The notes below the pieces were generated by a model. The model made no database searches. It was not told where the DNA came from and saw only the letters and a program-made list of their open reading frames with translations. Below are positions 1 through 64,000 of a DNA stretch of 64,000 bases, piece after piece (position 1 is the first letter of the stretch; each line of letters begins with the position of its first letter). The position numbers were made by a program, and so were the translations under genes. Source of the DNA: Escherichia phage MIZ4. The DNA lies in sequence record OR167180; one strand, written 5' to 3'.

Positions 1-14
1 TTTATGCAATAAAA

Positions 15-34
15 AAGCCGACACTAAGGTCGGC
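15..34 (-). terminator. hairpin agccgac/gtcggct followed by T-run on minus strand, downstream of CDS 43..351
   Basis: inverted repeat read directly; minus strand continues TTTTTATTG. Confidence 0.4.
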
Positions 35-42
35 TAATAAAA

Positions 43-351
43 TCATTTAGACAAATAATCATTCTGTGCAATCCGGTCGGCGTATGCTGGTGTTATGTCA
101 ATCGCCAGCACTTTAACGCGTGCTTTCTTGCGACCTGGGTTTTCTCGTAACCAGTGCTCATGACCGTGAACATTTTTATACTTTGATGCTGTTTCGAAAG
201 TACGGATCGGACCTGGGTAATCAGCGTAAAGGATCTCTAGATCTTCGGTGATGTAAAAATATACATCGTAATTGCTGTTCTCTAGCTTAAGCAGAGACTT
301 TCGGAACATTGGGAGATTTTCGCGGGTAAATTCAAAGATATTATCTTTCAT
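43..351 (-). CDS. small early protein, HxHW/LA(V/I)D(V/I) paralog family member 1 of 6
   Basis: ORF track; motif HGHEHW ... VLAIDI shared with 5 neighbouring ORFs. Confidence 0.55.
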   Translation of the reverse strand: MKDNIFEFTRENLPMFRKSLLKLENSNYDVYFYITEDLEILYADYPGPIRTFETASKYKNVHGHEHWLRENPGRKKARVKVLAIDITPAYADRIAQNDYLSK

Positions 352-377
352 AGTATTATCCTCAATAGTTGGATGAA

Positions 378-397
378 AAGGGGCGTTAACGCCCCCA
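378..397 (-). terminator. hairpin GGGGCGTTAACGCCCC followed by TTTTC on minus strand, downstream of CDS 402..689
   Basis: perfect palindrome read directly. Confidence 0.35.
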
Positions 398-401
398 TAT
401 A

Positions 402-689
402 TTAAAACAGTCCTTCCTGTACACCGTAGTAGAGTTCGTCGCTGATAATTTCATTAATGCGACGGTGTGTATATTCCTGATTTGCGAAGTTGTCAGCAAG
501 TTCTACTTTAGTTTCGCCGTCATGAGTCCATTTAGTGATAACTTTACCATCTGCAAATTTGAAGTTGAACTCTTTAGCTACTGCATCGCGTACCAGACGT
601 GCAAACTTATTGTTGCGGATTGCATTGTCGGTTTCGTGTGCAGCGTGAGCAAATTTGTTAACTTTCAGAGTGATAGTGATGTATGCCAT
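402..689 (-). CDS. hypothetical small early protein; paralog of CDS 3712..4023
   Basis: ORF track; shared segment R(L/E)VR(D/K)A(V/L)AKEFN. Confidence 0.5.
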   Translation of the reverse strand: MAYITITLKVNKFAHAAHETDNAIRNNKFARLVRDAVAKEFNFKFADGKVITKWTHDGETKVELADNFANQEYTHRRINEIISDELYYGVQEGLF

Positions 690-728
690 AATTTGATTCT
701 CCTAGTTAGAAAGTGTATCTCGTTTCGA

Positions 729-764
729 TGGGTGTATTATGCTATACACCCGATCCGTTGTCAA
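729..764 (-). promoter_or_regulatory. sigma70-like early promoter with palindrome (PeSL-like cassette)
   Basis: minus strand TTGACA (759-764), CATAAT (736-741); palindrome GGGTGTAT/ATACACCC 729-750; RBS and start of CDS 402..689 downstream. Confidence 0.5.
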
Positions 765-770
765 CACTTT

Positions 771-1064
771 TTATAAAATAATTTTTTGATATTTTTCTAT
801 GATGTTTGTGTAGGTCACATCAACCGCTAGCACCGTTGCTTCGAATCCACCGTTTAGCCAATGGCTATGATCATGATCGTGAAAGAAACCTAGACCAGTA
901 CGAAGACCTTCTTTATATTCGGCGCGTACATTCAGTTTGTCGTCGATAAACAGATAAAACCATGAATTTTTACTAGGATTGATGATACAACCTTTCAGAT
1001 TAGGGAGAATATCACGACTAAGAATAAACTTATCACCTACTTTGAACATAATATTAGTCCTCAC
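771..1064 (-). CDS. HxHW family paralog 2
   Basis: ORF track; FFHDHDHSHW ... VLAVDV. Confidence 0.55.
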   Translation of the reverse strand: MRTNIMFKVGDKFILSRDILPNLKGCIINPSKNSWFYLFIDDKLNVRAEYKEGLRTGLGFFHDHDHSHWLNGGFEATVLAVDVTYTNIIEKYQKIIL

Positions 1065-1374
1065 TTATAAGGTCAAACCAATTGTTTTTAGCATAATGCT
1101 TAATGCGTGCTTGATCTGCTTCCGCTGGTGATAGATTCCATGCAACCACTACAACTTCTGACGCATCGTCATCAGTTTCTGATACCCAATGATTGTGATT
1201 CATACAGTTATTTGCTATCGAGTGAGCAAATGATTTCATCACTGGAGACGTATAATCATAGTAACGGATTTTCAGATTTTCATCAACATACAAGTAGATC
1301 GTATACGGCTTATATTCAGTAACCAGTAACAGACAGTTACGCAATTCTGGGAAAATCTTTTTAGTTAATTTCAT
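1054..1374 (-). CDS. HxHW family paralog 3 (divergent C-terminal motif)
   Basis: ORF track; YLYVDENL ... NHNHW. Confidence 0.5.
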   Translation of the reverse strand: MKLTKKIFPELRNCLLLVTEYKPYTIYLYVDENLKIRYYDYTSPVMKSFAHSIANNCMNHNHWVSETDDDASEVVVVAWNLSPAEADQARIKHYAKNNWFDLISED

Positions 1375-1576
1375 ATTCTAGTTCTCCGTAATACACGGTA
1401 ATCCATTTTTCTTCATACTTTGTATCTTTCCAACACACAATCCCGTTTACTGTGCAATCTTTGGAATTGACGAATGATTCATATTGTTCCGCATCTTCCA
1501 TCATTTCATGAGCGGTCTTTTCATCGAATATATCGCAGATCGCTTTATATGCTCGATAATCTTTAAATTTGCTCAT
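1361..1576 (-). CDS. hypothetical small protein, tandem paralog of 1579..1788
   Basis: ORF track; both begin MSKFKDY(R/K)AY and share MMEDA, GIV(C/S)WK(D/E)T; start trimmed to the Met matching the paralog. Confidence 0.5.
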   Translation of the reverse strand: MSKFKDYRAYKAICDIFDEKTAHEMMEDAEQYESFVNSKDCTVNGIVCWKDTKYEEKWITVYYGELEYEIN

Positions 1577-1578
1577 AA

Positions 1579-1788
1579 TTAACACCACTCAAGAGTTTTT
1601 GAAAACACATCTATCCATTGTTGAGTATATGCGGTTTCTTTCCATGATACAATACCAGTCGAATAATGGTTTTTGTTTCCAGAAAAGGACGGGCATTTTG
1701 ATGCATCTTCCATCATCTTTTCGGCGAACTCTGGTTCGTATACTCGCAAGATCTGTTGATATGCTTTGTAGTCTTTAAATTTGCTCAT
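1579..1788 (-). CDS. hypothetical small protein, tandem paralog of 1361..1576
   Basis: ORF track. Confidence 0.5.
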   Translation of the reverse strand: MSKFKDYKAYQQILRVYEPEFAEKMMEDASKCPSFSGNKNHYSTGIVSWKETAYTQQWIDVFSKTLEWC

Positions 1789-2053
1789 AATCGTTAACTA
1801 CCTTATCAGCTTCTTTTATTGTTTTTACATCAACTGCGATAATACGTAAAGGTTCGTCGAATGTCCACCAATGATCGTGAATATCAGCTTGTGATTTATC
1901 ACCAAAGGAATCACGAATATCATTTTTACATTTATAGCTAATGTGACCGTTATAGTCAACATAAAGGTAATTATCGAAAATCGGCGTTTTTAAGATCATA
2001 CCGAAAAATCTTTCTTTGTGTGTCTTATCCAGCGTTGCAGTAATTCGCATCAT
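1775..2053 (-). CDS. HxHW family paralog 4
   Basis: ORF track; YLYVDYNG ... IHDHWW ... IIAVDV. Confidence 0.55.
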   Translation of the reverse strand: MMRITATLDKTHKERFFGMILKTPIFDNYLYVDYNGHISYKCKNDIRDSFGDKSQADIHDHWWTFDEPLRIIAVDVKTIKEADKVVNDYEQI

Positions 2054-2065
2054 AATATATTCCTC

Positions 2066-2245
2066 TTAGAAAGGGATGGTCATTTCTTGAGCTTGTACAT
2101 TCTCGTTAGGATTAAACTTCATCCAACCGATATTGTCTACCAGCATATGCACATTTTTATCATATCCTACGTGAGTAGTCAACACTAAATGTGCTTTGCC
2201 TTCAACGATGATTTCCATGTACTTCTGAACTTCGATAGATTTCAT
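2066..2245 (-). CDS. hypothetical small protein (59 aa), below ORF-track cutoff
   Basis: hand-translated minus-strand ORF MKSIEVQKYMEIIVEGKAHL...; GGAGA RBS upstream; sits directly downstream of promoter cassette 2272..2306. Confidence 0.4.
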   Translation of the reverse strand: MKSIEVQKYMEIIVEGKAHLVLTTHVGYDKNVHMLVDNIGWMKFNPNENVQAQEMTIPF

Positions 2246-2271
2246 TTTGATTCTCCGTTTGTTGTCTTGGT

Positions 2272-2306
2272 GGGAGTATCTTACTACTCCCTTTAATCAT
2301 TGTCAA
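2272..2306 (-). promoter_or_regulatory. early promoter with palindrome GGGAGTA-N6-TACTCCC
   Basis: minus strand TTGACA (2301-2306), N17, TAAGAT (2278-2283); palindrome spans the -10. Confidence 0.5.
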
Positions 2307-2309
2307 CGA

Positions 2310-2477
2310 TTATTTGTTAATTTCTGGTGCGTTGCTAGGATAGTAACCTTCTTTAACACCCAGATATTTTGCAACCATTCCGGTGATCTTCTGTGCTACT
2401 ACGATATCGAATTTCAGGTAGTCTTCACCGTGGTTTGCTACAATGTATGCTTCGCATTCTGCTTTAGTCTGGAACAT
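2310..2477 (-). CDS. hypothetical small protein (55 aa)
   Basis: ORF track 2310..2543 trimmed to internal ATG 2475-2477 with AGGAGA RBS; the track N-terminus reads through the promoter cassette. Confidence 0.45.
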   Translation of the reverse strand: MFQTKAECEAYIVANHGEDYLKFDIVVAQKITGMVAKYLGVKEGYYPSNAPEINK

Positions 2478-2511
2478 TTTTGATTCTCCTATATCTCGTT
2501 GGTATGTGTGT

Positions 2512-2540
2512 AGTATAGGGGATCGGTGATCCCCTGTCAA
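2512..2540 (-). promoter_or_regulatory. early promoter, spacer is the palindrome GGGGATCACCGATCCCC
   Basis: minus strand TTGACA (2535-2540), 17-nt palindromic spacer, TATACT (2512-2517). Confidence 0.55.
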
Positions 2541-2548
2541 CAACTTTT

Positions 2549-2857
2549 TTATTCTTCATCTTCATTTTTATCTTTATATGCGTACTTCATAAATTTGTCT
2601 GCTACTTTGTCCGCGTTTTCAGGTTCTACGTCTGACGCTAGGACAACAGCTAGTTCGGTTTTGTCGTTTCCATCATACCAATGATTATGAGTGTCGTTTT
2701 CTTCGATATAAAACGAATCATTTGGAGTTGTGCGACAATATACGTCTAAATTCCCATCGATATAAAAGATCCAATCCGAATACAAAATGATTGCTTTAGC
2801 CAGATTTTTATTGTCTCTTACAAAAGGTTCCGCGACAAATAGCTTAGTTTGTTCCAT
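2549..2857 (-). CDS. HxHW family paralog 5
   Basis: ORF track 2549..2914 trimmed to Met with GAGGA RBS; FYIDGNL ... THNHW ... LAVVLASDV. Confidence 0.5.
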   Translation of the reverse strand: MEQTKLFVAEPFVRDNKNLAKAIILYSDWIFYIDGNLDVYCRTTPNDSFYIEENDTHNHWYDGNDKTELAVVLASDVEPENADKVADKFMKYAYKDKNEDEE

Positions 2858-2873
2858 AATATTTTCCTCAAAA

Positions 2874-3065
2874 TTATACAGCTTCGTAAACTTCCCAATG
2901 TTCAGCGCCAACACGCTTAACGAAAAGGTTTTCTTTGATGTTATTCATAAACGCCTGGATGGATTTAATGCGGTTGGAAGGTTTCCAGTCTTCGTTGGCA
3001 TTGCGGCGATACATAATAACATTACCAGTTCGCTTATATTCAGCAACCATTTTAAGACCACACAT
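2874..3065 (-). CDS. hypothetical small protein (63 aa)
   Basis: ORF track; GAGGA RBS upstream. Confidence 0.45.
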   Translation of the reverse strand: MCGLKMVAEYKRTGNVIMYRRNANEDWKPSNRIKSIQAFMNNIKENLFVKRVGAEHWEVYEAV

Positions 3066-3122
3066 AATATTATCCTCAATTTGTGGGAGAGTATTACCCC
3101 TCCCAATGAATGTTATGTTATA

Positions 3123-3443
3123 TCACACAAAATGGCGTGTCAATGCTTCTTTTGCGGTTCCGCTAAGACTTTCGATCTCGCCTGGCATAACATCAACCGC
3201 CAGAACTTCTACAACATCCTCGGACCCTAACCAGTGAGTATGACCTTTGTAGAACTTGATAACCAGACTACCTTCCTCGTCCCATTTAACGCTATCGCTA
3301 GCCCACCACACATCACCGTCGATAAAGTTGATGTAAAGCACACTACGCCACATTGAATTAATTACTTTCAATACTGCGCCTTTCATCTCTTCCACGGTAT
3401 GGTCTTCCATTTTGAAGACCTCACCTACCCGAACTTTTGCCAT
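3123..3443 (-). CDS. HxHW family paralog 6
   Basis: ORF track; YINFIDGDV ... GHTHW ... VLAVDV. Confidence 0.55.
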   Translation of the reverse strand: MAKVRVGEVFKMEDHTVEEMKGAVLKVINSMWRSVLYINFIDGDVWWASDSVKWDEEGSLVIKFYKGHTHWLGSEDVVEVLAVDVMPGEIESLSGTAKEALTRHFV

Positions 3444-3460
3444 TTAGTCACCTCTCTTTA

Positions 3461-3640
3461 TTACATAACAATCACGCCAGCCGTTGAAAGTTGATGTTTC
3501 AACTGAGCATTTTCTGCTACCGTCAAATCAATGATTTCTTGTGACGCTGCAATCATATATCCATTGGTGATATTGTTTTGCATCAGTTCAATGGTTTCTT
3601 CGTTGTAGCGGATTTTAGCGATGATTTCGTTGAAGTTCAT
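3461..3640 (-). CDS. hypothetical small protein (59 aa)
   Basis: ORF track 3461..3706 trimmed to internal ATG 3638-3640 with AGGAGA RBS; track N-terminus lies in the promoter cassette. Confidence 0.45.
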   Translation of the reverse strand: MNFNEIIAKIRYNEETIELMQNNITNGYMIAASQEIIDLTVAENAQLKHQLSTAGVIVM

Positions 3641-3674
3641 GATTGATTCTCCTAGTTCGTTTCGGTATGTGTGT

Positions 3675-3703
3675 AGTATAGGGGATCGGTGATCCCCTGT
3701 CAA
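3675..3703 (-). promoter_or_regulatory. early promoter, palindromic spacer GGGGATCGGTGATCCCC
   Basis: identical to cassette 2512..2540. Confidence 0.55.
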
Positions 3704-3711
3704 CAACTTTT

Positions 3712-4023
3712 TTAAAGTTTTTCCATGATAACGGTCATAATTACATCTTCTGCGCGAGCGGTCAGATTATCAGCGTCAGGATGTGGGCGGTTGGTTGTTA
3801 CAGAGATAACACCGTTGCGCACTGGTTTGATATTGATATCAAGATGATCCGCGAAACGTTCGCCATTTACAGAATGAATTTTGGTGTTAAATTCTTTTGC
3901 CAGTGCCTTGCGAACTTCACGAATCAGGGTAGCGTTTTTCAGTTGGTTCTCCGCGCTCATGGTCTTCTGGGTGTTCATGGTTCCGTCGAAGTCAATCATT
4001 GGCAGCGTTACGATGTATTTCAT
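3712..4023 (-). CDS. hypothetical small early protein; paralog of 402..689
   Basis: ORF track. Confidence 0.5.
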   Translation of the reverse strand: MKYIVTLPMIDFDGTMNTQKTMSAENQLKNATLIREVRKALAKEFNTKIHSVNGERFADHLDINIKPVRNGVISVTTNRPHPDADNLTARAEDVIMTVIMEKL

Positions 4024-4069
4024 TTTTGATTCTCCGTTTAAGAAAGTGTGTTTCGTTTTGATGTGTGTA

Positions 4070-4098
4070 TTATAAGGGGATCACCGATCCCCTGTCAA
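4070..4098 (-). promoter_or_regulatory. early promoter, palindromic spacer (third copy of GGGGATC-N3-GATCCCC)
   Basis: minus TTGACA (4093-4098), palindrome 4076-4092, TTATAA (4070-4075). Confidence 0.5.
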
Positions 4099-4110
4099 CA
4101 ACTTTTTGGA

Positions 4111-4587
4111 TTATTTTTCTTGATGCTCGCGCTCATACTTTTCGAAATAAAATTCTACTGGCTGATCGTGGATTGAAAGCAAGCCAAAGCGTTTAGCCGC
4201 TCGCAATCCCATATTGCGCTGAATGTACTTCTGGAAGTTCTCTCGTATACACTTACGCCAGTATTCTAAGCCCATACAGCTTTTATAAAGATTGCATTGT
4301 ACACACGCCGGATTCATGTTATCAAGTATATCATGTTCCGGTTTATGCATTCCTACAACCTTATACTTCCACGATCCATCATCATTACGGGCAATTCGTC
4401 CATTTTCATCATAGACTACCTTTGAGCGTCGCAATACTGGTTTGATGTGGTCTGCGTGCCAGCGATCCCCTAGTTCCTCGCCACAATAGGCACAACGTCC
4501 ACCGTATTTCATTTTCAGGATCTGGCGTTGCTCTTTCTTTGACAATTTTTTAGGTTTAGGGGCTTTCGCCCCTTCATTATCACACAT
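4111..4587 (-). CDS. HNH endonuclease (free-standing, homing-endonuclease-like)
   Basis: ORF track; CAYCGEEL..HADHIKPV ... N..CVQCN..K His-Me finger pattern. Confidence 0.7.
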   Translation of the reverse strand: MCDNEGAKAPKPKKLSKKEQRQILKMKYGGRCAYCGEELGDRWHADHIKPVLRRSKVVYDENGRIARNDDGSWKYKVVGMHKPEHDILDNMNPACVQCNLYKSCMGLEYWRKCIRENFQKYIQRNMGLRAAKRFGLLSIHDQPVEFYFEKYEREHQEK

Positions 4588-6082
4588 CGAATACCTCTTT
4601 TACTGTATTTGCTGTGGTCTTGTCGTAGCGAATACGTTTGATGATTGGGAGAAATAAAGAGAACTCCGGTTCATCTTCTTTACGTGATTTGCTGCGAATG
4701 TACCCGTTGCATGTCATCTCAATGACTTTTCCAATCAGGTTATGACGGTCAGCCCATAACATTTCTCGGTCGAGTTCATTTCGACGATCGAACGGAATTA
4801 CACGTTCGATACCATCATCACCTTTTTCGGTTGTGGTGTCGGTTAATCCCGATCCGGTATTAGTCATCATTCGTCCGCACGCACTACGGACAGTAAAACC
4901 GCCTACCTTATTAGGATCTTTACTATGCGGATATACATCAACAATTTCCGCGTCGAAGTCAATAACTTCTTTAAATTTAACCTGATCTTTACTACGGCGA
5001 TCTTCAAATACACCATGTAAATTTTTAAGGATAATACCTTCTAAGCCCATGTTGACATAACGATGATATACTTCGCGAGCTTCATCGATATTGTTAACTA
5101 CGGTATTTTCGATTATCTGAACACGAGGATCGTTAAGTTCTTCAACAATCTGTTTTAGTTCTTCGAATCGATCTTTATATTGCTTCGTTGCTTTCTCGTT
5201 TCCGTAATACACATCACGGTCGATAACATCCCAGACAGTGTAAACAATACATTGGGCTTCTTCTTTTGGAATAGTTCCTTTCAGTGATTTGTTGAGGATA
5301 CCATTTCCGGTCTGACGATCTGCAACAACGGATTCTTTCACCGCTTCCGCTACTGGCGTTAATGGCATTTCCTCTTCTTCAAATATCCATGACAGAGTAC
5401 CATCATAAACGCTCTCAACGAAGTTCTGCGCTGGTGTTTGCGAAAGGGTAGGCATATATACCAATTCGCCATCTAGAACAATTCCACGGCCTCGTAGACG
5501 CTCTAAAACCGCAAACAAATCATCAAGCCCTTGATAGGTATTACCTGAACGGGTATAGATTGATAATGTTTCCCCGTCAATATCAGCCATACCACGAGCG
5601 CCATCGCTTTTAAGTTGTGCATACGCCGGATACTTGATATTAGCAATAGTCTTATCAGAACATGACGATGCCAGGTGGCACGGTTGCTGGGGGATCAGTT
5701 TCTTCCATACCTTGTTTGCAGTGGTAGCGGAACAACCGCATTCCAGGTCACGATTCAGGACCATCATTGCAACTTTAGCATCATCCTCTGACAAGCAAGT
5801 CAGAGTATCGGTAACTAGCTGTAATGCTGCGTTGCCAGTTACTTGACGCGTGGCAAGTTTATTTTTAAAGACCTGTAATGCACCGGATAAAGACAATACA
5901 GACGAATAACGCGATGGTTTATCGTATTTCTTTACGCCAAACGTAACCTGTTTGCAATATGCCAGATAAAAGCATTCTTTCAGCGTTTCATTGCTCGCGG
6001 ATTCTTTCAGAATCTTTTCTTTCAGCGATGTTTTGTCTGTTGCTGCAAGCTGATTAATGATATTAAGAATTGACATTTTCAC
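4580..6082 (-). CDS. 30: ATP-dependent DNA ligase
   Basis: ORF track; KSDGAR adenylation motif; collinear by eye with T4 gp30 (GLEGIILKN, KFKEVID, NTFEDVF-like C-terminus). Confidence 0.92.
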   Translation of the reverse strand: MKMSILNIINQLAATDKTSLKEKILKESASNETLKECFYLAYCKQVTFGVKKYDKPSRYSSVLSLSGALQVFKNKLATRQVTGNAALQLVTDTLTCLSEDDAKVAMMVLNRDLECGCSATTANKVWKKLIPQQPCHLASSCSDKTIANIKYPAYAQLKSDGARGMADIDGETLSIYTRSGNTYQGLDDLFAVLERLRGRGIVLDGELVYMPTLSQTPAQNFVESVYDGTLSWIFEEEEMPLTPVAEAVKESVVADRQTGNGILNKSLKGTIPKEEAQCIVYTVWDVIDRDVYYGNEKATKQYKDRFEELKQIVEELNDPRVQIIENTVVNNIDEAREVYHRYVNMGLEGIILKNLHGVFEDRRSKDQVKFKEVIDFDAEIVDVYPHSKDPNKVGGFTVRSACGRMMTNTGSGLTDTTTEKGDDGIERVIPFDRRNELDREMLWADRHNLIGKVIEMTCNGYIRSKSRKEDEPEFSLFLPIIKRIRYDKTTANTVKEVFDV

Positions 6083-6542
6083 CTCGTTTTGTTAAACGTT
6101 CACGAATATCATTGAGGATACTACAAAATTCCGATTCAGTCAATATAGTCTTTAACGGATCAGTTCCACCTATACTATGACGCAATTTCTTATTTCCGGT
6201 AGCGAGTAATGCTTTACAAAATTCTGGGTTATTCCGTGCCATCGTAACAAATGCCAGATGTACCAGTCTGTAATAATGCTCACTCATTCGATGAATCGGG
6301 CGACCCTGAAAATATAACATGTGATTCTCTATCTTTTCGGTCCTTCCGGTTCTTTTTGCTTTGCCACCGTGCATCAAAAAGATTTCTCTTTGCTTTTCTG
6401 GATTCTTGAATCTTAATCCCTGTAAAAATCCTTCTGTGCTGTTAATATCGCAACCAAATAGACGGAATGGTCTTTTATTGAAATTGCTCAATTCACCCGA
6501 TGGATAAGGTCCACCCGCATAGATATCAATTTCAGAAGTCAT
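6063..6542 (-). CDS. hypothetical protein, possibly NADAR (YbiA-like) domain
   Basis: ORF track; LSNF ... EGFLQGLRF pattern resembles NADAR core; weak. Confidence 0.35.
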   Translation of the reverse strand: MTSEIDIYAGGPYPSGELSNFNKRPFRLFGCDINSTEGFLQGLRFKNPEKQREIFLMHGGKAKRTGRTEKIENHMLYFQGRPIHRMSEHYYRLVHLAFVTMARNNPEFCKALLATGNKKLRHSIGGTDPLKTILTESEFCSILNDIRERLTKRGENVNS

Positions 6543-6696
6543 TGAAACTAATCTCGCTAATCAGAGAGAACGGATCATAATCGTCACTAGGAATATCGAT
6601 AGTAATCGAGTGAGGGTTTACCCATACACCAAACTGGTCTTCTTCGGTGAATACTTCTGTATGGATTTCGTGGATGTTTACATTCATAGTTTTCAT
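6532..6696 (-). CDS. hypothetical small protein (54 aa), below ORF-track cutoff
   Basis: hand-translated MKTMNVNIHEIHTEVFTEEDQFGVW...; RBS AGGAA; overlaps next start. Confidence 0.35.
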   Translation of the reverse strand: MKTMNVNIHEIHTEVFTEEDQFGVWVNPHSITIDIPSDDYDPFSLISEISFNDF

Positions 6697-6747
6697 AATA
6701 AAATTCCTTAATAATCAATAACTTACAAAATCATATAGCCAAAATAT

Positions 6748-6768
6748 AGGCGGGATTATTACCCGCCG
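6748..6768 (-). terminator. hairpin ggcggg/cccgcc then T-rich run on minus strand downstream of gene 31
   Basis: read directly. Confidence 0.45.
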
Positions 6769-6779
6769 TTTAAAAATCA

Positions 6780-7103
6780 TTAACCGTAAACTACCACAAT
6801 ATTCTGTTTGTGCGTTACAGTCCATTTCAGGTCGATCTCTTCTTCCTTCTTAACGCCGTTAATAACGTCTGGATGAGGAACTTTATTCATCTTTCCATGT
6901 GGCAGTAAAACAGTTTTACCCAGCAATTCTTTATCTACCGTCTCGCCAATATCAATAATCTTACCTACCAGCGGAATCTCACCCATAGTGCGCTTTTGCT
7001 CAATAATGATCCCCATAGAGCTTTTTACTTCGGTCCCTGCGCTTTCTGCTTTAGCTTCGATAATTACATAATCACCAAGTGCTTTAGGAGTTTTAACGGT
7101 CAT
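6780..7103 (-). CDS. 31: co-chaperonin (GroES-like) gp31
   Basis: ORF track; size and G(D/E)YV(I/L) ... VPHP pattern like T4 gp31; position next to cd. Confidence 0.75.
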   Translation of the reverse strand: MTVKTPKALGDYVIIEAKAESAGTEVKSSMGIIIEQKRTMGEIPLVGKIIDIGETVDKELLGKTVLLPHGKMNKVPHPDVINGVKKEEEIDLKWTVTHKQNIVVVYG

Positions 7104-7144
7104 AATTTTATTACCTCTTCAAATCAATACAGTTTAATGATGAA

Positions 7145-7465
7145 TTATTTATAAATTTCGACGATCTGCGCTGGAGTCAGCCCGTCTACATTAATCAGAC
7201 TATCAAGCCCAAAACTACGGAAACCTTCAACTGCAATTTCATATACTGGCAAAGATGTTTCTGATTCTTTACGCGGTTTTTCAACATTAGGAACTAACCA
7301 CTTTTCGTATGTTTCGAAAGGCATCAGTGCCGGATCTCGCGTGGCGATCATCTCGCGGACAGTACCATCTTTCTTAGTAAACTGCAAAGAGTAAGTACCG
7401 ACCGAAAACATTTTCTTTAGTGCTTCACGAAGTGCGATATTATCAATTTGTTCGGTCATTATCAA
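7145..7465 (-). CDS. hypothetical protein
   Basis: ORF track. Confidence 0.45.
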   Translation of the reverse strand: MIMTEQIDNIALREALKKMFSVGTYSLQFTKKDGTVREMIATRDPALMPFETYEKWLVPNVEKPRKESETSLPVYEIAVEGFRSFGLDSLINVDGLTPAQIVEIYK

Positions 7466-7958
7466 TACCCTTCAAATCAGTCAATAATGCTTTTGGAATA
7501 CGCGTAACCGTAATGTCGGCTTTATCCAAAATATCAGCCCAATCACGCCCACCATTTCGATCATATGTGTCGCAGTAATATATGTGTTTAATACCACTGT
7601 TTGCAATTGCTTTAGCGCAATCTGGACACGGTGAAGCAGTACACCACATACTAGCGCCTTCAATCGATACACCGCTACGGGCAGCAAACAAAATAGCATT
7701 TAATTCAGCGTGGATCTCGTTTTTCTGTGACCATGCACTATGCTCTGGTCGTTTTTCTGGGATCATTTTGCCGTCATCATCCAGCCAACCGCTTTTATGT
7801 GCATGACAGCTACAGTTTTCTTGCCCTGCTGGAGTGCCGTTAAATCCAGTAGAAATGATTCGCCCGTCTTTTTCGATCAGTGCGCCTACCTTCCACGAAA
7901 CACATTTAGAGTTCTTTGCTATTAGATAGGCGATCTGCATGTAAGTTTGTGACAACAT
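7443..7958 (-). CDS. cd: dCMP deaminase
   Basis: ORF track; HAE zinc-binding and PCxxC motifs (CSCHAHKSG ... HAELNAI ... ASPCPDCAKAI). Confidence 0.9.
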   Translation of the reverse strand: MLSQTYMQIAYLIAKNSKCVSWKVGALIEKDGRIISTGFNGTPAGQENCSCHAHKSGWLDDDGKMIPEKRPEHSAWSQKNEIHAELNAILFAARSGVSIEGASMWCTASPCPDCAKAIANSGIKHIYYCDTYDRNGGRDWADILDKADITVTRIPKALLTDLKGIDNDRTN

Positions 7959-7979
7959 AATATAATCCTCACATATTAA

Positions 7980-8183
7980 TTAACCGTATACGCGAAAGTA
8001 TTCTACTGATCCGTCGCTATACTGTTTTACATTGAATGTATTCACACCATGATTATTTCTCATGATGACATATACACTGCGACGTTCATCGCTAAACGGC
8101 ATAACTGGCGCGGGTTCAATGTCAACACTAAAACCACGTTTAGCAAGTGCTTCTCCTAATTGCTTGAGTTTATCGGTAAACAT
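7980..8183 (-). CDS. hypothetical small protein
   Basis: ORF track. Confidence 0.45.
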   Translation of the reverse strand: MFTDKLKQLGEALAKRGFSVDIEPAPVMPFSDERRSVYVIMRNNHGVNTFNVKQYSDGSVEYFRVYG

Positions 8184-9082
8184 TAAAAGTCTCCGTAGTT
8201 AACCTGAAAACATTCTACACCAATTGAGCGGTACATGTCAACCACTTGATCACGGTCATCTACCGCCAAAACAACATGATAACGCGGTGCAATTTCAGAG
8301 AAGAAAATCTCTTTCTTCACTTCATGATCAGGACGACGATCATTAGTTTCACGTTGAAAGTGATCACTAGGTTCAATACCCTGTTCACGCAGCCATTGCA
8401 GAGTATCTTCTTCGCAAACATCCTCACGCCCTGAGCATGTAATGATACGATAACCATTATCACGATACAGTTTAAGCATTTCGATCACTTGCGGACGCGG
8501 TTTATCTTCTTTGACCTTTGTCCAGTCAAACGGATGACGACCGCCCTTATCCGCTAATGTCCCATCAATATCAAAGATCACTGCCTTTGGCAGCATGGTA
8601 TTCGGTTTGTATACTTCTTGACCCATATATTCCTGCATCAGATAAAATTGGTTACGCAAATGAGAAAGTGGAATTGCTTTCTCGCCGCGATAGAAATTAC
8701 GTTTCTTTAGTGTCTCAAACGGTTCATTGAACACTTGTTCAGTATACACCGCGTTAAATTCTTTTGCAAGTTCTTTATAGAATACACGATGTTTTTCTTT
8801 CAGGTTAGTATCAGAGATAATGATACTTAATCCGCGTGATAGAGTCTCACGAGCAATCATTCTCTGAATAGACTCTACCAGCTTTTCTTTTTCCTTAGTA
8901 TACTTGTATTTCAAATGTGAGTCAACACCAAACAACATAAGACGAAGGTCATCACGATTCACATTACGATAATTACTAAACCGTTTACATGTCTCCATAG
9001 CCCATGTAGTTTTACCGGACCCAGAACAACCAACGGTTAAAATCACTTCACATTTCGGCATTATTTCTCCTTCGGTTTGCAC
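8183..9082 (-). CDS. pseT: polynucleotide 5'-kinase/3'-phosphatase
   Basis: ORF track; P-loop GCSGSGKTT; HAD motif FDIDGTLA; C-terminal VECFQV..GDF like T4 Pnk. Confidence 0.92.
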   Translation of the reverse strand: MQTEGEIMPKCEVILTVGCSGSGKTTWAMETCKRFSNYRNVNRDDLRLMLFGVDSHLKYKYTKEKEKLVESIQRMIARETLSRGLSIIISDTNLKEKHRVFYKELAKEFNAVYTEQVFNEPFETLKKRNFYRGEKAIPLSHLRNQFYLMQEYMGQEVYKPNTMLPKAVIFDIDGTLADKGGRHPFDWTKVKEDKPRPQVIEMLKLYRDNGYRIITCSGREDVCEEDTLQWLREQGIEPSDHFQRETNDRRPDHEVKKEIFFSEIAPRYHVVLAVDDRDQVVDMYRSIGVECFQVNYGDF

Positions 9083-9513
9083 CGTTCCTCATTAAGTTCT
9101 TTTCGATAATAACACATGATCAACTTACTTTCAAGTGTATATCTCTTAATATCCGCAAGCCAGACTCTGAATTTTTGGGAGTCCTCCCACGACATAGAAA
9201 CTCTAGGTTTACCGTCTATTGTATCCACTTTCAGGTCAATGTCAACTTTTTCTATTGGTGCTGGTAGTGGAGGATGTAATTTCGGTTCCTGTGAATAATG
9301 GTCCATTGTACACGAAGAAAGCGCAAATACAATAGGCACAGCGAAGACATGGATTATGGCGGTCTGAAAATTCTTATGTGCTTTCTTAAACATCCAGTGT
9401 ATCACGAAAATTGAAAACACCATCAGGATAATAATGCTTGCACCTATCCACAGATAATCAACCAGATTAAAATGGCTTATCTGCTCTTGTGTAGGCAATA
9501 TTTCTATGCTCAT
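9061..9513 (-). CDS. membrane protein; possible o-spanin-like lipoprotein if an internal start is used
   Basis: ORF track; hydrophobic segments, candidate lipobox ALSSC followed by Pro-rich stretch and conserved Cys. Confidence 0.4.
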   Translation of the reverse strand: MSIEILPTQEQISHFNLVDYLWIGASIIILMVFSIFVIHWMFKKAHKNFQTAIIHVFAVPIVFALSSCTMDHYSQEPKLHPPLPAPIEKVDIDLKVDTIDGKPRVSMSWEDSQKFRVWLADIKRYTLESKLIMCYYRKELNEERCKPKEK

Positions 9514-9833
9514 TTAGTAGCCTCCTTTAATTCTTCGGTAAACTCCTTAAATGAATCATTAAGCTGTTTCTCTACCAACTTGGGTTTTTGTGCTACTACG
9601 TAGCCTCGTGTAGCGTCTTTCATTGCTTTGTTTTGTTCTTCTGTAAACTTAGTTCTTATTCCGTACATCTCCTTTTGTAGTGAGTCTACGACCTTCATCT
9701 TTTCATCGGTCTTTTTCTTATACTCTGTAAATTCCTGATTCAGTCGATCTACCTCCTTTTTATTTTCCCACCACATATTGCCACCTACCCCCAGCAACGC
9801 AGATATGATAACAATGTATATCAGCTTTGACAT
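9510..9833 (-). CDS. membrane-anchored protein with charged helical periplasmic domain; i-spanin-like
   Basis: ORF track 9510..9884 trimmed to ATG 9831-9833 (track N-terminus overlaps terminator hairpin); N-terminal TM then K/E-rich region. Confidence 0.4.
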   Translation of the reverse strand: MSKLIYIVIISALLGVGGNMWWENKKEVDRLNQEFTEYKKKTDEKMKVVDSLQKEMYGIRTKFTEEQNKAMKDATRGYVVAQKPKLVEKQLNDSFKEFTEELKEATK

Positions 9834-9852
9834 ATTACCCCCAACGACAAAA

Positions 9853-9872
9853 GGCGGGGAACTAGCCCCGCT
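9853..9872 (-). terminator. hairpin then TTTTGTCG on minus strand downstream of gene 63
   Basis: read directly. Confidence 0.4.
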
Positions 9873-9877
9873 TATTA

Positions 9878-11047
9878 TTACCAATCAATCTTATCAGCCG
9901 GAATCAGTTTCTTATAATTCCGTAGATAGTAAGTTTTCATTGAATCCAGAATACGGTCATAATCAAGACCATCAAATGCAATCATCAGACACATGAAAAT
10001 ATATGCTTGTGCATCACCATGTTTACGCGATTCGATAGTCGCATTGGACGCATATGTCTTTCTGTCTTCTCCCGCGTGTGCGTTATAAAATTCTGTTGCT
10101 GTCGTAAAGGCATTGCGAAGAATAGACCTGAATGCTTCCTCGAATAGCTCGATTCGTTCCAGTGCTTCCGGTTCTCCTTCATATGCAGCACGCAAATCAT
10201 CGGTTTCGCTTTCTACGACATAGTAGATCAGGTTATTAGGAAACATCGATGTGTTTTTAATGTTATGCACACCAATATACCATTCACTCTTCACTTTGAA
10301 CAGTTGACCGTCTTTAGTGCGTGCAACAATTCCTTCGATACCTTCTGCGGTCCGAACTTCATCAAGAATATTGCTAAAACGCGCTGAATCAACCTGTAAC
10401 GCATTTACCAGATGAGGACGTAGGATTGAATCGGCGAATAGCATTTGATGCGGTACATACTCTCCTGTGACGTTATGGCGTACATTCAGAAGTGTTAGCG
10501 ACGGTTCAGAATATTCTACAACAATTCGGTTGCTGGGTGCTGTATATTCAAAGTTGAAAGTATAATCAGACCCAATATCAGCAATCTTAGCGCGTAGATC
10601 CGCATACTTCTCGGAATACAGAAGACCGTTTGCTCTCTCTGCCTGGCTTGAGTACAAGGCCGCTTTAGACTTCAACTGAACATAGCCGTTATCAATGTAT
10701 GTGCTTACTAGACTACCGTCCATTTTGTCCATGACCATTTCCACATCTTCCGGCTTAAAGCGAGCGCGATCATTCTCACCCAAATTAAAAAACTTCTCCA
10801 TAGGACGAGATGCAATGCGGACAGGTCGGTCTTTATCATCGATTTCAAACATGATCCCGCGACACTCTAACGCATCCGGTTTATTCCATATTTCCGGTTT
10901 GCTCAAGTACAGATAACTAAAAATGCGCATACGGGTTTGCATCGCCGTAATTTCATCTTTGTAATAGAACGTATCAGATCCGTCACATAGTGCCATCAGA
11001 TTTTTGAACAATGCTAAAACTTTTTTGTTGTTTTCTTTTGTTGACAT
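9878..11047 (-). CDS. rnlA: RNA ligase 1
   Basis: ORF track; collinear with T4 gp63 (ALECRGIMFE, VRIASRPMEKFFNL, DGSLVSTY adenylation lysine motif, RKTYA). Confidence 0.92.
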   Translation of the reverse strand: MSTKENNKKVLALFKNLMALCDGSDTFYYKDEITAMQTRMRIFSYLYLSKPEIWNKPDALECRGIMFEIDDKDRPVRIASRPMEKFFNLGENDRARFKPEDVEMVMDKMDGSLVSTYIDNGYVQLKSKAALYSSQAERANGLLYSEKYADLRAKIADIGSDYTFNFEYTAPSNRIVVEYSEPSLTLLNVRHNVTGEYVPHQMLFADSILRPHLVNALQVDSARFSNILDEVRTAEGIEGIVARTKDGQLFKVKSEWYIGVHNIKNTSMFPNNLIYYVVESETDDLRAAYEGEPEALERIELFEEAFRSILRNAFTTATEFYNAHAGEDRKTYASNATIESRKHGDAQAYIFMCLMIAFDGLDYDRILDSMKTYYLRNYKKLIPADKIDW

Positions 11048-11444
11048 AATTTGTGTTCCATTCTGGTTTAAATTTGGTGATCAAAACAGGTTCTTCGATA
11101 TCGGCAGTGCTTATAATATCCTTACCCGTTGGATTCTCAATATATAACTCAAAACACTGGCGGTAATAGAATGTTACTGTCTTACCTTCCTCTAGCGCAT
11201 TATGAATATTCTTACTCTTGCGAGTATCCGCTGTTGGTGTTTGTCTGTTAATGCTAGTCCGGTAATAATTGATCCGCTTTCTGAGATTGACAGTCTGACC
11301 AATGTATACCAGTTCATCATCAACCGCAATAGCGTAAAGAACATTTAAACGGTTTTTCTGAGGCGGTAGAATCACGTCACCATCTTTACACTCTAAACAT
11401 GAATATTTAACGAATCCATAGTTTTCTATTAGCTCATTAATCAT
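10983..11444 (-). CDS. denA: endonuclease II (GIY-YIG family)
   Basis: ORF track; VLYAIAVDDELVYIGQTVNLRKRINYYRT nearly identical in pattern to T4 EndoII. Confidence 0.9.
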   Translation of the reverse strand: MINELIENYGFVKYSCLECKDGDVILPPQKNRLNVLYAIAVDDELVYIGQTVNLRKRINYYRTSINRQTPTADTRKSKNIHNALEEGKTVTFYYRQCFELYIENPTGKDIISTADIEEPVLITKFKPEWNTNYVNKRKQQKSFSIVQKSDGTM

Positions 11445-11494
11445 TATCCTTTCCTCACGTCACAACAAAGGCGGGATTTCTCCCGCCCACCTTA

Positions 11495-11893
11495 TTAACT
11501 TTCCAGAATATCGCGAGCTTCGTTACGCTCCTTGATGATTTTCAGGACAAATTCCAGTTTTTCTTTGTTTAGTGTTCCGTTTTCCATTGCTTCTTTGACG
11601 GTAAACACTCCGCCACCTTGCCCGTATACAGTGACAGTGATTTCACCTAACATCGTGGTATGAAAACCGCCAATTTTCGGTGATTCGAAAGAAACAATTA
11701 CCTCGCGGACAGTATTACCGTCGTTGATTTCTGAGAGGGTAATGTCGTTTTTGTAGGCGGTTGCTTTAACCATACGGATCAGCATAGTCTGATCTGGGGA
11801 GATGGTCATTTTGTCCATTGCATGTTGCAATGCAGCGTAACCGAAAACTTTAACGAAGTCCAGAACGTCTTTGCGAGTTTGAAATTTAATCAT
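11495..11893 (-). CDS. hypothetical protein
   Basis: ORF track; AGGAG RBS. Confidence 0.5.
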   Translation of the reverse strand: MIKFQTRKDVLDFVKVFGYAALQHAMDKMTISPDQTMLIRMVKATAYKNDITLSEINDGNTVREVIVSFESPKIGGFHTTMLGEITVTVYGQGGGVFTVKEAMENGTLNKEKLEFVLKIIKERNEARDILES

Positions 11894-11920
11894 CTTGATA
11901 CTCCTTAGTTGTTTTGGTAT

Positions 11921-11955
11921 GGGAGTATCTTACTACTCCCGTGATATGCTGTCAA
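11921..11955 (-). promoter_or_regulatory. early promoter with palindrome GGGAGTA-N6-TACTCCC
   Basis: minus TTGACA (11950-11955), N17, TAAGAT (11927-11932). Confidence 0.5.
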
Positions 11956-11963
11956 CTGCTTTT

Positions 11964-12113
11964 TTATGCAACCGCAAACATCAACATTTGAACATTCTTG
12001 GCTGTCTGGCTTTCAAAGTTCTGACATTCTTTGATAATGTCCTCTACTTTCTCGCCGGAGATCTCCGCGTAAGTTTCGATTGCCATTTTCAGTACCGCGT
12101 CAAAGTTGCTCAT
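11964..12113 (-). CDS. hypothetical small protein (49 aa), below ORF-track cutoff
   Basis: hand-translated MSNFDAVLKMAIETYAEISGEKVEDIIKECQNFESQTAKNVQMLMFAVA; AAGGAG RBS. Confidence 0.4.
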   Translation of the reverse strand: MSNFDAVLKMAIETYAEISGEKVEDIIKECQNFESQTAKNVQMLMFAVA

Positions 12114-12140
12114 TTGATTCTCCTTAAAGTGTATTTCGTT

Positions 12141-12180
12141 TCGATGGGGGTATATTACTACCCCCGTTTCATGCTGTCAA
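12141..12180 (-). promoter_or_regulatory. early promoter with palindrome GGGGGTA-N6-TACCCCC
   Basis: minus TTGACA (12175-12180), N17, TAATAT (12152-12157). Confidence 0.5.
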
Positions 12181-12399
12181 CTACTTTTTAATGACAAGTT
12201 CGAATTTTGCTACCTTGCGTCCGCGTTTATTGAAAGCAACCCACGGACGGTTTTCAATGTAGAACAATTCTTCACCAATAATGAATACTGGCTGATTGTA
12301 AAGGCGACCCATCAGGTCACGCTGGCGAATGGTAGTAGATTCGTATACTTCGCCCACTACAAAGTGTTTGTTGATAGAGTCGGTGCAAGTAAATTTCAT
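12181..12399 (-). CDS. hypothetical small protein
   Basis: ORF track. Confidence 0.45.
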   Translation of the reverse strand: MKFTCTDSINKHFVVGEVYESTTIRQRDLMGRLYNQPVFIIGEELFYIENRPWVAFNKRGRKVAKFELVIKK

Positions 12400-12422
12400 T
12401 TTGATTCTCCTTTGTTTCGTTT

Positions 12423-12461
12423 AGATGGGAGTATCTTACTACCCCCGCTATTCAGTGTCAA
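12423..12461 (-). promoter_or_regulatory. early promoter with palindrome
   Basis: minus TTGACA (12456-12461), N17, TAAGAT (12433-12438). Confidence 0.5.
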
Positions 12462-12468
12462 CTACTTT

Positions 12469-12687
12469 TTACTTGTTGTATTCATTCCACCATTGAGTGA
12501 GCTTATCAATTATTTTTGTGTTTCTATCCAACTTATCCCACCGTTTTCGAGGGTTTATCAACCGGAATAGGTAAGGTGTACTTGTTAAGTGAACTCGGTC
12601 AATGTAGTGATTGATGTACTGCTTTTCAATTCTAATTTTCATCTTTTTACGATGAAAATATGCAATGACTTGTTCTTCTGTTTCCAT
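12469..12687 (-). CDS. hypothetical small protein
   Basis: ORF track. Confidence 0.45.
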   Translation of the reverse strand: METEEQVIAYFHRKKMKIRIEKQYINHYIDRVHLTSTPYLFRLINPRKRWDKLDRNTKIIDKLTQWWNEYNK

Positions 12688-12699
12688 ATGTTCCTCCGT

Positions 12700-12740
12700 T
12701 TCGATGTGCGTATTATGCTATGGTAAGATCCTATTGTCAA
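12700..12740 (-). promoter_or_regulatory. early promoter (TTGACA-N17-CATAAT)
   Basis: read directly on minus strand. Confidence 0.4.
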
Positions 12741-12750
12741 CACCCAATAA

Positions 12751-12777
12751 CAAAAAAGTCGCCACTATGGGCGACTT
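12751..12777 (-). terminator. rho-independent terminator: hairpin agtcgcc/ggcgact plus TTTTTT (minus strand)
   Basis: read directly; downstream of CDS 12788..13264. Confidence 0.55.
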
Positions 12778-12787
12778 TGAACAAACA

Positions 12788-13264
12788 TTAATCATGACCG
12801 TGATTTGCAATATCCGCTCGCGTCTTGTCTTTGTGATTTCCTACGTCAAAGACACGATAACCATTTTCACGAAGAACTTTAATCACTTCTGGGTTATCCT
12901 CAAAGACTCCGACAACTTCATCTTTATCAAAGGATTTAATTACCTCTAATTTGATGTGATAGTCTTTACGGGAATCGGTACGGCCTCTCATAAAGATTTT
13001 ATCAAAACACACCCCGTTAGAAATTAACCAATCAATTGTTTCCATGTAAGCATGTGAACTTCGTCCGGTTAGGATGTAAATCAAATGCCCGTTGTCGGAA
13101 AGAGCATTAATAACACGAATTACATCGTAAATGGGGGAATCTCCCCCACATGCCTTGTTATATTCGATCCATGACTCGACTTTATCAAGATTTTCGGTTG
13201 GCATCTTTGCTAGTCGATGCGTTGGATCTGTGATCGTAAAATCTAAATCGACAAAATATATCAT
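12788..13264 (-). CDS. HAD-superfamily phosphatase (putative nucleotidase)
   Basis: ORF track; DLDFT motif I, ILTGRS motif II, FEDNPE motif IV. Confidence 0.55.
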   Translation of the reverse strand: MIYFVDLDFTITDPTHRLAKMPTENLDKVESWIEYNKACGGDSPIYDVIRVINALSDNGHLIYILTGRSSHAYMETIDWLISNGVCFDKIFMRGRTDSRKDYHIKLEVIKSFDKDEVVGVFEDNPEVIKVLRENGYRVFDVGNHKDKTRADIANHGHD

Positions 13265-14421
13265 AGATATTTCCCGAATCGGTTGTAGTCGTCGTCTGTT
13301 AAATCGGTATTAACCTGAGATACCAGATACATAATCTCTACTTCCTGCGCTGCATTCTGTACTTCGTCAGAGTTCAACCATTTACGCATCCACGGTAACG
13401 GATGACGACGAACACTAAACGGGCTTTTCAGTCCGGCAGCACGCATACGGGAATCTGCCAGGTATTCTACATAGGTTTTCAGAATTTCCGGTGACAGGTT
13501 AGGAATTGCCCCCATTGCGAATAGGTGGTCTACCCATTCTTTTTCTTGCTCGACAACATCCAGAAAGATTTTCGTTGCTTCGCCTTCAAGTTCTTCCGCA
13601 ATCTGTTTCCACTCATCACCATCAACCCCCGTTTGCCATTGACGAATAATGTATTGTGTTCCTTTTAAGTGAAGTTGTTCATCACGCGCAATAAATTTCA
13701 TGATCTTCGCGTTACCTTCCAGTAAACCACGTTCGGCAAAGCTGAAAGTACATGCAAAGGACACATAAAAACGGATTGCTTCCAGTGCATTTACGCAGTG
13801 TGCACACAGATAAATCGAAGCCATCAGATCTCGTTTTGTATCTTCAAAAAATCTTCTTGCATCATCTAATGCTGTCTGGTCGTCTCGTTCTTCCCAATAG
13901 CGGAGATCTTCTTTTGCATTCTCATACTTACGAATCCAATAAAGAACATCATCATAATATTTCCCGATAGATTCCGCTCGCTTCATGATAGCAGGGTTAT
14001 CGATGATCTGGTCGAACTCACTAGCCGGATCAATGAAACAGTTACGCATAATGTGTGTATAGCTTCGGCTATGAATCGTTTCGCTGAATGTCCATGTTTG
14101 CAACCATGTATCGAGAGTTGGATCAGATACAATTGGACCAAATGCTGCGGACGGTGCGCGACCTTGAATAGAATCAAGTAATGTCTGATACTTCAAGTTT
14201 TCAGTAAAGAAACGCTTTTCAACGTCACCCATATTAAGATATTGAATGCGGTCGGTTGCAAGTGAAATTTCTTCTGGACGCCAGAAAAATGACAATTGCT
14301 TTTCGATCAGTTCTTCAAATACTTGATGACGCTGAATATCATAGCGAGCGATACCCAACCCACTACCCAGAAACATCGGTTCGTTCATAATATCAACATG
14401 TTCGCGGTTAAATACGCTCAT
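13261..14421 (-). CDS. nrdB: ribonucleotide reductase small subunit (class Ia beta)
   Basis: ORF track; uninterrupted 386-aa ORF, diiron ligand patterns (E..H pairs); adjacent to nrdA. Confidence 0.9.
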   Translation of the reverse strand: MSVFNREHVDIMNEPMFLGSGLGIARYDIQRHQVFEELIEKQLSFFWRPEEISLATDRIQYLNMGDVEKRFFTENLKYQTLLDSIQGRAPSAAFGPIVSDPTLDTWLQTWTFSETIHSRSYTHIMRNCFIDPASEFDQIIDNPAIMKRAESIGKYYDDVLYWIRKYENAKEDLRYWEERDDQTALDDARRFFEDTKRDLMASIYLCAHCVNALEAIRFYVSFACTFSFAERGLLEGNAKIMKFIARDEQLHLKGTQYIIRQWQTGVDGDEWKQIAEELEGEATKIFLDVVEQEKEWVDHLFAMGAIPNLSPEILKTYVEYLADSRMRAAGLKSPFSVRRHPLPWMRKWLNSDEVQNAAQEVEIMYLVSQVNTDLTDDDYNRFGKYL

Positions 14422-14436
14422 TAATTCACCTCACTA

Positions 14437-14604
14437 TCACTTTTTAACACAAAAGAACTTAGTATTTCTGTTTACTTCGCTATCCTGCTGCAATTCCTGC
14501 ACAGCTTCAAAACAATTTTGATGTGATGAAAACTCTACGCTGGTAACAGTTCCTTTATTATATACGCCTACGCTAACGGAAAGTAATAACCATAATGTAG
14601 TCAT
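14437..14604 (-). CDS. small secreted/membrane peptide, tandem paralog of 14604..14777
   Basis: hand-translated MTTLWLLLSVSVGVYNKGTVTSVEF...FFCVKK; below ORF-track cutoff. Confidence 0.35.
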   Translation of the reverse strand: MTTLWLLLSVSVGVYNKGTVTSVEFSSHQNCFEAVQELQQDSEVNRNTKFFCVKK

Positions 14605-14777
14605 TAGTTCACCTTTTGTTTTTCAACGCAATATAGATTCATAAAGCGTTTATTGTCTTCGCTGATAATCTCGCGAGCTTTAACGCAATCCTGCTTTGTT
14701 GCAAACTCAATGCTTGACATATTTCCGTAATTATACATTGAATTGCTTATTGCAATCAATAACCATACAGTAGCCAT
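14604..14777 (-). CDS. small secreted/membrane peptide, tandem paralog of 14437..14604
   Basis: hand-translated MATVWLLIAISNSMYNYGNMSSIEF...LYCVEK. Confidence 0.35.
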   Translation of the reverse strand: MATVWLLIAISNSMYNYGNMSSIEFATKQDCVKAREIISEDNKRFMNLYCVEKQKVN

Positions 14778-14944
14778 TATCCGACAACCTCAAAACATTT
14801 ATCATCAGGAAGAATCGCCCATTCTACACCGTATTCATCCTCGACGTAGTAGCAAGTCCCATCATGTCGAGCATCATATTCATCACCAACAACAAAGCTA
14901 TCAGCTAGTTCAAAATCTACAGCAACACATTTTAATTTGGTCAT
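14777..14944 (-). CDS. hypothetical small protein (55 aa)
   Basis: ORF track 14777..15007 trimmed to internal Met (MTKLKCVAVDF...); track N-terminus lies in promoter cassette. Confidence 0.4.
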   Translation of the reverse strand: MTKLKCVAVDFELADSFVVGDEYDARHDGTCYYVEDEYGVEWAILPDDKCFEVVG

Positions 14945-14969
14945 AATAAAATCCTCACTTGTTTTTGAT

Positions 14970-15004
14970 GGTTGTATTATAGCGGGGATTTCTCCCCGCG
15001 TCAA
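14970..15004 (-). promoter_or_regulatory. early promoter, palindromic spacer GCGGGGA-N4-TCCCCGC
   Basis: minus TTGACG (14999-15004), palindromic 17-nt spacer, TATAAT (14976-14981). Confidence 0.5.
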
Positions 15005-15012
15005 CACTTATT

Positions 15013-17256
15013 TTACAGCTTGCAAGATGAGCACTCGCTAGCGTCTTCCGTACCATCAGCACCATCACGCACGTTAGCGTAATACAGGGTTTTCAGACCG
15101 TAATGTTGAGCGAACAACATATCATCTAACACATCAGCAATATCGACCTTACCAGTCTTATAAGTGCTTGGATCATAGGATGTATTGGAACTAATCGCCT
15201 GATCTACAAACTTCTGCATGATCGCTGCCAGTGTCAGATAGGGCTTGTTACCTTTCTTGATCAGTGTCCAAAGCAGGTCAATAACATCAGCATTATTCTC
15301 TACGTTCGGAATAACCTGATTAAATTGTCCTTCTTTCGATCCTTTAACCGATACAATCCCGCGAGGCGGTTCAATACCGTTTGTGCTGTTAGACACCTGA
15401 GAAGATGACTCACAGGGCATCAGCGCCGAAAGCGTACTGTTACGAATGCCATATTTTTTCAGGTCTTCGCGCAGTTCTTCCCAATCCATCTCATACACCG
15501 GATCAACCAGTTCATCTACTGTCTTTTTGTACCAGTCGATAGGAAGTTCACCGCGACCATAGCGTGTTTCGTGCATCAGTTCGCAAGCACCCTTCTCTTT
15601 AGCCAGTCGCACACTAGCCTTAATCAGAGCATATTGCAAGCGTTCAAACGTTTTATGCGTAAACTCGTTAGCGTCTTCATATGTGAAGAAATTATCTGCT
15701 AGATATGATGCAAAGTTAGTAACACCAACACCCAGAGAGCGACGTTTTTTGGCTGTCAGAGCTTGTTCTACAGGATAATCCTGATAATCTAACAGGTTGT
15801 CAAGTGCACGCACCATAACCATAGCAATGCGTTCTACTTCTTCCATATTTTCGATATCGAAATTACCTAAAACATATGCTGCCAAAGTACATAGGCTAAT
15901 TTCTGAATCATCACGACCCATCGGTTTAGTAGGCAGTGCAATTTCACAACACAGGTTAGATTGTTTAATCGGTGCTACATTACGAATAAACGCCCCGTGA
16001 TTGTTCATGTTGTCTGTGAACGTTGGGTAGATTCGACCAGTGTTAAAACGTTCAATTGCCACCGCTAAAAACAGGTCTTCGGCTTTAACACGAGTTTTAC
16101 GAACACTCGGATCTTTTTCCAGTTTTTCGTAAAGCTGGCGGAAACCTTCCTCATCTCGGAAGTACAGATCCCACAACAAGCCACCCGCAACATCTGGACT
16201 AAACAGAGTAATGTAATCCCGTTTAAGGAATCGCTCTACCATCAGGTTATTAATCTGTACGCCGTAGTCAAGATGACGAATGCGGTTATCTTCCACGCCC
16301 TTATTGTTCTTTAACACAATCAGACTTTCAAACTCTAAATGCCACATTGGGTAATAGAGTGTCGCTGCCCCGCCACGAATACCGCCTTGTGAGCATGACT
16401 TAACGGCAGTCTGAAAATGTTTCCAGAATGGGATAACGCCAGTATGACGAACTTCACCATGCCCGATCTTAGATCCTTCCGCGCGAATCATACCAGCATT
16501 GATACCGATACCAGCACGCTTGCTAATATACTTGATGATTGCATTTGCTGTTTCGTTGATGCCCTGCAATGAGTCATCACTTTCAATCACCACACACGAA
16601 CTAAATTGGCGTGTTGGGGTACGCACACCTGCCATAATCGGAGTAGGCAGAGAGATTTGCTTATTCGCAACAGCATTATAAAAATCAATCACATGTTCAA
16701 GTCGATTTTCTGTCTCTTCTTGATGCAAGCACATACCGATCAGCATATACGCAAATTGCGGTGTTTCGATGATTTTCTTAGTGCTGCGATCCTGAACAAG
16801 ATATTTCTCTTTTAACTGCATCGCACCAGCATAGGTCATTTTAAAATCAAGTTTATGGTCGATGAATTTCTCCAGATATTCCACTTCTTCACGGGAATAC
16901 TTTTGCAGAATTTCACGATCATATTTTCCGGTTGCAATATTACGCTCAATATGGCTGTAAAAATCAATCGGTTGGAATTGACCGTATACTGATTTGCGAA
17001 GCGCGAACATTGCAAGGTTACTTGCTACATATTGATAATCGGGTGTTTCTACAGTAATGTTATCTGCTGCGACCTTAATCAATACTTTCTGGATATCATT
17101 GGTAGACATACCTTCTGTCAGAAGTGGTTCAACCATATCAAACAATTCATATGGATCAACGTTATGACCTTCGGCTGCCGCTTCCAGAATTTTCATTACT
17201 TTTTCTTTTTCAAACGGAACAGTCAGGCCGGAAGACTTAACAACATTTTTAATCAT
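15013..17256 (-). CDS. nrdA: ribonucleotide reductase large subunit (class Ia alpha)
   Basis: ORF track; N-terminal ATP-cone, catalytic-site patterns, C-terminal CxxC tail (ECSSCKL). Confidence 0.95.
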   Translation of the reverse strand: MIKNVVKSSGLTVPFEKEKVMKILEAAAEGHNVDPYELFDMVEPLLTEGMSTNDIQKVLIKVAADNITVETPDYQYVASNLAMFALRKSVYGQFQPIDFYSHIERNIATGKYDREILQKYSREEVEYLEKFIDHKLDFKMTYAGAMQLKEKYLVQDRSTKKIIETPQFAYMLIGMCLHQEETENRLEHVIDFYNAVANKQISLPTPIMAGVRTPTRQFSSCVVIESDDSLQGINETANAIIKYISKRAGIGINAGMIRAEGSKIGHGEVRHTGVIPFWKHFQTAVKSCSQGGIRGGAATLYYPMWHLEFESLIVLKNNKGVEDNRIRHLDYGVQINNLMVERFLKRDYITLFSPDVAGGLLWDLYFRDEEGFRQLYEKLEKDPSVRKTRVKAEDLFLAVAIERFNTGRIYPTFTDNMNNHGAFIRNVAPIKQSNLCCEIALPTKPMGRDDSEISLCTLAAYVLGNFDIENMEEVERIAMVMVRALDNLLDYQDYPVEQALTAKKRRSLGVGVTNFASYLADNFFTYEDANEFTHKTFERLQYALIKASVRLAKEKGACELMHETRYGRGELPIDWYKKTVDELVDPVYEMDWEELREDLKKYGIRNSTLSALMPCESSSQVSNSTNGIEPPRGIVSVKGSKEGQFNQVIPNVENNADVIDLLWTLIKKGNKPYLTLAAIMQKFVDQAISSNTSYDPSTYKTGKVDIADVLDDMLFAQHYGLKTLYYANVRDGADGTEDASECSSCKL

Positions 17257-17302
17257 ATTACCTCACTTCATATTTTAGCAGGAACAAGTTTATCCTCCAT
17301 AT

Positions 17303-17318
17303 TGGGGGCTTTCGCCCC
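17303..17318 (-). promoter_or_regulatory. intercistronic hairpin GGGGGC-GAAA-GCCCCC (minus-strand sense) between td and nrdA
   Basis: perfect 6-bp GC stem with GNRA loop; same hairpin occurs on plus strand at 29188..29203. Confidence 0.4.
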
Positions 17319-17324
17319 CTTTGT

Positions 17325-18557
17325 TTATACTGCCATTTGAGCTGTGATTGCTGGATGGCTTTGATAGTTGTGAATTTTAAAGTCTTTCGGAGTCTTTGTC
17401 AATACCTCATCTAAAGATTTAAATTCCGGCAACTCAATTGTTGGTTTATCAAACGGAACACGGCTTAACTGTTCCATAACTTGATCAAAATGGTTTTTGT
17501 AAATGTGAGTATCTCCACCAGAGAAAATCAGTTCTCCTACCTCAAGATCACACATTTTCGCTATGATGTGAGTTAACAGCGCATAGCTGGCAACATTAAA
17601 GGGCAAGCCCAAAAAGCTGTCTACGCTTCGCTGAAACCACATACAAGACAATTTACCTTCATTGACATAGAATTGCACGAAAGGATGACATACACCTAAT
17701 ACAGCATTATGTGTTCCTTGTACGTTCCATGAGTCAATAATGATCCGGCGATCCGTTGGATTGTTTTTAATTTGTTCAATCACGTTTTGTAACTGGTCTT
17801 CCCAAATCTTCGGGCGATAGACATATTCTTCATCGTCTTTAGTGCTCGATGTGTCTACGTCCATACTAGCAAAGATCGTGGTATCTGGTGCTAAAATATC
17901 CCCACCCAGATAATCACTATCAAGTAGATAACCGAAATAACCATCATCTACCCATTCCTGGAATCCCCACAAGCAATATGCATCATTAACAAAATTAGAT
18001 TGAGTCTTCCAGTGATCTGCTACTAAGAATTGATTATATTCAGAATCAAACTCTTCATAACGCATACCACGCCAGATAGCACATAAACGGTCTTCTGTTT
18101 CATTGGTTGGAGTAAAGTCTTCTACCCACGGGTGCTTAAATGTATGTGTATATTTGCTCTTAACGCGCTTAATTTTGATTTCACCGTGTGGATGAATCGG
18201 TTTGCGTCGCCACGCCATACCATACATATTGCCGACATTATAACCATTGAATCGCAAAGGATTCTTTTCTTTCATATCAAGACAGTTACCGCGCCAAATG
18301 TCGAAGGCTTCTTCGTCAAACTGTCCGCGTGTAATTTCCTGTAAGCGACGGCGGTCAAGTGATCCCTCCATAAACCATAGCAATTCGCCAATTACAGAGG
18401 CTGTAGCCATCTTTTTAGTTGTCAGTAATGGAAAACCCTTGCTTAAGTCAATTCGCATCTCTGCGCCGAATTTAGAGAGCGTACCTACCCCCGTGCGGTC
18501 TTCACGAGGCCAGCCATTATCAAGAACATCACGCAATAGTTTCAAATATTCTTTCAT
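17325..18557 (-). CDS. td: thymidylate synthase family protein with ~125-aa insertion in the small domain; no intron
   Basis: ORF track; DRTGVGT, catalytic CHPFVQFYV, RSVDSFLGLPFNVASYALLTH; insertion between YGMAWR and DQLQNV. Confidence 0.85.
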   Translation of the reverse strand: MKEYLKLLRDVLDNGWPREDRTGVGTLSKFGAEMRIDLSKGFPLLTTKKMATASVIGELLWFMEGSLDRRRLQEITRGQFDEEAFDIWRGNCLDMKEKNPLRFNGYNVGNMYGMAWRRKPIHPHGEIKIKRVKSKYTHTFKHPWVEDFTPTNETEDRLCAIWRGMRYEEFDSEYNQFLVADHWKTQSNFVNDAYCLWGFQEWVDDGYFGYLLDSDYLGGDILAPDTTIFASMDVDTSSTKDDEEYVYRPKIWEDQLQNVIEQIKNNPTDRRIIIDSWNVQGTHNAVLGVCHPFVQFYVNEGKLSCMWFQRSVDSFLGLPFNVASYALLTHIIAKMCDLEVGELIFSGGDTHIYKNHFDQVMEQLSRVPFDKPTIELPEFKSLDEVLTKTPKDFKIHNYQSHPAITAQMAV

Positions 18558-18798
18558 CCCACATCACCTTTTTCTTATTGATTGCTTTCTTACGCAGTTT
18601 TGCTACTGTCTCGTCAATATCGATAAAGACAACGCCACGGTCGAATATAGTAGCAGGTCTTGAGATATCGCTATTTTCTTGCACAGGAAGCCATGATGCG
18701 CTCGCTTCATCATAGAGATATTGTAAACCGTAATAATCTACGGCTACTGCGTAGTTTTCACTGGTAGCCGTCCATAATTGAATAATACCGACTTTCAT
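18529..18798 (-). CDS. hypothetical protein (89 aa)
   Basis: ORF track 18529..18825 trimmed to ATG 18796-18798. Confidence 0.4.
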   Translation of the reverse strand: MKVGIIQLWTATSENYAVAVDYYGLQYLYDEASASWLPVQENSDISRPATIFDRGVVFIDIDETVAKLRKKAINKKKVMWDERIFETIA

Positions 18799-18800
18799 TA

Positions 18801-18890
18801 TTGTTCCCGTCCGCAATGTAAGCACCGACTACCAGCAAACATCAAAGATTCACCACAATGTTTGCACTCATAATCTGTAAGAATTTTCAT
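18801..18890 (-). CDS. zinc-ribbon mini-protein (30 aa)
   Basis: hand-translated MKILTDYECKHCGESLMFAGSRCLHCGREQ; two CxxC pairs; below ORF-track cutoff. Confidence 0.3.
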
Positions 18891-18891
18891 G

Positions 18892-19473
18892 TTACGCCTT
18901 CTTACGTTCTAAAATTTGTTCGCTGATCAGGTAATTATCAAGGAAGTAATTATGTTCTTCTTTGGTTACAAAGTCAAAATACAATTCCTGAATCATTTCC
19001 TTAGAGATACCAACATCATATTCAAATGGATCGTTGATCCCTGAACGTTGAACATACGTTAACACAATACGGTCCGCAAAGTCAACCGCTTTTTCAATCA
19101 GGGAAGGTCCGCCAATAACGCTTACCAAACCTTGCAATTTCTCTATGACTTCTAATAATTCCTTCAATCCACCATCATTAGTAATCGCGGTATACACATC
19201 TGGTTGGTCGCCGTTTTTTGCTTTCGGTGCTGGCTTACTGGTATCGGTGCTAACAACCACATTCACACGACCTTCCAGTGCTTTAGGGAGACTTTCAAAG
19301 GTATTACGTCCCATTACAACCGCCGCAAGTTCAACATCTCCCATAGTGCGCATTTTAAAGTTTTCCATGTCCTTTTTAATTGGACGCCCCCAGGGTAAAC
19401 CGCCTTTAAAACCAAAAGCCCAATTTTCATCTGACATTTTAGTGTCACCAATAGCAAATACACATTGAATCAT
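18892..19473 (-). CDS. frd: dihydrofolate reductase
   Basis: ORF track; GGLPWGR and VVMGRNTFESLP motifs; 193 aa as in T4. Confidence 0.9.
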   Translation of the reverse strand: MIQCVFAIGDTKMSDENWAFGFKGGLPWGRPIKKDMENFKMRTMGDVELAAVVMGRNTFESLPKALEGRVNVVVSTDTSKPAPKAKNGDQPDVYTAITNDGGLKELLEVIEKLQGLVSVIGGPSLIEKAVDFADRIVLTYVQRSGINDPFEYDVGISKEMIQELYFDFVTKEEHNYFLDNYLISEQILERKKA

Positions 19474-19488
19474 AATATAAATCTCCCA

Positions 19489-19818
19489 TCAAATCAGTTT
19501 GAAATAGTTTTCGTTTACATTTTCTTCTGTGATTGCTGTCTTAAATTCTTGACCGTTATCCGGTGTGATGAAATAACGGTCAGAATAATCACGAAAACGT
19601 TTTAAGTGAGATACCCCAACATTAACACCATTTTCCCAAAAACGAAAGGTAATCATTTTTGGTTCATATCGATAGTCGCTGGTTAACACAGTACCATCCC
19701 CGCGACGGGCTTCATAAACCGTAATACATTCACGGTTAGCGGCTTTAAGGCATTCTTCAATAGTTCCGCACGAGATAATACTTACTTTTTCATCTACGAT
19801 TTGTTCTACAGTCCACAT
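19489..19818 (-). CDS. hypothetical protein
   Basis: ORF track 19489..19851 trimmed to ATG with GAGGA RBS. Confidence 0.45.
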   Translation of the reverse strand: MWTVEQIVDEKVSIISCGTIEECLKAANRECITVYEARRGDGTVLTSDYRYEPKMITFRFWENGVNVGVSHLKRFRDYSDRYFITPDNGQEFKTAITEENVNENYFKLI

Positions 19819-19840
19819 AATATAATCCTCTCTTTGTTTC

Positions 19841-19877
19841 GATATGTGCATTATACACTATTGCGTTACGCTGTCAA
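19841..19877 (-). promoter_or_regulatory. early promoter (TTGACA / TATAAT-like)
   Basis: read directly on minus strand. Confidence 0.4.
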
Positions 19878-20423
19878 CTCTTTTTCAAAAGATTTTACGA
19901 TATACATTAAATTTCTAATTTCGGACGGTGGGATTGTCTCTGTCCACCCGTCCGGCATAACTTTTTGCGATACGTGGTGTGTTTTATTACTAAGTTTTTG
20001 TCGAACAATACCCTCTAATTTTAGGGGTATGTTTCCATCTTTAGTTGTTAGCGTATGGAATATAAAGTGACGAACGGAAGACACGCTGGATTGCTGTTTC
20101 ATCCTTTCCTCGGCTTTTTTGTTGGTGATTCCGAACTTATACCCGACAATACAGCCCCAATTATCAACCAGTTTTTGTATATAAAAGGTTCCTGGTTTTC
20201 TTTTATCATAACCTCCTTTTTGAGTGGGACATTTCGGACACTGCATATCATCTAAAGATGCGACATATTTGCCATGAACGCAGCAATCCATACTTAGATT
20301 CTTTTCTCTTGCATTAATATACCCATTAATAAATCCATTGGATTTTACTTTTTCATTATGAGAACAAAATTCATCAATTCGTATATTTGCTGATATAACA
20401 TTTTTTCTTCTCATTCGTTCCAT
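19866..20423 (-). CDS. zinc-finger protein with T5orf172/GIY-YIG-like motif
   Basis: ORF track; Cys/His cluster N-terminally, then GTFYIQKL...GYKFGITNKKAEERM. Confidence 0.45.
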   Translation of the reverse strand: MERMRRKNVISANIRIDEFCSHNEKVKSNGFINGYINAREKNLSMDCCVHGKYVASLDDMQCPKCPTQKGGYDKRKPGTFYIQKLVDNWGCIVGYKFGITNKKAEERMKQQSSVSSVRHFIFHTLTTKDGNIPLKLEGIVRQKLSNKTHHVSQKVMPDGWTETIPPSEIRNLMYIVKSFEKELTA

Positions 20424-20701
20424 CCAACATTCTTGGCAACCACCTCCCCCATTTTTAAGTATATCGATCGTGGTTAATTTTTTGCTTGTGATTTGGATTT
20501 AATCCACAAGCAATTTTAATTTTAGATCGTACACCGGACCACTCATAGAATCCCAAATATATCATATCTCCGCTTTTTATTTTTGGTGAATTTAATGCTT
20601 CATTTCAATCTCAATTGGAGATTTTGAATTATAGTAATGGATATATTCTATATCTTTAGCAAATCTGGTGTTCATTTTGTCCTCCGTTGTTTCGATGTGT
20701 G

Positions 20702-20730
20702 TATTATACATTACCACATCAGCACGTCAA
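20702..20730 (-). promoter_or_regulatory. early promoter-like cassette (TTGACG) with no clear downstream gene
   Basis: read directly; only a 27-codon ORF follows. Confidence 0.3.
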
Positions 20731-20792
20731 CACCTTTTTCATAAAATTTTAGGCAATAAAAAAGCCTCCCCGAAGGGAGGCTATAAAATTCA

Positions 20793-21767
20793 TTACATCG
20801 CTAACAGAGAGTCCAGGTCATCCAGATCAGAAGCGGAGGAAGTACCGCCACCCAGGTCCAGAGATGCCATCAGGTCATCAGCGGAAGAATCTAACGCAGT
20901 GCTAGCTGCGTTAATACCAACTACAGTGCTAGCTGCGGTAGTACCAGCGTCGAATGCATTCATCTGTGCGTCAAAATCATCAAGCTGGCTGTTAATCGCT
21001 GCCGCAGCACTGGAAGCCGCAGCACCAGCTACCATAGAAACGCCCATAGTTTTCTTAAATTTGGTTTCCAGTTCATCGAACGGTTTAAACTGGCTAGGCG
21101 CTACAATCTCACTCAGATCAACCATGTTTTCCATCAGATATTTCTGATATGCTTCGTCTTCAATCTTCGGAAGCTGTGATTGCTGCATGAAACGAGAATC
21201 ATCATAGTTCTGGTGTTTATCAACCTTCTTAGCTTTCAGGAGGAAGTTAGCACCGGAGAACACACAAGTTACATCTACCGGAACTTCGCCCATGTCGGTA
21301 TTCACGTTCACCATTGCAACGATCTTATCATAAATTTTCTGACCGAAGCGGAATTTGAATACTTTACCTTCATTTTCTGGTGCTTGAGGATCTTTCAGTA
21401 CCAGAATGTTTGCGTAGTAAGACGCTTTACGCTTAATCAGTTGCCATTCGGTTTTATCGGTATTGTATAGGTCTTTTTCGTTAATATATTTGCACACAGG
21501 GCAAGAATCAAAATCACCGTGGGTGCTTGAGCAGTTTTCCCAATACCATTTGCCATTAACTTTGAAGGAATGGTTTACCAGTTTCACAATCGGCAGACCG
21601 TCTTCTGTCTTAGACGGCAGGAAGCGAATCAGGGCTTCACCGTTACCTGCTGCATCAGTCTTAATCTTCCACTCTTTCGGATCTTCTTTGGAGAAACCGT
21701 TGCCACCTTTCAGTGCGGCCAGTTGAGCTTGCAGTTTGGAGCTATCTTGACGACGAAACATGTTCAT
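20793..21767 (-). CDS. 32: single-stranded DNA-binding protein
   Basis: ORF track; ALIRFLPSK, zinc-binding H/C cluster ([16 protein letters not shown]), acidic C-terminus. Confidence 0.93.
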
Positions 21768-21827
21768 AATTATACCTCTTTATACATTAACTATTGATTA
21801 ATTTACGTTTTATACTATATCAGATAC

Positions 21828-22424
21828 TTAATTGCTTGTCAATACTTTATCAATTATATCTAACAGTTTTGGCTTTCTATTTTCAAATTCTAACATCTCT
21901 TCGGGAGAAATGTCAACTACTTCTGTTTTGTTGAAAAAGTTTGGGTCTATAGCATCAGCAACAAAGTTTCTCGCAAGTGCTGCCGCTTTCTCATGAACAT
22001 ATATTCCCAAATATATCAACTTCTTTCTTTCGACCTGAATATTGGCAACATATTTACCATCTCGTTTATAAAGACTAACACCGATATATTCAGACGATCG
22101 ACCTTTCTGTTTACCCATATTTCTTGAGTTTTGTTGCTCGTTCGCATCTCTCAAGTTTTCAATCCGATTATCTGTTATAATTCGGTTAACATGGTCAACG
22201 TATTTTGGCATGTATCCATGATGCATAAAGAAAATTATTCTATGCTCTTTATGATGTTTACCATCGATACACACCAATCTGTATCCATGACTAGGATTAA
22301 CTCCACCCGCTCTAGATCCGACTTTATGCTTTCTGTTTGTCGATATCTTGCGAATCAGCTTACCGTTATCATATTTAAAGAGTTCATGACAACGAGCATA
22401 CAATTCAGGATCATATGTTTTCAC
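21828..22424 (-). CDS. HNH (HNH_3-type) + AP2-domain homing endonuclease
   Basis: ORF track; GYRLVCIDGKHHKEHRIIF...VDHVNRIITDNRIENLR; AP2-like SEYIGVSLYKRDGKYVANI; sits between 32 and 59. Confidence 0.7.
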   Translation of the reverse strand: MKTYDPELYARCHELFKYDNGKLIRKISTNRKHKVGSRAGGVNPSHGYRLVCIDGKHHKEHRIIFFMHHGYMPKYVDHVNRIITDNRIENLRDANEQQNSRNMGKQKGRSSEYIGVSLYKRDGKYVANIQVERKKLIYLGIYVHEKAAALARNFVADAIDPNFFNKTEVVDISPEEMLEFENRKPKLLDIIDKVLTSN

Positions 22425-23088
22425 CTTTTAACCTCGATATTTCTTTACACTCTTTAACTACTTTAACAAATAATGCTCTTGCTTTTGCGGCGTCAATAAC
22501 AAGTAGTTTCTTGTACGCCTTCATTTTAACACTATAAGTTTGCCAAATCAAGTCTTTGGCTACCTTGTCGTGTTCGTCGATTATATTTAGAAAGCTATCT
22601 AACAACATAAACGACTCAAACGATATAATCCGATTTTGCAGTAGTTTAAAGATACCGCTAGTTTCGGTTGCAGGATTATATGTAATTAGCTCTTTAAGAG
22701 TAACCCCGCGTTTCTCGGAGAAGTATACCAGACTTTTAATGTCATCGTCAAATCTTGTTGCTGCATCGGTTATCTTTCCTATGTATTCCATATAAAAGCC
22801 GTATGCGTCAACATCAGTGATTTCCCCTACCCATGCATCGGTATTAGCTGCCAGATTGCTTAGGAATAGGAAGTATAGTTCTCTTAGATTGTACTTTTCC
22901 GCTAATTTTGCGAAATAATACTTATCTCTGCGTTTATTGAATGCGGCATCAGACAACCGCATCCTCCAATTGTATTTTACGCAATCATAACGCCCGTTCA
23001 TATGAGCTTTCATCATGCAATATAACATATACACAGATTTAGCATTAATTCGCATATCTGGATCTGGAGGAAGACGGTTTCTGATCAT
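22411..23088 (-). CDS. 59: helicase loader
   Basis: ORF track; collinear with T4 gp59 (SVYMLYCMMKAHMNGRYDCVKYNW, ISFESFMLLDSFLNIIDEHD). Confidence 0.92.
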   Translation of the reverse strand: MIRNRLPPDPDMRINAKSVYMLYCMMKAHMNGRYDCVKYNWRMRLSDAAFNKRRDKYYFAKLAEKYNLRELYFLFLSNLAANTDAWVGEITDVDAYGFYMEYIGKITDAATRFDDDIKSLVYFSEKRGVTLKELITYNPATETSGIFKLLQNRIISFESFMLLDSFLNIIDEHDKVAKDLIWQTYSVKMKAYKKLLVIDAAKARALFVKVVKECKEISRLKGENI

Positions 23089-23097
23089 ACATACCCC

Positions 23098-23367
23098 TTA
23101 AATATCGAGAGTGTTGGTCGGTTCGTCGATCACTCCCTTCCTGAGCGTTCTATTTACTATACATTCTTGTGTGATCTTGTCAATAATGGACACCGGAATA
23201 TACTTCTGATAGTGACCATATTCTATAGAGTTTTCCTCTACAAACTGAGTTGTCGCTTCAAGATAAGTCAATCCCTCTTCAACAACCAGTTTTTCGATTG
23301 CAAGACCGTTTGCTGTTTTGTTCGCGGCTTTTACCGCATGTTCATTAAGCATTGAACACCCGATCAT
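23098..23367 (-). CDS. 33: late transcription accessory protein gp33 (synteny-based)
   Basis: ORF track; position between 59 and dsbA. Confidence 0.5.
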   Translation of the reverse strand: MIGCSMLNEHAVKAANKTANGLAIEKLVVEEGLTYLEATTQFVEENSIEYGHYQKYIPVSIIDKITQECIVNRTLRKGVIDEPTNTLDI

Positions 23368-23620
23368 AGAGTTCTACCGCTTCATCGCGTTCTGCTTCGA
23401 AGGTTTCGCGCTGTTGCTGGTGATACAGTTTAAACAGAATGCCCCACATTTTACCATCTACGCCTAATTCTTCTTTAGCACGCTGCTTGATCTCTTTGAT
23501 CTTATCGCCATATGCTTCTTGAATGGTTTTCTGATCGCTGGCTTCTTTAATCAGTTGTGCCAGGGTATTTCCGTGCACTGCTTCGTCAAATACTACTTTT
23601 TCTTTTTTCTGTTCAGTCAT
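23345..23620 (-). CDS. dsbA: dsDNA-binding protein DsbA (synteny-based)
   Basis: ORF track; size and position. Confidence 0.5.
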   Translation of the reverse strand: MTEQKKEKVVFDEAVHGNTLAQLIKEASDQKTIQEAYGDKIKEIKQRAKEELGVDGKMWGILFKLYHQQQRETFEAERDEAVELYDRVFNA

Positions 23621-23624
23621 AATA

Positions 23625-24221
23625 TTAACCCTCTTTCGTCATTAATTGAAAACCACGTTCAGCTTTTGAGATTTCGCTAGGACGTAAATCGTCACCCACA
23701 TATTCTAGCATCATTTCTCGTATAATGTCAAGTGCTTTTTCATCACCTGATTTTAACTCGAACTCAAGTTCATAGTGAGCATCTCCCATGACTTCGCCGA
23801 CTTTGCAATAATAGAAAGTGTCTTTGCACATTTCCACTATAGCACCCTCAAGGTCAAGTGTCAATGACTTGCGGTATGTCATTACTTGCAATAAAGGAAC
23901 GATAAGGTCGGAGTTTACGCCTAGACTATCAACATAGTGATAGAAATCATCCATTGTTGAAAAGGTAATTTCTTCTCGGTTGAATAGTCCAGATTCACTA
24001 TCACCTATTTTGACCATGATCAATGATCTATTAACGTCAAGTCGAGCATAAATTCCTTTTCGACGCAGTGCATGATCTTCGGTATCATAATAAAATTCGT
24101 GTTTTATAATGTTATCACGGTCTACGATATTATAACCGTCATACATTGCCACCCACAAATCACAGATGGTTTCGACGCCAATTTGTGAGTGTGCATAGTA
24201 TTTTAATTCAAGTTCTTTCAT
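23625..24221 (-). CDS. CYTH-like (triphosphate tunnel metalloenzyme / class IV adenylate cyclase-like) protein
   Basis: ORF track; N-terminal ELELKY (ExExK) and C-terminal YELEFELK strands with intervening conserved R/E. Confidence 0.5.
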   Translation of the reverse strand: MKELELKYYAHSQIGVETICDLWVAMYDGYNIVDRDNIIKHEFYYDTEDHALRRKGIYARLDVNRSLIMVKIGDSESGLFNREEITFSTMDDFYHYVDSLGVNSDLIVPLLQVMTYRKSLTLDLEGAIVEMCKDTFYYCKVGEVMGDAHYELEFELKSGDEKALDIIREMMLEYVGDDLRPSEISKAERGFQLMTKEG

Positions 24222-24231
24222 GTGTCAACCC

Positions 24232-25179
24232 TTAGAACTCACCAATTTTCTGCAACATTTTAACTAACGCATTTGTTACAAAATAGTTATAAATTTTACC
24301 GCGTGGTGCTGGTTTAGATTTTTCCCATGACTCCAGAATCTGATTCTGAATATCATCTGGGATGTAATCGAAATCAATAAGTTCGCGGTTTTCGTCAAAT
24401 CGTCGTGCTTCTTCCTCTGTCATCAAAGACTTTGGGTCTTCGGCATCGAAAATTTGCTCTAACCATTTGGTTGCAACTGGTTTAGCTCGTTCCCCTTCCA
24501 GTCGAGAGATAATGAAATCACTACGACACTTGACAGAAGCCACACCGTCTTTTGCGTCACCCTTAACACATTTTACCATAAGGTCTTTGTAAGGGCTACC
24601 ATATTTGCATTTCTTCCATGCTTTCTGTACTGGCGCCCACTGTTTCACGTTTTTGTATTTGTGCAACTGTGTGTAGTCACCATCACCTGAGTTGATCAGC
24701 ACCTGGCGACCTTCGACAGAAAACTTTTTAGTTAATACAGCGATTATATCATCTGCTTCAACTTTGTCAACCTTAATAACGTGATAAGGCATGTTCTCTT
24801 TAAACTCTTCGGTGATCTTATTGATCGCAGCAAAGATCATCTCCCAATCACGAGGATCTGCGTCTCGCTTTTCCTTACGGTTGCGTTTATAGTAAGGGGC
24901 GATATCACGTCGCCAGTAACCTTTGCTTGAATCAAAAGCAAGTACCGTAATAGGGTATTGCTCTTTGAATTTTGTCATATTATAACGCATGGTGTCAAGG
25001 ATAAGATGACGGATCATGCCTTCATTAATAGGATCTTCCGGTTTAAAGGTATGCGAGATAGTAGCAATCATAAGCTGCGACATATCAATCAAATGCACAC
25101 CTTCCGGCAGTTTATCTTCTGGATCATCGAAGAAATCATTAAGTGTAGCGGTAGTTTTTGTAAACGGGTTATACGTCAT
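24232..25179 (-). CDS. rnh: RNase H (5'-3' exonuclease, FEN family)
   Basis: ORF track; collinear with T4 RNase H (VKVDKVEADDIIAVL, INSGDGDYTQLHKY, ASVKCRSDF). Confidence 0.92.
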   Translation of the reverse strand: MTYNPFTKTTATLNDFFDDPEDKLPEGVHLIDMSQLMIATISHTFKPEDPINEGMIRHLILDTMRYNMTKFKEQYPITVLAFDSSKGYWRRDIAPYYKRNRKEKRDADPRDWEMIFAAINKITEEFKENMPYHVIKVDKVEADDIIAVLTKKFSVEGRQVLINSGDGDYTQLHKYKNVKQWAPVQKAWKKCKYGSPYKDLMVKCVKGDAKDGVASVKCRSDFIISRLEGERAKPVATKWLEQIFDAEDPKSLMTEEEARRFDENRELIDFDYIPDDIQNQILESWEKSKPAPRGKIYNYFVTNALVKMLQKIGEF

Positions 25180-25181
25180 AA

Positions 25182-25367
25182 TTAAGTTCTCTCCACTCTC
25201 ACAACAACATATTCGCCAAACGAGTTAGATACTTCACGATCATACCCGTATTTCTCCATAACTCGCAGAATTGCATTGTTTAATTCGGCGCGGAAATAAT
25301 TGTAATCCTTATCAGGGATTCTGTCAACTACCCATTTTGCACCGTCTGACAAATCAACTTTAACCAT
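25182..25367 (-). CDS. hypothetical small protein
   Basis: ORF track. Confidence 0.4.
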   Translation of the reverse strand: MVKVDLSDGAKWVVDRIPDKDYNYFRAELNNAILRVMEKYGYDREVSNSFGEYVVVRVERT

Positions 25368-25405
25368 AATATATCATCCTCTTTTGTTTCTATCAAGCCT
25401 TATTT

Positions 25406-25413
25406 TATAAATA
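25406..25413 (+). promoter_or_regulatory. T4-type late promoter TATAAATA upstream of gene 34
   Basis: exact TATAAATA 29 nt upstream of the gene 34 ATG; AAGGAG RBS follows. Confidence 0.7.
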
Positions 25414-25441
25414 TGAACATACTATAAAAGGAGACCCAATA

Positions 25442-28400
25442 ATGGCAGATTTTTCTCAACATTTCAAGGCCACATTTGGCTTTGACGCTGGTAATGAAAA
25501 GGTCGTCAATGTAGCATACGCAGATAAAAACACATCAACGGATGCGGTCAACGTTGAATTTTTCAATTACCATAATGGTATTACTCAGTATGACACAACT
25601 CGCGGTTATGATCAATACGGCACTACAATCTATCAAAACCGTCCGTATTATGCAAAAGAAGATATCGCAAAACCAGCAGGTGACTTTGACCCGACTAAAT
25701 GGCAAGCACTGCGCACGGACCCACGTTGGGATTATGTTGCAGCAACTTCCGGCGATACTCCTTTAAAGTCCGGTGATTATATCGCAGCGGACTGTCAGTT
25801 TGCAAACTTGACATTCTCAATGCCTACTAATCCTGTAGAGGGCGACACTATAACAGTAAAAGATATCGGTGGCAAGTGCGGTGTTAATGAGTTATCGTTC
25901 CTTTCGGTTGGTCATGAGTTCTATCATAATGGTGTGGTAAACAACCGCAAATGGTACTGTACTACCCCTTATGCAATGAACTACTTCATTTTTGTTCGCA
26001 ATCGCTGGCACGTTTACCAGACGGGAACGGAGCCACGCGGGGTATATGCACAACCATCTATCGACCCGATCCAGATGCAAAACGGTGATCAGGTATTCCG
26101 CCGTAGTTCTTTGGGTAACATTGTTTTGATGCTTCCTAAGTTTGCTAATAACGGTGATATGATCCAGACTACCGATCTTGACGGATTGACTGCAACCAAC
26201 CATGTTACGGTAAAAGTGCATGAAGGTGCGCAAGAACAATCGATCGGTACTTTCGGGGTAAAAGAAATTGTTGGTAAGCGTAGCGGTCATGGTGTATTCA
26301 TATTTGACAAACCGGAAAACTTATGGCGTTTGTGGGATGGTGATCAGTCTGTTCGCTTGAATCCTATCATTAGTGATACTCAATTATCCCCTAATAGCTA
26401 TGTTGCAGTATTTGGTGATCGTGATGTTACCTTGACTTTACCGACCAATGTCGAGCCGGGTGATCGCATTCAAGTTTCTATGCAGTATATGCACGGAAAC
26501 CAGACTTGCCGAATCATTACCTCAGAAGAGGATACAAAAATCCTTATGCAGAAAAACATGGTTCAGTTTCCTAAGCGTAGCGAGTACCCATTCAATGGGA
26601 CCGATACATGGATGGGAGTGTCTGAATTGTCTTTCAACGCTGCAAATGATTATGTACCTTATCTGGAGTTCTCTTATTCAGAAGGTGATGATGGTAAGAA
26701 ATACTGGTTGGTGGCACATGCTTACCCGATTGTAGAACGAGTAGATCCGACTCGTAAAGATCGTGTTGGTGTAATTGCACTGGCTACCCAGGATGAAACA
26801 AACAAAAACCATGAAGATAATCCTAGCGACGAAGTTGCGGTGACTCCAAAGGTTCTGGCTAATAAAACAGCCAACGAAACTCGACGCGGTATTGCTCGCA
26901 TTGCAACTCAAGCGGAAACGCATCAAGATACTGGTTCCAACTTCCTGGATGATGTTATCGTTACGCCTAAAAAGTTAAATGACTGTGTTGCTACCGAAGC
27001 CCGTCGTGGTGTGATGGAAATTGCAACCCAGCGCGAAACCAATGAAGGTTTAGACGATACCCGCGCTATTACTCCTAAGAAATTAGAAGAACGTCGCGCT
27101 TCCGAAGACCTCGCTGGTATTGCTGAAATTGTTCAGGTCGGCGGTAGTGCTGCCGCTCGACGTGGCGAAGCTGGTACAGGGATCTATAACATCAATGACC
27201 ATGCTAAAATTGTTACGCCAAAAAACATCAACGAAGTCAAGGCGACCGAAACTTCCCGTGGTGTTGGCTATCTGGCAACTGACGCGGAAGTGCAAGGGGC
27301 TACAGAATCAACCCCGCAAGATGCTTTACTAATCACGACTCGCACGCTAACGAAACGTACTGCTACCGAATCGCGCACTGGTATCGCTGAAATTGCAACT
27401 CAGGAAGAAACAAACTTAGGTCAAAGTGATAACCATATCATCACGCCCAAAAAGCTGCATACTCGCCGCGCAACGGAAACTTTACACGGTTTAGCAGAAA
27501 TTGCAACTCAGCCGGAATTTGACTCAGGTCTTGACGATGCTCGCATTTCTACCCCATTGAAGATTAAAACCTTCTTTGAGAATGCACAGCGTTTGAAAGT
27601 AGATCCGACTCAGGGGCTTAACCTTACTGGTGATTTGTGGCAAGGTATCATGATCCGCGGTCTGGACGCAACCGAAGACACAAAAGGTGTCGCTAAAGTT
27701 GCTACTACTCAGCTTACTGACGCTGGTCAAGATGATACTACAATCATCACGCCTAAAAAGCTGCAAGGCAAAAAGGCAACCGAAGGTAAAGAAGGTATTA
27801 TCCGAGTTGGTACTCAAGCCGAAACCGTGGCTGGTGCACTGGCTAATGTAGCAATTTCTCCGAAGAACTTCAAATATGTTGTTCAGACAGAGGATACATG
27901 GAAAGCAACCGAAGCGCGTCGTGGATTCTTGAAAGTTGCTACTCAGGAAAACTGTTTTGTTGGTGATAATCTGCAAGGTTCTACTCAAGAACTAGGAAAC
28001 TACCAGCATGACGGAATTGCTGTTACCCCGAAAGGATTAAACTATGCACTTGCTAATTTCTTACCTAAGATGGCAACCGCTCAGAATAGTTTGAAATTGG
28101 GTAACGTAGAGGCCGCTAAATGGGCGCGTAGAGACATTGACCAGACCATAGAGAGCAATTACACGTTTAATAAAAACGTTAACGTGAAGGGCGATTTGGG
28201 GTGCTTAAAATCTGGTTCCTTTGAAACTCTGTTTGTGACTAAGAACTCTACTGATGTTCCGAGTAATGGTCATTTGGTGTTGGGTGAGCGTGGAGTTGAC
28301 GGTCACACCGGAATTACTCTACATGGCACAACCGCATCGGAAGGCATGAAAAACTCGTGGTCTATTATCGTTGGTGGTACTGGAACAGCGCAAGTTGTTG

Positions 28401-29182
28401 ATAGTGATGCTATCGCTTTCGGTCAAATCAATGATGGTGGAGTCGTCGAGCATTACGCCTTTGCTATGGAACACAATGGCGACGCGACAGCATATAGAGA
28501 CTTTATTGCAGGTCGTAACCTGTATGCGAAACAAGGCGGTTTATACATTGTTGACCAGTCTAATCCGGCAATGACTCGTTCCCCAGATGGTATGCTGAAT
28601 ATCGGTCACGGTGGAAGTGTTAACATCAAGGCAGGTAATCAAACGTTAACTACAGAGATCGCCGGACAGAAATATCAGATCGTACACGCAGGAAACGCTG
28701 ACGAAGTTCTTAACCGTCAGTTTGTTAAGAATGCTGGCGATACAATGGTCGGTAAGCTGACTATGGATAATGCGCCTATTGTTTCTGTTAAGCATGAAGC
28801 TAGCGCGGCAACCGCTCCGGCAATCGGTAACATCGGTTTCTGGAATATGCGAGTTACTACCCAGAACATCAAAGAAACTTATCCAGAGAAGAAAAACGGT
28901 ACTCTGATGCAATGGGGTACTGACGCGGACGGGCTTACCCAGCTTTGGTCCCCTGATGGTACTCATAAACATTATATCCGTTCCGGTACTGGTGGTCAAT
29001 GGACCGCATGGGGTGAAATTTACACCAAACAGAATAAGCCTACCGCTCAGGAAATCGGGGCAGTAGTTGCAGAAGGTGGTTTAATGAACTCTATGACGGT
29101 TCGTGATTGGATCAAAGTTGGTAATGTTAAAATCATCGCCAATAATCTGACTCGTACCGTAGACTTTATCTGGGAAGACTAA
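25442..29182 (+). CDS. 34: long tail fibre proximal subunit
   Basis: ORF track; 1246 aa, internal TPKKL...ATE..RG(I/V)AEIATQ repeats; position after rnh. Confidence 0.88.
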   Translation: MADFSQHFKATFGFDAGNEKVVNVAYADKNTSTDAVNVEFFNYHNGITQYDTTRGYDQYGTTIYQNRPYYAKEDIAKPAGDFDPTKWQALRTDPRWDYVAATSGDTPLKSGDYIAADCQFANLTFSMPTNPVEGDTITVKDIGGKCGVNELSFLSVGHEFYHNGVVNNRKWYCTTPYAMNYFIFVRNRWHVYQTGTEPRGVYAQPSIDPIQMQNGDQVFRRSSLGNIVLMLPKFANNGDMIQTTDLDGLTATNHVTVKVHEGAQEQSIGTFGVKEIVGKRSGHGVFIFDKPENLWRLWDGDQSVRLNPIISDTQLSPNSYVAVFGDRDVTLTLPTNVEPGDRIQVSMQYMHGNQTCRIITSEEDTKILMQKNMVQFPKRSEYPFNGTDTWMGVSELSFNAANDYVPYLEFSYSEGDDGKKYWLVAHAYPIVERVDPTRKDRVGVIALATQDETNKNHEDNPSDEVAVTPKVLANKTANETRRGIARIATQAETHQDTGSNFLDDVIVTPKKLNDCVATEARRGVMEIATQRETNEGLDDTRAITPKKLEERRASEDLAGIAEIVQVGGSAAARRGEAGTGIYNINDHAKIVTPKNINEVKATETSRGVGYLATDAEVQGATESTPQDALLITTRTLTKRTATESRTGIAEIATQEETNLGQSDNHIITPKKLHTRRATETLHGLAEIATQPEFDSGLDDARISTPLKIKTFFENAQRLKVDPTQGLNLTGDLWQGIMIRGLDATEDTKGVAKVATTQLTDAGQDDTTIITPKKLQGKKATEGKEGIIRVGTQAETVAGALANVAISPKNFKYVVQTEDTWKATEARRGFLKVATQENCFVGDNLQGSTQELGNYQHDGIAVTPKGLNYALANFLPKMATAQNSLKLGNVEAAKWARRDIDQTIESNYTFNKNVNVKGDLGCLKSGSFETLFVTKNSTDVPSNGHLVLGERGVDGHTGITLHGTTASEGMKNSWSIIVGGTGTAQVVDSDAIAFGQINDGGVVEHYAFAMEHNGDATAYRDFIAGRNLYAKQGGLYIVDQSNPAMTRSPDGMLNIGHGGSVNIKAGNQTLTTEIAGQKYQIVHAGNADEVLNRQFVKNAGDTMVGKLTMDNAPIVSVKHEASAATAPAIGNIGFWNMRVTTQNIKETYPEKKNGTLMQWGTDADGLTQLWSPDGTHKHYIRSGTGGQWTAWGEIYTKQNKPTAQEIGAVVAEGGLMNSMTVRDWIKVGNVKIIANNLTRTVDFIWED
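26830..28050 (+). repeat. tandem degenerate ~40-aa repeats inside gene 34
   Basis: about 10 iterations of (I/V)TPKKL-x-ATE-x-RG-x-(A/V)-(E/K)-(I/V)-AT-Q-(E/A)-ET read from the translation. Confidence 0.6.
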
Positions 29183-29187
29183 TTAAA

Positions 29188-29203
29188 GGGGGGCGAAAGC
29201 CCC
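29188..29203 (+). promoter_or_regulatory. hairpin GGGGGC-GAAA-GCCCCC between genes 34 and 35
   Basis: read directly; identical to minus-strand hairpin at 17303..17318. Confidence 0.4.
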
Positions 29204-29216
29204 CTATGGGGTTATT

Positions 29217-30356
29217 ATGACACAAGAGATAGAATTACGCAACACTGGAATTAGGTTTGCGCATTTCGACGAAGACTCTGCGACATTTACCAGCATTTCA
29301 GAAAACAACTCTGTGATGTATAAGCTGGAAGTGCGCGGATCTAATGCGGATTCTTCCAAACCAGCAAGGATTAGATTTAATGGAGTGGAGATCGTCGGGA
29401 CTGGCTATGAGACTGGTCTAAACTTTAAAGTTTTTACTCCAACTGGACAATTGCACGAAGAAAAGGTATTCTATGGTCGTGGTGCTGTTTTGGCAATGCG
29501 TGATTATCTTTCTTTATTGAATGGTGATTATATCATTGCGATAGCAACGCATGGAGAATTGTTTGCAGACCCGGTAAGTGATGATATATTTTCTAAGCTG
29601 GGATCTGTATCATTCCCGAATCACATTTTGTTACAGCAAATGCCTCGTGTGTCCTATGCTGCAATTTATTCTACTAAAATGGGTAAAATTGTGTGCGAAG
29701 GGATGCAAGCAACGCACGGGGAAGGACAAGATTCGTCTATACAAATTGAGAAAGTTTATGATACTATAGACGATCTTGCAATAACAGGAACACCACAACG
29801 ATTTTTAGATTATCCGGTTGAATATGTTAGCGAAGATGCCGAACATTTCGAGCTAATACAATGGCCTCATGATGAGATCAGCGCACCACTTGAATATTTT
29901 AACATAAAGGCAGGTGACAAACTATCAATATCCTTTGAATTGTTCCGTGATAGTGCCGCAGCCGAAGCCAACGTAACAGCGCGTTTCTATCACAACTACT
30001 TCACTGATGGACAATATCAAACTGGCGTTCGTTATAATGCCAGCCAGAAAGATCAATGGGAAAAGTTTGAAGCCGTCTATACCGTACCGGAAGGAGTTGA
30101 TAGTGTTACCACTGGTTGTATCAGATATCCAACCAACTCCAATGAAGGTGTTGTTAAGGTTAGAAACATACTAATAACGCCGATCAGTGGAGTCGTCAAA
30201 ACTACTGGTCCTACTTCCTTTGGTGTTAACGGTGTTAGAACAACTCACATTCAGGATAACGGTGATTTTACTAACCCTGTAATGAGTCTTCTTAAATTAC
30301 CTAGAGACAATAAACATATCACATCCAACAACTTTAAAGAGTTCGATGTTGATTAA
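29217..30356 (+). CDS. 35: long tail fibre hinge protein (synteny-based)
   Basis: ORF track; 379 aa; position. Confidence 0.6.
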   Translation: MTQEIELRNTGIRFAHFDEDSATFTSISENNSVMYKLEVRGSNADSSKPARIRFNGVEIVGTGYETGLNFKVFTPTGQLHEEKVFYGRGAVLAMRDYLSLLNGDYIIAIATHGELFADPVSDDIFSKLGSVSFPNHILLQQMPRVSYAAIYSTKMGKIVCEGMQATHGEGQDSSIQIEKVYDTIDDLAITGTPQRFLDYPVEYVSEDAEHFELIQWPHDEISAPLEYFNIKAGDKLSISFELFRDSAAAEANVTARFYHNYFTDGQYQTGVRYNASQKDQWEKFEAVYTVPEGVDSVTTGCIRYPTNSNEGVVKVRNILITPISGVVKTTGPTSFGVNGVRTTHIQDNGDFTNPVMSLLKLPRDNKHITSNNFKEFDVD

Positions 30357-30367
30357 CATTTTTAACA

Positions 30368-30405
30368 AGCCGATCCTCGTGGTCGGCTTTATTTTTATAC
30401 AGTTG
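30368..30405 (+). terminator. rho-independent terminator: hairpin aagccgatc/ggtcggctt plus TATTTTTAT
   Basis: read directly. Confidence 0.55.
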
Positions 30406-30517
30406 GTTAAAACATAACCAAAACGAAGAAAGATCTTTAGAATAATAGAAAATTTGTTTCGGTTAAAAAGTAGTCAGTGCCTACGGCACGTCGCAAAGCG
30501 ATATTTTGTTAACATTC

Positions 30518-30525
30518 TATAAATA
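30518..30525 (+). promoter_or_regulatory. T4-type late promoter TATAAATA upstream of gene 36
   Basis: exact TATAAATA 34 nt upstream of the ATG. Confidence 0.65.
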
Positions 30526-30558
30526 CTCGGAACTATAACTAATTTTTGAGGTTACTTT

Positions 30559-32049
30559 ATGGCAGATTTGAAACATGGATCTACTGTAGGCGGATCTCCC
30601 ATTTGGACGCAAGGAAACTTGACGATCCAGCCAGCGGGTGATCAGCTTTTCTACAAAGGTCATAAAATCTATACCGCTTTTGATAAACCTTCGGCTGCCG
30701 ATTTTGATGCTGTTAGTGCATCCGAAGGCGGGACATTTCAGAAACTGGTCCATTTTGAAGAAGGTTTAAGCGTAGGTAGCGCATCCGGTGGAGAAACCAA
30801 AAAGAACGGGATCTTTAAAGGAAATAGTGATGCGGCTAACTTTGATGGTGTAAGTTGGGGTTTGCATTCGTGGAAATCTATTGGTTTTGTTAATGCTCGT
30901 GATGATGTTATCATGGCTTATATTGACACTACCACAGGTGATTTTAAAACTAAAGGGACCATCGAAGGGACAACCATTAAAGACACTGGTCAACGCGTCT
31001 ATAGCCCTGTTAATAAGCCGACAAACAATGATTTGGATTTGGTTTCCAGACAAGGCGATACAATCACCGGAACTTATAATTTAAACACGGTTAATTTTAA
31101 ATTGTCGGTTGATTCTAAGCTGGTTGCGAGGGATCGGGATTTTATTACTTTCGATGCTGAAAACATTTATTATGGAAACGTTCTTGATACTTTAGTATTT
31201 CGTAGCAAGAACGAGCCTAAAATTTTTGTTAACGGTAGTGAAGGTAATTTTTATCATACCAACAACAAGCCTACTAAAGCCGACGTAGGATTGGGTAATG
31301 TCACCAATGACGCGCAAGTTAAGCGTGCTGGTGACATTATGGAAGGTAATTTGCAAGCGCCCAAAATGCTTGTGACAACCGATCCATCTGGACCTAATGA
31401 TCTGGTTAGATTGAGCTACTTTGAGAAAAAAGCAATGGTAGCTAGTCCAACTATCATTGGAAATGTTGATTGGAATACCCTTATTAATCGCGGTATGTTC
31501 AGTGTGGAGAATGCCGAAGCCGGACAAAATAAACCATCTGATAGCTATTATAACGGTGTTTTGATGGTATATCGACCGGAAGATGCGGTTGGTACTGTTC
31601 GAGTTGTTCAGGTCTATTACCCTGAATCAATTAATCATCCTGTTTGCTGGCGTTCTTGTTCCGGTAACTCGTGGACCGCATGGAACTATGTAGATCACCG
31701 TAAATTGGCTGATGCTCGCTATGTTAATGTGACTGGCGATACCATGACTGGGGCGTTGACGGTTCCTGCTGCGAACGGCGTTCATACCACAGAAGCTAAC
31801 TATAATGGTGATAATTGCTACGCTGGACTTAATAGCTTAAATGGTACAGCAATGATTCATCGTGTTAGTGATATTAAAGCGCACGAGAAACTAGGAATCA
31901 CACATGATTCTAAAATTATTTTCGTTAAATCCCGTGACAATACTCAAGATACAGACACTTTCGAAATATACCACGAAGGACATAAACCAACTCCTGATGA
32001 GGTTGGCGCGGTTCCGCTCAATGCGGTAATTGATTTTGGTACTTTCTAA
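30559..32049 (+). CDS. 36: long tail fibre protein (gp36 position; 496 aa)
   Basis: ORF track; position between 35 and 37. Confidence 0.55.
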   Translation: MADLKHGSTVGGSPIWTQGNLTIQPAGDQLFYKGHKIYTAFDKPSAADFDAVSASEGGTFQKLVHFEEGLSVGSASGGETKKNGIFKGNSDAANFDGVSWGLHSWKSIGFVNARDDVIMAYIDTTTGDFKTKGTIEGTTIKDTGQRVYSPVNKPTNNDLDLVSRQGDTITGTYNLNTVNFKLSVDSKLVARDRDFITFDAENIYYGNVLDTLVFRSKNEPKIFVNGSEGNFYHTNNKPTKADVGLGNVTNDAQVKRAGDIMEGNLQAPKMLVTTDPSGPNDLVRLSYFEKKAMVASPTIIGNVDWNTLINRGMFSVENAEAGQNKPSDSYYNGVLMVYRPEDAVGTVRVVQVYYPESINHPVCWRSCSGNSWTAWNYVDHRKLADARYVNVTGDTMTGALTVPAANGVHTTEANYNGDNCYAGLNSLNGTAMIHRVSDIKAHEKLGITHDSKIIFVKSRDNTQDTDTFEIYHEGHKPTPDEVGAVPLNAVIDFGTF

Positions 32050-32054
32050 TATTA

Positions 32055-32078
32055 GCGGGGATTCTCCCCGCTTTTCTA
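32055..32078 (+). terminator. hairpin gcgggga-ttc-tccccgc plus TTTT
   Basis: read directly. Confidence 0.5.
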
Positions 32079-32117
32079 AATAATATTATTCTAATAACCG
32101 TTTAAGGATTTTATAAA

Positions 32118-34886
32118 ATGGCAGATTTAAACAGAATCCAGTTTAAACGCACTAGCGCAGCCGGACGTAAACCGGATGCTGGTACGATGAATCCGGGAGA
32201 GTTGGCAATTAACTTAGCAGACCAATATCTGCTTACAAAAAATGATGGTGGGCAAATTGTTAATTTAAGTTGCCCACCAGTTTATGACAAGAGCGTTAAT
32301 GTAAAAGGTCGTGTGGTTGCAGATGACCTTATGTGGAGTAATACCGCAAACTATTTCGATGACCCAACCGCACGAAATCTTGATAAATTTGGGGCATTTC
32401 GTACTAATGATATGGATGGTCATCTAGCACTTGCTTTGCATATTCCCCATCCTAGCGGTATAAATCATGCTCGTGGGTTTGATTTTACTTATGGTTCTAA
32501 CGTTGTTCCTACTGTAAAAACCTATGGTTATAACGCTGATGGTGTATTGGCATATTCATATCGCATGTATCACGAAGGTGATAAGCCTAGTCCGTCAGAA
32601 TTAAATGTGTACAGCAAACAAGAAGTAGATCGGATGTTCCAGAAGACACTTGATTTTGGAATTGAGTCCGGTTGGTTTAAAATCGCTACAGTATATCTAC
32701 CACAACAATATGGGCGTAGTGCTAAAATTAGATTGGTTGGTGGTAATGGTTATAATGTAGGACAGACCGGGCAAGCTAATATTATTGAATTGGTTCTGCG
32801 TAGCGGGAATGGAAATCCGGTTGGTGTTGTGTTTAACGCTTATATGACCATCTGGTATATAGACCAGAAGTTTTGTGCTATTCCTACTGGTGGTGACTCT
32901 TATGATATATACGGTAGCTATTCCGGTCATAGTGGATTTGTGTTGGCTGAATACCAGACTAGCCCTGATGTTAACCTGACTTTATATGATAAACCACAAT
33001 TTATAGGAAGTCAATTACCGGAAGCTGAAACAAAGTTCGATGCTTATACAATCACTTCATTTAGTAATTATCGCAACCGCGGGACATTAAATTTTGGTGC
33101 TAATTCTCAAGGCCAATATGACATTGAGCATTTGAACGAACAACCGACAAATGCTAAAAAGATGTTGCGTCGCTTCCGTAGTTGTGCTCCTGCCACTATC
33201 TGGCATGAGACAGTTGATGATAACTCATATCGTCTTGCTACTGGATACGAAGATACAAATCAGGAATTATTGCTTTCGGCTGTAACCGGGTTACATGTCA
33301 AGAGATTAACATTGGATGGCGGTGTTGGTAATGCCGGTATTGACATTCGTCGAGGACCAAACGAAGCAAGCCATTTTAATTTCATGGACTATCGCACTGG
33401 ACAAGATGTTCGTAATGGCTGGTTTGGCTTCGGTGATGGTCAGACCAAAGATTTTATTTGGTGGAACGATAACGGTCAAAACTCGATAAACCTGATTGAA
33501 GATGGTGAATTGCATATTACTGGAGGTAAAGGGCAGAAAATTGTAATGAATAGCGAAGTTGCATTATCCGAAAATGCTCGTTTGGCTGTCAAAGGCGGTA
33601 ACTATGGTTTGATTTTACGCAATGATGGTTCTGGTTTCCATATTCTTACTACCAACTTAAAAGATTCTTTTGGTAGTTGGAATAATCGCAGACCATTCAG
33701 TTATGATTTTGCGGACGGTGGATTATATTTAGGTGGTACTGAAACCGCTCGTTGTTTGCATCTTGGAATTGATGGTAGCACTCGTCTTGAAGACAACCTG
33801 TTCTTTAAAGCTGGTTCTCGTCAATCTATGGACTATATGGAACTCGTCCATTGGGGGGCAAGCAATACAGGTCGAAATAACGTTTTAAGTCTTCGTGACT
33901 CAAAAGGATTTTTAGCAGAATTTGAACGATTGGGTGATAATACCATTAAAAACACCTTCTTCGGGAAACTGAAAGTTAATCGTGGTTCTGACGCTATTAC
34001 CATTAATGCCGAAACGGGAGATTCGTCGGTATATTTGTTGGGTACGTGTGCCGATAATAACAACTGGTATATCGGTAAAGGTGGTGCGGATAATGGATTA
34101 GCGTTCTATAGTTATGCTACTAATGCTGCTGTAAACATTACAAACGGAGGGGATATCGCACTAAGTCCAAAAGGCATCGAAATGACTCATGTCAATAACG
34201 TTCGATTCTATGTTCATGGTGAACGTTGGACTGCTAGCCAATCTGGAGGTTGGAACGACCAATGGGGATTAGAAGCGCCGATATTTGTTGACCACGGCTA
34301 TGTTGGACCAGACAGTTATTATCCGATTATCAAAGGAAGAAGTTTAATCACCAATCAAGGATATACAACTGCCGTTGATCTTGGTATTCGTCGTGTCCCT
34401 AACAATTGGGGGCAAGCAATTATTCGTGTTGGATCTGCGGAGGCATCGCCAGCGGCTGGTCACCCTCAAGCTGTATTCGAGTTCCATCATGATGGTACTT
34501 TCTATTCTCCTGGTAATGGTAACTTTAACGATGTTTATATTCGTTCTGATGATCGTCTTAAGATTAATAAAGAAGAGTTAGAATATGGAGCACTTGAAAA
34601 AGTATGCCGTCTGAAAGTTTATACTTACGATAAAGTTAAGTCTATTAAAGACCGTAGTGTTATTAAACGTGAAGCTGGTATTATTGCTCAGGATCTTGAA
34701 AAAGAACTACCGGAAGCTGTATCTAAAGTTGAAGTTGATGGATCTGATGTTCTGACAATTTCTAACTCGGCAGTGAATGCTCTTTTAATTAAGGCTATTC
34801 AGGAAATGAGTGAAGAAATTAAAGAATTGAAAACTCCTTTCTTTACTAAAATTGCTCGCAAAATTAGTAAATATTTTAAATTCTAA
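32118..34886 (+). CDS. 37: long tail fibre distal subunit with C-terminal intramolecular-chaperone-like domain
   Basis: ORF track; C-terminal RSDDRLK ... GIIAQDLEKELPEAV resembles self-cleaving chaperone domains of fibre/spike proteins. Confidence 0.75.
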   Translation: MADLNRIQFKRTSAAGRKPDAGTMNPGELAINLADQYLLTKNDGGQIVNLSCPPVYDKSVNVKGRVVADDLMWSNTANYFDDPTARNLDKFGAFRTNDMDGHLALALHIPHPSGINHARGFDFTYGSNVVPTVKTYGYNADGVLAYSYRMYHEGDKPSPSELNVYSKQEVDRMFQKTLDFGIESGWFKIATVYLPQQYGRSAKIRLVGGNGYNVGQTGQANIIELVLRSGNGNPVGVVFNAYMTIWYIDQKFCAIPTGGDSYDIYGSYSGHSGFVLAEYQTSPDVNLTLYDKPQFIGSQLPEAETKFDAYTITSFSNYRNRGTLNFGANSQGQYDIEHLNEQPTNAKKMLRRFRSCAPATIWHETVDDNSYRLATGYEDTNQELLLSAVTGLHVKRLTLDGGVGNAGIDIRRGPNEASHFNFMDYRTGQDVRNGWFGFGDGQTKDFIWWNDNGQNSINLIEDGELHITGGKGQKIVMNSEVALSENARLAVKGGNYGLILRNDGSGFHILTTNLKDSFGSWNNRRPFSYDFADGGLYLGGTETARCLHLGIDGSTRLEDNLFFKAGSRQSMDYMELVHWGASNTGRNNVLSLRDSKGFLAEFERLGDNTIKNTFFGKLKVNRGSDAITINAETGDSSVYLLGTCADNNNWYIGKGGADNGLAFYSYATNAAVNITNGGDIALSPKGIEMTHVNNVRFYVHGERWTASQSGGWNDQWGLEAPIFVDHGYVGPDSYYPIIKGRSLITNQGYTTAVDLGIRRVPNNWGQAIIRVGSAEASPAAGHPQAVFEFHHDGTFYSPGNGNFNDVYIRSDDRLKINKEELEYGALEKVCRLKVYTYDKVKSIKDRSVIKREAGIIAQDLEKELPEAVSKVEVDGSDVLTISNSAVNALLIKAIQEMSEEIKELKTPFFTKIARKISKYFKF

Positions 34887-34894
34887 CAACAAGG

Positions 34895-34912
34895 GGGCAA
34901 CGCCCCCTTTGG
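34895..34912 (+). promoter_or_regulatory. hairpin GGGGGC-AACG-CCCCC between 37 and 38
   Basis: read directly. Confidence 0.35.
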
Positions 34913-34922
34913 AGTATAAATT

Positions 34923-35705
34923 ATGGCAGTAGTTGGTGTTCCTGGTTGGATTGGAAGTTCAGCCGCAAATGAAACAGGGCAACGATGGATGAGTCAAGCG
35001 GCTGGTCAACTAAGATTGGGTGTTCCTTGCTGGATGAGTCAATTTTCAGGTCGCTCGCGAGAAATTATTCATACACTTGGTGCAGACCATAACTTCAATG
35101 GTCAGTGGTTCCGTGATAGATGCTTTGAGGCAGGTAGTACACCTATAGTGTTTAATATTACAGGTGATTTAGTATCATATTCTAAAGATGTTCCTTTATT
35201 CTTCATGTACGGGGATACACCAAATGAATATGTTCAGTTGAATATACATGGCGTAACGATGTATGGTCGTGGCGGGAATGGCGGTAGCAATGGTCCTGGA
35301 TCAGCCGGGGGGCATTGTATTCAAAATGATATTGGTGGGAGGCTAAGAATTAATAATGGCGGTGCTATCGCTGGCGGCGGTGGCGGTGGCGGTGGCGGGT
35401 ATTATTCTCCTTTTTCACAAATGAGATTAACCTTTGGCGGTGGCGGTGGGCGTCCGTTTGGTGCGCCCGGCGGATCTATTGATATGCAATCAGGCGCAAC
35501 TGCTGGTACTCTTTATGCGCCCGGATCGGGGTCCGTGAACGGTATCTATAATGGCGGAAGCGGTGGTGAGGTAGGCGCCGCAGGAGGTAGATGTAATATT
35601 CGTGGTCAAGGATCTGAATATAATGGCGGCGATTCTGGATATGCTGTTATAGGGTCTTCTCCAACGTGGCAAAATCGCGGAGCTATTTACGGACCGGCTG
35701 TTTAG
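34923..35705 (+). CDS. 38: tail fibre adhesin, T2-type gp38 with glycine-rich motifs
   Basis: ORF track; several poly-Gly motifs ([26 protein letters not shown]) separated by variable segments. Confidence 0.8.
35374..35459 (+). repeat. GGC/GGT trinucleotide tracts encoding poly-Gly in gene 38
   Basis: ggcggcggtggcggtggcggtggcggg and ggcggtggcggtggg read directly. Confidence 0.7.
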
Positions 35706-35769
35706 ATGTAATTATAAAAAGAATTAAGGAAAACTCCCACGGAAGGGGAACTACTAAGGAGAAACGGCT

Positions 35770-36009
35770 ATGGTCTATAATATCGTCATTGGTGCTTTGT
35801 CTAATTTCGGAATGAAACTATTGTCAAAGTTAATTAGTGAAAAGATGCTCACTAAAATTTTCTTCTATTGCGCTCGTCGTCTTGCGGCTTATACCAATAC
35901 GCCAATTGATGATCGTTTTGTGGAAGAACTTTATAAGGAGTTTAATAAAGATCAGTCAGAAGATAGTAACGAGCAAGATAAACCTAGTGATAGTCAAGTA
36001 CCTAAATAA
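35770..36009 (+). CDS. hypothetical small protein between adhesin and holin
   Basis: ORF track; strong AAGGAG RBS; hydrophobic N-terminal half, acidic C-terminus. Confidence 0.5.
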   Translation: MVYNIVIGALSNFGMKLLSKLISEKMLTKIFFYCARRLAAYTNTPIDDRFVEELYKEFNKDQSEDSNEQDKPSDSQVPK

Positions 36010-36042
36010 GAGTACACTGTCATAGTTATCTTAGGGCATTAT

Positions 36043-36699
36043 ATGCAAGTTTCTGAAAAAGGGAAAGACTTTGCTATCTCAAATGTCCTGCGCGCTATTT
36101 TCACAACTAAAAGCACGGAGTTGCTCGTACTTCGTGTTTTTGCTGCCGTCGTGTTGTCCATATTAGCATTTGTCGTTTATAGTAAAAACGAGTTATTTGC
36201 GCTTTATAAAGAGACTCGTTATGAGACTTATGCTCACGTTCTCCAGGTAGAGAAAGACCGCAATTTTGATAATGCAGCACAGGAGCAGTTACAGATAGTT
36301 CATGTGTCGGCTGATGCCGATTTTTCTGCTGTTTTTAGTTTTCGTCCGAAAAACCTAAACTATTTTGTTGATTTGGTGGCATATGAAGGAAAGTTACCGC
36401 ATACAATCGATGAAAAAAATTTAGGCGGATTCCCTATCAATAAAACGAGTGAAGAATATCGTAGGCATCTTTTAGGTAAATCCTATTTTACCGATAAAGA
36501 TTTCCAGTATATTCCATCAAGAGAAAAGAAATTAGAGAGTATCGATATAGGGGTTATGTATTCTTGTCCTATATTCAATCTCGACAATGTCTATTCTGGT
36601 AGTATCTCCATTGCATGGAAGAATAAACCGGATATTGACATTGAGAATTTAGATACTCTTTGCAATCAATCTGCCAGAATCCTCGGAAGGATTAGATAA
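36043..36699 (+). CDS. t: holin
   Basis: ORF track; 218 aa, N-terminal TM, EQLQIVH(V/I)S..ADFSAV(F/Y)SFRPKNLNYFVD nearly identical to T4 T. Confidence 0.93.
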   Translation: MQVSEKGKDFAISNVLRAIFTTKSTELLVLRVFAAVVLSILAFVVYSKNELFALYKETRYETYAHVLQVEKDRNFDNAAQEQLQIVHVSADADFSAVFSFRPKNLNYFVDLVAYEGKLPHTIDEKNLGGFPINKTSEEYRRHLLGKSYFTDKDFQYIPSREKKLESIDIGVMYSCPIFNLDNVYSGSISIAWKNKPDIDIENLDTLCNQSARILGRIR

Positions 36700-36704
36700 C
36701 TTAA

Positions 36705-36740
36705 AGGGGAAGCCTTTCGGCCTCCCCTTCTTTTTTATTG
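36705..36740. terminator. bidirectional terminator between convergent genes: aggggaagcc-tttc-ggcctcccct with flanking T-runs
   Basis: read directly. Confidence 0.6.
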
Positions 36741-36983
36741 GCGCATAGAAGCCCCTGAATCACATTTTGACGCTGTATGATGAAAACATGTAGCGTACCA
36801 GTCATCGGCTTGTTTGTCTTCGTCAGAGAACGCATAATTTCGTTGTATACCGTTTTCTACTTTGACCAGTGCAATAGCTGTTTCTGGAAGATCAATCAAT
36901 CGGACAAAATCACCATCTTCCCACTCTACACGAGCAATATCATAACCCATCTCAAAATATACAATCGCTTGTTCTAATTTCAT
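36735..36983 (-). CDS. hypothetical small protein
   Basis: ORF track. Confidence 0.45.
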   Translation of the reverse strand: MKLEQAIVYFEMGYDIARVEWEDGDFVRLIDLPETAIALVKVENGIQRNYAFSDEDKQADDWYATCFHHTASKCDSGASMRQ

Positions 36984-37312
36984 TCTGGAAACTTCCCGTA
37001 AATGTTCTCTGCCAACATACGCGCATCGCTAATGATATCTTTCATGCTATGACCGTAGTGTTCAGTCATTGAGTTGACACAATCAACAAAGAAATTATAA
37101 CGGCGACGGTTTAAGATTTCTTCTCTGTTATAGTTTTCATACTTGACGGTCGAGTGTGCTTTCTCGATTGCCTTAATCGCTATATTGACTTCATTAATAA
37201 TGGTTTTAGCATTATATGCGCCACGACGGATCAGGATATTTGTCAATTCTCTTGCAATATCTTGCAATTCTTCATATTCATGTTCAAACATAATCAACCT
37301 CTCAAAATACAA
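36980..37312 (-). CDS. hypothetical protein
   Basis: ORF track. Confidence 0.45.
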   Translation of the reverse strand: MYFERLIMFEHEYEELQDIARELTNILIRRGAYNAKTIINEVNIAIKAIEKAHSTVKYENYNREEILNRRRYNFFVDCVNSMTEHYGHSMKDIISDARMLAENIYGKFPE

Positions 37313-37315
37313 TCC

Positions 37316-37660
37316 TTACAGATGAAAACCCGTTACGATCACCGCATCGATCATACCGCTAGGGATAAACGGTTCACCCTCTTTTATCTCAACTTTGAAT
37401 TGATGCCATTTCGCTAATACTTCTTCCGGTACACCCAGCGATTCGGCGTCTGCTTTAGTTTCATCCATAATCCAGCTAGGCTGCATGAGAGCATAGTTTA
37501 CATAGTCCATTTCTGGGGTCATGTCATCAATGTTAATATATTTGCAGTTGACGCGTTTCAGAATTTCAAATTCTTTATCATCAACCTGTACCATGTACAA
37601 TTCGGTAGTTTCTGGAATCAGTTCCCATACAATCAGTACATTTTTCATAATTAGCCTCAC
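37316..37660 (-). CDS. hypothetical protein
   Basis: ORF track. Confidence 0.45.
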   Translation of the reverse strand: MRLIMKNVLIVWELIPETTELYMVQVDDKEFEILKRVNCKYINIDDMTPEMDYVNYALMQPSWIMDETKADAESLGVPEEVLAKWHQFKVEIKEGEPFIPSGMIDAVIVTGFHL

Positions 37661-38025
37661 TTAACAAAGATTTTCTTTAATGCTTTCAGGATAGTTGCTT
37701 CCGGTGATTCTTCCGGTGGAGGAAGCAATTCTACCACTTCCTCTTCCAACTCGATATAGTCTACCAGATATTCTACATAGAATGCAAGTGCTTCCATGAA
37801 ATTAGATGCTACATCCGATTCACCACAAGCGCCTACATGCATTGTATAAACATCACTGCGATCAAGTTTGTGGATGCTTCCCAGATAGTTTCGGTTATAC
37901 CAGACTTCCCACACTTTCAGCTTTCCGGTTTTGGTTGCTGTTTTATAATCGGTTTCGTAATGATGCAATTGACGTTGCAAATCATTGATAATAACACATT
38001 TTTCGTAATTGTTTTGAATTTCCAT
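37657..38025 (-). CDS. hypothetical protein
   Basis: ORF track. Confidence 0.45.
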   Translation of the reverse strand: MEIQNNYEKCVIINDLQRQLHHYETDYKTATKTGKLKVWEVWYNRNYLGSIHKLDRSDVYTMHVGACGESDVASNFMEALAFYVEYLVDYIELEEEVVELLPPPEESPEATILKALKKIFVK

Positions 38026-38035
38026 GATGTAATCC

Positions 38036-38227
38036 TCACTTATCGTTAAGAAGTTCTAAAACTTTCTGTCGTACTTTGTCAATATTAGTTGATTCAAAAA
38101 CTGTACGGTATCCCCAGCTTTGACCGTATGATCGCGAGCAATCCCCATATCCCCATTGTTCAACCTGATAGTATTCAAGGAATGGGTGCTGCCGAACTAT
38201 GATACCATCGCGATTAAAAATTACCAT
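38036..38227 (-). CDS. hypothetical small protein
   Basis: ORF track. Confidence 0.4.
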   Translation of the reverse strand: MVIFNRDGIIVRQHPFLEYYQVEQWGYGDCSRSYGQSWGYRTVFESTNIDKVRQKVLELLNDK

Positions 38228-38250
38228 AATATAATCCTCACGTCAACAAC

Positions 38251-38538
38251 TTATTTTCGGTTGTGGTCACGATATGTTTTAAAATATCCCTCGTACCACG
38301 GTAAAACATCTGGATTTTTACCACTATACAGACCTTTAACCATCATGTCAATAAGGCCATCTGGTGTTTGATAGTTTCCAGCTTTTATAAGCTCTCTGAT
38401 TAAAATCTCTCTGTATATGTCTTTCGGATCTTCGTAATCAACTTGTATTGTGGTTGTGGTCTCATTCAATTTGGTTTCTGGAGTATCTCGCATTGCATCC
38501 CACCAATCTTTTGTGATCTTCATGTTATTGAATTGCAT
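38251..38538 (-). CDS. hypothetical protein
   Basis: ORF track. Confidence 0.45.
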   Translation of the reverse strand: MQFNNMKITKDWWDAMRDTPETKLNETTTTIQVDYEDPKDIYREILIRELIKAGNYQTPDGLIDMMVKGLYSGKNPDVLPWYEGYFKTYRDHNRK

Positions 38539-38549
38539 AATTTAACCTC

Positions 38550-39308
38550 TTACTTGCACACGTATTGATCTACATCAATTGCGCCACCGAATGTAGGATG
38601 ACGTTTTTCAAATCGAATCGTTCCGTCGTTTGGTTCGAAAACGGAGTATTCATATAGATCTTTCTTGCCAACATTCTTATAAAACCCGCCTTTAGTCATA
38701 ACGGTTTCTTGTACGTTTGCTTTGTGTACGTTGTATTCGTCAATGTATACAAAATCAACCATCTTCCCATTTTTAATGGTTACTTTAAGATCTCCTGGTT
38801 GGTTTCCATATTTTGCATACAGTGGAGCTTCTTTAATTTTGGTGGAAATTCCATCTTTCATACTCCACTCATAACGAACGGTGCATTGATAGGTAAAAGT
38901 TTCGACCTTCGGTTCTTCCACCACTTTTTCTTCCTGTTTCGGTTGTTCTTCTTCAACCTTCGCAGAAGTCTCTGAATCGCTTTCTGACGCGGTTTCTTCT
39001 TTAGGTAATACATTCATCAAGTTTTGGATTTGAGCGTTGTATACAGCCTCCAGTGGCTGAATCTGCCCGATATTGATCATTGTATCACGAACAGTTTTAT
39101 TCCAGTTGCGTTGCTCTTGTTTAAGAGACGGATCAATCTTAACAGCCTTAACATATACTTCATGAAGTTTCGAATCCAGTGCGGAGATTGACTCATTAGC
39201 ACAAATAAACTTCTCTGATTTGGTAGTGGCTTTAGCGCAATCAAAGGACGCAGCATTAGCACCGAAAGCAGTAGCGGAAAGAACGATAGCAGCGATAATG
39301 TTTTTCAT
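38550..39308 (-). CDS. secreted protein with LprI-like (DUF1311) N-terminal domain, acidic linker and C-terminal domain
   Basis: ORF track; signal peptide MKNIIAAIVLSATAFGANA; SFDCAKATTKSEKFICANESISALDSKLHEVY; E/K/S-rich linker. Confidence 0.55.
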   Translation of the reverse strand: MKNIIAAIVLSATAFGANAASFDCAKATTKSEKFICANESISALDSKLHEVYVKAVKIDPSLKQEQRNWNKTVRDTMINIGQIQPLEAVYNAQIQNLMNVLPKEETASESDSETSAKVEEEQPKQEEKVVEEPKVETFTYQCTVRYEWSMKDGISTKIKEAPLYAKYGNQPGDLKVTIKNGKMVDFVYIDEYNVHKANVQETVMTKGGFYKNVGKKDLYEYSVFEPNDGTIRFEKRHPTFGGAIDVDQYVCK

Positions 39309-39337
39309 AATATATTCCTCAATGTTTTGTCTTGATG

Positions 39338-39371
39338 GGAGTATCTTACTACTCCCTTAATCCGGTGTCAA
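39338..39371 (-). promoter_or_regulatory. early promoter with palindrome GGGAGTA-N6-TACTCCC
   Basis: minus TTGACA (39366-39371), N17, TAAGAT (39343-39348). Confidence 0.5.
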
Positions 39372-39378
39372 CTACTTT

Positions 39379-39591
39379 TTAATTTTTACCCGCTCGTGCA
39401 TTAATACGCATTTTCTGCATAGCCATGATCTGGTTTACTGCTTCTTCTTTACGTTCTTGCGTGATAACGTGACTAGATTCAGCAAACTCTCCCGCAACTT
39501 CTTCGACGATCTCGCGAACTTGAGAACGTCCAAAGATGCGGTTTCCTTCGTAGCTCATAAATTCAGTCACTACTTGCTCAATAGATTTCAT
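39379..39591 (-). CDS. hypothetical small protein
   Basis: ORF track. Confidence 0.45.
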   Translation of the reverse strand: MKSIEQVVTEFMSYEGNRIFGRSQVREIVEEVAGEFAESSHVITQERKEEAVNQIMAMQKMRINARAGKN

Positions 39592-39617
39592 GTGATTCTC
39601 CTTCTTTCGTTTCGGTG

Positions 39618-39653
39618 TGGGAGTATGTTAATACTCCCATTTCTTTACGTCAA
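39618..39653 (-). promoter_or_regulatory. early promoter with palindrome GGGAGTAT-N4-ATACTCCC
   Basis: minus TTGACG (39648-39653); palindrome 39618-39637. Confidence 0.45.
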
Positions 39654-39660
39654 CCAGTTT

Positions 39661-39903
39661 TTAGAAATTTTTCGCTTCTTCTTCGGTCATCATCACCGCG
39701 CATTCGTGCATAACTTTGAAAACCGGGTCAATCATATCGAATGCTTCGCGGGACAGTTTACGAGAAGCGATTTTGATTGCTTCAACGTCTTCTACTACAG
39801 GAACAAAAACAGTTTTCAGTTCGTCGAGCATGGCAGCTTCTTTTTCATTCAGGAAGATTCCAGCGTCGTACAATGCAACTTCGATAACATTAACTTTAAC
39901 CAT
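39661..39903 (-). CDS. hypothetical small protein (80 aa)
   Basis: ORF track 39661..39966 trimmed to Met with GGAGG RBS. Confidence 0.45.
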   Translation of the reverse strand: MVKVNVIEVALYDAGIFLNEKEAAMLDELKTVFVPVVEDVEAIKIASRKLSREAFDMIDPVFKVMHECAVMMTEEEAKNF

Positions 39904-39927
39904 TTTTATTTCCTCCAGTTCGTTTCG

Positions 39928-39966
39928 GTATGGGAGTATAATACTACCGATGACCTTTGGCGTCAA
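39928..39966 (-). promoter_or_regulatory. early promoter (TTGACG) with partial palindrome
   Basis: read directly. Confidence 0.4.
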
Positions 39967-40167
39967 CTAGTTTTTGTTATTTTCGTGAAAATTTTTAGTC
40001 GCCTCATGTGCTTTTCGCTGGGCTTCTTGTTGTGCTTGCTGGCGTGCTGCCTCTTGTGAAGCCATAACGGAAGCATTTGCAGCAGTTACAGCCGCTACCA
40101 TCGCTGCGGTATTAGCATTTACAGTACATGCACTAGCCAGCAAAGCAATTGCAATCATTTTCTTCAT
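39967..40167 (-). CDS. small secreted Ala/Gln-rich protein
   Basis: ORF track; signal peptide MKKMIAIALLASACTVNA. Confidence 0.5.
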   Translation of the reverse strand: MKKMIAIALLASACTVNANTAAMVAAVTAANASVMASQEAARQQAQQEAQRKAHEATKNFHENNKN

Positions 40168-40334
40168 AGTTTCCCCTTTAGGTTATTTTCGACCTTCATC
40201 CATTCCGCGTATTCTTGTGCGGCTACTTTCGGATCTAGTCCGTCTTCGTACATTGCATCAAGTAATTCTTTGTCGGTGGGCTTATATCCTAGATAAGCCT
40301 CCACCCGATTTTTCCAAATTTTATACCAGTTCAT
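40164..40334 (-). CDS. hypothetical small protein (56 aa)
   Basis: ORF track 40164..40403 trimmed to internal Met to avoid overlap. Confidence 0.35.
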   Translation of the reverse strand: MNWYKIWKNRVEAYLGYKPTDKELLDAMYEDGLDPKVAAQEYAEWMKVENNLKGKL

Positions 40335-40338
40335 ATTA

Positions 40339-40611
40339 TCACCAATCAAGAGCGCGTGTCTCTGCGTCTTCCCATGCTTGATCCATAACAGCCTTGAAAA
40401 CATATTCTAAAGTATCATCTTTAGAGAATCCGAAGACCTTAGACGGGATATCTTCAATTGCTACTCCAGCAACTTCTGCATTACGCGCTTGGCAATAATG
40501 CAACTCTAAGTTATCGAGATAGCGACCGCCTAATTTCTCCATATCATCCCAGCATTTCCAGTAACCTACTTTATTTGCAATTGCTAACACTTTGCTGTTT
40601 TCGTTGCACAT
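40339..40611 (-). CDS. hypothetical protein (90 aa)
   Basis: ORF track 40339..40674 trimmed to ATG 40609-40611; track N-terminus lies in promoter cassette. Confidence 0.45.
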   Translation of the reverse strand: MCNENSKVLAIANKVGYWKCWDDMEKLGGRYLDNLELHYCQARNAEVAGVAIEDIPSKVFGFSKDDTLEYVFKAVMDQAWEDAETRALDW

Positions 40612-40630
40612 CTTTGATTCTCCTTTTGTT

Positions 40631-40670
40631 TGGTATGTGTGTATTATGCGAGGCTGGATTCGTGAAGTCA
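40631..40670 (-). promoter_or_regulatory. early promoter (TTGACT-N17-CATAAT)
   Basis: read directly. Confidence 0.4.
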
Positions 40671-40721
40671 ACAACTTTTTAAAATAAAAAAGCCGACCAC
40701 AAGGATCGGCTTAATAATCAG

Positions 40722-41117
40722 TTACTTACTAAATTTCTTTTTGGCTTCGTCTACCGCATGAGATGCCAGTACCGCAGCCGCATGTGCACTTTTATCTGTG
40801 TTGCAGAGAACGCCCAGATAAACATCACGCCAAAGTTTAATCATCTCGTAGATCATATCAATATCATTTTCTTGTTTGTTGGCGATGCTATTCGTTGTTA
40901 TCTGGTAAGGTAACGGCTTAATCTGTACTGGTTCCGCCATAGGGCTAATCGGTTGCGGATCAGTCATAATAGGTGCTGTTGTGGGTGGTGTTTTCCATAC
41001 GCCATTATTCCACGGTTTAATCGTTGTATCGTAAAGTTTATAAGGATTTTTGTCTGGGTCAACCATCCAGGCATGATGAGTACCCAAACCATTTGAAGTA
41101 ATGCGTCGTTCAGTCAT
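40722..41117 (-). CDS. hypothetical protein
   Basis: ORF track. Confidence 0.45.
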   Translation of the reverse strand: MTERRITSNGLGTHHAWMVDPDKNPYKLYDTTIKPWNNGVWKTPPTTAPIMTDPQPISPMAEPVQIKPLPYQITTNSIANKQENDIDMIYEMIKLWRDVYLGVLCNTDKSAHAAAVLASHAVDEAKKKFSK

Positions 41118-41319
41118 ACTTTCCCTCCAAAAATTCTTTCATCAAATAGTCTATCGTTGCTCTGTGTTCTGGTGTGTTTGTTATCTCTGCTAACTTGTTC
41201 AGAGATTCAATAGTGATCCGGTTGGCTTCTTCCATAGTCTCAACGACCATTGGTACAATCTTTTTATTGTTGTACACGAAAGCCACATAACCGCCTTCTG
41301 GATATTCTTTCATAATCAA
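41110..41319 (-). CDS. hypothetical small protein
   Basis: ORF track. Confidence 0.45.
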   Translation of the reverse strand: MIMKEYPEGGYVAFVYNNKKIVPMVVETMEEANRITIESLNKLAEITNTPEHRATIDYLMKEFLEGKYD

Positions 41320-42695
41320 CCCTTCTTAAGTTCTTTAAGATCTTTCTTATATTCCTTCATTGCGGTCGTCTTTGTCCAATACTCATATTCACTATGATGT
41401 TTATCGGCATCTTTGACCAGTCGATCATACTCTTCTTGAGTAACGCTATACAATGGCATAGAAACTAGCTTATCGGCGTATGGACGCAGTTTTTCATGTC
41501 CATTGATGGATTGCATTACCTCGGCCTTTTTCTTGCCCTGTAGCTCGATTTCGCCCTTAATTACGCGATCGATAAATTCAGCTTTAGCCATTGCATAATT
41601 GTATGCTTCCAGCGTTTCCGCTTGCATCAATTCAATTCGTTTATCTACATACCCTAATCGGATTTCGACGAATCGACGGATCAGATCGCTCGCTTTCTCG
41701 AATACTTCTACTAAACCACGTTCATTAACCACTACGATATTCTGGGCTACTAACTGTGTTAGTTTAAAATCCTTCATGATTTGCTCATGTCGAGCGGATT
41801 CATCTTCGCTTTTGAAATAATCGCGTTTCAGTGTTACTTCAAATCTGAATCCATCCTTAGAGCAACGGTCATTATACGATACAATCAGATCTTTTTCTTC
41901 CAGTGCATCCAGTACCGCTACATATTCTTCACGGTCGAACTTATAAGGAACTTCTGATATTGTCAGCTTAGTCTTGCCGTTTAGTTCATATGTACCCTCA
42001 AGAATCACACCATCGCGGTCATCACGAGGGATAACTTTACCCGTGAATTTCGGGAATTGAACACTAGGTTCTTTATCCAGTTTTCCGGCGAGTGCTAGCT
42101 CTGTGCATTCAATAAGGCTTTCCAGTGAATGCGGTAAAATGTCAGTTTTATACCCTGTAGCAATACCACTAATACCATTAGCCAATACCATTGGCACAAC
42201 TGGCAAGTAGAACGCTGGCGGGATGTGTTCCAGATCTTCGTGCTTAGGTGCGCAATTCATATCTTTATAGATTTTAAAGAAGTTTTCATGCACACGAGCA
42301 AAAATATAACGTGCTGCACCTGCTTTCTGGACTAAACGCGATCCGAAGTTACCTTGACCGTCAAGCAGTGGAGTATTATTGCTCCATGTATTCGCCATGA
42401 GTGATCCGGCTTCTACGGCATTAGTTTCCCCGTGGTGATACCCCAACTCAGCGACACCAGATCCAATATCTGCCATCTTACGGAATTTCTTACGGTCGCC
42501 TTTACTCTTTTGCAAAGCACATTCCATAACAAAGCGTTGCACTGGTTTAAGCCCATCCACTAATTGAGGAATCCCGCGTTCCTCGGCAGAATAGATCGCA
42601 TATTCCTTAGCTTCATTATGTACAATGCTTTCAAGGCTGCGGTAAGTAAATGTGTTTACAATTTGACTAATTTTATCCATCTTCACCTCATACAC
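41316..42695 (-). CDS. 52: DNA topoisomerase II medium subunit (GyrA-like)
   Basis: ORF track; GLKPVQRFVM N-terminal motif; 459 aa. Confidence 0.9.
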   Translation of the reverse strand: MYEVKMDKISQIVNTFTYRSLESIVHNEAKEYAIYSAEERGIPQLVDGLKPVQRFVMECALQKSKGDRKKFRKMADIGSGVAELGYHHGETNAVEAGSLMANTWSNNTPLLDGQGNFGSRLVQKAGAARYIFARVHENFFKIYKDMNCAPKHEDLEHIPPAFYLPVVPMVLANGISGIATGYKTDILPHSLESLIECTELALAGKLDKEPSVQFPKFTGKVIPRDDRDGVILEGTYELNGKTKLTISEVPYKFDREEYVAVLDALEEKDLIVSYNDRCSKDGFRFEVTLKRDYFKSEDESARHEQIMKDFKLTQLVAQNIVVVNERGLVEVFEKASDLIRRFVEIRLGYVDKRIELMQAETLEAYNYAMAKAEFIDRVIKGEIELQGKKKAEVMQSINGHEKLRPYADKLVSMPLYSVTQEEYDRLVKDADKHHSEYEYWTKTTAMKEYKKDLKELKKG

Positions 42696-43050
42696 GCTTA
42701 CAAATCACATTCTTTACTTTATCAGATTTATCAGCCCAATCCAATAGCCATTTTAACGGAAGGATTGACACAATAAACGGGGCAGCAATCAAAGCAAACA
42801 TGATACACCTGATAATCAGGAAAACGCAAGTGACAAAACTAGCGATAGAGATCCCGACAAAACAAAATACCATAGAAAACAGAGTAATGATATAGAAAGG
42901 CCAGAATACCCACTCCCGCATCTTAACGCCTTTGTATTCTCTGAATTGCTTAAAATCTACAAACAACTCTCGGATAGACGCGTACAGGACCGAAAAATCA
43001 TCTTTCATTGCTCTGAATGAGCAATCTTCTATTTTAGAATGACCTAGCAT
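42688..43050 (-). CDS. integral membrane protein
   Basis: ORF track; three hydrophobic helices. Confidence 0.5.
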   Translation of the reverse strand: MLGHSKIEDCSFRAMKDDFSVLYASIRELFVDFKQFREYKGVKMREWVFWPFYIITLFSMVFCFVGISIASFVTCVFLIIRCIMFALIAAPFIVSILPLKWLLDWADKSDKVKNVICKRV

Positions 43051-43052
43051 TA

Positions 43053-43346
43053 TTAACCGCCTTTAACCATTGATACCGGAATTGTTTTCTGATTTGTGTA
43101 TAATTGGCCTACTTCAATTTTTTCTTGAATCACCACGACGTTACAATATCCACTGTCTTTAAGTTTTCTGATAATAACTCGCTTTTGTTCGTCGGTGATA
43201 GGATTGACTGTTCTCACCAATTCACCGCAAATAATAGCACCATCTTTACAATTACCAGTAACTTTCATGCTACGACCGTGAACAACAACCGCATCACCGT
43301 AAATCACATTTTCGTCGTCGTATTTGGTAATAACCGTGACCGTCAT
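43053..43346 (-). CDS. hypothetical protein
   Basis: ORF track. Confidence 0.45.
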   Translation of the reverse strand: MTVTVITKYDDENVIYGDAVVVHGRSMKVTGNCKDGAIICGELVRTVNPITDEQKRVIIRKLKDSGYCNVVVIQEKIEVGQLYTNQKTIPVSMVKGG

Positions 43347-43391
43347 AATGTATTCCCTCTAAGAAAGGCCGCGCAAAGCGGCCTATGTTGA

Positions 43392-43718
43392 TTATTGTTC
43401 TACAGTATAGCCGTTGTTTTCAAGCCATGCAATAACAATCTTTTCGCCAATTTCATCGAGCATTTCATCAGCGCCATATTCTTTAATGAAAGTCGATGGA
43501 TCATTATTGCTTACTACGTGCTGGATCACAACATGTTCAGGAATTGCGTCTAGCAGTTCGCTATGATCATACTCATTAACGATATCTTCAACACTAACAT
43601 TATTAACCAAATCAACATCATCCATAGTCACAGTAACGCGACCGGACGGACGCAATGAATATTGGCTACTTTCAACTTCAACATGTGCACTTTCGCAAGT
43701 AACTTTCATATCAACCAT
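43392..43718 (-). CDS. hypothetical acidic protein
   Basis: ORF track. Confidence 0.45.
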   Translation of the reverse strand: MVDMKVTCESAHVEVESSQYSLRPSGRVTVTMDDVDLVNNVSVEDIVNEYDHSELLDAIPEHVVIQHVVSNNDPSTFIKEYGADEMLDEIGEKIVIAWLENNGYTVEQ

Positions 43719-43732
43719 AATTAATTCCTCTG

Positions 43733-44734
43733 TTAGTAATGGCTAAAACCTTCGGTTACATCTTCAACCACATAGTAACGATGACAGCGCATTTTGGCAT
43801 TCGCATAATCTTTCGGGATACTTACAACGTGACGCGGATCAACTTTACATTTAATGATTCGGCCTCGTCCACCGCCATAGTGCGGAATATAGTGTTTCGC
43901 TGCAACGTGGAGTCCATTAGAGCAAGTGCGATCATCATCTGGGTCCACGTCTTTACGCTTCATTTTAACCGTGCGCCCTGGGCTATTATCAAACGTATGC
44001 GTAAAGAAATCTTTATAATCAACATCAACACGTTTCCATGCATAGAAACAACCATCTTCCCCGATCTCAATGTCGTTGTGCTCTAAGAAGTCAAATAGAC
44101 GATCTACCGCCTTACGGCTAGGGTTTTTCTTGCACTTCTCAAAGAAGTTCAGATAGTGCGTATATGGCTTATTCTCTTTAATCGACTCCACAACTCGACG
44201 AGTCAGATTATTATCAAGAACAATATTATGATAATACACAATACCATTTTCGATACGGAAAGCGCCGTGATAATATACTTCAACCGCTTTCTTAATGTCA
44301 ATCAGCGTAATAGCTTTGATGAAATCATTATGTTTAATCACTTCCAGTGCTTCATTAAAGTTAACATGCGACGGATCAGCAGTATAAACAATGTCACCAC
44401 ATGTAATAGTAATAAACTTAGTTGAGGCTATTGCTACGATTTTTGAGGAAGTAGTCACGGGCTTTTTTGCGCGTTCACCTCCTTTTCCTTTACTGGTTTT
44501 ACGGCGTGCTTTACGTTTTTCTAGTGCCTTGCGACCTTCCGCTACTGCGTCTTTCTGAATCAGTAATACACGGGAAGCAGTACGACGAGATACCCCAAAT
44601 GCTGCCGCAAGTGCTTCGCGGGTAGTAAACTTACCTTCGCCCCACTGTTTAGCCAGTTTGATTTGTTTTTCAGAATCCAGGCATTGAACGTTACGGTCAG
44701 AGACGGTGATTTTTGCTTTAGTCATAGTATTCAT
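43733..44734 (-). CDS. rIIB: rIIB protein
   Basis: ORF track; collinear with T4 rIIB (VSRLFDFLEHNDIEI.EDG.FYAWK, FDNSPG..VKM.R, CSNGLHV, YEVVEDVTE). Confidence 0.92.
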   Translation of the reverse strand: MNTMTKAKITVSDRNVQCLDSEKQIKLAKQWGEGKFTTREALAAAFGVSRRTASRVLLIQKDAVAEGRKALEKRKARRKTSKGKGGERAKKPVTTSSKIVAIASTKFITITCGDIVYTADPSHVNFNEALEVIKHNDFIKAITLIDIKKAVEVYYHGAFRIENGIVYYHNIVLDNNLTRRVVESIKENKPYTHYLNFFEKCKKNPSRKAVDRLFDFLEHNDIEIGEDGCFYAWKRVDVDYKDFFTHTFDNSPGRTVKMKRKDVDPDDDRTCSNGLHVAAKHYIPHYGGGRGRIIKCKVDPRHVVSIPKDYANAKMRCHRYYVVEDVTEGFSHY

Positions 44735-44787
44735 TCCTCTATTAGTTGGGCGACTATCGCCGCCCGATTCACATCATTATACCAGAA

Positions 44788-44919
44788 TTATTTTGCTTCT
44801 ACAACCTTGCGGATTGTGCGGTCTGATACATTATAGATTCGTGCCAGTTCGCCTTTAGTCAAGCCGCGAGCGTATTGTTTACGGATGGTTTCTTTCTGGA
44901 TAGCGGTCAGTTTAGTCAT
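44788..44919 (-). CDS. stand-alone HTH mini-protein (43 aa) resembling the rIIB N-terminus
   Basis: hand-translated MTKLTAIQKETIRKQYARGLTKGELARIYNVSDRTIRKVVEAK; GAGGTGA RBS; below ORF-track cutoff. Confidence 0.5.
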   Translation of the reverse strand: MTKLTAIQKETIRKQYARGLTKGELARIYNVSDRTIRKVVEAK

Positions 44920-44930
44920 AATATCACCTC

Positions 44931-47039
44931 TTAAAATTTAACATTCTTAACCAGTTTCATAAAGTCTTGTGCGCGTTTGTCGTTATGCAGAATACGATAC
45001 CAGTTATCTACAATATCATACAGTAACGGGCTATTCTCTTTAAACTTCGCACAAACTGCTTTAATTCGTTCGTTTGCTGCCGTGAATTTTTCATCACAGA
45101 TCTTTTTAGTTTCTTCGTCCATAATCCAACGAGTATGAAGGAGTAACTTGGAAACCTCTTTATTATAATGACGACCGTACAGTCTGTCAATAAATTCTGG
45201 AACACAGCGTTCTAGTTCATCGTCATGAAACAACATAGTGATCACACCCAGATATTCGCCATACCCCAGATGATTGGTCTTAACCTTCTTAGCCAGACCA
45301 GCCAGCTTACCGCGAACAAATTCTAGCGCACATTCCAATTGTTCGTCAACGAGATATTTTTGTGTCTCGTTACGAGTAATAATATACTTTGTTACCCCGA
45401 AGTAGTCAAGCGCCGTGTGTAATGTATTTTCACTATAGATCGATTTACGACTACGGCTTTCGAATGCATCACCTACGCGGAACATGTGCAAGCCGGATAA
45501 CTCGCGAATCTCTGCCGATTTCATGTGATGGCTGGTTTTATGCCAACTGTCACCAATCTTTTCCATAATATACACGTTAGGCAGCTTAGGAGTCGCTTCA
45601 CGTTGTGTGCGCTCGGTCTTCTCCGGTTTAACTGCTTTAGCACGCAGATCATCGGCCTCAGACACTTTAATCACGGTCATTTCAGAATCATCATAATACT
45701 GTTTGATGTACTCGAAAGTCTCCATATGTTTTTCGTTGCGCTGACGGAACACAAGTACCTTTTTATTGATGCCGTATTCCTGGACCATACCGTTAAGAGT
45801 CAGTGCACGCAGTTTCGGTTTATCGGTATCATCAATAAGACACGTAATATCTTCTTTATGCATCCATACAAAATGCGTAATGTTGTATTGACTGCTAACG
45901 AAAGCAGGGCGCAATTTACTGATTGTGTGACGAGTACGATACAGAGTATACACCTGACCTTCTACGTCATTAGGCGAATCTTTACCCGCATTCACAAACT
46001 TATTATAGATTGCTACCGGATCATCCCACTTCCCGATCTTACCCATCTTGCTAATAATATTGCGTTGAGTCGATGAATACTCGCTCATAAATTGCGCAAG
46101 TTTACGCTCTGTTTTAATGTTGGCGATCTTTTCTTTAACCTTTTCCAACATCATTTCATTGATTTCTGCAATACGTTTTTCGATGTTTGCTTTAGTCTCA
46201 ATTGACAAGTGAACTTCTTCACGCGATGGCATCAGGTCCAGATCACCCAACTCAAAATTAATGTAAATGGTCTGGTGCTGGCGGTTTACAGCTTCTAACC
46301 ATGTTCCGCGAACATATTCATACGGGATCGGATACTGAATCTTACCCATGATTGCATATACTACCCAGGAATCGTTATCACGCCCATTACACACATAATA
46401 ATTATCAAAGCTAGGGAAATAATTAATTTCGATTGCATTGATATTAGGTTTATGTTCCCCAAAATGACGCAGTACAAATTGCGCTTCTCGATGCCATGTC
46501 TGAATATCTTTTTCTTTCACCGGAATAGTGATTTTCAGACCATTGTCTTCATAGGTCGGTTCGTCGAAAATCTGCACCATTTTCGGCATCGAGTTTTGCA
46601 CAAATGCCGTAAAGCCATAAGCGCGACCATTGTAATAGTTTACGATTGTAAAGGTGTCGGTATAGCTATAAGCAGACTTCGCACCCAAACCAAAAGACCC
46701 GATATAGTCATTAGTCTGGTCTTTTGTTGATTCAAAGTAAACCGTAAACAGTTGTTCTAATTCTTTCTTAGACGGAATACCAGTACCATAATCACGCACA
46801 GAAAAATACGGTTCGATTGCAGTCGGTAAATGAATATCAAACGGACGATCTAAGGTTCCGGCTTCTTTGTGAGTGTCGGTAGCATTGCACGAATACTCAC
46901 GGACGCAAGCACGCTCACAATATTGATAAGTGTTCTTAGAAAGCACCATAAAAGCCTTGCTACTTGCTTTCAGTGAAAAATCAACCGCACCGCTCAAGTC
47001 ACTGCCAAATACTTCTTCATTATCAATATGCATTTTCAT
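44931..47039 (-). CDS. rIIA: rIIA protein
   Basis: ORF track; 702 aa, GHKL-like ATPase N-terminus; position adjacent to rIIB. Confidence 0.88.
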   Translation of the reverse strand: MKMHIDNEEVFGSDLSGAVDFSLKASSKAFMVLSKNTYQYCERACVREYSCNATDTHKEAGTLDRPFDIHLPTAIEPYFSVRDYGTGIPSKKELEQLFTVYFESTKDQTNDYIGSFGLGAKSAYSYTDTFTIVNYYNGRAYGFTAFVQNSMPKMVQIFDEPTYEDNGLKITIPVKEKDIQTWHREAQFVLRHFGEHKPNINAIEINYFPSFDNYYVCNGRDNDSWVVYAIMGKIQYPIPYEYVRGTWLEAVNRQHQTIYINFELGDLDLMPSREEVHLSIETKANIEKRIAEINEMMLEKVKEKIANIKTERKLAQFMSEYSSTQRNIISKMGKIGKWDDPVAIYNKFVNAGKDSPNDVEGQVYTLYRTRHTISKLRPAFVSSQYNITHFVWMHKEDITCLIDDTDKPKLRALTLNGMVQEYGINKKVLVFRQRNEKHMETFEYIKQYYDDSEMTVIKVSEADDLRAKAVKPEKTERTQREATPKLPNVYIMEKIGDSWHKTSHHMKSAEIRELSGLHMFRVGDAFESRSRKSIYSENTLHTALDYFGVTKYIITRNETQKYLVDEQLECALEFVRGKLAGLAKKVKTNHLGYGEYLGVITMLFHDDELERCVPEFIDRLYGRHYNKEVSKLLLHTRWIMDEETKKICDEKFTAANERIKAVCAKFKENSPLLYDIVDNWYRILHNDKRAQDFMKLVKNVKF

Positions 47040-47053
47040 AATATAATCCTCAC

Positions 47054-47311
47054 TTAATTAAAATCTTCTTTGTCCATCTCTGCGTAGATTACATCCCACG
47101 CCCATAAATCAATAAACGCATTATATGTCACGGTGCAATCGTTGTCAATCACTTCTTTCGCATATTTCTTGATGTTTTCGTAGGAAACTTGCGGGTCAAT
47201 TTTGTGTTTACGAAGGTGCGCATATTCATATCTCAGACATTTCATAAATAGGTCCATCGATTTCTTTTCTCGATGACACTTGGCGATCATAAAATCAAAA
47301 CTTCGACTCAT
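47054..47311 (-). CDS. hypothetical protein
   Basis: ORF track. Confidence 0.45.
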   Translation of the reverse strand: MSRSFDFMIAKCHREKKSMDLFMKCLRYEYAHLRKHKIDPQVSYENIKKYAKEVIDNDCTVTYNAFIDLWAWDVIYAEMDKEDFN

Positions 47312-47322
47312 TTTTCTACTCC

Positions 47323-47517
47323 TTATACATTTTCAATTACCCATTGCAGATGGGCTTCTGCGTCAACCAGTTCAGCGCGGCTTTTCTCTAAGCACTTGCT
47401 GTATTCTTTACGTTCCCACTCGGCAATTTCGTTTTTCAGGACTTCTTCATAGTAAGCAATTACGCCTTTCAGGTCTGAAACTTTACGGCTTGCCAATTCG
47501 ATGTAATGGTTACGCAT
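47323..47517 (-). CDS. hypothetical small protein
   Basis: ORF track. Confidence 0.4.
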   Translation of the reverse strand: MRNHYIELASRKVSDLKGVIAYYEEVLKNEIAEWERKEYSKCLEKSRAELVDAEAHLQWVIENV

Positions 47518-47704
47518 TTTGATTCTCCTTTGTTACTAGATAACGAATTTGGTCTTGCATTGCGATCAGTTCCCAGCGTGCTACTTTCATCATGGAAACT
47601 GACTCTTTGAACATAATATTAGCTTTTTCCTTCTCCCCTGTCAAGTAGATTTCTGCAATTTTTTCACAAAATTTTTGAGTTTCTTCATTCTTAAACGGTT
47701 TCAT
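47510..47704 (-). CDS. hypothetical small protein
   Basis: ORF track 47510..47713 begins at TTG; trimmed to first ATG. Confidence 0.4.
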   Translation of the reverse strand: MKPFKNEETQKFCEKIAEIYLTGEKEKANIMFKESVSMMKVARWELIAMQDQIRYLVTKENQNA

Positions 47705-47729
47705 ATAAGTCAACCTTTTGTTTTCGATG

Positions 47730-47764
47730 GGGACATTATGATATATCCCCGATCCAGTGTCAAC
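47730..47764 (-). promoter_or_regulatory. early promoter with palindrome GGGGA...TCCCC
   Basis: minus TTGACA (47759-47764). Confidence 0.4.
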
Positions 47765-47770
47765 AGATTT

Positions 47771-48070
47771 TTAATCTTTTTTCAGTGCATCCATTACTCG
47801 CTCTGCGATCAGTTCTCGTAAGCACTGATAACCATGATATTTGATGGCAATGTCACGCAGATCATTAACCAGTTCCCGTACTTCATGGTCTTTCAGATCG
47901 TCTCTGTATTTCGATTTAACCGTGTCTTTAGGTGGATTGCGGATAACCTGAAAACCTTGTTCTGCAATCACTGCGGCTTCGCGCTGGCGTTCATGTTGTA
48001 CTGTATTTTTGATCAGGTCTGCTTCCATGAACTTTGCCATACTCATCATCATGTTATTCTTTTTGCTCAT
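47771..48070 (-). CDS. hypothetical protein (99 aa)
   Basis: ORF track 47771..48151 trimmed to Met with GAGGA RBS. Confidence 0.45.
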   Translation of the reverse strand: MSKKNNMMMSMAKFMEADLIKNTVQHERQREAAVIAEQGFQVIRNPPKDTVKSKYRDDLKDHEVRELVNDLRDIAIKYHGYQCLRELIAERVMDALKKD

Positions 48071-48104
48071 TATTAAATCCTCATAAAAGAAAAGGGAGAC
48101 TCCC

Positions 48105-48132
48105 ATTATAGAGAATCTCCCTTGTCTGTCAA
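48105..48132 (-). promoter_or_regulatory. early promoter TTGACA-N16-TATAAT
   Basis: both hexamers are exact consensus on the minus strand. Confidence 0.55.
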
Positions 48133-48135
48133 GTG

Positions 48136-49959
48136 TTATGATTGCATCCAAATTTTGCGCTGATCTGCATCTTCACTATAGAGCAAATCGAATAGCTCTT
48201 TATAGTTTTCCGGTAACGTGATGATCTCCATGACAGGATCGTTGATCACGCGATGATAGTCTGATTCTGTGAGCGATGCTAAACCTTTGATATATCGAAT
48301 GTTGTAACCTTTGATATTATCTCGGTCGTTCTCGAAATCTTCTAGGTCATAATACCATCGAACATCATCACCTTTCTTTGGTTCAGCAATGATAATAGGT
48401 GTTTTGATAAACCGGATTCGTCCATCTTCGAACAATTCAGGCCAACGTGCAAAGAAAGAGATCAGACTAGGTTTAATAGACCCGATCCCGTCAGTATCAG
48501 CGTCGGTCATAATCGCAATATTTTTGTATTGCATAACTTCCAATGCATCAACACCAAATTGCAAGCCAGTGATCGCCATGATGTTAAAAATTTCGGCGTT
48601 CTTAACGATCTTTGCCTCCGGTTGTTCCCACGTTGTAAGAGTTTTGCCTCGCAACGGGAAACCTCCATGTAAATCTTGATCGCGTACAGAGATCAGATAG
48701 TTGATCGCGGAATCACCTTCCGTCAAAAACAGGGTAGTTTCTGCGTCAGTTCCAATAAGGTTAGCTTTAACGTGTTTTGCCACCTTAGCCCGTTTCGCTG
48801 CCTTTGCTGCCTTAGTCGCTGCCGCTTTATCTGCTGCCTCTTTGCGTGCCAGGACTACAGCAATAATAGGCATGATAATGTTTTCTTTCTTAGCAATGAC
48901 TTTAGCCAGCTTTTTAAAATCAAGATCAATATGACGCTTGATATCACCAGTTGGATTAGTCAATCGTTCTTTTGTCTGTGAATCAAAACGGAGGTTTGGC
49001 AATTCACGAACAATAAGAATACAGGTCAATCCAGACTTAACCGCAGCTTTAGTAACATCAACCTTATATTCTTTCTTGATTCGTTTTACAATCTCTTCAC
49101 AAAGATCATCTGTCACATAATCAACGTGTGTTCCCCCGTTTTTGGTAAACAGACCATTAGCAAAGGATACTGATTTAAAACCTTCTCCCTCGACCGCAGG
49201 AACTAGGGCAAGTGAAAAGTTTTTATCTTCAATGACAAACGGATCATCATTGTATAGTTTAGCATAATCCTTGAACTTGCTGGTTATCTTTTTTCCATTA
49301 AACTTAAACGTGATCTTAGGAAAGATTACACTTAAGGAATACATACGGTCACAAATTACATCTGAAATTTCTTGTGACATGATCATACCTTCAAAATGAT
49401 CGAAATCGGGGCAGAACGTAACCTTAGTTCCTTTCAGTTTTGACGGCTTAGATGACCAGCTAATATTTTCTGCACCATTGGTACATTGAACGGTCAGTTC
49501 ATTCTCTCCGTCACACGTCACACCAGTAAACCAGGACGAGAAAAATGATGTGAGCGCGCTTCCGATCCCATTCATACCCATAGTAACACGATTTGTATCA
49601 TCAAAGTTAGACCCTGCTTTAGCTCGTGTCCATGCAGCAACTGGTTGTGGAATCTGTTTCCCTTCTGGCGTCGTAACAATATGTTGCGGAATACCGCGAC
49701 CATTATCTGTTACTGACACAATGTTATCTTTTATATCCACACTAATAACATTAGCGTACTCAAAATTAGTGCGGATCGCCTCGTCTACAGAATTGTCGAT
49801 AATTTCATCAATAATTTTAACTAGACCGGGAACGTATGAAACTTTGGTCCATTTTCCAAATAGGAAACGATTGTGTGATTCATAAGTCGTTGACCCGATG
49901 TACATTGAAGGTCTCTTAAGACAGTGAGCGCGATCATCCAACAGCAAAAATTCAGACAT
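48136..49959 (-). CDS. 39: DNA topoisomerase II large subunit (GyrB-like), single 607-aa ORF covering T4 39 plus 60
   Basis: ORF track; Bergerat ATPase VTDNGRGIP, Toprim; length fits a fused 39/60. Confidence 0.9.
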   Translation of the reverse strand: MSEFLLLDDRAHCLKRPSMYIGSTTYESHNRFLFGKWTKVSYVPGLVKIIDEIIDNSVDEAIRTNFEYANVISVDIKDNIVSVTDNGRGIPQHIVTTPEGKQIPQPVAAWTRAKAGSNFDDTNRVTMGMNGIGSALTSFFSSWFTGVTCDGENELTVQCTNGAENISWSSKPSKLKGTKVTFCPDFDHFEGMIMSQEISDVICDRMYSLSVIFPKITFKFNGKKITSKFKDYAKLYNDDPFVIEDKNFSLALVPAVEGEGFKSVSFANGLFTKNGGTHVDYVTDDLCEEIVKRIKKEYKVDVTKAAVKSGLTCILIVRELPNLRFDSQTKERLTNPTGDIKRHIDLDFKKLAKVIAKKENIIMPIIAVVLARKEAADKAAATKAAKAAKRAKVAKHVKANLIGTDAETTLFLTEGDSAINYLISVRDQDLHGGFPLRGKTLTTWEQPEAKIVKNAEIFNIMAITGLQFGVDALEVMQYKNIAIMTDADTDGIGSIKPSLISFFARWPELFEDGRIRFIKTPIIIAEPKKGDDVRWYYDLEDFENDRDNIKGYNIRYIKGLASLTESDYHRVINDPVMEIITLPENYKELFDLLYSEDADQRKIWMQS

Positions 49960-49965
49960 ATTATA

Positions 49966-50799
49966 TCATTCTCCGTCAGTTCGTTTCAGATATTCCAATG
50001 CCGCATATAATCTCTGAGGATCGTCTTTGAACATCCCTAATCCGGCATTACATTTTCCACAAAGAACACCTCTTATCTTACCAGTCTTATGATTATGGTC
50101 AAGATGTTTCCACTTTTGGCGTTTTCTCACGCCGCATCGTTCATTTATGAATTTTACACCGCATATCTCGCAATTGTCAACTCTGCCTAAAATTTCTAAC
50201 GCTTCTCTTTTTGATATTTTTATACCATTTTCGGCATGATGATATGGCCTATCTAGTTCTCGCTCTCGCTTCTCAAACAATCGACACTCATCAGAACAAT
50301 ACTTTTGAGATACGTTTATTGCAACAAATGGTTTACCACATTTAGCGCATTCTCGTTCAATCTTTATGTTTTGTGCTTGGTCCAACGATGCGCAACGAGA
50401 ACAGCAAAATTTATGATATCCTTTAGAGTATGTATGATAATTTACAGGATTTGGGCATCTTGCACATTTAACTATTCCTGTTATTCCGTGGCGCAATCTA
50501 TAAACAGCCTCGTTATATGGTTGTTGATTTCTGAGACCTCCATTACAGAACTTAAACTCATTCCTTATAATCTGAAATTCCGCAGGATACAATTTTTCCA
50601 TTTCTGGAATTTTATTTTCTTTAAAAAGATTTGAGTTTAGTCTATTTCCGCTTTTCGCCTCCAGAACATCAACAATAAACTTTTTGATGTTCACTTTTTC
50701 TCTCCAATACATAACATAACCATAACTTACTGCAACCGCCACAAAGACGGCTGCAACAATCATATTAAAAATTGAGTGATTGTCAAGTATATGACTCAT
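49966..50799 (-). CDS. membrane-anchored protein with zinc ribbons and endonuclease VII-like His-Cys box
   Basis: ORF track; N-terminal TM; C-terminal KHLDHNHKTGKIRGVLCGKCNAGLGMF resembles T4 endo VII catalytic motif. Confidence 0.55.
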   Translation of the reverse strand: MSHILDNHSIFNMIVAAVFVAVAVSYGYVMYWREKVNIKKFIVDVLEAKSGNRLNSNLFKENKIPEMEKLYPAEFQIIRNEFKFCNGGLRNQQPYNEAVYRLRHGITGIVKCARCPNPVNYHTYSKGYHKFCCSRCASLDQAQNIKIERECAKCGKPFVAINVSQKYCSDECRLFEKRERELDRPYHHAENGIKISKREALEILGRVDNCEICGVKFINERCGVRKRQKWKHLDHNHKTGKIRGVLCGKCNAGLGMFKDDPQRLYAALEYLKRTDGE

Positions 50800-50969
50800 G
50801 ACACGCGCACATTTTTATCATAGTACCCGCCATTAATCCCGCGCGGGGCAGTTAATCCCTGTTTGCATTCTTTACCACATTCAGGGCATTCTGCCTTTTC
50901 ACGCTCGGAAATTTTGCGGATTTTCTGAAATTGACCGTGTTCTTCACAAGAATAATCGTATAATGGCAT
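50796..50969 (-). CDS. zinc-ribbon protein (FmdB-like)
   Basis: ORF track 50796..51050 trimmed to MPLYDYSCEEHGQF...CPECG. Confidence 0.45.
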   Translation of the reverse strand: MPLYDYSCEEHGQFQKIRKISEREKAECPECGKECKQGLTAPRGINGGYYDKNVRVS

Positions 50970-50970
50970 A

Positions 50971-51639
50971 TTATCCCCTTTGTTTCTTAACTGAATTTGG
51001 ATCTGGATTTTCTGGTAGGTCTTCCAGACCCATAGCATAACGTTGTGCATAGATTAGCATAAGAATATCGCGAGCGCAATCATGAATTGCATCATGTGCG
51101 ATAAAACCATCTAGCGTACCCATTGGTAACGGACACTCACACATCCCGCGATGCATCAATGTACGCTCAATGGCGGTGCGAACATCTCGGATATTCCAGA
51201 ATCGCACAGGTTCAAGGCTGAACGTCTCTCGTGTATTGTGTGCACGGCGGATCATATCAACTAGTAACGGAATATCAAACGCATTACCGCGTGACCACAA
51301 TACGGATTTAACCGGATCTACTCCTACGGCTTCACAGAATGCGTTAAAACGCGCTAAACCTTCTTTAGTTGATACTTCCGTACCATTTGTGATTAATTGC
51401 TTTCTCATGCCTTCTGAGGCGGTATTCTTCCACCATTCAACCACACCATGATCAAACACCCTTACACCTTTCTGGGAAGGAATATCAAATTTTACCAGAA
51501 AGGAATTGTCAACCAGTTCTTTAAATGTAGGTGGATTGTGCGGATCTTCTTTAAATCCGATTGCCGCCATATTGATATCCGCCCCATCAGGCGGATAACC
51601 TAAACTTTCAAAGTCAATCATTAAATCCACTGGAAGCAT
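50971..51639 (-). CDS. dexA: exonuclease A (DEDDh 3'-5' exonuclease)
   Basis: ORF track 50971..51711 trimmed to Met with GGAGG RBS; collinear with T4 DexA (IDFE..G, VEWWKN, LEPVRFWNIRDVRT, TLDGF.AHD.IHDCA.DI, RYAMGLED). Confidence 0.88.
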   Translation of the reverse strand: MLPVDLMIDFESLGYPPDGADINMAAIGFKEDPHNPPTFKELVDNSFLVKFDIPSQKGVRVFDHGVVEWWKNTASEGMRKQLITNGTEVSTKEGLARFNAFCEAVGVDPVKSVLWSRGNAFDIPLLVDMIRRAHNTRETFSLEPVRFWNIRDVRTAIERTLMHRGMCECPLPMGTLDGFIAHDAIHDCARDILMLIYAQRYAMGLEDLPENPDPNSVKKQRG

Positions 51640-51640
51640 T

Positions 51641-51883
51641 TTAAATATCCTCCGCGATATGCCGGAACAACTCCAGATCGTTTTTATCCAGAATGAAACC
51701 GCTACAATCAATAATCCCGTTACCGTAATTATCGGTTAACAGTCGTTCCGTTGCCATGTATGCGCGTACTTTGTTGTTAAAATTCATTACATGTTGTGCA
51801 TAGTCACAATGAATCTTTTGACGGTTCCACGCGACAATTGATTGTAGATGTATTACATTAGCCACATTATTAATAACAACCAT
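51641..51883 (-). CDS. hypothetical small protein
   Basis: ORF track. Confidence 0.4.
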   Translation of the reverse strand: MVVINNVANVIHLQSIVAWNRQKIHCDYAQHVMNFNNKVRAYMATERLLTDNYGNGIIDCSGFILDKNDLELFRHIAEDI

Positions 51884-51884
51884 A

Positions 51885-52052
51885 TCAAAACCCTCGCTTA
51901 GTGAAATATTCGATCATTTTATTGATACATTCAGCTTCACTGTCGCCGGATACGTTCCATCCATAATGACCCCAACTAAAACACATGGTAACAGTTCCAT
52001 TGTGACGGCGTACCGTCACATCATCAAATTCTGGGATACTTCGCATAATCAT
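51885..52052 (-). CDS. hypothetical small protein (55 aa), below ORF-track cutoff
   Basis: hand-translated MIMRSIPEFDDVTVRRHNGTVTMCFSWGHYGWNV...; GAGGAA RBS. Confidence 0.35.
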   Translation of the reverse strand: MIMRSIPEFDDVTVRRHNGTVTMCFSWGHYGWNVSGDSEAECINKMIEYFTKRGF

Positions 52053-52062
52053 AATAATTTCC

Positions 52063-53454
52063 TCAAATATAGTCTACTCGATACCGCGCACGGGTAACAC
52101 CCACATATAATAACTGCATTGCCAATTCAAAGTCAACATTGTCTGTACACATGCAAGGAGTATACAGGAACACGCGGTCTACGCTGATCCCTTGTGACTT
52201 ATGAATGGTGCAAGCTGGTAATGCTTTTACATTCAAGAACATACGCTTCATCGTCCAGAATGAATCCCAATCTGGTTTAAATTTTGGATTCTCTTTCTTC
52301 ATTTCGCGATATTGTCCGGCGACCGTATTCAGATAGATAGAGAAAATGTTCTTCTGACGTTGTTCTGTCAGAATGTTGATTTCTACCAAATCCGGTTTAT
52401 CTGTAGTGATTCCGACTGCATCTAAACCTACTTTCTGATTTAGGATTTCTTTGTCTTCGTCATCATCGACGCTTTCCACTTTCAGAGTATATCCTAAAAC
52501 TGGTTGCGGATCTACCCCCGTGCAACGTAATGTAAATTCACGCGGGATGACCTCTTTAACTCGGATCATCTCACCATTGTTAAAAATAACATTGGGAATC
52601 TTCTTCCCGCGTTCATCTCGCAGATATTCGATCAATGGTTCCTGAGTAACCAGAATTTCATCTACAATCACTGGTTCATCGGTGTTATAAACGCGCTTAC
52701 GTACAATTTCATTGAGTTTTTCGACGCTCTTGTTAGTGTAGGCCAGAATACGGTTTTCTAGAAGGTCTTCCGGCGTTTTAACGGTTTCGAAATAATGCTT
52801 CATAAACTCCGGCAGAGTTGAGCTATGGAATACACCCTCGTTACCGCACTGCTTTTCGAATACCCATTTACCGTTACGGACAGCGGTCGCCACATCAATT
52901 ATTGGTGCATTGGACCGTTTAATCTCTGTGAGTTCTACATTCTGGAATCTTTCATCGGTGAAGAAAGGAGAGATCGACGTTGCACCGCTCGGATCAACTG
53001 GTCGTAACTGGTGCGGATCGCCAACTGCAATAACAACAATTCGACCGTTGATACTCTTCATGAGAATATCAAATAGTTTCTTATCGACCATACTCGCTTC
53101 ATCCACAATGATGATCTGAACATCATCTAGCTTAGGAGTATCTTTTTGTTCAAATACTTGAGTATCTTCATAGTTGGTCGGGTTTAGTCGCAGTAGTGCA
53201 TGTAAAGTAAATGCTTGACGACCTACCGCTTTACTCAAAACTTTTTTAGCCTGGTGTGTAGGCGTTGCCAAAACCACACCAGTTACACCACGGCGGACCA
53301 TTTCCTGAACAATGAATTTCATCATTGCGGTTTTACCAGTACCCGCCGCACCCCGGACAGTTGTATGCTTCTTTTGTTCAATGCGTTTCATTAGAACATC
53401 AAAAGCATGTTTTTGCCCGTCTGTTAACATATCGAAAGTTAATACTCTGCTCAT
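52063..53454 (-). CDS. dda: Dda DNA helicase (SF1)
   Basis: ORF track; Walker A GAAGTGKT; collinear with T4 Dda (LTEIKRSNAPIIDVAT.VRNGKW, LLYVGVTR). Confidence 0.92.
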   Translation of the reverse strand: MSRVLTFDMLTDGQKHAFDVLMKRIEQKKHTTVRGAAGTGKTAMMKFIVQEMVRRGVTGVVLATPTHQAKKVLSKAVGRQAFTLHALLRLNPTNYEDTQVFEQKDTPKLDDVQIIIVDEASMVDKKLFDILMKSINGRIVVIAVGDPHQLRPVDPSGATSISPFFTDERFQNVELTEIKRSNAPIIDVATAVRNGKWVFEKQCGNEGVFHSSTLPEFMKHYFETVKTPEDLLENRILAYTNKSVEKLNEIVRKRVYNTDEPVIVDEILVTQEPLIEYLRDERGKKIPNVIFNNGEMIRVKEVIPREFTLRCTGVDPQPVLGYTLKVESVDDDEDKEILNQKVGLDAVGITTDKPDLVEINILTEQRQKNIFSIYLNTVAGQYREMKKENPKFKPDWDSFWTMKRMFLNVKALPACTIHKSQGISVDRVFLYTPCMCTDNVDFELAMQLLYVGVTRARYRVDYI

Positions 53455-53768
53455 TATCCTAAAATCCTCACCTTGCGAACACAGATAGTATTGAGTTCTC
53501 GCCGTACCCGTTCTTTTTCATATTCAGGAATTTTGTATTCTATACCATCCCGAACAATTTCAGAAGACCGGATTATACCAAATTTTCTTTTAGGCACAAC
53601 CTTGTATTTCGGTTCACCTGCTAATAGACTCTCACAATAATCTATCTGATCACACATTGACGCTAACGCAGCATCATGTGTTTCGCAAGTTAGGACGCGA
53701 CCTTTCGCGTCCACTGAGTATTGAAAGAATCCGTCTTTATCACGATAACATACAGCAAATACATGCAT
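53454..53768 (-). CDS. hypothetical protein
   Basis: ORF track. Confidence 0.45.
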   Translation of the reverse strand: MHVFAVCYRDKDGFFQYSVDAKGRVLTCETHDAALASMCDQIDYCESLLAGEPKYKVVPKRKFGIIRSSEIVRDGIEYKIPEYEKERVRRELNTICVRKVRILG

Positions 53769-54523
53769 TATAAACCTACCTTCGCTTTCATCAATTCAAT
53801 CCACGACGCATCAATCGGAAGCCCGTATTTCACGCGTTCTTTTTGTGCTGGCGTTAAGTTCTCATACTTAGAAAGAGATTCAATCAAAACGCTGGTATAT
53901 TTTAGCACGATTTCGGTATTGTTTGCAATAGCCTTAAGTTTTTCTTCTTTCTTGTTGATTTCGCTAAGGGCTTGCTTGAGATCTGCAATTTTCTGATAAC
54001 GTTCTTCCATACGGAAGAGAGTATTTTTAATCGCTCGCTCGGCTGCCTCTGCTTTCTCCGGTTCGTTGTGCTTTTTGTGGCGCTCGATTGCTAATTTCTT
54101 TTCTTCGATTGCCAGTTCCTGATTTTTGATTCGATTCTCGTTAAGTTCGATCCACTCGATGTACTTCGCACGTAGGGCAATTTCATCATCAGAAAGTTTA
54201 CCGTTAGTTCCTAGTTCCTGGATCTCTTTAAGAGATTCGATAGTGTGATTGCCACGGAAAGAATTATATTTCAGTTTAACCGGAATTACATTGCCATCAA
54301 CATATCCCAGATTGCAATCAATGCGCTCTAAGGATAGTCCATCATCACCTTCACCGAAAGCCTCACCGGAATAGGCGCAATGAGTCTGTCGGTAAATGTT
54401 ACGCACAGTGACTAAGCTCATAGAGAAGTCTTTGTTGCGACGTGAAGCACCAGCCATGATAGAGTTCAGCCGGAAAACAACCAGCGCCAATTCTTCGTTA
54501 GATTTAAAAGCAAACAGTTTCAT
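53768..54523 (-). CDS. hypothetical protein with coiled-coil C-terminus (T4 srd position)
   Basis: ORF track; position downstream of dda; E/K-rich heptad-like C-terminal half. Confidence 0.4.
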   Translation of the reverse strand: MKLFAFKSNEELALVVFRLNSIMAGASRRNKDFSMSLVTVRNIYRQTHCAYSGEAFGEGDDGLSLERIDCNLGYVDGNVIPVKLKYNSFRGNHTIESLKEIQELGTNGKLSDDEIALRAKYIEWIELNENRIKNQELAIEEKKLAIERHKKHNEPEKAEAAERAIKNTLFRMEERYQKIADLKQALSEINKKEEKLKAIANNTEIVLKYTSVLIESLSKYENLTPAQKERVKYGLPIDASWIELMKAKVGL

Positions 54524-54540
54524 AATTGATTCTCCTTAGT

Positions 54541-54581
54541 TGGCATGTGTGTATTATTGTCTATCTGGTTTGTGCTGTCAA
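54541..54581 (-). promoter_or_regulatory. early promoter (TTGACA)
   Basis: read directly. Confidence 0.4.
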
Positions 54582-54584
54582 CAC

Positions 54585-55088
54585 TTAAATTAAAGAAAAT
54601 TTGTAAATCTCTATCAGATCGCCATTACACGCGTAAACTTCCTCGATCTCATCAAGGATCATGGTCGTCCCTGTCTTGTATATGCACTCGCGCTCATCTG
54701 CCAACATAGCATACAAAGACAGTCGAGTAGTCGGATTGTCATACTCTTTAGACACCACTCGGTCAATAGCATGTTCGTAATAATTCATGCAAGGCTTGGT
54801 AGGTTTTATTGCAATAATCTTTCCTGTTGCATAAACATCGGTTGCAAAGTCCTCTGCTGTTGATTGCAGTGGCGTAAAGCTCATAGGACGCTCTACAACG
54901 AAAGAATCACCTACAATTAAGGTATCCAGCTTACGACCTTCTCTTTTGCTCACACCGCGATACAAGGCTTCATGATGCACTAACCGCTCAGTCTTTTCAA
55001 TCAATCCATTAAGGATCGACATATCGATATTTTCTTTAGAGTTCATCACCTCATCAATGATGTTAAGTTCTTCTGGTGTAAATTGCAT
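54585..55088 (-). CDS. hypothetical protein; possible mono-ADP-ribosyltransferase (T4 modA/modB position)
   Basis: ORF track; candidate R (LYRG), S-T and ExE (DERE) motifs; weak. Confidence 0.3.
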   Translation of the reverse strand: MQFTPEELNIIDEVMNSKENIDMSILNGLIEKTERLVHHEALYRGVSKREGRKLDTLIVGDSFVVERPMSFTPLQSTAEDFATDVYATGKIIAIKPTKPCMNYYEHAIDRVVSKEYDNPTTRLSLYAMLADERECIYKTGTTMILDEIEEVYACNGDLIEIYKFSLI

Positions 55089-55121
55089 AATAAAAAAGCC
55101 TCCAATCTTTCGATGGGAGGC

Positions 55122-55150
55122 ATAATAAAACCATTATAGAGTAGTGTCAA
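55122..55150 (-). promoter_or_regulatory. early promoter (TTGACA-N17-TATTAT) followed by GCCTCC/GGAGGC hairpin
   Basis: read directly. Confidence 0.4.
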
Positions 55151-55157
55151 CTAATTT

Positions 55158-55682
55158 TTAGTAGCCGCGTTCTTGACGGGCGAAGTTTTCAGCATTTTTC
55201 AGATAGTACAGAATAAAGAGTTCTTGAGCGTCAATACCCAGCGGGATCATCTTTGACAGAATGAAGTGGATCGCGTCCACAAATTCAAATTTCACTTCAA
55301 GCTGATCTTCTGGTGACAGTTCAGAGAATTTACGCGCTCGCGCTTCTCCGTGGTTCTTTTTCCACATTTTCCAGATTGCACTTGCATCTTTACCATTGGA
55401 CATTCCACCCAGCGATGTGTAAAGCTCTCGTGTTTCGTCTGCGATAGCGTCATCCATCCGTTGCATCCAATCCAGCATTTCACCGCAAGTCTCTAGCTTA
55501 GTTGGATTTGGGACCCAATCAAATTTTTCGGATAATGCAACCTGCAAACCAGTTTGCATTTCGAGCATCACCTGAAACGGATCTTTACCTTCTGCAATCG
55601 CGTGATGATATGCGGCGATAGCCGCGTTAATATCTTTTTCGTTAACCAGACCAGCACAAGAATTAAATTCTGACATATTCAC
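55158..55682 (-). CDS. 56: dCTPase/dUTPase-like nucleotide pyrophosphatase
   Basis: ORF track; collinear with T4 gp56 (EKDPFQVMLEMQ, KLET.GE.LDWM, EMSPEDQLE.KFE.VD, LYYLKN.ENFARQ.RGY). Confidence 0.9.
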   Translation of the reverse strand: MNMSEFNSCAGLVNEKDINAAIAAYHHAIAEGKDPFQVMLEMQTGLQVALSEKFDWVPNPTKLETCGEMLDWMQRMDDAIADETRELYTSLGGMSNGKDASAIWKMWKKNHGEARARKFSELSPEDQLEVKFEFVDAIHFILSKMIPLGIDAQELFILYYLKNAENFARQERGY

Positions 55683-55690
55683 CTCATTAA

Positions 55691-56719
55691 TTAAAATTTA
55701 CAATATTTCATAAACCGCATTTTAGCCATCAGACCTTGTACGGTGTTCTCTTTGATGTATTCCATGATCTGGTCGCGTGTAGCGCCCTCGTCCTGAATCA
55801 TGGCGTTAACGTCTTTAGAATGCCACGGGCAACGATCCCACAATACAATCTTTTCCCCTGCATTGATAAACTTTTCCAGTCGGTGCATTGTATCGGCAGA
55901 CCGTGGTTCCGCATCAAGTACAAACACTCGCTGGTCTGGGAAAGGGATTTCATCTAATCCCAAAGTACCGCCAGTAATTGCACACCCGTTATCAATAAAC
56001 AATGAATCGATCGGACCTTCTAAGAAATACACTGGTTTACTCGGATCGGCGCGTTCAAGACCATAGACCTTACTCGCTAACTCATGAGTTTTAATCGTCA
56101 TATATTTGGTCTTTCCGTAATCCTTTCTCAATGCTCGCCCCTGAATGGATTCTATCTTGTTCTCGCGGTTAAAGATAGGAATCACTAAACGCGGTTCAGG
56201 TTGTGGATTCTTGAAAGTATCAGCCTTAATGTGATTTGCTACCTTTTGCCATTCTCTCGTGAAATACAGAAGATCCCATTTATCGTGAGGGATGCAACGA
56301 TCACTGACATACTTTATTATAGGATGATTAGCCGGAAGAGTATCTAATCTCTCGCAGAAAGGCAATGTTTGCACTTTCTTAATCTCCGGCTTTTCTACCT
56401 TTTTCAGTGGCTTGAACGTGGTGTTCTTGTGGTCGCCTTGTTCCTTCCGTCGTTCCATAAGCCATTCCCTGAATAGGTCCGGCTTATACTGTTTGAGAAA
56501 TTCACCTAACGGCTGATTGTAGTTACAGTTGAAACAGCCGCAACGCAAACTATCCTTATAGGTATAGATACGGAATCGCGCTTGAGTATGATTTTTCTTT
56601 GAGTCACCGCAGATCGGACAACTACAGACCAGCGTAAATGAACTAGTATGCAACCGTTTAAAATTTCGTTCGCCGTATATGGCTTTTTCCGCTATTTCAT
56701 AATCTGCGTAGTAAATCAT
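55691..56719 (-). CDS. 61: DNA primase
   Basis: ORF track; N-terminal zinc ribbon CSCPICGDSKKNHTQAR...CGCFNCNY; 342 aa. Confidence 0.9.
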   Translation of the reverse strand: MIYYADYEIAEKAIYGERNFKRLHTSSFTLVCSCPICGDSKKNHTQARFRIYTYKDSLRCGCFNCNYNQPLGEFLKQYKPDLFREWLMERRKEQGDHKNTTFKPLKKVEKPEIKKVQTLPFCERLDTLPANHPIIKYVSDRCIPHDKWDLLYFTREWQKVANHIKADTFKNPQPEPRLVIPIFNRENKIESIQGRALRKDYGKTKYMTIKTHELASKVYGLERADPSKPVYFLEGPIDSLFIDNGCAITGGTLGLDEIPFPDQRVFVLDAEPRSADTMHRLEKFINAGEKIVLWDRCPWHSKDVNAMIQDEGATRDQIMEYIKENTVQGLMAKMRFMKYCKF

Positions 56720-56728
56720 AATAACCTC

Positions 56729-56932
56729 TTATAGCTCAAATTTCATGAAAGTTCCTACACTTTCATTTTCATTCTCTCCGTTTTCATCTAAGCCAAATTT
56801 GTAGACACTACCATCTGGCGATGTGTAAGAGAATACACGAAAACGTCCTACTGGGTCAAGTTCTGTAAATTCATATTCTTTTCCGGCTTCAAAAAGTGCA
56901 TATGTGCTTTTAAGACATTTCATCGTAATCAT
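56729..56932 (-). CDS. hypothetical small protein
   Basis: ORF track. Confidence 0.4.
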   Translation of the reverse strand: MITMKCLKSTYALFEAGKEYEFTELDPVGRFRVFSYTSPDGSVYKFGLDENGENENESVGTFMKFEL

Positions 56933-57252
56933 TTAAGCGCCACCGACAACAGAATGAGAACTACACCAACATACATTGTGATCTCGGATAACTTTTCTGT
57001 TTTTGTTTTGTGTCCAGATAATCCGAAAACAACAACACCGATAATAGCGGACAGCAAGCCAACGATAAACATGATGATACTAAGCACCGTCTTTCTCCTT
57101 TTTGCGTTTTTCTTTACCCGCTACACTAGGTCCACGATTGGTAATAGATCCGCTCGTTTCACCTGCTGCGATCTTCTCAGGATTGCCGCCAGCATCGCCA
57201 GCGGTCATATCTTCTTTGAGTTTATTTTCTTCAACAAACTGTTTAAATCCAA

Positions 57253-57630
57253 TCATAGAATAATCTCTTTCAGTAAGTCAACAATCTGGTCTTTCGTCAG
57301 TTTATCCTGATTCTCTACAATCTTGATAACACAAGCATTAACATCTTTTCGAGTCACGCGGGAGATCGTTTTAATACGATGAAACGGTTCGTAGAAATAT
57401 ACTGCTTCATTATAGAGAGCGGATACTTTACGACGCATTTGATCTTTATCTGACAAGAAAACAAGTGCTGTTTTATGACCTTCTACACCCGCCACGTTAT
57501 ATAGTTCAGCAACACCCCAGCGACCTTCCGGTTCAATCATTCCGGCGTGTTTACCGTCGATAAAAATAAGAATATCTCCGTTGAATGCGGTTTTGAATGC
57601 TACATCTTCCGGCGTAATCATATTTTTCAT
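57253..57630 (-). CDS. hypothetical protein
   Basis: ORF track. Confidence 0.45.
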   Translation of the reverse strand: MKNMITPEDVAFKTAFNGDILIFIDGKHAGMIEPEGRWGVAELYNVAGVEGHKTALVFLSDKDQMRRKVSALYNEAVYFYEPFHRIKTISRVTRKDVNACVIKIVENQDKLTKDQIVDLLKEIIL

Positions 57631-57660
57631 AATATAGTCTCCTTAGAGTTTCATTATAGA

Positions 57661-58296
57661 TCAAGCGAATGTAGAAAGCAAATGTTTTGTTTCTTTCAGT
57701 TGTCGTTCAAGATCTTTGCGTTTCTCTTTAAGTTGCATTTTAGCATTATTTCGCTGTTTTTCAACATCTTTATCAATGCTCTTATTCCAGTTATCAATAT
57801 CAGAATAAGTTGGCATACCCAATTCTAGACCTAATGCGGTTGGATACAGGGTAACAGTCCATAAACCGCTAATCTTCTTAAATAGGTCTGGGTGTAGTGT
57901 ACTATCTACATCTTCCGGTGTCAACTCTTTTTCTTCTTTCGGTGGTGGGATCTCGTCATATGGTTCCAGTGCATTTACTTTAATATCAGATACCTCATCA
58001 AAGAATCCGCGTACATCCGCAGGAAATACACAAGCAATTTCCCAACCGTGATCACGCAGAGAAGTAATATTTTTCACTCCCCCACCATGTGTGATGATTG
58101 ATGTGACATTGCCATCGAGGTCCACCGAATTTACGAGAAATGGCTTATCGTCTGTCAGATCATTATAAAACTGTGCTTCGGCTGTAGTCATCTCCAGAAA
58201 CAGATCTCGGATCGGACGACCATCAGGTGCGTTACCTTCCTTGAGAGTATAAAAGCGACTTACGATCCATTTTGGCGGTAAAGCATTAGCGATCAT
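57661..58296 (-). CDS. hypothetical protein
   Basis: ORF track. Confidence 0.45.
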   Translation of the reverse strand: MIANALPPKWIVSRFYTLKEGNAPDGRPIRDLFLEMTTAEAQFYNDLTDDKPFLVNSVDLDGNVTSIITHGGGVKNITSLRDHGWEIACVFPADVRGFFDEVSDIKVNALEPYDEIPPPKEEKELTPEDVDSTLHPDLFKKISGLWTVTLYPTALGLELGMPTYSDIDNWNKSIDKDVEKQRNNAKMQLKEKRKDLERQLKETKHLLSTFA

Positions 58297-58346
58297 GTTA
58301 TATCTCCTATCAAATCATTCACCAGCGCCCCGCAGGGCGCGTTTTA

Positions 58347-59759
58347 TTAGAAAGTCATGTTATTTGCTAGCTCGTCGAGTTTTTCTCGTTTCTCGGCTTG
58401 CTGTGCGCTTTGTGGTTTAACTTGTGCATTCTCCTGATCTGCGATCTGGTTTGGTACTTCATACCAACGCTGATTGCCTTTCTTCACACCAACGTTAAAC
58501 CGTGAATAATAGTTCTTATCACCGTAACGAGACTTGATCTGCTTCATGAGTTGGACGCCCATTTTAGCCAGGTCTTCGGTTTCGATAACACCCAACATAA
58601 AGTCGGCAGTAGCCGGAAGACCTGCTGATTCAGCGGTATCACTCATGTTAAGGTCGGAAGCATCCCAACCCGCGCGGGTAGTCTGTGCCGCAGTCCAACC
58701 AACAACATCCCACTTAACAAAAAATCCTCGCAGTTCTTCCGCAATCGCCTTAACTAGTGTGTAACTATTTTCAGAGTATACACGCAAGCGAGACGATGCG
58801 CAAATCCCAAGATAGTCAACAATCACAACATCAGGTTTAAACTGTTTCTTGAGTCGCAATTCATTCATTAACGCCTCAAAGTGATTGGAGTTCGCGCCAC
58901 CAGTCGGATACTGCTTGATCATCAATTTTCCAACCGGACGATCTCCGATCTTCTTATTCTTAACACGCTTCATGCGTGCGGAATATTCCGCAAAAGAAAC
59001 ATTACCATTATCCAATTCATCTAATGTAATGTCAAGCAAGTTTGCGTCGATACGTTTGGCTACGACATGCTCTGCCATCTCCATTGAGATATACAATACA
59101 TCATAACCACATTCCATATAATCCGCAGCAAGAGAACACAATCCAAGCGATTTACCAACGTTTACACCAGCAAGCAACACATTTAGCGTTTTTCTTTCCG
59201 CCCCTCCTTTCGTGATTTTATTCAACATCGGCAGCTTAAACGGGATCTTATTCGCCTTAGTCTGATATAGCAAGAATCGTTTTTCAAAGTCATTAAACCA
59301 GTCATGACCTACATCAGAATCAAACGTAATGGATAGTGCTTCCTGCATGATCTCAGGAATAGCACCCTCACTAGGCAATTTCTTATTCTGTTTCTCTTTT
59401 GGTAGTTGTGCGTTCGCCTGAATCTCTAGCGCCCGTGACATTGCATTGTACATAGCACGGTCACGAATAAATTTTTCGGTTTCCTTCATTAACCAATCAA
59501 GGTCTTCCGGTGTATTCTCAAGCGAATCAAGAAGAGTTTTAGCCCCTTCATATGTTGTCTGATTGCCTCTCTCCTTGTCTAAAGCAATCTGTAATGCAGT
59601 TGGCGTAGGAATATTGGAATATTCGTCTACGTGCTTTTTAATCAGCTTATAAATCAGTTTTTCTTCGTCTTCGGTGAAGTAGTCCGCTTTAAGGTGAGGC
59701 CATACATTCGTAAAGAATGCGCCATTGTAAATCAACTGTGAAAAGATAGTTTTAATCAT
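58347..59759 (-). CDS. 41: replicative DNA helicase (DnaB-like)
   Basis: ORF track; Walker A AGVNVGKS; 470 aa. Confidence 0.92.
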   Translation of the reverse strand: MIKTIFSQLIYNGAFFTNVWPHLKADYFTEDEEKLIYKLIKKHVDEYSNIPTPTALQIALDKERGNQTTYEGAKTLLDSLENTPEDLDWLMKETEKFIRDRAMYNAMSRALEIQANAQLPKEKQNKKLPSEGAIPEIMQEALSITFDSDVGHDWFNDFEKRFLLYQTKANKIPFKLPMLNKITKGGAERKTLNVLLAGVNVGKSLGLCSLAADYMECGYDVLYISMEMAEHVVAKRIDANLLDITLDELDNGNVSFAEYSARMKRVKNKKIGDRPVGKLMIKQYPTGGANSNHFEALMNELRLKKQFKPDVVIVDYLGICASSRLRVYSENSYTLVKAIAEELRGFFVKWDVVGWTAAQTTRAGWDASDLNMSDTAESAGLPATADFMLGVIETEDLAKMGVQLMKQIKSRYGDKNYYSRFNVGVKKGNQRWYEVPNQIADQENAQVKPQSAQQAEKREKLDELANNMTF

Positions 59760-60073
59760 ACATAGCCCCCAACTACACGCATAACAAAGGTCTTGAGTTT
59801 ATACCAGAAAGTTTCTTTTTTCAACTTTTCTTCTGCTTCTTTGATTTGCGCGGTTAACGCCTTAATGACGTGTGGATATACCACATCACGATCTGACGGC
59901 GTGGAGTAGTCGACCACAATACCTTTAGTGTCTGGATCGTATTCAACATTATGAATATAGACAATATGATGTTCTCCCTCTTCATCAACAATTATCAATT
60001 CCTGAATAACTGTCTTCATTGCTTCTTGAATCAAGCTGTGTGCTTCTTCTAAACTTGTTGGTTTCTTATCCAT
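59756..60073 (-). CDS. 40: gp40 (synteny-based)
   Basis: ORF track; between uvsX and 41. Confidence 0.5.
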   Translation of the reverse strand: MDKKPTSLEEAHSLIQEAMKTVIQELIIVDEEGEHHIVYIHNVEYDPDTKGIVVDYSTPSDRDVVYPHVIKALTAQIKEAEEKLKKETFWYKLKTFVMRVVGGYV

Positions 60074-60095
60074 AATATAATCCTCTCTAGATATG

Positions 60096-60115
60096 AAAAA
60101 GGGGCACGTAGCCCC
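60096..60115 (-). terminator. hairpin GGGGC-tacgt-GCCCC plus TTTTT on minus strand downstream of uvsX
   Basis: read directly. Confidence 0.5.
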
Positions 60116-60128
60116 TTTACTACCATTG

Positions 60129-61199
60129 TTATGCTAACATATCTTCGATTTCTTTGTCAACTGCTTCGTCGCTGATCACTTGCCCCAGCTTATAATGATC
60201 GTTGATTGCTTCGTTAAACTTATCGTTTGTCAGAAGTGGTTTCCAGAACTCAATGCTATTGGTTTCTTTAGCACGGAACTTGCGTTCTTCTGTTTCCATC
60301 TCTCCGGTCTCGGTATTTAGGATTGAACGAGAATACCAGCCGTTTGACGGTTTCACTACCCAGCCTAACTCTACAGCCAATTCCAGCAAGCCGGAATAAG
60401 GATCGATGCCACCGCTAAATGTTACGCTAATCGGGAACTTCGATTTTTCTTTAACGGTTCGTGATTTTTCCGCATTCAGGATAAAATCATAACCAGTAAT
60501 TTCGGTTCCTTCTTTCTGCTGACGACGACCAATAATGAAAACTTCATTGGCTGAATACATCGCGCCCGTACCGCCGGACATAACGGTCTTACTAAACATT
60601 TCTTGCGTTTCGTAAGTGTGGTTAATAGCGATGCACGGGATATCATTCATAGTCAGATACGGCGTAACCATACGGAACAAGCCTTTAAGTGCTTTCGCTC
60701 GCGTCATATCCTGTGCGGATTTCTCATTAATCGCGTCTTCAACTTCTTTTTTACTTGCCAAGTTACCGATTGAGTCAATAAAGATGATCACTTTATCTTC
60801 ACGGGTAATTTGCTCAAGCTGGTTCATGATTTCAAATTTAAGTTCTTCGATGTTCTTGATTGGAACATGCACTACGCGATCAGGATCTACGCCCATAGAT
60901 TCCAGATAAGCGGGCGTAATACCGAACTCAGAATCAAAGAACAAACAAGCCGCATCGGGATTCTGTTTCATGTATGCACTAACACAAGTTAATCCCATGT
61001 TTGATTTAAAGTGCTTAGACGGACCAGCAAAGAAAATCAGACCAGATTGAAAGCCTTTTTTAAGATCACCGGAAAACGCAATATTCAGCATCGGGATCTT
61101 AGTGCGAGTATTTGTTTTTTCGTTAAAGAAGCTGGATTTAGACAGTACCGCAGTAGTTTTCAGGGTAGAGTTCTTTTTCAGTTTTTCCAGTACAGACAT
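60129..61199 (-). CDS. uvsX: recombinase UvsX (RecA-like)
   Basis: ORF track; collinear with T4 UvsX (KIPM.NIA.SG, GPSK.FKSN, NHTYETQEMFSKTVM.GGTG). Confidence 0.93.
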   Translation of the reverse strand: MSVLEKLKKNSTLKTTAVLSKSSFFNEKTNTRTKIPMLNIAFSGDLKKGFQSGLIFFAGPSKHFKSNMGLTCVSAYMKQNPDAACLFFDSEFGITPAYLESMGVDPDRVVHVPIKNIEELKFEIMNQLEQITREDKVIIFIDSIGNLASKKEVEDAINEKSAQDMTRAKALKGLFRMVTPYLTMNDIPCIAINHTYETQEMFSKTVMSGGTGAMYSANEVFIIGRRQQKEGTEITGYDFILNAEKSRTVKEKSKFPISVTFSGGIDPYSGLLELAVELGWVVKPSNGWYSRSILNTETGEMETEERKFRAKETNSIEFWKPLLTNDKFNEAINDHYKLGQVISDEAVDKEIEDMLA

Positions 61200-61210
61200 T
61201 ATTAATACCT

Positions 61211-61438
61211 CTATTCAGTTAATCCGTAATACTTTAATTGCTTCATTGTTATTCGACCTTTGTAGTGCTCTTGAATTAACTTTTTCATCGCATCAACATC
61301 GATCGTCACAAATACTTCGTTGCTGTGATTTCCGTGAACTTTCTTGAAATGCTCTATGCCTTCCTCACGTTCACGTTTAATCTTTTCAATGTCTCTCATA
61401 ATATATTTCTCACGTTGGCGGGTATCGTCACCCAACAC
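61211..61438 (-). CDS. hypothetical small protein
   Basis: ORF track. Confidence 0.4.
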   Translation of the reverse strand: MLGDDTRQREKYIMRDIEKIKREREEGIEHFKKVHGNHSNEVFVTIDVDAMKKLIQEHYKGRITMKQLKYYGLTE

Positions 61439-61460
61439 CCGCCATTATACACACTTTATC

Positions 61461-62939
61461 TTAAATGTCAAACAGGTCAGTCAGAGATGCCACTTTTTCA
61501 TATTGCAGCTTTGCAGCCGTGGTAATGTTCTCCAGTGGTTTGACGAAAGTCTTATTAAACAACAAAGGCCAGTCCAACCACTTCAACACCTCTGATTCAA
61601 TTTCTGGCGGAATACGAGTACCAGACAACCAACCAAAACAGATTTCACCAAACGGATTTCGATCTTTCAGCGGTACAATCATAACCTTCTCGCCCTCACG
61701 AATCGGATCTAGTCCGAATTTTCGAGCATTACGATTATAACACAATACACTCTTAACCGCATACGGACAACCCTTAATCGGATACCCGTTTGAATCGCTG
61801 TATTTCTGTAGGTTGTTTGCAGATGATACCGCAGCAACATCAAGATAGTCAAGTTTTCTAAATTCTTGCTCAAAAATACCGTAGTATTCCTGCAATGAAT
61901 CTTCACCTTCCTGCAACATACGGCGAATACATTCTTTCAGTGATTTCTGACATGCTTTAGGGGTGGAGCTACGTTGCGTTTCCAAGCCCATGATTTTTAG
62001 CTTAGGTTCAGCAAAGCGCGTTCCTTCCATATCCCAAACATTAAGAGCATACCGCTTTTTACCAGTCCAGAATCCACCGATACCCGCAGATTTCAACGGA
62101 GGACCAGCAATTGCCTCTCGGTCCATAAACATCAAGTGCTCATAGTTGTTCATGTACTCGCATAACTCGCGATATCCCTTGTCGATAATAGGTTCCATTC
62201 GATGTTTACCGAAATTATCAAGGAAGTCAACAAGTTTTTCGGTATCGTCGAAACGGTCTTCCCCGCCAACCTTATCAATAACATTGTTAACCAGCACATA
62301 AACGGAGTCAGTATCACAATAACGAACATATGCAAAATCAGTCGTTCCGCAAAGCTCGTTTAAGTATTCGTTAATCTTACGCTCAATCCACTGAATTGCA
62401 AGCTGACCGAACAGTGTGATCGCACTAGCGTTACGGAGATCATAAAAACGGAATTTAGGATTCCCCAACGCACCATAAAGGGAGTTGATCAAAACTTTTC
62501 GAGAAAGCTGGTTTGTATTGCACAAGATCGACTCGTCTTTACATTCTTCCAGCAATTTCTCTAAGGCATCTTTACTTAATTCAGAAAGCATCGATTTAAA
62601 CGCTTCATCAAAGTCGTGACGCACTTCAACGCTATAGCTAATGGTTCCCCCATAAACATGATTTTCATCGTGTAGAATCGCTTTACATAGTTCAGCATTG
62701 CGATCACATGCCAACATCATGTTTTTGTACTGCTTACGCTGATCGAATACCTTTTTAATCTCAATCGGTACGATACCATGAATATCTTTTCGATACATCC
62801 ATCCGTTAGGCGAGCAAGAATACTCATCACTAGGACGCGGTGCAGTTTTATTGATATACTCGTGCATCGGTGCAGCATCAAAAGATCCAGCGATTGTTTC
62901 AGGCGAAATATTAACCTGACGGATGATTGATGGATACCA
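61461..62939 (-). CDS. 43: DNA polymerase gp43, 3' exon (C-terminal ~490 aa); 5' exon lies beyond the window
   Basis: ORF track 61461..62867 extended in frame to the stop at 62940-62942; YPSIIRQVNISPETI (motif A), YCDTDS (motif C), KKRYALNVWDMEGTR. Confidence 0.85.
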   Translation of the reverse strand, partial: WYPSIIRQVNISPETIAGSFDAAPMHEYINKTAPRPSDEYSCSPNGWMYRKDIHGIVPIEIKKVFDQRKQYKNMMLACDRNAELCKAILHDENHVYGGTISYSVEVRHDFDEAFKSMLSELSKDALEKLLEECKDESILCNTNQLSRKVLINSLYGALGNPKFRFYDLRNASAITLFGQLAIQWIERKINEYLNELCGTTDFAYVRYCDTDSVYVLVNNVIDKVGGEDRFDDTEKLVDFLDNFGKHRMEPIIDKGYRELCEYMNNYEHLMFMDREAIAGPPLKSAGIGGFWTGKKRYALNVWDMEGTRFAEPKLKIMGLETQRSSTPKACQKSLKECIRRMLQEGEDSLQEYYGIFEQEFRKLDYLDVAAVSSANNLQKYSDSNGYPIKGCPYAVKSVLCYNRNARKFGLDPIREGEKVMIVPLKDRNPFGEICFGWLSGTRIPPEIESEVLKWLDWPLLFNKTFVKPLENITTAAKLQYEKVASLTDLFDI

Positions 62940-64000
62940 TTATGTTCAGCGCGGTTCGCTACTCCCGCGCCCGTTCTCTTGCGAACTGCTACATGTCACC
63001 ATGTAGATCAGACTATATCACATTCTCATAGAGAATCCTGCCATTTCGAATCGCTTGATTCTACTCTACTCGGTTCGTTACCCTTTCGATAGTCGTTGAA
63101 CAACTGCATCTTTAAGCTCATTTTGATCAAACGGTGTTCTCTTACAGTACCCGCTATAATTCTTGGCAAAAGGTTTCTTCTTACCAAAGATCTCTTTTCC
63201 TGAATTATGTGCTTCAACAAGAAAATTCACCATTTCATCAAATGTGAAACTTGTAAATTTAGCATAAGTTTCATTACGTTTTGACATTATTTTACTCATA
63301 ACTTCCGGTCGTTTAGACGCTGAATTTTCGCGCTTCTCGCCAGCATTAAATGATACTAACTCACCGGAAACATATCTAGGATCATCACAACTAACTCTAA
63401 ACCGATTTCCTTCCTTATCCTTAACGATAACAGTATTCTTTAGCTTTTCTGCCATAGAATCAAGACCTTTTCGTATAGTGTCCTCATCAGCCCCGAAATA
63501 TTTCTTTCCGCTCATATCGGTTCTGGCTTTTCCGGTCTTGTTTTCGGATATTTTCAGTCTAACTTCCTCTCGCTTGGCTGGGTTATTGTCTCCAGCGAAT
63601 GCATCTTTGGTTAACGCCTTCACTTTATCGTCATAAGATCCTCTAGAGATGAAAGCATATGCTCTCTTGCATTCACCGTTATTGAATATTAAGCACAATA
63701 ACCGATGCGCCTCGACGTGGTCTTCAAACTTAAGCCTAACAAGATTCCATTTATCTAACCGATATTCAGGGAACATTGACTTCGGGCATATATGATGCAC
63801 CTCGGAATATTCTTCACCCTGATACGGATTAGACACCAGTTTAATGTAGTCGTTTAATGCTTCCTCGTTATGTATTTCGTACTTTCTTAAAATGTCTTTC
63901 ATCTCGCGCCTCCAATGTATATCAATATTTATATACATTATAAGACACGTTAGCTCAAAATGCAACTGCTGCTGATTGTCTCCTTAGAGATTTCCCAGCA
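62940..64000 (-). mobile_element. intron-like insertion (probable group I intron, 3' part) in gene 43 carrying an HNH endonuclease ORF
   Basis: in-frame stop inside Pol-B motif A, ~140-nt structured noncoding segment, endonuclease ORF, no 5' exon before window end. Confidence 0.6.
63078..63902 (-). CDS. HNH homing endonuclease with NUMOD-like repeats (intron-encoded)
   Basis: ORF track 63078..63965 trimmed to ATG with GGAGG RBS; EVHHICPKSMFPEY...WNLVRLKFEDHVEAH; GDNNPAKREEVRLKISE and NSASKRPEVMSKIMSK. Confidence 0.7.
   Translation of the reverse strand: MKDILRKYEIHNEEALNDYIKLVSNPYQGEEYSEVHHICPKSMFPEYRLDKWNLVRLKFEDHVEAHRLLCLIFNNGECKRAYAFISRGSYDDKVKALTKDAFAGDNNPAKREEVRLKISENKTGKARTDMSGKKYFGADEDTIRKGLDSMAEKLKNTVIVKDKEGNRFRVSCDDPRYVSGELVSFNAGEKRENSASKRPEVMSKIMSKRNETYAKFTSFTFDEMVNFLVEAHNSGKEIFGKKKPFAKNYSGYCKRTPFDQNELKDAVVQRLSKG

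Follow-up and report, generated by a model that had tools for sequence, protein, structure and literature searches.

Genes 59 and 32 of a Krischvirus are separated by what is likely a functional, optional and freestanding homing endonuclease gene (HEG) of the HNH-AP2 type, placed exactly at the boundary between the two genes, with cleavage and homing as the activities predicted from its sequence. The gene is a member of a known HNH-AP2 class and has itself already been annotated and noted in the literature. The gain is incremental because the class, the phenomenon and the specific gene were on record; what is added here is the exact junctions, the Shine-Dalgarno sequence and start codon inside gene 59, the promoter in the 3' extension, two diverged alleles and a prediction of the target.

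Genomic context

In the window, the whole stretch of 64,000 nucleotides that was analysed, the ORF list places a reading frame of 198 amino acids at 21828..22424 on the minus strand, with a GTG start and a TAA stop at 21828-21830. It coincides exactly with a GenBank CDS labelled 'HNH endonuclease' in Escherichia phage MIZ5 (OR167181.1), a member of the Straboviridae, genus Krischvirus, in the RB49-like 'pseudo-T-even' group, and MIZ5 is 100% identical to positions 20600-23400 of the window. The upstream neighbour is gene 59 for the helicase loader (22411..23088, minus strand; Pfam T4_Gp59_N 5.8e-41 and T4_Gp59_C 6.5e-29) and the downstream neighbour is gene 32 for the single-stranded DNA-binding protein (20793..21767, minus strand; Pfam gp32 1e-51). 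The gene for gp33 (23098-23367) lies further away on the same strand as these three. The HNH-AP2 gene is thus freestanding between two genes read in the same direction and outside any intron or intein.

The GTG start (22424-22422) is found 11 nt upstream of the gp59 stop codon TGA (22413-22411), which results in an overlap of 14 nt, and a GAGG motif (22435-22432) is located 7 nt 5' of the GTG within the last codons of gene 59. An earlier reading made from the sequence alone had described a 198-amino-acid ORF between gp32 and gp59 that overlaps the gp59 stop, and the ORF list, the Pfam matches and the GenBank CDS all agree with that description. The gene has a GC content of 35.2% and a GC3 of 29.6%, compared with a GC content of 40.6% for the whole window and a GC3 of 37-45% for the neighbours. 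A tblastn search found no paralogues elsewhere in the window, and there are three matching places in the whole MIZ5 genome.

Domain structure of the protein

The protein is read from its sequence as an I-HmuI-like HNH module (D77/H78 and N102, with N86/N90) followed by an AP2-fold module and a C-terminal helix, which makes it a putative nuclease. The first module is an HNH_3 (beta-beta-alpha-metal) nuclease core at amino acids 61-101 (22122..22244, minus strand) with D77-H78, N86, N90 and N99/N102. It matches Pfam HNH_3 (PF13392) with an E-value of 2.2e-11 and 43.6 bits against a cut-off of 24.8. In PHROG it matches phrog_99 'HNH endonuclease' (E 1.5e-50) and all PHROG matches are HNH families, while neither NCBIfam nor the defence-system models of PADLOC gave a match.

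The AP2-fold DNA-binding domain at amino acids 112-153 (21966..22091, minus strand) consists of a three-stranded sheet and a helix. As a single sequence it matches Pfam AP2 with E 7.4e-5 and 23.4 bits, below the gathering threshold of 33.3, yet the call is rescued because the family profile and the predicted fold agree. A profile derived from the alignment matches the plant AP2/ERF domains of WRI1 (5.1e-9) and TEM1 (4.1e-5). The same profile matches I-HmuI (1u3e) at 5.4e-6, with the D-H pair and the terminal Asn (VDH...N motif) aligned. The structure model is confident and well folded, and the predicted fold is similar to a solved HNH homing endonuclease and to solved AP2 domains. An HNH_3-type motif combined with an AP2-like domain, as the sequence-only reading had claimed, is accordingly what Pfam HNH_3, phrog_99, the family profile and the fold all indicate.

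Fifty-two relatives were found among 5.8 billion proteins, mostly 150-180 amino acids long and annotated as HNH_3 with or without AP2; the nearest one beyond the second Krischvirus allele (85%) is just 49% identical. Nine residues (R62, D77, H78, N86, R87, E89, N90, R92 and N102) are invariant across 25 aligned homologues, and N99 is conserved in at least 90% of them. This set comprises the catalytic D-H general-base pair (D77, H78) and the Asn residues assigned as metal and structural ligands. A C-terminal extension at amino acids 168-198 (21831..21923, minus strand) is found solely in the two Krischvirus alleles, and the 23 other aligned homologues lack it. This lineage-specific part, recognised from the alignment, the model and the promoter scan, is one long predicted helix that spans residues 174-197 in the model.

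Allele 2 is labelled 'Fis family transcriptional regulator' in GenBank, on the CDS of E26 (locus sequence 5135-5728) and 011D4 (locus sequence 4109-4702). Scans with Pfam, PHROG and NCBIfam do not support this label, which appears to be an annotation error because no match to it was found in any of them.

HNH-AP2 genes have been recognised since 2004-2010 as a class of putative HEGs in T4-related phages (PMC1524935; PMC2993671 Table 5), with one in RB49, two in JSE, three in RB43 and six in RB16 (PMC2993671 Table 5). The order of HNH_3 and then AP2 is shared with the members in RB49 (ORF040c), JSE, RB43 and RB16 and with those in cyanobacteria and Tetrahymena. In contrast, the HNH-AP2 copies at other Krischvirus loci are only ~40% identical, and other homologues lack the C-terminal helix of about 30 amino acids that characterises the lineage at the 59/32 junction. 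I-HmuI of Bacillus phage SPO1 (PDB 1u3e) differs in being intron-encoded and only 18% identical, with NUMOD and helix-turn-helix modules instead of AP2. The family is abundant, with matches in 2498 phage records and at least 538 viral-contig loci, and none of the best 80 of these at least 538 IMG/VR relatives adjoins gp59 or gp32.

Occupancy of the junction

The HNH-AP2 gene is an optional insert with exact junctions. Roughly 1,860 Straboviridae records have gp59; those with a gp59 at least 95% identical numbered 58 and form the base for the occupancy count. The gene is present in 11 of these ~58 Krischvirus records in the form of two alleles whose products share 85% identity. Allele 1 is found in nine records with an amino acid identity of at least 98.5% (MIZ5, ELT4, Skers, Cognac, G2494, Makalu_002, pEJ01, kvi and FL20), all with full-length copies, and allele 2 (85%) in two, E26 and 011D4. 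None of the 11 copies has a frameshift or truncation. The same gene is ORF240 of Ec_Makalu_002, where it has been described as an HNH-type homing endonuclease that is absent from Phi1 (PMC11611945).

The junction is empty in RB49, Phi1, GEC-3S, JSE, MIZ6, Sf20, phiS and three IMG/VR contigs, and no insert at the 59/32 junction was seen in the five IMG/VR gp59 loci examined. Carriers span two ICTV species, Krischvirus gec3s (E26, Makalu_002) and Krischvirus RB49 (011D4), and the type phages GEC-3S and RB49 are both empty. The sequence-only reading had suggested a comparison of this junction across relatives, and a lack of variation in occupancy is refuted by the 11 occupied records out of ~58 and by the precise empty sites.

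Junctions were aligned to the nucleotide in seven occupied genomes (five with allele 1 together with E26 and 011D4) and ten empty ones. From an anchor in gene 59, the -35 box is reached after 625-626 nt in the seven occupied genomes and after 56 nt in the ten empty ones, which corresponds to a net gain of ~569 bp at a precise empty site. Read in the direction of the genes, the sequence at the empty site is ...AAAGAAATATC TCAATTAAAAGCCGAAACAAATAG|TTGACAAGTAAATTTAAATCTGTATAATAG... and that at the occupied site ...AAAGAAATATC GAGGTTAAAAGGTGAAAACATATGA-(HNH)-AAAGTA|TTGACAAG...

The comparison of the seven occupied and ten empty junctions also shows that the 3' end of gene 59 is rewritten over 25 nt in carriers (22411..22435, minus strand), where GAGGTTAAAAGGTGAAAACATATGA replaces TCAATTAAAAGCCGAAACAAATAG. 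Among the last codons TCT CAA has become TCG AGG, GCC has become GGT and one codon has been lost, and the tail of gp59 changes from ...QLKAETNS* to ...RLKGENI*. These changes create the GAGG Shine-Dalgarno motif and the GTG start of the HNH-AP2 gene.

Allele 1 alone has a patch on the right-hand side (21806..21834, minus strand) in which the sequence matches none of the empty sites; the spacer and -10 box of the promoter and the beginning of the 5' UTR lie within it. The extra diverged stretch of allele 1 amounts to ~60 nt of promoter spacer, -10 box and leader, and the diagnostic columns 5-58 downstream of TTGACAAG are restricted to this allele, none being common to all occupied genomes. Allele 2 (E26, 011D4) has the empty-site sequence in the region of this patch.

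When 2.5 kb of upstream and 1.3 kb of downstream sequence were aligned, all seven carriers could be told apart from all ten non-carriers only by the 25-nt patch and by the insert. A long co-conversion haplotype was not found in the flanks of these genomes, where the pattern is that of mosaic recombination in general. Any footprint of recent homing is therefore limited to ~25 nt on the left and, for allele 1, ~60 nt on the right.

Two forms of the 5' UTR and N-terminus of gene 32 (21745-21810, minus strand) are found among Krischviruses. One form, ...AATCAAAAGAAGGAATAGTGAATATGTTTAAACGC (MFKRQD...), occurs in RB49, GEC-3S, JSE, E26 and others. The other, ...AATAGTTAATGTATAAAGAGGTATAATTATGAACAT(G/T)TTTCGT (MNMFRRQD or MNIFRRQD), occurs in all five aligned allele-1 genomes including MIZ5 and also in phiS, which lacks the HEG, and in two IMG/VR contigs, so it is associated with allele 1 and not diagnostic of it.

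Divergence between the alleles

The two alleles differ at 55 synonymous and 44 non-synonymous positions on 120 and 471 sites respectively, which gives a dS of 0.71, a dN of 0.10 and a dN/dS of 0.14. Between the same two phages, gp59 and gp32 have a dS of 0.05-0.10. The low dN/dS together with a dS of 0.71 against 0.05-0.10 in the flanks indicates purifying selection and a history much deeper than that of the surrounding backbone. Neither the distribution nor the divergence of the gene follows the backbone, and on these sequence comparisons it is to be regarded as a mobile and maintained gene.

Identity between the alleles is unevenly distributed. It dips to 0.60-0.62 in windows near amino acid 50 (the strands before HRIIF) and amino acid 140 (the AP2 sheet). 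The first 120 nt of the gene (22305-22424, minus strand) are 98-100% identical between alleles and the rest is 60-92% identical. This conservation is not accounted for by the overlap of 14 nt with gene 59; a boundary of recombination within the HEG is one possible cause, and a constraint that has escaped recognition is another.

Predicted promoters and expression

A sigma-70-type promoter for gene 32, TTGACA-17-TATAGT, was located at 21814..21842 (minus strand) by a promoter scan; it is a consensus match only, with 11 of 12 positions matching. Its -35 box is formed by codons L195-T196 of the HNH-AP2 gene and the promoter spans the stop codon. The RB49 record has an annotated early promoter for gene 32 (-35 and -10) in which the gp59 stop codon TGA forms part of the -35 TTGACA. 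The promoter at 21814..21842 is, as far as the sequence can tell, the counterpart of this RB49 promoter, with a -35 box regenerated from HNH codons.

A second sigma-70-like site inside the C-terminal extension, TTGACA-18-TAGAAT (21887..21916, minus strand; 11 of 12 matches with TG, also a consensus match only), faces gene 32, and its sequence is kept in allele 2 of E26. The scan of the region gave 13 matches, all by consensus, when 8.1 +/- 2.8 are expected by chance.

The HNH-AP2 gene is probably co-transcribed with gene 59 and translationally coupled to it, judging from the arrangement of the two genes. A terminator-like site between them was not detected in the scan, and a terminator-like hairpin is present at 20782..20763, just past the stop codon of gene 32. 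The motif TCTAAATA at 22584..22591 (minus strand) has the same sequence as, and is the counterpart of, a motif inside gene 59 of RB49 that is annotated 'late RB49 promoter' (RB49 locus sequence 5325-5332), and it is a possible source of late transcription for both the HNH-AP2 gene and gene 32. The exact T4-type late promoter TATAAATA has four matches in the window, none of them near the locus, and this count is no more than expected by chance. An RNA hairpin over the ribosome-binding site has been reported for mobE and I-Tev genes. A hairpin hiding the ribosome-binding site of the HNH-AP2 gene was considered and rejected, as the fold of 22370-22480 (minus strand) at -15.8 kcal/mol has a z-score of -0.32 and gives no signal; the z-score for folding of the gene 32 leader is +1.22.

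The embedded promoter invites two explanations other than homing. If the element were a decaying relic, once mobile and now inactive, it could be retained independently of nuclease activity simply because its deletion would remove the gene 32 promoter, an argument that has been made for T4 (PMC2988022). Such a relic would not be expected to show a dN/dS of 0.14 over the whole ORF, intact catalytic residues, 11 copies free of frameshifts and truncations and a confident, well-folded model, and this explanation is extremely unlikely.

It has also been considered that the protein is a domesticated DNA-binding regulator that is no longer mobile and whose AP2 domain, with or without an inactive HNH module, binds close to the gene 32 promoter on the element and tunes the expression of gene 32 or gene 59. 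The promoter elements for gene 32 inside and just past the ORF are in line with this, as are the flanks without a co-conversion footprint, the 'Fis family transcriptional regulator' annotation of the allele-2 protein in some records and the strong purifying selection, which fits a useful function. However, the catalytic and structural residues of the HNH module show no variation, although a protein that only binds DNA could dispense with them, and most Krischviruses manage without the gene. The 'Fis' label lacks support in Pfam, NCBIfam and PHROG, and a mobile history is favoured by the low GC content and by alleles that have diverged more than their surroundings. A regulator of this kind is very unlikely, and a homing endonuclease gene remains the preferred interpretation.

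Proposed homing and target site

As a homing endonuclease gene, the insert would have no promoter of its own and would be transcribed within the gene 59 message, with translation starting from the GAGG-N7-GTG signal that the final gene 59 codons contain. When a carrier and an HEG-less Krischvirus infect the same cell, the enzyme would nick or cut the HEG-less genome at or near the empty junction between the gene 59 stop and the gene 32 promoter. Empty DNA is predicted to be cut at or near ...GAAACAAATAG|TTGACAAG..., and carrier DNA to be left intact. Recombination-dependent repair with the HEG-carrying genome as template would then copy the gene into the HEG-less genome. Immunity of the carrier is proposed to follow from loss of the site through the insertion and the rewriting of the 25 nt. 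A simple deletion would damage the phage, because the essential gene 32 has its -35 box, and possibly a further promoter, within the element.

The prediction of the target is derived from the seven occupied and ten empty genomes. If self-protection is sequence-based, the recognition site must span the empty junction because there is no other fixed difference; the prediction assumes this type of immunity and fails if the enzyme acts like SegG in T4. AP2 domains in plants bind the GCC box, and the GCC of the empty site was considered as such a box. This idea was dropped because RB49 (GTC) and JSE (ACA) differ at that position.

No paper was found that reports a cleavage site for any phage HNH-AP2 enzyme. 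The gene would be a convenient first case, since no such enzyme appears to have a mapped site. With flanks that are ~98% identical with and without the insert, the locus constitutes a clean natural pair for the question of how selfish nuclease genes settle beside essential genes, and it offers two diverged alleles, junctions defined to the nucleotide and a concrete prediction of the target site.

Comparison with segG in T4

The record for T4 (NC_000866) has SegG, 'homing endonuclease; GIY-YIG family', between genes 59 and 32, and segG has been described as inserted at 32/59 with an enzyme that cleaves gene 32 (PMC2988022). Both sources confirm the statement in the sequence-only reading that T4 carries a GIY-YIG endonuclease gene at this junction. 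Its further claim that the same site is here occupied by an endonuclease of a different family also holds, as SegG and the HNH-AP2 protein align in BLASTP with an E-value of 11. The segG gene is a promoter-less cassette on upstream transcripts, and promoters for gene 32 are embedded in its coding region, which discourages deletion (PMC2988022).

The two genes have in common the 59/32 slot, the orientation, an optional occurrence among relatives and promoter elements for gene 32 in the 3' region. In contrast, segG (formerly 32.1) encodes a GIY-YIG protein in phrog_7504 and the HNH-AP2 protein belongs to HNH PHROGs, with no detectable similarity between them. While segG starts 2 nt after gene 59, the HNH-AP2 gene overlaps gene 59 and rewrites its end. 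SegG has been shown experimentally to cut inside gene 32, away from the insertion point, and to drive marker exclusion, whereas cleavage and homing by the HNH-AP2 protein are predictions. The likeness to SegG is one of position and genetic logic only.

Endonuclease genes have occupied the 59/32 slot more than once: SegG-like ones in Tevenvirinae and the HNH-AP2 gene in Krischvirus. SegG with at least 95% identity is present in 141 records, and more distant SegG-like genes adjoin gene 59 in LHE83, PSD2002, RZ and Jiaodavirus KP179, the one in KP179 belonging to phrog_7504. The junction is empty in the four other genera sampled, represented by Winklervirus X20, an Acinetobacter phage, a Tulanevirus and pEC-M719-6WT.2. 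The HNH-AP2 gene constitutes a second, unrelated endonuclease family in a slot that is well studied for segG in T4.

Unrelated freestanding endonuclease genes have reportedly been found at the same intergenic position in T4-related phages before, namely mobC/mobE versus segH/hef in work by Sandegren, Nord and Sjoberg in NAR in 2005. The phenomenon is the same in that case, but the replacement concerns the nrd region and other pairs of families, and the enzymes were tested biochemically.

SegG also provides a precedent for a nuclease in competition between phages, in that it cuts gene 32 and causes marker exclusion in crosses between T2 and T4 (PMC2988022). The HNH-AP2 enzyme might likewise serve to exclude or degrade co-infecting relatives, with homing as a by-product, and its cut site or sites could then be distant from its own locus. 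That gene 32 is flanked in MIZ5 by a second putative endonuclease gene as well (19866-20423) is compatible with such a function, and the DNA-contacting parts diverge most between the alleles (0.60-0.62), as an arms race would predict. In practice the explanation is indistinguishable from homing, as either one requires HEG-less genomes to be cleaved at specific sites. It is also weakened by the lack of a PADLOC defence-system match and by the absence of a fixed difference away from the junction that could confer self-immunity, and competition as the main role is judged unlikely. The interpretation of the gene as a homing endonuclease gene is preferred here too.

A more far-reaching and unlikely suggestion is that the 59/32 boundary is a convergent safe harbour. 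Unrelated HEG families would independently have captured the gene 32 promoter and thereby become undeletable, and the C-terminal helix and the AP2 domain would have gained a second job there, for example in autoregulation or in modulating transcription of gene 32. If this were true, the element would be part selfish nuclease and part regulator.

Other variable positions in the region

The second putative endonuclease gene (19866-20423, minus strand) encodes 185 amino acids, matches phrog_681 'endonuclease' at 2.2e-38 and is separated from gene 32 by a gap of 370 bp (20424-20792). Its GC content is also low (35.7%, GC3 0.31). With the HNH-AP2 gene on one side and this ORF on the other, gene 32 is bracketed by two optional nuclease-like genes in MIZ5. 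The 185-amino-acid ORF is 41% identical to the C-terminal 200 amino acids of RB49p240, a protein of 485 amino acids with CapR, DUF723 and treble-clef zinc-finger repeats. The product of this slot varies in length between genomes: 485 amino acids in RB49, 460 in Phi1, 414 in phiS, 392 in Skers and GEC-3S, 281 in Sf20, 269 in ELT4 and 185 in MIZ5. An unrelated ORF of 109 amino acids is found there in E26, Makalu_002 and MIZ6, and nothing in JSE and FL20.

Another optional HEG slot is located between the small ORF after rnh (~25180-25370) and gene 34. MIZ5, RB49 and others have nothing in this slot, ELT4 has a 187-amino-acid 'homing endonuclease' (ELT4 locus sequence 7776-8339) and FL20 has a fragment annotated 'putative homing endonuclease RB16 2' (FL20 locus sequence 7723-7971).

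The gp32 protein itself varies in length in its Ala/Ser/Thr-rich C-terminal part (~20898-20975, minus strand) because of a repeat of 27 nt (9 codons). Relative to MIZ5, the repeat is longer by one unit in FL20 and shorter by one unit in 011D4, phiS and one IMG/VR contig.

Follow-up and report, generated by a model that had tools for sequence, protein, structure and literature searches.

A stand-alone triphosphate tunnel protein with a mosaic exterior in Krischvirus phages: most likely a YgiF-like hydrolase rather than a cyclase

Gene organization and predicted expression

The window analysed here is a stretch of 64,000 nucleotides from Escherichia phage MIZ4 (OR167180), in which a gene for a protein of the CYTH/triphosphate tunnel metalloenzyme (TTM) superfamily is situated between rnh and dsbA. 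The main features of the locus are as follows.

23345..23620, minus strand: dsbA, downstream of the CYTH gene
23625..24221, minus strand: CYTH/triphosphate tunnel metalloenzyme gene, 198 aa; orthologue of RB49p245/RB49ORF244c
24229..24233, minus strand: Shine-Dalgarno-like AAGGG, 7 nt 5' of the CYTH ATG and overlapping the rnh stop; read from the sequence
24232..25179, minus strand: rnh, upstream of the CYTH gene and on the same strand
24743..24770, minus strand: best sigma-70-like promoter, inside rnh (TTGACA-16-TATAAT with TG, 12/12); a candidate early promoter, by consensus match only

The 198-aa ORF was found on the minus strand exactly where the preliminary description had placed it, and the tight packing with rnh and dsbA proposed there is reflected in intergenic gaps of 10 nt (rnh/CYTH) and 4 nt (CYTH/dsbA), with no terminator-like sites between the genes. 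Further downstream, beyond dsbA, are gene 33, gene 59, an HNH endonuclease gene and gene 32. In T4, dsbA directly adjoins rnh, in agreement with the preliminary description. The surrounding 3-kb stretch was 100% identical to Escherichia phage MIZ5 (OR167181.1), and 95-99% identity over the same stretch was observed for 55 of the 57 other Krischvirus (RB49-like) records. None of the neighbours of the CYTH gene was informative with regard to a role in immune signalling. Foreign DNA could be ruled out as far as base composition is concerned, the GC content being 0.37-0.385 for the gene and 0.33-0.45 for its flanks.

With regard to expression, 22 sigma-70-like promoters (17 of them on the minus strand) were found between 22300 and 25500, versus 9.6 +/- 3.2 in shuffles, and no exact late promoter TATAAATA was present on the minus strand within ~16 kb of the CYTH gene. 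On the basis of this minus-strand excess and the lack of an exact late promoter nearby, it is plausible that the CYTH gene is transcribed early together with rnh and dsbA. Two other sigma-70-like matches were located within the locus, one straddling the CYTH start codon (24228..24200, minus strand) and one ahead of dsbA, within the conserved 3' portion of the CYTH gene (23731..23702, minus strand).

Several additional features of the region were observed. A 61-aa ORF of unknown function (25182..25367, minus strand; phrog_3594) separates rnh from the divergently transcribed gene 34; Krischvirus phages keep this ORF, whereas T4 has no counterpart at that position. Between gene 32 and gene 59, a 198-aa HNH-AP2 homing-endonuclease ORF (21828..22424, minus strand) shares 14 nt with the end of gene 59. 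MIZ5, Skers and G2494 carry this ORF, RB49, Phi1, JK32 and ECD7 do not, and at the same junction T4 has another homing endonuclease, SegG (GIY-YIG family). For gene 33, the longest ORF (89 aa; 23098..23367, minus strand) overlaps dsbA by 23 nt; the start given in several GenBank records corresponds to an 84-aa form, for which the overlap is 8 nt.

Occurrence of the gene and previous annotation

The gene was identified in 58 phage records, always at the same position, and every record inspected belonged to Krischvirus. When the phage collection was searched with two distant clade members (P0044 and P0045), the same 58 records alone were returned, and within this collection the clade is restricted to Krischvirus. 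Relatives with 45% and 35% identity occur on uncultured T4-like contigs, where they are likewise located directly upstream of dsbA-33, which argues that the gene is an old resident of the lineage rather than a recent insertion. P0044 alone matched nothing among the viral contigs scanned, and an alignment of the clade detected only three contigs; like the Krischvirus alleles, each of these is 35-36% identical to P0044. When one genome per bacterial species was scanned, no clade member was found among the matches listed, which included only a canonical Acinetobacter CYTH-CHAD pair. An uncultured Acinetobacter sp. MAG (L017, 2968..6110) contains two tandem full-length CYTH-CHAD (YgiF-like) genes encoding proteins of 485 and 494 aa.

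One of the 58 records, phage vB_EcoM_G2494 (MK327935), has a 1-nt deletion in codon 59 of the CYTH gene (L004 ~1674, corresponding to window ~24047). The deletion falls within the YARLD strand and splits the ORF into two annotated pieces. It may represent a real pseudogene, in which case the gene would be dispensable in culture, or else a sequencing error.

It should be noted that the CYTH assignment is already published and annotated and is not new. A CYTH domain match (E 0.0026) was reported for RB49ORF244c (Nolan et al., 2006; PMC1524935), and the RefSeq note on the RB49 orthologue, RB49p245, reads 'similar to ... ygiF'. What is new here is that the cyclase signature can be excluded, that strand 3 has the variant form YxRxD and that the surface cassette is sharply bounded and has multiple lineages. 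The literature yielded no functional work on RB49p245, nor on other phage CYTH proteins, apart from a general comment on jumbo phages; in a survey of such phages, the breakdown of NTPs with unmodified bases was suggested as a task of phage CYTH and MazG triphosphatases (PMC7824862). Neither a published anti-defence role for a phage CYTH protein nor an earlier report of surface swapping among the versions carried by near-identical phages was found in the literature, and Krischvirus is not mentioned in two recent studies of phage gene essentiality.

Fold and family membership

The phage protein matched the Pfam CYTH family (PF01928) with 30.3 bits, compared with a curated cut-off of 23.2, and a confident AlphaFold (AF2) model built from 16 homologues (pLDDT 91.4) contains the eight-stranded antiparallel beta-barrel tunnel. 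Profile-profile alignment (hhalign) of the phage clade with 16 canonical CYTH proteins, drawn from the matches among 1.84 billion cluster representatives, gave a probability of 99.8% and an E value of 1.5e-29. The preliminary description had recognized a CYTH-like protein and named structure prediction of the tunnel barrel as a check, and both the family and the barrel were recovered. The search of the 1.84 billion representatives yielded 6 matches below 1e-10, the remainder consisting of distant ~200-aa CYTH proteins that stand alone and of ~500-aa proteins such as P0050 (520 aa), in which the CYTH domain is N-terminal. In another protein from this search, P0049 (462 aa), a P-loop motif (GTPRAGKTT) occurs in the region C-terminal to the CYTH domain, which suggests a kinase-like domain comparable with that of plant TTM1/2, where a TTM is combined with a kinase domain. 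In a comparison of the phage-clade profile with all PDB sequences, YgiF was the sole match (E 1e-8), and it is the nearest relative of the phage protein both by sequence and by fold. The PHROG scan placed the protein in PHROG 14893, which has no assigned function, and the NCBIfam and PADLOC scans gave no match.

YgiF (PDB 5a60/5a61) is a CYTH-CHAD inorganic triphosphatase belonging to cluster 1 of Vogt et al. (2021), whereas no CHAD domain was identified by Pfam in the phage protein, which with its 198 aa stops after the plug helix. The two proteins share 22-24% identity, and on strand 3 YgiF has GxRxR where the phage protein has YxRxD, the hairpin after this strand being two residues shorter in the latter. 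A recent capture of host ygiF was ruled out on the grounds of this low identity and the absence of the CHAD domain. The mammalian 25-kDa thiamine triphosphatase (PDB 3bhd, 5a64) likewise combines a single TTM domain with a plug helix. Class IV adenylate cyclases (Aeromonas CyaB; Yersinia pestis AC-IV, PDB 2fjt/3n10) have the superfamily, the fold and ExExK in common with the phage protein, and the barrel is also common to viral capping RNA triphosphatases (of giant viruses and poxviruses, and baculovirus LEF-4) and scattered phage CYTH proteins. Matches in BFVD had at most 16% identity, except for two close relatives at 83% and 98%.

Conservation of active-site residues

The counterparts of the canonical elements were located as follows.

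24201..24215, minus strand: ExExK (E3, E5, K7), strand 1; invariant in the homologue alignments and aligned by hhalign to canonical ExExK
Strand 2: Y44 and D46, the canonical Y/D (hhalign)
24036..24050, minus strand: YxRxD (Y58-A-R60-L-D62), strand 3; [G/S/A]xRxR in canonical relatives
24009..24011, minus strand: K71, strand 4; equivalent to YgiF K69, invariant, aligned to the canonical Lys
23970..23978, minus strand: R82-E83-E84, strand 5; canonical RxE, with R82 and E84 invariant and aligned by hhalign
23871..23873, minus strand: R117, strand 6; canonical tunnel Arg, invariant, aligned by hhalign
Strand 7: E130 and D134, the canonical E/D (hhalign)
23757..23771, minus strand: E151-L-E153-F-E155, strand 8; invariant, aligned to YgiF CELELEL
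23637..23666, minus strand: C-terminal plug helix, residues 186-195 (part of SKAERGFQLM); a helix in the AF2 model, aligned to YgiF SKAARGY, with K186 and R189 as the canonical SKxxRG (hhalign)

Each canonical invariant is paired by hhalign with an identical residue of the phage clade (E3, E5, K7, Y44, D46, R60, K71, R82, E84, R117, E130, D134, E151, E153, E155, K186 and R189), and these residues were invariant among homologues down to 35-45% identity. In the plug-helix region, S185, K186 and R189 were invariant in the homologue alignments. With respect to the motifs initially pointed out, ELELKY corresponds to residues 3-8 and the conserved Arg and Glu between the motifs (R60, R82, E84, R117 and others) are invariant, whereas YELEFELK, which had been assigned to the end of the protein, occupies residues 150-157 and is followed by a helix and the plug helix.

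Roles were assigned to these residues from the structures and mutants of YgiF and AtTTM3. In YgiF, the triphosphate is carried by a metal bound to E160, a second metal, coordinated by E4, E6 and E162, activates the attacking water, and R56 touches the oxygen that bridges the beta- and gamma-phosphates (PMC4641920). The strand 8 counterparts of YgiF E160 (metal 1) and E162 (metal 2) are E151 and E153, respectively; by analogy, E3 and E5 are putative ligands of metal 2 and K7 is the putative phosphate-binding Lys. The phage protein is a stand-alone CYTH/triphosphate tunnel barrel whose active-site residues appear to be intact.

The assignment of strand 3 (G56-I-Y58-A-R60-L-D62) depends on the alignment register. 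In the hhalign register, R60 corresponds to the invariant first Arg, D62 to the second Arg and Y58 to the small residue, with a two-residue gap in the next hairpin. The ungapped pairwise alignments of HMMER place Y58, not R60, on the position of the catalytic Arg, and in this register the distant clade members P0044 and P0045 have Val or Ile at the first-Arg position. R60 is the sole Arg of strand 3 that is invariant across the phage clade, and its register fits both the hairpin loop of the model and the one-residue-shorter loops of P0042 and P0043; R60 is probably the catalytic Arg. If the HMMER register is correct and Tyr58 occupies that position, hydrolysis could be impaired or the chemistry could be different.

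Thiamine triphosphatase (cluster 8) has W/YxRxR on strand 3, where the aromatic side chain, two residues ahead of the catalytic Arg, stacks against the organic moiety of the substrate (PMC8233210). In the R60 register, phage Tyr58 takes the position of Trp53 of this enzyme, and YxRxD would match W/YxRxR in the aromatic residue and the first Arg but has Asp instead of the second Arg, a comparison that holds for this register. The clade-specific Tyr58 and Asp62 may indicate a small organic triphosphate as substrate, and the YxRxD change could have altered the specificity relative to inorganic triphosphate.

Comparison with class IV cyclases

True class IV cyclases are characterized by an HF motif four residues ahead of ExExK (HFxxxxExExK), by the substitution of a small residue (Cys, Val or Leu) for the first Arg of strand 3, and by a strand 8 with ExA instead of ExE (Vogt et al., 2021; PMC8233210). 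The phage protein lacks the HFxxxxExExK motif, as just Met-Lys precedes E3. Strand 8 reads E151-x-E153 rather than ExA, and E153 is invariant, giving the hydrolase-type ExE with the second Glu at the metal 2 position. By these two rules, that is, the missing HF motif and the ExE of strand 8, the phage protein falls with the hydrolases. The first-Arg position of strand 3 is Arg (hhalign) or Tyr (HMMER) and is small in neither register. YgiF itself hydrolyses inorganic triphosphate and, slowly, thiamine triphosphate, and no cyclase activity was seen (PMC3440374).

Thus, as judged from sequence and by analogy with YgiF, the phage protein, as a member of the YgiF branch, is most likely to hydrolyse a triphosphate in a metal-dependent manner rather than to act as a cyclase. 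Of the activities that the preliminary description had offered, that of a triphosphatase is favoured by E151-x-E153 and by YgiF as the nearest relative, whereas that of a class IV adenylate cyclase is not sustained, HFxxxxExExK being absent. The practical outcome is an annotation correction: the label 'adenylate cyclase', carried by a few GenBank records, is unsupported given the lack of the HF motif, the ExE of strand 8 and a nearest relative without cyclase activity. The label 'inorganic triphosphatase', found in two records, is a reasonable guess by homology.

Mosaic evolution of the CYTH gene

Two segments of the gene differ in their divergence among Krischvirus phages.

23784..24194, minus strand: hypervariable central cassette, codons 10-146; 42-93% DNA identity to other Krischvirus versus 96-100% in the flanks
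23625..23783, minus strand: constant 3' segment, codons 147-198 and stop; 89-100% aa identity among Krischvirus alleles

In comparison with phage Skers, rnh, dsbA, 33, 59 and 32 have 97-100% DNA identity, and a drop to 42-67% is observed strictly within the ORF, between ~codon 10 and codon 146. The 9 codons ahead of this drop are identical, and identity recovers to 93-98% over the 3' 160 bp of the ORF. The 3' boundary of the cassette is common to Phi1, JK32, ECD7 and a metagenomic allele. Within the cassette, dS was saturated against Skers and the metagenomic locus L008 and reached 0.33-0.70 against Phi1, ECD7 and JK32. Codons 147-198 had dS values of 0.07-0.26, like the flanking genes, with which the 3' segment, as judged from sequence divergence, shares recent ancestry. 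At least four cassette lineages could be distinguished, which are ~40% identical to one another and to the allele of a different phage genus, and across which the C-terminal 52 residues are 89-100% identical.

The invariant residues of the cassette are concentrated in the tunnel-facing strand positions (19 of 35); none of the 37 outward-facing strand positions is invariant, and helices and loops contribute 2 of 31 and 4 of 34, respectively. The overall dN/dS of the gene was 0.18-0.31. In our reading, the tunnel would be under strong purifying selection, and the exterior either free to vary or being diversified. Since the tunnel interior is kept in all alleles and the exterior varies, the chemistry looks constant across phages.

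Targeted hypermutation of the DGR type was ruled out: divergence is saturated at all site classes, no reverse transcriptase was detected by Pfam and PHROG scans of seven neighbouring genes, and the cassette lineages are as distant as alleles from other phage genera. Recombination appears to fit the variable cassette better than targeted hypermutation, and we read the pattern as old allelic lineages that may have been swapped through recombination in the conserved gene ends.

Over 50 kb, the comparison of MIZ5 with Skers revealed nine islands that could not be aligned by megablast, the rest being 95.6% identical, and at least five of the eight islands other than the CYTH cassette correspond to tail-fibre/adhesin or HNH/GIY-YIG nuclease genes. 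The larger of the other islands are at window positions 3651-4100, 11901-12150, 19901-20750, 32651-35750 and 49051-50450; several of them match HNH/GIY-YIG nuclease and distal tail-fibre/adhesin genes, and 11901-12150 covers small ORFs of unknown function. In addition, a patch in the C-terminal part of rnh (24320..24365, minus strand) is 60-67% identical to JK32, ECD7 and L008, compared with 91-100% for the other parts of rnh, and does not track the type of the CYTH cassette.

Proposed function and alternative explanations

We consider that the protein is probably a soluble single-domain triphosphate tunnel metalloenzyme of the YgiF type, which hydrolyses a triphosphate. We infer its activity, metal use, substrate and expression timing as follows, with a mode of action as described for YgiF and AtTTM3. 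The triphosphate, together with a metal ion, would be bound inside the eight-stranded barrel by R60, K71, R82, R117 and K7, metal site 1 would be completed by E151, and one end of the tunnel would be closed by the C-terminal plug helix. The products would be a diphosphate and orthophosphate, not a cyclic nucleotide. By homology, the default substrate would be inorganic triphosphate; alternatively, a small organic triphosphate might be used, with its organic part against the plug helix, as hinted at by Tyr58 and Asp62. The enzyme would be expressed early, together with rnh and dsbA. Points against the hydrolase view are that the CHAD domain of YgiF is missing, that strand 3 has one Arg rather than two, and that Tyr58 falls on the catalytic Arg in the HMMER register; the G2494 deletion, if real, would also make the gene dispensable in culture. 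Moreover, in E. coli extracts inorganic pyrophosphatase is responsible for almost all inorganic triphosphate hydrolysis, and a ygiF knock-out caused no decrease (PMC3440374), so that an extra inorganic triphosphatase would bring no obvious benefit to the phage.

The protein might instead act in counter-defence or host takeover, hydrolysing a triphosphate-bearing immune or stress molecule, or inorganic triphosphate produced by host dNTP triphosphohydrolases, and its surface would then vary because host factors recognize it. The combination of an invariant tunnel and a variable exterior points in this direction, as do the persistence of several deep cassette lineages in near-identical genomes and the fact that at least five of the eight other MIZ5/Skers islands lie in tail-fibre, homing-endonuclease or GIY-YIG nuclease genes. 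According to a preprint on a bacterial dGTPase defence, inorganic triphosphate is set free by this system (10.1101/2021.04.26.441389). However, neither a PADLOC match nor a literature link to defence was found, recombination alone, without selection, can yield mosaicism, and dN/dS is below 1. Moreover, no E. coli immune signal is known to have a free triphosphate that would need to be removed. A diversifying exterior would be compatible with a role in conflict, but on balance such a role seems unlikely; the same holds for its more specific version, in which the enzyme strips the terminal phosphate off a stress or immune metabolite, either organic and stacking on Tyr58 or inorganic triphosphate, and has a polymorphic exterior since host factors sense or inhibit it.

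We regard as quite unlikely a polynucleotide 5'-triphosphatase that trims the terminal phosphate off 5'-triphosphate RNA. Such an enzyme might act on host or phage transcripts, which would then become prone to 5'-end-dependent decay, or on the pppRNA primers cleared by the neighbouring RNase H. TTMs seen in the fold searches include RNA triphosphatases of the Cet1 type and those of viral capping enzymes, the gene is located within a replication cluster directly downstream of rnh, and Tyr58 and the lost Arg hint at a substrate with an organic part. The Cet1-like RNA triphosphatase profile (Pfam PF02940, mRNA_triPase) was not matched by the phage protein.

A non-catalytic protein that binds triphosphate as a sponge or regulator, with the fold kept and turnover lost, could be imagined from the reduction of the canonical RxR to one Arg and the entry of an Asp into the tunnel, and in the HMMER register the catalytic Arg is lost altogether. 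This is nevertheless very improbable, as all metal-binding glutamates, like the remaining basic residues, have stayed invariant despite deep divergence, as expected of a working enzyme. Finally, a class IV (CyaB) nucleotide cyclase, making cAMP or another cyclic nucleotide during infection, is hardly to be expected from a protein with the motifs described above.

Implications

CYTH enzymes are ancient and widespread, and the physiological role is unclear for most of their bacterial members, including YgiF. All 58 sequenced records of the genus keep the enzyme with its invariant tunnel, which offers a simple system for the question of its substrate in vivo. In this genome region, cassette-like polymorphism of the exterior is otherwise observed mostly in tail-fibre and homing-endonuclease genes, and the pattern suggests, short of proof, that the surface of the CYTH protein interacts with some host component. 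If a role in conflict is true, this would be the first triphosphate tunnel enzyme in phage-host conflict.

Follow-up and report, generated by a model that had tools for sequence, protein, structure and literature searches.

Receptor-binding tip genes of a T2/T6/S16-type long tail fiber in a Krischvirus: a predicted self-cleaving gp37, a predicted Tsx-type gp38 adhesin, and glycine tracts of apparently fixed length

How a long tail fiber is fitted with its receptor-binding tip, and how that tip may change specificity, is the question raised by two adjacent genes in a 64,000-nucleotide stretch of phage DNA (the window), with 100% identity to Escherichia phage MIZ5 (Krischvirus, OR167181.1). That record already carries annotations for the two, namely 'long tail fiber protein distal subunit' and 'tail fiber protein; host specificity'. 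Their open reading frames, gp37 (32118..34886, 922 aa) and gp38 (34923..35705, 260 aa), lie on the plus strand with a 36-nt gap after the gp37 stop codon. The locus holds the receptor-binding tip genes of a T2/T6/S16-type long tail fiber and is ordinary and already known; the placement of gp38 directly downstream of a chaperone-ended gp37 is common to FL04, FL15, KarlGJung, T6, and kvi. No second copy of gp38 or of the chaperone was found within the window, and the MIZ5 record has a single gp38 location; g38 of RB49 and JSE is reportedly displaced to another genome location. Related DNA was drawn from 13 IMG/VR loci and five annotated phage records. The best explanation of the locus as a whole, to which we assign a probability of roughly 0.9, is that a self-cleaved gp37 tip is capped by a Tsx-type gp38, whose Gly tracts are fixed in length and serve as swap patches. 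Support exists for the original prediction that the two genes form the host-range module: the receptor-binding domain of gp38 matches that of FL04, a phage dependent on Tsx for infection, without a single difference.

The downstream gene and its attachment domain are as follows.

34923..35705, plus strand: gene 38, assigned as a monomeric T2/T6-type receptor-recognizing adhesin, 260 aa, 26.4 kDa (Pfam, PDB, and AF2)
34923..35045, plus strand: predicted N-terminal attachment domain of gp38, aa 1-41, with Trp9, Trp22, and Trp37 (Gp38_N covers aa 1-41)

Sequence profiles and the structure model support the assignment of gp38 to the T2/T6-type adhesins with a beta-helix and PGII-sandwich fold. Pfam matches to the adhesin families PF05268 and PF21721 were far beyond chance (GP38, 239.6 bits, E 4e-71; Gp38_N, 70.6 bits, E 1e-19; cut-off of 25 each), phrog_2056 was matched at E 3e-110, and the PDB matches were 9V85 (E 3e-77) and 6F45_D (E 4e-47). 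The AF2 model (pLDDT 87) had Foldseek matches to these same two structures only, with TM scores of 0.72-0.84. All of this concurs with the earlier claim that a T2-type adhesin of 260 aa follows gp37. The best structural match is the gp38 receptor-binding domain of PP01 (PDB 9V85; PMC12892980; 64% identity), which has the same beta-helix, PGII sandwich, and loops A to E, but binds OmpC of E. coli O157, differs in its loop (HVS) sequences, and has a central Gly run of 8 residues in place of 9, in the same register. Gly makes up 24% of gp38, and the conservation pattern among homologues confirms the Gly-rich motifs separated by variable segments that had been read from the sequence.

Attachment to the fiber is suggested by the first domain. 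Across 44 homologues, W9 and W22 never vary and W37 is kept in at least 90%; in S16 gp38, three Trp residues are described as entering pockets on gp37. By analogy, one copy of gp38 would cap the gp37 face through an N-terminal three-helix domain bearing Trp9, Trp22, and Trp37, and the rest of the protein would form a beta-helix carrying a polyglycine-II sandwich made of the Gly-rich motifs. The hypervariable loops between these motifs would bind an outer-membrane protein receptor, predicted to be the nucleoside channel Tsx. AF2 confidence was low for gp38 residues 1-40 and for the gp37 residues ahead of Ser810, as expected of parts that fold only in the complex.

The receptor prediction comes from comparison with phages FL04 and FL15, of the same genus, neither of which plates when tsx is deleted from the host (Lutz et al. 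2025, PMC12032242). The gp38 studied here differs from that of FL04 at a single position (S42A, outside the receptor-binding domain) and from that of FL15 at four, whereas the gp37 shafts of these two phages are 4-44% identical to MIZ5 over aligned aa 51-650. Tsx is the receptor of T6-type adhesins that carry this HVS set, and host range changes when HVS segments of T6-type gp38 are exchanged. The near identity to the gp38 of Tsx-dependent FL04 leads to the prediction that Tsx is the receptor of MIZ5. Specificity is expected to reside in the following segments.

35400..35624, plus strand: specificity cassette, HVS2 to HVS4 (identity to FL04, FL15, and kvi)
35400..35435, plus strand: HVS2, Y160-F171 (12 residues), equal to receptor loop B in PP01 numbering (homologue comparison)

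The cassette is 96-100% identical to Tsx-dependent FL04 and FL15, against 48-69% identity to kvi. The gp38 of T6, a Tequatrovirus whose adhesin binds Tsx, is 89% identical, with 29 differences over 260 aligned positions; its GRM/HVS layout matches, and its HVS set is nearly unchanged.

Two runs of glycine codons flank HVS2.

35373..35399, plus strand: long Gly tract G151-G159, nine codons (GGC GGC GGT GGC GGT GGC GGT GGC GGG), at the 5' junction of the specificity cassette
35436..35450, plus strand: second Gly tract G172-G176, five codons (5-Gly run intact in 116 of 117 homologues)

The Gly-codon tracts announced for 35374-35459 are thus real, but they are two, with 36 nt (12 residues) between them, and not one. 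Several observations suggest that they are structural elements of fixed length and that the slippage idea is not supported. The long run measures nine codons in 9/9 genes of T6/RB49 type, and all nine nucleotide versions differ by synonymous codons. In 112 of 117 homologues it aligns in one fixed register, and the differences in run length between adhesin types come from substitution inside this register. The tract is homologous to S16 151-GGGGGGGG-158; in S16 gp38, the long Gly run is a central, fully hydrogen-bonded PGII helix. GRM and HVS deletions in T6 were not recovered as viable phage. The longest G homopolymer is at most 6 nt in 20 genes, and GGY accounts for 91% of codons inside runs versus 70% elsewhere (the loci are not independent); codon choice within the Gly runs avoids long G homopolymers.

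Viewed as DNA, the tracts look like recombination junctions more than slippage sites. In a comparison with kvi spanning 34425-36050, the identity of MIZ5 is 91-100% as far as 35399, falls to 48-69% over 35400-35624, and returns to 93-100% thereafter, so that divergence starts exactly at 35400, directly after the long Gly tract. The tracts may act as short conserved homology patches where specificity cassettes are swapped, duplicated, or deleted. In Yersinia phage ZN18, the cassette between the tracts is present twice in tandem, as an exact duplication of 51 nt, and the homologues P0018 and P0020 have reciprocal deletions of that cassette. A precedent for ZN18 is found in T4 gp37 (Tetart et al. 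1996, as cited in PMC9603124), where a short stretch of the adhesin bounded by conserved motifs is duplicated in tandem, in association with growth on Yersinia pseudotuberculosis; these duplications lie in gp37 and not in a gp38 adhesin, and the window is without such a duplication. A stronger proposal is that the tracts, as direct repeats within the gene, yield HVS2-cassette duplications and deletions often enough to matter, the 51-nt product in ZN18 being a host-range adaptation. We regard this as unlikely; if true, it would vindicate in spirit the expectation that the GGY tracts change in length, though through whole loops and not through the number of glycines. The locus is a clean natural case of modular shuffling in which the breakpoint coincides exactly with a Gly-rich motif. 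It leaves the understanding of T2/T6-type fibers unchanged, and its value is practical rather than conceptual: the host range of MIZ5 is predicted to be reprogrammable through exchange of either the 35400-35624 cassette or the module of gp37 tip plus gp38.

Slippage itself, by which the tracts would be contingency repeats gaining or losing Gly codons at useful frequency and so altering host range, appears very improbable. A perfect GGCGGT repeat does exist, and a repeat_region is annotated at the same place in the kvi record. Tandem Repeats Finder reported 3.8 copies at 35376-35398 (score 46) and 2.5 copies at 35435-35449 (score 30). The longer array nevertheless has fewer than four units (23 nt), and its regularity is not beyond chance: among simulated runs of nine Gly codons drawn from GGC and GGT, about 5% contained an unbroken period-6 sequence of 23 nt or longer (P about 0.05). 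No long perfect tandem array beyond the requirement of the protein was found at the tracts, the maximum being these 3.8 hexamer copies. Length variation tells against slippage as well, with no repeat-number polymorphism among the nine T6/RB49-type genes compared, despite differing third positions, and with the near-constant second run, the substitutions in fixed register, the PGII helix of S16, and the unrecovered T6 deletions all pointing the same way. Five of the 117 homologue clusters have in-run or tract-to-tract deletions, and all five are single-member clusters; misalignment at the tracts therefore happens, or assembly produces it. Two of the homologues, P0057 and P0115, have lost 3 and 5 Gly codons within the run, which would favor slippage, but both are single contigs assembled from read archives, with JSE/RB49-like genes and a 73-aa ORF preceding gp38, and they were not counted as evidence of viable slippage variants. 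The claim of slippage-prone Gly repeats is accordingly not borne out by these comparisons, nor is the expected change in Gly number, as the changes observed are whole-cassette duplications or deletions between the tracts.

In the upstream gene, four features were delimited.

32118..34886, plus strand: gene 37, distal long-tail-fiber subunit (phrog_1699, 'long tail fiber protein distal subunit', E 6e-149; 100% identical to MIZ5 WNA15156.1)
33399..33704, plus strand: Gp34_trimer-like domain in the gp37 shaft, aa 428-529 (Pfam PF21446, E 5e-13)
34062..34544, plus strand: gp37 distal tip module, aa 649-809, ending DVYIR809 (megablast and sliding identity)
34545..34883, plus strand: Peptidase_S74 intramolecular chaperone, gp37 aa 810-922, 113 aa, 12.9 kDa (Pfam PF13884)

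The Gp34_trimer-like shaft domain has PDB matches to T4 gp34 and to the Mu tail fiber S, both weak. Megablast matches to Tequatrovirus begin at query position 1945, equivalent to 34062 in the window, and the tip module that starts there is also found in T6-like Tequatrovirus phages and in Krischvirus FL15; over 34125-34424, sliding identity is 93-100% to FL15 versus 51-73% to kvi. T6 gp37 is 76-98% identical through tip and chaperone from aa 651, whereas the two shafts (aa 1-650) have diverged greatly or are not related. The present locus further differs from T6 in its Krischvirus backbone, in a gp36 of 496 aa versus about 216 aa, and in an additional 79-aa ORF between gp38 and the holin gene.

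Sequence and modeling evidence together support a Peptidase_S74 intramolecular chaperone of the self-cleaving type at the gp37 C-terminus. The PF13884 match (aa 810-868, 43.8 bits against a cut-off of 22, E 3e-11) is far beyond chance, and the domain occupies the extreme C-terminus, the last 113 of 922 aa, of a protein that matches long-tail-fiber distal subunit families. The motif S810-D-D-R-L-K815 contains the presumptive nucleophile Ser810 (codon 34545-34547) and Lys815 (codon 34560-34562); RSDDRLK corresponds to aa 809-815 and GIIAQDLEKELPEAV to aa 854-868. A search with the 133-aa C-terminal fragment returned 23 proteins, mostly fragments, which made a thin alignment for AF2. Lys815 occurs in all 16 homologues, including sequences only 37% identical, and Ser810 in at least 90% of them; the one exception is an N-terminally truncated sequence, and every homologue that extends to the site has the Ser. 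The domain aligns to the S16 gp37 IMC in 6F45_A. Its AF2 model (pLDDT 78.5) had top Foldseek matches that were all IMC/ICA structures, led by MyRF ICA 7DC3 (TM 0.64-0.68, E 5e-5) and followed by 3GUD, 3GW6, and 4UW8, whose matches were weak (E 0.05-0.6). These endosialidase-type chaperones and MyRF ICA share with the model the Peptidase_S74 domain, the fold, the N-terminal Ser, and the Lys five residues on; they differ in being 8-22% identical to it, and the surface released here is a predicted gp38 docking site and not a functional fiber end. The chaperone domain of about 115 aa proposed at the end of gp37 thus proves to be 113 aa from S810, with the Pfam match, Ser/Lys motif, S16 alignment, and AF2 model in agreement.

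Self-cleavage is predicted between R809 and S810 by analogy with S16 and the fPS phages. The junction reads DVYIR^SDDRLKI here, DVYIR^SDGRLKI in the fPS phages, where it is the predicted cleavage site, and DLNVS^SDRRIKK in S16, in which the last 113 residues are reported to autocleave at the corresponding junction, as described in PMC7917993. On the model of S16 and related systems, gp37 would be synthesized as a 922-aa precursor (102.2 kDa) whose last 113 residues assist folding of the trimeric beta-helical tip. Ser810, activated by Lys815, would then attack the R809-S810 peptide bond and release the chaperone, leaving a predicted mature protein of aa 1-809 (89.2 kDa) with a new C-terminus, ...DVYIR809, and an exposed three-fold symmetric face. 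This end of the tip module is the predicted docking face for gp38, again by comparison with S16 and the fPS phages. Alternatively, the domain could be a degenerate chaperone that remains uncleaved in the mature fiber, with gp38 bound elsewhere, and the literature searched reports no cleavage for MIZ5 or any Krischvirus. We give this little credence, given a Ser/Lys dyad and a complete SDxRLK motif that are both intact and conserved, a junction almost identical to those described for S16 and the fPS phages, and 90-100% identity of the domain between Krischvirus and Tequatrovirus gp37 proteins with differing shafts, which implies strong selection. It is scarcely conceivable that gp38 is a T4-type assembly chaperone for gp37, absent from virions and leaving receptor binding to gp37 itself: the legacy annotation of the T6 and JSE homologues ('distal long tail fiber assembly catalyst') would agree, but gp37 has its own intramolecular chaperone, gp38 belongs to PF05268 and PF21721 and matches the solved fiber-tip adhesins of PP01 and S16, HVS swaps in T6-type gp38 alter host range, and all profile and structure matches are of the adhesin type, which is unrelated in sequence to T4 gp38 according to published description.

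With gp37 self-cleavage and a capping gp38 adhesin as the preferred reading, S16 (PDB 6F45; Dunne et al. 2018 via PMC6851490 and PMC7917993) is the closest described parallel for the assembly. S16 has a trimeric gp37 with a 113-residue chaperone autocleaving before SDxRxK, a single gp38 attached by three Trp residues, a beta-helix and PGII sandwich, and a central Gly run at 151-158/159. The gp38 proteins are about 44% identical, the pre-cleavage residues are DLNVS in S16 versus DVYIR here, and S16 binds Salmonella OmpC, whereas the adhesin here is of the Tsx type.

Expression of the two genes was considered from the surrounding signals.

30518..30525, plus strand: TATAAATA, T4-type late-promoter consensus, 41 nt upstream of the gp36 ATG (position only)
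34891..34909, plus strand: intergenic hairpin AAGGGGGC-AAC-GCCCCCTT, between the gp37 stop and the gp38 Shine-Dalgarno (folding and conservation)

Judged by its position, the match at 30518..30525 is likely the start of a gp36-gp37-gp38 late transcript. One other plus-strand match lies 36 nt before gp34, the window scan found none before gp37 or gp38, and matches across the whole window are no more numerous than chance would give. Scans for sigma-70 promoters and terminators that might separate gp37 from gp38 gave results at chance level, and no T run follows the intergenic hairpin. The hairpin precedes the gp38 Shine-Dalgarno GGAG (34911-34914) and folds with an MFE of -15.5 kcal/mol (z -3.2); across FL04, FL15, KarlGJung, T6, and kvi, its stem is conserved and its loop is variable.

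By Megablast, the whole interval matches a Krischvirus with E. coli B as its isolation host, Escherichia phage MIZ5 (OR167181.1), at 100% identity; the name MIZ5 is used here for the locus. Both genes of interest are therefore already annotated in a deposited genome, as "long tail fiber protein distal subunit" (gp37) and "tail fiber protein; host specificity" (gp38), and the original prediction of their identities and host-range role was right but already known. ORF calls and Pfam matches recover the canonical T-even gene order of gp34, gp35, gp36, gp37, gp38, a 79-aa ORF, and a T-type holin. The system is a fiber tip of the T2/T6/S16 type, for which structural and genetic descriptions have been published, and the GenBank annotation agrees with this assignment. 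Features discussed below are as follows.

Features of the MIZ5 tail fiber locus (window coordinates)
25442..29182, gp34, part of the fiber gene block
32118..34886, + strand, gp37 ORF, 922 aa
34891-34909, intergenic hairpin downstream of the gp37 stop codon and upstream of the gp38 Shine-Dalgarno sequence (MFE, -15.5 kcal/mol; z, -3.2)
34923..35705, + strand, gp38 ORF, 260 aa
35373-35399, long Gly tract, nine codons (G151-G159)
35436-35450, second Gly tract, five codons (G172-G176)

The C terminus of gp37 is identified as an intramolecular chaperone. The predicted motifs RSDDRLK and GIIAQDLEKELPEAV were located at residues 809 to 815 and 854 to 868, and the domain itself was borne out at a length of 113 aa (S810 to the C terminus) rather than the approximately 115 aa first proposed. 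Pfam places Peptidase_S74 ("chaperone of endosialidase") at residues 810 to 868 with 43.8 bits, against a cutoff of 22 bits. In phage S16, the last 113 residues form an intramolecular chaperone that is autocleaved at DLNVS^SDRRIKK after trimerization, and the fPS phages have the junction DVYIR^SDGRLKI (PMC7917993); the MIZ5 counterpart reads DVYIR^SDDRLKI. Across 16 aligned homologues with identities down to 37%, Lys815 is invariant and Ser810 is present in all sequences reaching the site. For the C-terminal 133 residues, the AF2 model (pLDDT, 78.5) had only intramolecular-chaperone structures as its top PDB matches, led by the MyRF ICA domain (7DC3; TM, 0.64 to 0.68) and followed by 3GUD, 3GW6, and 4UW8. 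We infer that gp37 cleaves itself in MIZ5, in which case a 102.2-kDa precursor would yield an 89.2-kDa mature chain and a 12.9-kDa fragment.

The adhesin gp38 matches the Pfam families GP38 (E = 4e-71) and Gp38_N (E = 1e-19), the PHROG family "tail fiber protein; host specificity," and, by sequence, the receptor-binding domain of PP01 gp38 (9V85; E = 3e-77) and S16 gp38 (6F45_D; E = 4e-47). Its AF2 model (pLDDT, 87) likewise matched only 9V85 and 6F45_D, with TM scores of 0.72 to 0.84. S16 gp38 docks through three tryptophans into pockets on gp37 (PMC6851490), and their counterparts W9, W22, and W37 are invariant or nearly so across 44 homologues. The MIZ5 protein differs from that of FL04 solely by S42A, outside the receptor-binding domain, and from that of FL15 at four residues; both of these Krischviruses are no longer infective when tsx is deleted from the host (PMC12032242). 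T6 gp38 is 89% identical, and nearly all Tsx-recognizing adhesins have one common set of hypervariable segments (Trojet et al., PMC3157838). On the basis of these sequence similarities, Tsx is the predicted receptor of MIZ5. A separate 303-aa protein (P0033), which lies outside the window and is labeled as an E. coli "tail fiber domain-containing protein," combines Peptidase_S74, Gp38_N, and GP38 in one chain. The gp37 chaperone domain is apparently fused to gp38 in this protein, which could reflect a frameshift, read-through, or an assembly artifact.

Glycine makes up 24% of gp38. The repeat region predicted at 35374-35459 does consist of Gly codons, but as two tracts rather than one, separated by a spacer of 36 nt (12 residues); for the two tracts, Tandem Repeats Finder reported GGCGGT at 3.8 and 2.5 copies. 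GC content is 0.47 to 0.52 in the 3′ half of the gene (35000-35750) versus ∼0.40 in the flanks, and GGC accounts for 27% of Gly codons in gp38 versus 7% in gp37; both features are driven by the Gly-rich motifs.

The suggestion that these tracts expand or contract by slippage is contradicted by the comparative data. Among 117 cluster representatives drawn from a collection of 5.8 billion proteins, the five-Gly run G172-176 is intact in 116. The long run seems variable at first sight (5 to 9 Gly), but its register is fixed in 112 of the 117 aligned sequences, and the differences are substitutions at the run edges (one variant reads IASGGGGGGAVS). All nine readable genes of the T6 or RB49 type have exactly nine Gly codons, and their nine nucleotide versions all differ at third positions; tract length is held while the sequence drifts. 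In S16, the corresponding residues, 151-GGGGGGGG-158, form the central PGII helix, whose hydrogen-bond network is saturated, and deletions of single Gly-rich motifs or hypervariable segments of T6 could not be recovered as viable phage. GGC or GGT makes up 91% of codons inside Gly runs versus 70% elsewhere, a comparison whose p-value overstates the evidence because the loci are mutually related. The longest G homopolymer is ≤6 nt in 20 genes, and the 23-nt hexamer regularity of MIZ5 is near chance expectation (P about 0.05).

Five homologues carry deletions, within the run in P0057 and P0115 and from tract to tract in P0018, P0020, and P0111. All are single-member clusters, and the two in-run variants, which were traced, each come from one read-archive contig with JSE/RB49-like genes. 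On these two contigs (L020 and L021, both at 42-263), a 73-aa ORF (MATVKIIKSSAGFGF...) with no homologue in the window precedes gp38 in place of gp37, a layout in keeping with the displacement of g38 noted for RB49 in the literature; their gp38 genes carry the rare in-run deletions (6 and 4 Gly versus 9).

Sliding nucleotide identity shows MIZ5 to be a mosaic relative to kvi, a phage of the RB49 species. Identity to kvi is 91 to 100% from about 34425 to 35399, 48 to 69% over 35400-35624, and 93 to 100% beyond. The divergent block, a gp38 cassette of hypervariable segments HVS2 to HVS4, is 96 to 100% identical to FL04 and FL15, and its 5′ junction is the exact end of the nine-Gly tract. The gp37 tip (34125-34424) is a second swapped block, 95 to 100% identical to FL15 versus 51 to 73% to kvi, and Tequatrovirus Megablast matches start at 34062. 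Both blocks are FL04/FL15/T6-like between kvi-like flanks. The junction at the Gly tract and the swapped gp37 tip fit the published view of Gly-rich motifs as recombination hot spots for modular shuffling, and the tracts seem to act as recombination junctions rather than slippage sites.

A mildly interesting by-product of the analysis is a duplication in Yersinia phage vB_YepM_ZN18 (MN716856.1; locus L002, 4462-4578, corresponding to 35385-35450 of the window). In its 277-aa gp38, the cassette between the two Gly tracts (GGGGG plus 12 residues) is duplicated in tandem as an exact 51-nt repeat (2.3 copies, 100% match), and of 404 matching phage records, ZN18 alone has this duplication. The reciprocal deletions seem to be represented by P0018 and P0020. 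The isolation host of ZN18 was Y. pseudotuberculosis, and HVS2, the segment between the tracts, is one of two that improved plating of T6 × PST recombinants on that species. In a study of T4 gp37 duplications, the new host was reportedly Yersinia. According to a title cited in PMC9603124, the host range of T4 can be widened by tandem duplications in gp37.

In the 64-kb window, the T4 late-promoter consensus TATAAATA has + strand matches only at 25406-25413 and 30518-30525, 36 nt upstream of the gp34 start codon and 41 nt upstream of that of gp36. The position of this motif, the sole basis for the reading with a total match count not above chance, suggests a late gp36-37-38 transcript. The hairpin at 34891-34909 has an 8-bp GC-rich stem and a 3-nt loop; across Krischvirus and Tequatrovirus members (FL04, FL15, KarlGJung, T6, and kvi), the stem is maintained, with variation in the loop. 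No T run follows it and the terminator scan did not call it; it may serve in RNA stabilization or translational coupling.

The 79-aa ORF (35770-36009), between gp38 and holin gene t, belongs to the functionally unannotated family phrog_402, and the kvi record names it "Dc5 [RB49]"; the ORF is found in the Krischviruses MIZ5, FL04, FL15, and kvi and is missing from that position in T6 and KarlGJung. The distal hinge connector gp36 (30559-32049) has 496 aa matching phrog_16472 at full length, a Krischvirus length more than twice the ∼216 aa of the T6 and KarlGJung records.
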